This document shows positions 1 through 11,924 of a DNA stretch of 11,924 bases, piece by piece. The stretch comes from an uncultured Candidatus Rokubacteria bacterium (lineage in GTDB: Bacteria > Methylomirabilota > Methylomirabilia > Rokubacteriales > CSP1-6): contig CAWBMV010000025.1 in assembly GCA_963789955.1 (NCBI GenBank), forward strand, positions 1-11,924, in the 5' to 3' direction. Numbering within the stretch: position 1 is the first letter of the stretch; each line of letters begins with the position of its first letter. The position numbers were made by a program, and so were the translations under genes. The notes beneath the pieces were generated by a model. That model had not been told where the DNA came from. It made no database searches and saw only the letters and a program-made list of their open reading frames with translations.

Positions 1-411
1 AGTTTGACCCTGGCCACCACCGCCCAGGCGCAGTGGCGAGACGAGAGACATGGGCCGGTGTTTCGGGACGAGCGCGCCCGCATCGAGCACCGGACGTTCG
101 TCCGTCACGAAGACTGGCACTTCGACCGTGGCCGTGGCTGGCGATTCGAGCACCGACCTGGATTCTGGTCCCCGTACTACGTCTGGTGGTGGACCGGCGG
201 CCGGGTCGTGATGCTCGCGGCGCCGACCGTCACCGTCGTCAACTACCCCACCGGCCAGTACCAGCTCCGGGGCGACGGGATCACGGTTCCTTACTACTGG
301 GCCTGGGTGCCGGCTCAGACCTACATCGCGCCGCCGCCGCCTGCCGTACCGGCCGCTCCGGATCTGCCGCCGGCCGGCTCTCCGCCCCCGCCACCTCCGG
401 CGGCCGGGTAG
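1..411 (+). CDS. 5'-truncated hypothetical secreted-type protein, Trp/Arg/His-rich with a Pro-rich C-terminal tail
   Basis: Frame is open from the window edge (AGT TTG ACC...). It begins with a signal-peptide-like end (LATTAQAQW), then RDER twice, Trp/Tyr-rich segments (FWSPYYVWWW, PYYWAW) and a poly-Pro tail. Stop TAG at 409-411. Confidence 0.65.
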   Translation, partial: SLTLATTAQAQWRDERHGPVFRDERARIEHRTFVRHEDWHFDRGRGWRFEHRPGFWSPYYVWWWTGGRVVMLAAPTVTVVNYPTGQYQLRGDGITVPYYWAWVPAQTYIAPPPPAVPAAPDLPPAGSPPPPPPAAG

Positions 412-450
412 GGTCGAAACAACACGATCCAATTGAGGAGGATTGAGACC

Positions 451-594
451 ATGGAACGACCGAATGTGTTCCGCCGCCTGGCGGCGACGTTCCTGCTCGC
501 GTGCGTCGTCACGATCAGCACCGCCGGGTGTCTTCTGGTGCCGGTCCCTGTGGGTGGCGGCCACGGCGGATACCATCATCGTGGTCGCTGGTAG
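451..594 (+). CDS. 47-aa small putative lipoprotein (not in the ORF track)
   Basis: Strong SD GAGGAGG at 435-441, ATG 451, TAG 592-594. Translation MERPNVFRRLAATFLLACVVTISTAGCLLVPVPVGGGHGGYHHRGRW shows a basic N-region, a hydrophobic core, a lipobox-like TAG-C and a Gly/His-rich tail. Confidence 0.75.
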   Translation: MERPNVFRRLAATFLLACVVTISTAGCLLVPVPVGGGHGGYHHRGRW

Positions 595-608
595 TCGCTC
601 GTAGCGAC

Positions 609-674
609 CGTTCGGCAACACTTTCGCGCGCAGCCTCCTGGTCTTGCCAGGGGGCTGCGCGTGCGTTCGGCAAC
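609..674. repeat. 17-bp stem-loop (625-663) flanked by 11-bp direct repeats CGTTCGGCAAC (609-619, 664-674)
   Basis: 625-641 pairs with 647-663 (two G-T wobbles), loop TCTTG. The two direct-repeat copies are identical. Confidence 0.7.
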
Positions 675-723
675 CTCCGCCGACTTGACTCGGTTCGCTC
701 GTCGGCGCTAAGGAAGAAGTGCC

Positions 724-1995
724 GTGAAGCGAGCCCGAGCGCGCGCCACGAAACCGAAGGCCGGTCCGTTCGACGGCTACCGCCGCCGCGACGTTCCCCC
801 GCCTGATCCCGAGCTGACCGAGGTCGGTCCGGGCACGCCGTGCGGCGAGTATCTGCGCCGCTTCTGGCAGCCCGTCGCGTTCGCGCGCGAGCTCACGTCG
901 GCGCCGCTGAGAACCCGACTCCTCGGCGAGGACCTGGTGGTGTTCCGCGATCGCGGCGGGCGCGTCGGCGTGCTACACCTGCATTGCGCGCATCGCGGGA
1001 CGTCACTCGAGTTCGGGATTCCGCTCGAGCGCGGCATTCGCTGCTGCTATCACGGCTGGGTGTACGACGTCGATGGACGGTGTCTGGAGACGCCGGGAGA
1101 GCCGGCGGGCAGCCGTCTCCGGGAGCGCATCTGGCAGGGCGCATATCCGACGCACGAGTTCGCGGGCCTTGTCTTCGCATATCTCGGCCCGCCGGACCGG
1201 CGCCCCGCATTTCCCGTCTACGACAGCTACGATGTGGCCGGCCATCAGCTGATGCCCGCCGCGAAGTTCATGCTCCCGTGCAACTGGCTCCAGGTGAAGG
1301 ACAACAGCATGGACCCGGTACACACCGCGTTTTTACACGCGCTCAGCAGCGGCTACCAGTTCACGCCGGCGTTCGGCGCCGTGCCCGAGCTCGACTGGAA
1401 GCTGACCGATGCCGGCATGGTCTACCTGGCGACGCGCCGGGTCGGCGATCTCGTGTGGGTCCGCGTCTGCGACTACATGCCGCCGAACATTCATCAGTTC
1501 ACGCGGGAGACCGAGGAAGCCGACGAGCCGAAGCCGGCGAGCCGGCCGGTGATCATTCGCTGGGCGGTGCCGAACGACGACACGCACACGACGAACTTCG
1601 AGCTCGCGCAGGTGGATCCGGCCTGGGGACTCTCGCCGGAGCAGGTCGGCCGGCCCGGGTTCGGCCAGTCCGACGATCGTCCCTACGACGAGCGGCAGCG
1701 CTTTCCCGCCGACTTCGACGCGCAGTCGAGCCAGCGCACGATCGCGGTCCACGCGCTCGAGAATCTCGCGTCGACCGACCGCGGCGTGATCATGCTCCGG
1801 CGCATCGTGCGCGACGGCATCCGCGCGGTGGCCCGCGGCCGCGACCCCTTTGGGACGCGCTGGCCAGAGGGCAAGACCATCCCGACGTTCACGCAGGACA
1901 TCGTGCTGCGGGTCCCAGTCGCGGCGAGCGCGGAGGCCGATCGGAAGCTTCTGCGAGCGACGGGGCGGTCGGTGCTCGCGAACGGGCGGAGCTGA
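724..1995 (+). CDS. Rieske non-heme iron oxygenase alpha subunit (phthalate 4,5-dioxygenase/LigX-like aromatic oxygenase)
   Basis: N-terminal LTEVGPGTPCGEYLRRFWQPV, Rieske motif CAHRG...CCYHGW, mononuclear Fe motif NSMDPVHTAFLH, C-terminal ENLASTDRGVIMLRR. GTG start with purine-rich AGGAAGAAG upstream. Confidence 0.92.
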   Translation: MKRARARATKPKAGPFDGYRRRDVPPPDPELTEVGPGTPCGEYLRRFWQPVAFARELTSAPLRTRLLGEDLVVFRDRGGRVGVLHLHCAHRGTSLEFGIPLERGIRCCYHGWVYDVDGRCLETPGEPAGSRLRERIWQGAYPTHEFAGLVFAYLGPPDRRPAFPVYDSYDVAGHQLMPAAKFMLPCNWLQVKDNSMDPVHTAFLHALSSGYQFTPAFGAVPELDWKLTDAGMVYLATRRVGDLVWVRVCDYMPPNIHQFTRETEEADEPKPASRPVIIRWAVPNDDTHTTNFELAQVDPAWGLSPEQVGRPGFGQSDDRPYDERQRFPADFDAQSSQRTIAVHALENLASTDRGVIMLRRIVRDGIRAVARGRDPFGTRWPEGKTIPTFTQDIVLRVPVAASAEADRKLLRATGRSVLANGRS

Positions 1996-1996
1996 G

Positions 1997-3165
1997 CTAG
2001 AGCCGCGCCTCGTCGATCTTCAGGCCGAGCCAGTAGCGGCCGACCAGCTCGTAGTGCGCGAGTCGTCCCTGAAGATGCTGCGTGATGACGTGGATATCCT
2101 GGAAGTGGCGCTGGAGCAGATGATCCTCGTAGGCGGCCGTCGCGCCCGCGGCGTTGTACACGCTGTCGATGATCTGCGCGGCGAGCCGGATCCCGTGCGT
2201 CGTGGCCAGCCGAAGATTCGCGCGATGCTCGAGCGCTGAGCGCGTTCGTTCACGCTGGCCGCCCACGCCTCGCGGACCGCCTCGACGAGAAACGCGCGGC
2301 CGGAGCGTAGCGCGGCCTCGGCCTGCCCGACTGTCAGCTGGATCATCGGCTGCTCGCGCAGCAAGGTCGGCATCGCGCGTGGGGTCTTGGCGCCGGCCAG
2401 CTCGCCGAACGTCTCCAGGCACGTGCGCGCCATCCCGAACGCGACCGCGGCGTCGCCCGAGGCGAACAGCAAGCGTTCGCGGAATCCGGTAGAGCGGCGC
2501 GTCCTCGATCAGCGGCGCGGTTCCGAGAGCACGGTGCGCTCGGTCGGCACGAAGACGTCGTTGACCGCGAAGTGGTGCGTGCCCGTGCCGCGCATGCCGC
2601 GCGTGTGCCAGGTGTCGAGCAGCTCCGCCTCCGCGACCGGCACGAACATGTAGCGCGCCTCGGGCTGCGCCGTCTTCCATGCGGATCTGACCGTTCTCGG
2701 TGATCTGCGCGTGCGCGGCGACCCACGATGCGTGCCGGCAGCCGGTGCTGAACCCCTGGCCGCCGGGCCGGTGACGCGATAGCCGCCCGGCACCACGATC
2801 GCCTTGGCGGTCGCCGCCGGGGTGTTCGCCACGACGGCGCGCGGCACGTCGACCCAGATCGTGCGGGCGACCGCGCGCGGCATGCGCGCGGCGTAGGTGC
2901 CGAAGATCGCGCCCTGGTTCAGGCACCAGCCGGTGCTCGCGTCGGCCTTGCCGATCTCTTCGATGACCTGGATGTAGGTCGGCAGATCGATCTCGCCGCC
3001 GCCGATCGCGCGCGGGATCGCCATATGGAACAGGCCGGCGTCGGCCATCGCCTCGAAGAGCGGGCGCGGCAGCTCGCGCTGCTTCTCGATCTCGTCCGCG
3101 GCGGAGCGGATCTGGGGAACGAGCTTGCGGGCGGCGTCGAGGGGCGAGCGGCCGTCGGTGTCCAG
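1997..3165 (-). CDS. Acyl-CoA dehydrogenase-fold flavin-dependent monooxygenase (HsaA-like hydroxylase); frameshifted as assembled
   Basis: A full-length protein can be stitched from three frames: PLDAARKLVPQIRSAADEIEKQRELP...ADASTGW...GFSTGCRHASW...DTWHTRGMRGTGTHHFAVNDVFVP...LFASGDAAVAFGMAR...LQRHFQDIHVITQH. Frame switches fall near 2762, 2668, 2522, 2471 and 2240. The start is uncertain because there is no in-frame ATG/GTG/TTG above 3048; CTG at 3165 is used here. Confidence 0.8.
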
Positions 3166-3181
3166 GGTGGGAGCTCGCGGG

Positions 3182-4070
3182 CTACGAGCCGGCCGCGACG
3201 AGCGCGGGCTCGTCGATGTCGAGAGTCGTCACGCGGCGAAGCTCACGGCGATACTTCGTGTCGTCGAATGGCCGCGCCCGGTGCATCGTCGCGCGGTTGT
3301 CCCAGATCACGAGATCGCCGACACGCCAGGCGTGACGATAGACGAACTCTCGCTGGGTCGCGTGCTCCGTCAGATCGCGCAGCAGGAGACGCCCCTCGGG
3401 CAGCGGCCAGTCGAGAATCCGTGTCTGGTGCGACGCCAGGTAGAGCGAACGGCGCGAGCGAGCGCGGGATCGTGCGCACCAGCGGGTGCACCGCGCCCTT
3501 CAGCTGATCCTGCTCGCTCTGGGAGAACTCGAACCCGAGGATCTGGCGTGAGTGGGCGATCGAATGGTGCGTGCGAAGCCCTTCGATCAGCGCCTTCGTC
3601 TCCGCCGGCAGCGTGTCGTAGGCGGCGCGCATATCGGCGAACTCGGTGTCGGCCGCGACCGGCGGCACCACGCGCGCGTGCAGCATCGAGTAGCGCCCCG
3701 CCGGATCCTTGAACGACGCGTCGGTGTGCCAGAGCCGATTGCCGAGCGTGTAGTGGCGCCGGCGATCGTCGGCCTTCATGAGCTCGCCTTCGGCGTCGAC
3801 ATTCGAGATGTCCGACAGCGCCTCGTTGCCGAAGCGATTCTTCGCGATCACGCGGCTGCCGGTGCCCTCGTGCAGCTTGCCGTCCAGACGCTGGGCAAAC
3901 GCGAGCTGCTCAGCGTCCTCGAACGGCTGGTCGCGGAAGACGAGCACGGCATACTTGTCCATGCCGGCGCGGATCTCGGCGAGGATCTCCTCGTCGTGGA
4001 CCGCGCGGAGCTCGATCGGGCTGGCTTCACCGACGAACACTGGGTGGAGGTTCCGGAATGTCAGCGCCAT
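3182..4070 (-). CDS. TauD/TfdA family Fe(II)/alpha-ketoglutarate-dependent dioxygenase; one frameshift near 3458
   Basis: ATG 4070 (MALTFRNLHPVFVGE). HxD motif GNRLWHTDASF, then DTEFADMRAAYD and HPLVRT. After a +1 shift the frame reads RRSLYLASH...WRVGDLVIWDNRATMHRARPFDD...RRELRRVT to TAG at 3184-3182. Confidence 0.88.
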
Positions 4071-4079
4071 AATCTCAAG

Positions 4080-4109
4080 AGGGTAGGACGACCCGGGCCG
4101 GTCCGTCAA
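4080..4109 (-). promoter_or_regulatory. Possible sigma70 promoter for the TauD/TfdA gene
   Basis: Minus strand TTGACG-N18-TACCCT, 9 nt before the ATG, with no SD. Confidence 0.35.
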
Positions 4110-4116
4110 GCGATTG

Positions 4117-4135
4117 CCCGGCGGAATTCGCCGGG
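4117..4135. terminator. GC-rich hairpin downstream of vapC (possible terminator or pause site)
   Basis: CCCGGCG-GAATT-CGCCGGG is a perfect 7-bp stem about 30 nt after the vapC stop. There is no U-tract. Confidence 0.35.
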
Positions 4136-4164
4136 AAGGCGTGAGCTTGCGTAGGGTTGGGCGT

Positions 4165-4644
4165 TCAGGCGGGGTAGACGGCGAGACCGCGGGCGCGGGC
4201 CGCCGCAGCCAGGCGAGTGTCGAATGTCGCCAACGACGCGGCACGCCCCGACGTCGCGAGCGCCAGATGAAGGGCGTCGGCGGCACGCAGCGAGGTGCCC
4301 TCGAGCGCCAGCAGGAAGTGCTCCGCTCGGCGGTGCACATCGCGGGTCAGCTCGACGCGATGATAGACGCCCTCGTCGAGACGCTGGAGCACCGCGTGCT
4401 GAAGCCGCCGCGCCGCCTCTCGGGTGAACGACCTCTGGTGCAGGCGTCGCGCGACCGCCGAGACGATCTCGGTGACGGCCAGATCGGACACGAGCACATC
4501 ATCCCGGCCCTCTACGACCTCGTTGAATTCGTCGCTTCCTGGTTCGGGCAGGTAGAGCTTCAGCAGGGCGCTGGTATCGCAGTAGAGGGGGCCGGGGAGC
4601 TTCGCGCGATAGGCGGCCCTTCGCTCGGCGAGCCGTGCGGGCGT
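4165..4644 (-). CDS. vapC: PIN-domain (VapC family) toxin
   Basis: The frame upstream of the ORF-track start (4497) encodes the PIN N-terminus LYCDTSALLKLYLPEPGS. Later motifs are TEIVSA, LRAADALHLALA and LATFDTRLAAAA. The only SD-preceded candidate start I found is ACG at 4644-4642. Confidence 0.85.
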   Translation of the reverse strand, partial: TPARLAERRAAYRAKLPGPLYCDTSALLKLYLPEPGSDEFNEVVEGRDDVLVSDLAVTEIVSAVARRLHQRSFTREAARRLQHAVLQRLDEGVYHRVELTRDVHRRAEHFLLALEGTSLRAADALHLALATSGRAASLATFDTRLAAAARARGLAVYPA

Positions 4645-4651
4645 GCGTCTC

Positions 4652-4888
4652 CTAGAGGCGATCTGCGCGGTCCCGGGCGACAGTGGCGGACAGCGGAGGG
4701 TCGAGGACCGGCATCTTGCGGCGGAACGACGCCAGGTTCGGCACGGTTTTTCCGCGCGGGCGATCCGGCGGCACCAGCTTGGCCACGGGCCTCCCGCGCT
4801 CCGTGATCAGGACCTCGCGACCCTTGCGAACTTCGTCGAGAAGAACGGAGAGATTCTGGCGGGCCTCGCGTACTCCGGCGGTGCGCAC
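4652..4888 (-). CDS. Phd/YefM family antitoxin (prevent-host-death) of a type II TA module
   Basis: MRTAGVREARQNLSVLLDEVRKGREVLITERGRPVAKLVP is a typical Phd/YefM N-terminus. 78 aa, directly upstream of the PIN toxin. Confidence 0.92.
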   Translation of the reverse strand: MRTAGVREARQNLSVLLDEVRKGREVLITERGRPVAKLVPPDRPRGKTVPNLASFRRKMPVLDPPLSATVARDRADRL

Positions 4889-4894
4889 CCGATG

Positions 4895-4923
4895 ATTGTG
4901 CTACATGTAGCACATAGTGTCAA
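4895..4923 (-). promoter_or_regulatory. sigma70 promoter of the TA operon with an 18-bp palindromic operator
   Basis: Minus strand TTGACA (4923-4918)-N17-CACAAT (4900-4895). The perfect palindrome TGTGCTACATGTAGCACA at 4897-4914 covers the spacer and the -10 box. Confidence 0.85.
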
Positions 4924-5010
4924 TGGCCGGCCTGCCTGTCTTCAATCTTCGGTCAGGACGACGATAGTCCGACGTCTCGTGGCAGAGCGGCGTGGCATGT
5001 CCCTGGAGCG

Positions 5011-7041
5011 CTACGCCGTCAACACGCCCGTATGGATGGCGCGGACTTCCACCTCGGAGAGGTCGGTGCCGGCGAGCATGCGCATGGCGATTGGCGCGAG
5101 CTCGGCCACTGCGCCACCACCGGCAGGTGACGCCACGGGGCCGACCACCCAGGCTCGCAGCGGCGCGCCGCGCGGGTTCACGAATTCGACGACCGCACCG
5201 GCGGTCACGCCGAGCCGCGTCGCGGCCTCTGTGCTCAGCCGAACTTCGCGTCCACTCTGAGTGTCGAGACCGGCTCCGGCGATCACTCGGACGCGCAGTC
5301 GGGTCGCGCGCAGCGACGAGCGCCTCGCCGCGGTGGCAGCGGCATCGGGCGCGCCCTGGCGTAGCACGACCCCGTAGATCGCCTCGGCGGCCGCCGGCGT
5401 GACGTAGCCCTCGCCCACGTCCGCGGCGACACGCTCCGGATCGCGTTCAAGGGGGTCGCCGAAGCCACCGCCACCGCTCGACTCCATCAGCAGCACGTCA
5501 CCAAGCTCGAGCGGAAATCCGCTCACTTTGCCGGGCAGCGGGGACGATTGGACACGCCGACCGTTTCGGCGGACCCAGAATCGATTGGTCGCGCCGGCCG
5601 CGCCACCCGAAACGCCGAACGGCGGCAGCACCGACTTCTCGGCGAGCACCGACAGCTGAGTGCCGGACGCCTGGATCCGCACCTCGCGCGTGAGACCGAG
5701 CCCGCCGCGCCAGCGTCCGGGGCCGCCCGAATCCTCGCGCAGCGCGGTGCGCTCGATGCGGACGGGATAGAGCTGCTCGACGGCCTCGATGGGCTGGAGC
5801 GTCGTCATGTCGCTCTCGGTCCACGTGCGCACGGTGTTGCTGCCGTCGCCGCCGTCGAAGCCGCCGGTGCCGCCGGCCGGGTACTCGTAGAAGATGAACG
5901 TCTCGTTCGTCTGTGGATGAGGCCCCCCGACGTAGCAGTGATTGCCGCCGCCCTTGAGGTCGCCCGCGATCTTGCCGTCGAGCGCCTGGGCGAGGGCGCC
6001 CATCACGGCCGACTCCACGCAGTACTTCACCTCGACCATACCGCCGCACGGCGCGGGCGGGTTGGCGTTCACGATCGTGCCCGGCGGCGTGATCACCGTG
6101 AGCGGCCGGAAGGCGCCCGAGTTCACATCGGAGCCGGGATCGAGGAACGACTTGATGATCGTGAAGGCGCCGGTCGGCGCCATCGCAGGGCCGACGTTGG
6201 TCGGCCCGAGCGTCTGGGGCGAGGTGCCGGCGAGATCCACCGTGATCGTGTCGCCGGCGACGGTGACTCGGGCACGCACCGTGAGCGGCTCGAGCCGCTC
6301 GGTGCCGGCCTCCAGATGCGCCTCGTAGACGTATTCGCCGGCGCGAAGCCCGCGGATGGCGCGGCGCATCCGGCCCTCGGCGCGATCCATGAGCTCCGCC
6401 ACGGCGTCGCGGATCGTCACGGCGCCGTAGCGCGCGACCAGCTCTTCGACCCGCTCGGCGGCCTTCCGGCAGGTCCCGAGCATCGCCTGAAAGTCGCCGC
6501 GCCGCTCGCGGGGGCCGCGCATGTTGCTGAAGATCAGATCGAGCGCGGCCTCGTTCGGCCGGCCGCGATCGACGATCCTGATCGGGGGGATGCGCACGCC
6601 TTCCTGGAAGATCTCGGTCGCGCGGCCCGAGAGGCTGCCCGGGCTCATCCCGCCCACGTCACCCCAGTGCGCGCGCACGACGGGGAACACGAACATGTCA
6701 CCGTCCGCGGCGAAGAGCGGATAGATCATGGCGACGTCGTTGAGATGGGTGCCGCCCGTGTACGGCTCGTTGTGCAGGAAGATGTCGCCGGGGTGGATGT
6801 CGTCGCCGAACTTCTCCCGCATGGCCTTCATCGACCAGCTGACCGGCACGATGTGGAGCGGGTGATCCTGGCCCTTGGACATGGCGACGATCTGAGCCTG
6901 CCCGTCCATGAGCACGCAGGAGAAGTCTTCGCCCTCGTAGAGGATCGACGAGAACGCGGTGCGCACCAGGGTCACGCGCATCTCGCGCACGATCGACACG
7001 AACGCCTCGCGCAGCACTTCGAGGGTGATGGGATCGATCAC
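5011..7041 (-). CDS. Hydantoinase B/oxoprolinase family protein with a C-terminal extension
   Basis: MIDPITLEV...EMRVTLVRTAFSSILYEGEDFSC, NEPYTGGTHLND, RAHWGDVGG..PGS, EIFQEG, DSGGPGRWRGGLG, GGGGFGDPLERDP. The GTG start overlaps the A-subunit stop (GTGA at 7041-7038). Confidence 0.93.
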   Translation of the reverse strand: MIDPITLEVLREAFVSIVREMRVTLVRTAFSSILYEGEDFSCVLMDGQAQIVAMSKGQDHPLHIVPVSWSMKAMREKFGDDIHPGDIFLHNEPYTGGTHLNDVAMIYPLFAADGDMFVFPVVRAHWGDVGGMSPGSLSGRATEIFQEGVRIPPIRIVDRGRPNEAALDLIFSNMRGPRERRGDFQAMLGTCRKAAERVEELVARYGAVTIRDAVAELMDRAEGRMRRAIRGLRAGEYVYEAHLEAGTERLEPLTVRARVTVAGDTITVDLAGTSPQTLGPTNVGPAMAPTGAFTIIKSFLDPGSDVNSGAFRPLTVITPPGTIVNANPPAPCGGMVEVKYCVESAVMGALAQALDGKIAGDLKGGGNHCYVGGPHPQTNETFIFYEYPAGGTGGFDGGDGSNTVRTWTESDMTTLQPIEAVEQLYPVRIERTALREDSGGPGRWRGGLGLTREVRIQASGTQLSVLAEKSVLPPFGVSGGAAGATNRFWVRRNGRRVQSSPLPGKVSGFPLELGDVLLMESSGGGGFGDPLERDPERVAADVGEGYVTPAAAEAIYGVVLRQGAPDAAATAARRSSLRATRLRVRVIAGAGLDTQSGREVRLSTEAATRLGVTAGAVVEFVNPRGAPLRAWVVGPVASPAGGGAVAELAPIAMRMLAGTDLSEVEVRAIHTGVLTA

Positions 7042-9086
7042 GGCTGGGCCTCTCGGCCGAAGCGCAGATTGCCGTATTCATCGACCTCACCGCGCCACCC
7101 TGGGGGAACGATCGTCGTCGCGCCGAACTCCTCGACGATGGCGGGGCCGCGGATGTTAGACCGCTCGGGAAGCCGCTCTCGCTCCCACACCGGACAGTTG
7201 TGCGGCGCTCCCTCGAACCACACCGGACGGCGCTCGACCAGCGCGCCGTCGAGCGAGGTTCCCGCGCTGCGGTGGCGTTCACTCGACGGCCTGGGGACGA
7301 GGCCGTAGGCTGTCAGTCGCGCGTTGACGAGCTCGATCGTGGCGCCCGGGCTCGAGTGCCCGTACGCGGCGAGGTGCTGGCGGTGGAACGCGCCCTCGAT
7401 CGTGTCGAGCGCCAGCGCGTTCACGCCCAAGTCGCCGACGGCCACGTTCAGCTCGAACGCCTGGCCCTGATAGCGCAGATCGAGCGAGCGGACGAGACGC
7501 TGCTCCTGCGCGGTGAAGCCTTCGAGGCTGAGCTGGTGCCGCGCGGAGCCCTCCATCTCGCCGAACAGCTCGACCGCGACCACGAGACGATCGCGCAGCG
7601 GGCCCACGCGTGTCCTGACGTCGTCGTGCTTGATCTGCGAGGCGAGGAGACCGAGCGCCGAGAAATTCCCGGGGTGGCGGGGCACGAGCACGCGCGGAAC
7701 GCCGATCTCCTGGGCCAGGGCGAGCGCGTGCATGGGCCCGGCGCCACCGAACGCGATCAGGGTGAAGTCTCGAGGATCATGCCCGCGCTGGATCGAGATC
7801 TCGCGGATCGCCGAGGTCATCCGCGCCACCGCGATCGTGACGACGCCTTCGGCAAGCGCCTCGACGGTCATCGACCGACCGAGTCGCCCGCCAAGATCGG
7901 CGAGGGCGCGACGCGCACCGGCCGCGTCGATGGCGATGCTGCCGCCCAGACGCTTCGTCGTCCCGATGCGGCCGAGCACGACGTTGGCGTCGGTCACGGT
8001 CGGCTCCGTGCCGCCGAGGCCGTACGCGACCGGGCCCGGCGAGGCACCGGCGCTACGCGGCCCCACCTGGAGGCTTCCGTCCACGTCGAGCCACGCGATC
8101 GAGCCGCCGCCCGCGCCGACGCTGTGCATGTCGAGCTGGGGGACCTTGACGGGAAAGGCGCCGAGCATGCCATCGGACGTCGTCAGCGGCGCCAGATCGC
8201 GCACGAGACACACGTCGGTCGAGGTGCCGCCCATGTCGTACGTAATGAAGTCGCGCACCCCGGCGACCTCGCCCGCGAAGCACGCCTGGCTCACGCCGCC
8301 GGCCGGGCCCGAGAAGATCGTCTTGATGGGCAGGCGCCGCGCCGTCTCCGTCGTCATCATGCCGCCGCTCGAGGCCACGGTGAGGACGCCGTGGGCATAA
8401 CCGGCGGACCGCAAACGCTCCTCGAGCCCGGCCAGATAGCCATCCATGATCGGCTGCAGGTACGCGTTGAGCACGGTCGTGGAGAAGCGTTCGAACTCAC
8501 GATACTCGGCGACGACATCGGCGGAGCACGACACGGGCAGTCTCGGGTAGCGCCCCTTCGCGAGATCGGCGACCGCACGCTCGTGGGCCGGATTCAGGTA
8601 CGCGTGGAGAAGACAGACGGCGAGTGCCGCGGCGCCCGAGGCCGCCGCGGCATCGAGCGCGCGCTCGACACTGGCCGGATCGAGCTCCACCAGCACGGCG
8701 CCGTCGGCCGCCAGGCGCTCGACGATCTCGAAGCGGTGCTTTCGCTCGACGACCGGCTTGGGGCGCACGAATGTCGGCACGAAGAGCGCCGGGATATTCC
8801 GCTTGGTGCGGCCGATCTCGATCAGGTCGCGAAAGCCGGCCGTCGTCAGAATCGCCACCCGCGCGCCGCGCCGCTCGAGCACCGCGTTGGTCCCGACGGT
8901 CGTGCCGTGGACGAGCCGGCGCACGTCACGCCCCGCGATGCCCAGCGCCTGGAGCCCCGAGAGAACGGCCGCGCTCTCGTCGCGCGGTTTCGACGGCACC
9001 TTGGTGACGACGACCTTACCGGTCGCTTCGTCGACCGCGGTCAGATCGGTGAACGTGCCGCCGACGTCGATCCCGACGATGAACAT
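7038..9086 (-). CDS. Hydantoinase A/oxoprolinase family protein (ATP-binding subunit)
   Basis: Likely start ATG 9086 (MFIVGIDVGGTFTD). Motifs HGTTVGTNAVLER, EYREFERFSTTVLNAY, SGPAGGV, DMGGTSTDV, GAGGGSIA, PTVTDAN, FGGAGPMHA. Confidence 0.94.
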   Translation of the reverse strand: MFIVGIDVGGTFTDLTAVDEATGKVVVTKVPSKPRDESAAVLSGLQALGIAGRDVRRLVHGTTVGTNAVLERRGARVAILTTAGFRDLIEIGRTKRNIPALFVPTFVRPKPVVERKHRFEIVERLAADGAVLVELDPASVERALDAAAASGAAALAVCLLHAYLNPAHERAVADLAKGRYPRLPVSCSADVVAEYREFERFSTTVLNAYLQPIMDGYLAGLEERLRSAGYAHGVLTVASSGGMMTTETARRLPIKTIFSGPAGGVSQACFAGEVAGVRDFITYDMGGTSTDVCLVRDLAPLTTSDGMLGAFPVKVPQLDMHSVGAGGGSIAWLDVDGSLQVGPRSAGASPGPVAYGLGGTEPTVTDANVVLGRIGTTKRLGGSIAIDAAGARRALADLGGRLGRSMTVEALAEGVVTIAVARMTSAIREISIQRGHDPRDFTLIAFGGAGPMHALALAQEIGVPRVLVPRHPGNFSALGLLASQIKHDDVRTRVGPLRDRLVVAVELFGEMEGSARHQLSLEGFTAQEQRLVRSLDLRYQGQAFELNVAVGDLGVNALALDTIEGAFHRQHLAAYGHSSPGATIELVNARLTAYGLVPRPSSERHRSAGTSLDGALVERRPVWFEGAPHNCPVWERERLPERSNIRGPAIVEEFGATTIVPPGWRGEVDEYGNLRFGREAQP

Positions 9087-9381
9087 GCGCGAGGCGTCTA
9101 CGAGAGTCTTTCGGGGTGGGAGCGTGCAAGTTCCATGGCGGCAGATCGTAACAGATCGTGACAACCTCGTGCGATGCGGTGAGGTCGTGTCCCGGTTCTG
9201 GTGGAAAAGAGAAATGGCGCATTCTTCCAGTTGGTGAAGTGCACGATCTGCCGGCCGCCCCGGCAGGCGTGGTGAGCGGACAGATCAAGTTGCGGCGAAT
9301 CGACGGGTGGCAGAAGATCGCTGTGGTGTTGCGTCAGCGCACGGAGGTGGCCGCATGATGCGAGGTGTGCTGTAGCGGTGC

Positions 9382-9440
9382 TTGTCAGTGTCGGCGTGAA
9401 CACCTATGCTTGCGACCGCAACGGCGAGAATAGGTCGCAA
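9382..9440 (+). promoter_or_regulatory. sigma70 promoter plus inverted repeat upstream of the peroxiredoxin operon
   Basis: TTGTCA (9382-9387)-N17-TATGCT (9405-9410). Inverted repeat TTGCGACC (9410-9417)-N15-GGTCGCAA (9433-9440). SD GGAGG at 9449-9453. Confidence 0.6.
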
Positions 9441-9458
9441 ACGGGGCTGGAGGCACAC

Positions 9459-10023
9459 ATGAGGGTCCTCAGCAGGCGAATGCTCAGTTGGGTTCTGTTG
9501 GGAACGGCACTGGCGGTCTCCTCGGTCCTCGGCGCTTCACGGCCGGCCGGGGCGGTGGAGGTGGGCGAGCCGGCGCCCCCCTTCACGCTGGCGAGCACCA
9601 CCGGTGGCGATATCTCCCTCAATGACTTTCGGGGTAAGAAGTGGGTCCTCCTCGAGTTCTACGGCGTTGACTTCGCTCCGACGTGAGCGGCGAACCTGTT
9701 GGCCAGGAAGGCCGACTACAAGCGATTCGAAGCCCTGGGGGTCCAGAACCTCGGTATCAGCGCCAACTTGACCTTCTCACAGCAGACGTTCGCCGAATCT
9801 TTGAAACTGCCGTACCCGCTGCTCAGCGACTTTCCCGACCGGAAGGTGATCCGCGCTTACGGGGTCCTCAACGAGAAGACAATGGCCGCGATTCGGGCCT
9901 TCTTTCTCATCGACCCGCAAGGCAACGATCCGCAAGAAGTGGATTATCGAGAACGACGAGACGACGGTTGTTTATGGCGACACCCTCCTGCCTGGTATCC
10001 AAGAGGCGATCGGCAAGCGCTAA
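9459..10023 (+). CDS. Exported peroxiredoxin (AhpC/TSA, BCP/AhpE-like) selenoprotein; Sec76 at TGA 9684-9686; +1 frameshift near 9924
   Basis: SD plus ATG 9459 and a signal peptide ending PAGA. Then VGEPAPPFTL...ISLNDFRGKKWVLLEFYGVDFAPT-TGA-AANLLARKADYKRFEALGVQNLGIS...LPYPLLSD...RAYGVL...RAFFLIDPQG, all in one frame across the TGA. The +1 frame supplies TIRKKWIIENDETTVVYGDTLLPGIQEAIGKR-TAA (10021-10023). Confidence 0.85.
9698..9716 (+). promoter_or_regulatory. Candidate bacterial SECIS element
   Basis: GTTGGCC-AGGAA-GGCCGAC forms a 7-bp stem (one G-U pair) with a 5-nt loop whose second base is G. 18 nt separate the UGA from the loop. Confidence 0.65.
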
Positions 10024-10049
10024 CTGTGATGCCGGGCCCCCCAGCGGCG

Positions 10050-10643
10050 ATGAGAGCATCGTCGCCCGCCTGGCTCGCCGCCCGGGCAGGGCTGCTCGCG
10101 TTAGGCTTGCTCGTCGCCGCCCTGGACGATGCCGCGAGCGCCGACCAGGCGACGCTGGCGTCTCTTCTCAAGACCCTCGACCTCTATAGCTATACCTCCC
10201 GCACGGCGATTCCCCAGTTCAGTGGCAGCACGCTCGACGCCCGGCAACTGTCAATGACGGAGCACCGGGGGACGGTCATTGTTCTGAACTTCTGGGCGAG
10301 CTGGTGTCTCGAGTGTCGCGCAGAGATGCCCGTGCTGGAGCGGCTCCAGCCCGAGTTCTCGTCGCGGGGACTCGCCATCATCGGGGTCAATGCCCGCGAG
10401 AGCAAGGAAGCAGTCGGGCGCTACGCCAAGGAGCTGGGCCTGACGTTCCCACTCGTGCTCGATCCGGACGGCAAGATCAATGCCCTGTACGGCGTCATCG
10501 CGCTTCCGACGACGTTCGTCGTCGGGCGGGATGGGCGCGCCGTCGCCTTTGCCATCGGACCTCGCCAGTGGGAGAGTGCGCCGGCCCGTGCGCTCATCGA
10601 AGCACTGCTAGCCGAGCCGGCCCCCGGTTCGGCCGCCCAATGA
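10050..10643 (+). CDS. TlpA/ResA family exported thioredoxin-like disulfide reductase
   Basis: Signal or anchor segment (GLLALGLLVAALDDAASA), then VIVLNFWASWCLECRAEMP, LTFPLVLD, LYGVIALPTTFVVGRDG and GPRQW. Alternative start ATG 10029. Confidence 0.88.
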   Translation: MRASSPAWLAARAGLLALGLLVAALDDAASADQATLASLLKTLDLYSYTSRTAIPQFSGSTLDARQLSMTEHRGTVIVLNFWASWCLECRAEMPVLERLQPEFSSRGLAIIGVNARESKEAVGRYAKELGLTFPLVLDPDGKINALYGVIALPTTFVVGRDGRAVAFAIGPRQWESAPARALIEALLAEPAPGSAAQ

Positions 10644-11620
10644 CGGCAGGCCGCGGCTTTCTGCTGGTGCTCGGAATCGTGGTCACGCTCGCAGGGCCAA
10701 CGGCCCGCCTGACCGAAGCGCAATCGCCTCGCCTGGTCAAGATCGGAGCGCTGACGGAGTCATGGGGGCCGACGCCACACATCGTCGGCCTCCGCGACGG
10801 TCTTCTGGAGCTTGGATACCGCGAGAACGAGAACTTCGTGATTGGGGTGCGCTTCACCCAGGGCAGCCTCGCCGAGCTCCCCGAGGCCGCCCGCGCCCTC
10901 GTCCGCAACGGCGTCGATCTCATCGTTGCCACTGAAAATGCGGCGACGGCCGCCCAGTTGGCAACGACCCGGATTCCGATCGTCTTTATGGGCGGAGGCG
11001 ACCCGGTTGGATCAGGGCTCGTGAAGAGCTTCGCGCGACCCGGTGGGAACATCACTGGAATCGCGGATCTCGAGCTCGAGCTCGTGCCGAAGCGCATGGA
11101 GATCTTTCGCGACCTCATCCCGGACCTGAAACGAGTTCTCTTCGTCTTCGACGCGGCAAACGCAGTCGCTCTCTCGAGACTGGGTGTGCACCGCGATGCC
11201 GCGCACCGCCTCGGCCTCAGGCTCGTCGAAAGACCGGTGCGGACAGAAGAGGAGGCTCGATCCGTGATCAGCACGACCAGGAAAAGCGAGGTGGACGGGA
11301 TCTTCTCGACCCGATTGCTGTCGCTCAATATCCCCGGGTCGATTCTCGAGATCGCCCCGAAGCGGACGATGCCGACCATGTTCGACGATGCGTTCTATGT
11401 AGAGCGGGGCGGGCTGGCGAGCTATGCGCCGAGCCTTTACGGATTCGGGCGCCAGGCCGCGCGCCTGGTGGACAGGATCCTCAAAGGCGCCCGGCCCGCT
11501 GATCTCCCTGTCGAGCAGCCGACGAAGTTCGAGCTGGTGGTCAACCTCAAGGCCGCGAAGGCGCTCGGCCTCACGATTCCTCAGTCCATGCTGTTGCGAG
11601 CGGATCGGTTCATCGAATGA
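10640..11620 (+). CDS. ABC transporter substrate-binding protein (ABC_sub_bind-type, periplasmic binding protein type 1)
   Basis: ATG 10640 overlaps the TlpA stop (ATGA). Signal peptide, then IPIVF...DPVGSGLVKSFARPGGNITG, GGLASY and VDRILKGARPADLPVEQPTKFELVVNLKAAKALGLTIPQSMLLRADRFIE. Confidence 0.92.
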   Translation: MTAGRGFLLVLGIVVTLAGPTARLTEAQSPRLVKIGALTESWGPTPHIVGLRDGLLELGYRENENFVIGVRFTQGSLAELPEAARALVRNGVDLIVATENAATAAQLATTRIPIVFMGGGDPVGSGLVKSFARPGGNITGIADLELELVPKRMEIFRDLIPDLKRVLFVFDAANAVALSRLGVHRDAAHRLGLRLVERPVRTEEEARSVISTTRKSEVDGIFSTRLLSLNIPGSILEIAPKRTMPTMFDDAFYVERGGLASYAPSLYGFGRQAARLVDRILKGARPADLPVEQPTKFELVVNLKAAKALGLTIPQSMLLRADRFIE

Positions 11621-11748
11621 TGATGGGCGACGCAACGATGTGAGCCGGGCGGATTGCCGGAAGCTGCGTGCCGGCATTTTCCACATAATGCGGGACACCA
11701 CCCGCGGTGACTCTGCGGAACTACTGCGAAACTGTCAGAGACAGATCG

Positions 11749-11922
11749 TCATGCGGCGCTCGGTTTCACTCGTCTACGCAACACTCTGAAGACGACGAGC
11801 CCCAGTATCCCGAGTGCCAGGGCCACGCCGAGGGGTAAGAACGGCCGCCACGTCGTGCGCCCCTCGGCAGACACGGTACTCACCGGGGGCGGTTGAATTA
11901 TTACCGGAGCGCCGGACGGGTG
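11749..11922 (-). CDS. 3' end of a membrane-anchored protein (runs off the window)
   Basis: Open frame ...HPSGAPVIIQPPPVSTVSAEGRTTWRPFLPLGVALALGILGLVVFRVLRRRVKPSAA-TGA: Pro-rich linker, one TM helix and a basic tail. Confidence 0.6.
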   Translation of the reverse strand, partial: HPSGAPVIIQPPPVSTVSAEGRTTWRPFLPLGVALALGILGLVVFRVLRRRVKPSAA

Positions 11923-11924
11923 GC

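Follow-up and report, generated by a model that had tools for sequence, protein, structure and literature searches.

The window analyzed here, the entire 11,924-nt contig C25 of a Rokubacteria bin (6.8 Mb, 38 contigs, 87% complete, 5% contaminated), carries a gene for a protein of peroxiredoxin (Prx) fold in which an in-frame UGA occupies the position of the peroxidatic cysteine. From the comparative sequence evidence below, this codon is almost certainly read as selenocysteine (U76). UGA recoding is standard, and enzymes of this class have been described before; the distinguishing trait of this widespread branch is its lack of the catalytic Pro and Thr of peroxiredoxins. We consider it fairly probable that the gene, once intact, encodes an exported enzyme with a single selenocysteine that reduces hydroperoxide and is recycled by a TlpA-type protein.

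Reading frame of the Prx gene

On the forward strand, the frame that starts with the ATG at 9459 encodes a hydrophobic leader and the N-terminal half of a peroxiredoxin up to FYGVDFAPT, where it meets the TGA as codon 76. The same frame continues 3′ of this codon with AANLLARK...LGIS...LPYPLLSD...AYGV...RAFFLID, and the read-through product matches the Pfam model AhpC-TSA (PF00578) over residues 35-156 with 113.5 bits (E = 7.6e-33). The features of the gene and of the remainder of the window are collected in Table 1. The promoter match upstream was found once, versus 0.3 expected in shuffled sequence.

Table 1. Features of the window (positions are those of the whole stretch)
Feature	Position	Strand	Details
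Open frame from contig start	1-411	+	no Pfam match; Trp/Arg/His-rich, Pro-rich tail
LigXa/VanA-like Rieske oxygenase	724-1995	+	left part of the window
TauD dioxygenase and acyl-CoA-dehydrogenase-like flavoprotein	1997-4340	-	appear split over several frames, probably by more indel errors
PIN-domain gene	4165-4497	-	type II toxin-antitoxin pair with the next, amid catabolic genes
Phd/YefM antitoxin	4652-4888	-	see previous line
Hydantoinase/oxoprolinase A and B genes	5011-9164	-	diverge from the Prx operon, gap 294 nt
Sigma-70-like promoter match, weak	9382..9410	+	TTGTCA-17-TATGCT; consensus match only
Shine-Dalgarno-like GGAGG	9447..9451	+	7 nt 5′ of ATG 9459; from sequence
Prx-fold selenoprotein gene	9459..10023	+	187 aa (75 + U + 111); one surplus base as assembled
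Predicted signal peptide	9459..9554	+	basic N-region, hydrophobic core, A-G-A end
Predicted Sec-UGA, codon 76	9684..9686	+	peroxidatic Cys column; F67-Y-G69-V-D-F-A73-P-T-U76
Candidate bacterial SECIS hairpin	9698..9716	+	7-bp stem 9698-9704/9710-9716, loop AGGAA 9705-9709
Arg146, conserved Prx catalytic Arg	9894..9896	+	aligns with Arg of solved BCPs
Surplus base, probable assembly indel	9926..9927	+	shifts last 31 codons, fakes a Prx-TlpA fusion
TlpA/ResA-like thiol-disulfide oxidoreductase	10029..10643	+	hydrophobic N-terminus, FWASWCLEC
ABC substrate-binding protein, PF04392	10640..11620	+	Pfam 169 bits; start overlaps TlpA stop (ATGA)

With 565 nt, the gene amounts to 188 codons plus one base. 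Its TAA (10021-10023) is out of frame with the ATG, the last 31 codons (IRKKWII...IGKR) are found in the +1 frame only, and as assembled the Prx frame stays open from 9687 to 10643, running into the downstream TlpA gene. The surplus base is left out, at full covering depth in each case, by 6/6 covering contigs from runs X1, X9 and X15, which represent related strains and are not shown to be the source sample. DNA alignment likewise places a 1-nt gap at this point in 5/5 orthologues, and the part 3′ of the Sec site is exactly 111 codons long for 91 of the 99 loci compared. A protein of 187 aa (75 + 1 + 111) is obtained only without the base, and from these alignments the frameshift is probably an assembly error; the selD gene of the same assembly is similarly broken, so indel errors do occur in it. 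The length of about 187 aa given by the original prediction thus stands for the corrected gene and fails for the gene as assembled. At the UGA itself, the covering contigs show no difference among the rows listed, which is consistent with TGA and says no more than that. RNA contigs of run X15 span 9541-9691 and 9811-9962, although transcription is not shown thereby.

The UGA codon in homologous genes

Matches to the gene were found in 19 of 61 related genomes, and TGA stands at the site in all 24 matches that cover it (a 25th falls short of the site). Of 99 homologous loci, 93 have TGA at this codon, 5 have TGC and 1 has TGT, with no others, although these counts are not independent because the loci are close kin and the searches overlap. 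The set comprises 19 of 23 named-genome loci and the best 80 of 522 metagenome matches; the four named-genome loci left out encode ordinary Cys proteins of 34-39% identity. The closest named relatives belong to Rokuibacteriota/Methylomirabilota (81-87% identity), and further relatives occur in bins of Binatia/delta proteobacteria and of Chloroflexota. Two UGA-Prx copies per locus were observed at L027/L045 (G035 C192) and at L057; the latter was tallied on its second copy and has TGA in both. Together with the AhpC-TSA match, this distribution bears out the placement of the TGA in the catalytic Cys slot of a peroxiredoxin, and close relatives proved to have mostly TGA and otherwise Cys.

The true stop of the Prx gene is itself TGA in 93 of 98 closed loci, and 5 of 7 checked genes of the window end in TGA. 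Since TGA serves as an ordinary stop, a general codon reassignment is ruled out, and reading through the internal TGA needs a local signal.

In a 57-protein tree computed with the column masked, the bootstrap of which is not fully settled, DNA-verified Cys forms nest within Sec clades twice: once as L058 and once as a five-member clade. The clade has Ser at the Thr column, and L058 keeps Val. At L058 (3133-3165) TGT replaces TGA, selA is retained, and the hairpin has a broken 3′ arm (-4.8 kcal/mol), which together likely reflect a recent Sec-to-Cys reversion. The family offers a clean example of a SECIS hairpin decaying after UGA has changed to a Cys codon.

Protein databases represent the family differently. 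Among the best 120 of 564 matches, the residue at the site is C in 38, W in 29, S in 1 and G in 1, while 48 entries are fragments that begin just 3′ of the site, in agreement with the earlier expectation that annotation would split the gene; 3 others lack the motif. All 29 W entries share one source; the likeliest origin of the W and G records is gene calling under alternative codes, which would make them artefacts.

A conserved hairpin follows the UGA

The candidate SECIS hairpin begins 12 nt after the UGA, with 18 nt between UGA and loop, and has a predicted energy of -11.9 kcal/mol. The bSECIS model described in PMC13188914 allows a loop of 3-9 nt, a stem of 4-16 bp, a spacing of 16-37 nt and an MFE of at most -7.5, with a G within the first two loop positions, and the hairpin falls within every one of these constraints. 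Its stability relative to shuffled sequences was not significant (z = -0.13, -1.26 at best, 0.10 and 0.39); for a SECIS element, the comparative test alone was counted.

Comparison across loci gives a strong signal. Over 55 distinct UGA contexts, Ala is encoded by GCC in 55/55 and Arg by AGG in 54/55. AGG accounts for 3.5% of Arg codons in the long ORFs of the genome and for 56 of 418 elsewhere in the Prx genes. The four inner pairs of the stem are intact in 54 of 55 UGA contexts versus none of six Cys contexts, which derive from two lineages, and mean hairpin energies are -11.5 and -6.8, respectively. Two-sided compensatory changes are few, with a single one at pair 17:29.

The genome encodes the selenocysteine machinery

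The genes selA (500 bits), selB (359 bits) and a tRNA-Sec(UCA) (69.8 bits) lie within 5 kb of one another on contig C1, and selD (304 bits) is located on C6; all score above cut-off, and all are on contigs other than the 11.9-kb Prx contig. As assembled, selD is frameshifted about 50 codons in, probably by another assembly indel. It also has a Sec-type TGA of its own (SCAG-U-ASK; L011:1349-1650) with a hairpin. Furthermore, selA scores above cut-off in 18/18 relatives that have the Prx gene and in 5/5 further genomes behind the named loci, the genome with the Cys version among them. Among the tRNAs found, the tRNA-Sec beside selAB alone carries the anticodon UCA, and that of tRNA-Trp is CCA. 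The reading of U76 as selenocysteine was predicted earlier on the strength of the motif; the presence of all four sel genes, the restriction of homologues to TGA or Cys, and the conserved SECIS-type hairpin each turned out in its favor.

The host genome is selenoprotein-rich: in 12 of its 28 Prx/TlpA-fold matches the redox position is occupied by an in-frame TGA. The eleven other genes (C17:148716, C1:621314, C34:1122659, C34:114245, C32:1880, C1:604142, C15:256114, C34:120416, C12:289688, C34:569224 and C22:106407) each have a 3′ hairpin of -9.7 to -14.3 kcal/mol. One of them, C34:114245, is a paralogue of the window gene with nearly the same hairpin. Two more, C1:604142 and C32:1880, are near-identical UGA-Prx copies with near-identical flanks, reflecting either a recent duplication or strain contamination of the bin. 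Given these genes and the verified Sec-Prx family (PMC13188914), the original prediction overrated how surprising the selenoprotein is; it also overlooked the frameshift, the missing Pro and Thr, the predicted signal peptide and TlpA as a conserved partner.

A Prx fold without the canonical Pro and Thr

An AlphaFold model of the orthologue L049 (U entered as C, 26-sequence alignment) has a pLDDT of 94.4 and matches the solved structures of Bcp4 (3hjp; TM 0.90) and of the one-Cys peroxiredoxin AhpE (5c04; TM 0.89). In this model, residue 45 is predicted to lie in helix 43-54, in keeping with a Cys/Sec at the start of helix 2. The top solved structures in profile searches were archaeal BCPs and AhpE (E = 6e-33 to 7e-25). 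Arg146 is invariant in the alignment, and the Arg motif is present in 84 of 86 distinct proteins.

The active-site motif, however, is GxxxAxxU (FYGxxFAxxU) and not PxxxTxxU, with G69 in the Pro column and A73 in the Thr column; the FYPxxFTxxC motif invoked at first does not describe this protein. In 86 distinct proteins, the Pro column (7 residues before Sec) holds G in 82, A in 3, S in 1 and P in none. Thr or Ser three residues before Sec/Cys is found in 15 of 80 distinct UGA proteins (absent from 65) and in 5 of 6 Cys proteins, and Val stands at this column in 14 of 93 UGA loci. A set of 153 mostly distant domains has Cys in 141, Thr/Ser in 122 and Pro in 96. Measured against the definition of Prx as PxxxT/SxxC/U plus Arg, the protein has the fold but not the Pro or the Thr/Ser, and so does not belong to the PxxxT/SxxU group. 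No NCBIfam Prx model was reached at its cut-off (68.7-76.8 bits versus 140-270 for the best models); for peroxi_PrxU (NF040737, cut-off 270) the window protein scores 68.7 bits and an intact orthologue 76.8, and the best E-value among 26 is 1e-23. A second Cys is absent from 96/96 mature proteins, and with it the resolving Cys of the PprX type.

What the missing Thr would cost can be gauged from known enzymes. In yeast Tsa1, as reported in PMC5024103, the rate constant is 4.7e7 per M per s and falls to 3.8e4 with T44A, leaving an enzyme about 1000-fold slower but still active, whereas T44V nearly abolishes activity, with a rate constant that could not be measured. DFT calculations on AhpE described in PMC7231847 favor Sec over Cys by 6 kcal/mol, with the Thr hydroxyl as proton acceptor. 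We speculate that the more reactive selenium may tolerate the change of Pro to Gly and of Thr to mostly Ala. That these proteins form an undescribed exported one-Sec Prx subfamily able, thanks to selenium, to do without the ‘absolutely conserved’ Pro and Thr would go further still, and we regard it as tentative and rather unlikely. A strict rule by which Sec compensates for lost Thr found no support: the Cys form of L058 keeps Val, the Ser-bearing Cys loci make up one clade, and 21 of the 38 database proteins with C (best 120 of 564) lack Thr/Ser, although U may be written as C in these entries.

Probable export and the conserved TlpA neighbor

The leader reaches a Kyte-Doolittle hydropathy maximum of 2.2 (13-mer). 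By a heuristic applied with no control, a hydrophobic segment of at least 1.6 is present in 87/87 homologues with enough upstream DNA and an AxA-like end in 83/87. Judging from these N-termini, the protein is very probably exported via its signal peptide. Twin-arginine export is not claimed; RRxFG-like N-termini occur in several orthologues, and the RR is missing in others.

Of 72 loci with at least 700 nt of downstream sequence, 69 have a TlpA-type gene next after the Prx gene. Its CxxC was found in 76 of 82 loci and not in the remaining 6, and UGA replaces it in none. By analogy with the known envelope system discussed below, this TlpA-type protein is the probable reductant of the Prx. In 52 of 58 loci the PF04392 substrate-binding gene is no more than 1.6 kb downstream, and both neighbors are present in 50 of 58. 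The genome has one DsbD_TM match, C6:158896; a DsbD/CcdA-type gene and TlpA-like genes lie within 8 kb of selD on C6.

A proposed mechanism and its alternatives

These observations provide the basis for a model. SelB would bind the hairpin downstream of UGA76 and bring Sec-tRNA(UCA), so that U occupies the peroxidatic position, and the signal peptide would send the protein to the envelope. There the selenolate, set by Arg146, would attack a hydroperoxide to yield selenenic acid. Without a second Cys the Sec-Prx cannot resolve itself; the adjoining TlpA-type CxxC protein would reduce the selenenic acid and would in turn receive electrons from a membrane protein of the DsbD/CcdA type that the genome encodes. 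The steps of peroxide reduction and direct recycling through TlpA are modeled on ScsB-TlpA-PprX of Caulobacter, and we hold them with moderate confidence.

The main rival accepts a true exported selenoprotein and denies that it is a peroxidase: the Prx scaffold, used without the peroxide-binding Thr, would act as a redox relay, a sensor or a reductase of another substrate, for instance one that restores oxidised proteins of the envelope or acts on the ligand of the substrate-binding protein encoded alongside. The family-wide loss of Pro and Thr/Ser, the tolerance of Val, scores below every NCBIfam Prx cut-off and the frequent PF04392 neighbor all lend it weight, as does Caulobacter PrxL, which lacks conserved Prx residues and for which PMC3322552 reports no detectable peroxidase activity. 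The catalytic Arg has nonetheless been kept in nearly all distinct proteins, fold and best sequence matches are those of the BCP/PrxQ and AhpE peroxidases, the T44A form of Tsa1 is still active (PMC5024103), and TlpA is a known reductant of an envelope Prx (PMC3322552). On balance we judge a role other than peroxide reduction to be unlikely.

Two further readings concern the gene itself. Were the surplus base genuine in the source strain, the locus would either encode Prx and TlpA as one fused protein of about 394 aa or be a decaying gene; the long open frame into TlpA, and the origin of the covering contigs in related strains, speak for this. A genuine fusion was rejected, since the base is missing from every covering contig and every orthologue aligned and the 111-codon length is held by most loci; in addition, the shifted stretch still codes for the conserved C-terminus and selD is broken in a similar way, so we consider a real extra base very improbable. 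Even less credible is a TGA that acts as a true stop, leaving a pseudogene or two polypeptides, or that an altered code translates as Trp, Gly or Cys. The fragments and the W and G entries in the databases would suit such readings, but in 99 loci no codons other than TGA and those for Cys stand in the column, TGA ends genes here, the Prx gene included, the tRNAs with anticodons UCA and CCA are those for Sec and Trp, and the hairpin decays with Cys. An altered genetic code was rejected on the TGA stops and the sole UCA tRNA found.

Relation to known systems

Selenocysteine-containing peroxiredoxins are known in bacteria, as the original prediction had it: Sec-Prx (PF00578, TxxU) is listed as one of 119 selenoprotein families and as experimentally verified in Table 1 of PMC13188914, which cites PrxU of Eubacterium acidaminophilum (Sohling et al. 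2001) and reports a Methylomirabilota bin with 63 selenoprotein genes. The window protein shares with Sec-Prx/PrxU the Prx fold, Sec at the peroxidatic column, a UGA with an in-frame SECIS element and the catalytic Arg. It differs from PrxU in having GxxxAxxU for PxxxTxxU, a predicted signal peptide and no second Cys, and in being nearer to BCP/PrxQ and AhpE. In Caulobacter crescentus, the exported PprX receives its electrons from ScsB by way of TlpA (Cho et al. 2012, PMC3322552). Common to both systems are a BCP/PrxQ-type Prx, exported in Caulobacter and very probably here, a TlpA-type reductant, here a probable one paired from gene order alone, and a DsbD-family protein in the genome; PprX, as described there, has Cys, the full PXXXTXXC and a resolving Cys, whereas the window protein has Sec and neither Pro/Thr nor a resolving Cys. 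The best profile and fold matches, AhpE of Mycobacterium tuberculosis (1xxu, 5c04) and archaeal BCPs (2ywn, 3hjp, 2cx3), are about 30% identical to the window protein and differ in having Cys, in keeping Pro and Thr/Ser and in lacking a signal peptide. A literature search, with subscription papers and supplements outside its scope, found no paper on an exported GxxxAxxU branch, and a term search of the deep-Sep main text (PMC12013277) gave no match.

Database entries for this redox gene family of soil bacteria are mostly inactive fragments or show Trp at the catalytic site, so that annotation understates the envelope antioxidant capacity of Rokubacteria/Methylomirabilota. The family also constitutes a Prx branch in which two canonical active-site residues are missing and of which Sec and Cys versions, 70-85% identical, occur naturally; this makes the catalytic benefit of selenium testable. 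If Pro and Thr are indeed dispensable here, the branch would offer a natural experiment on the reasons for using selenium in enzymes: since Sec-to-Cys reversions arose independently, with Ser or Val at the Thr column, U/C by A/S/V variants could be compared directly, and TlpA would be seen to reduce a selenenic acid without a resolving Cys.
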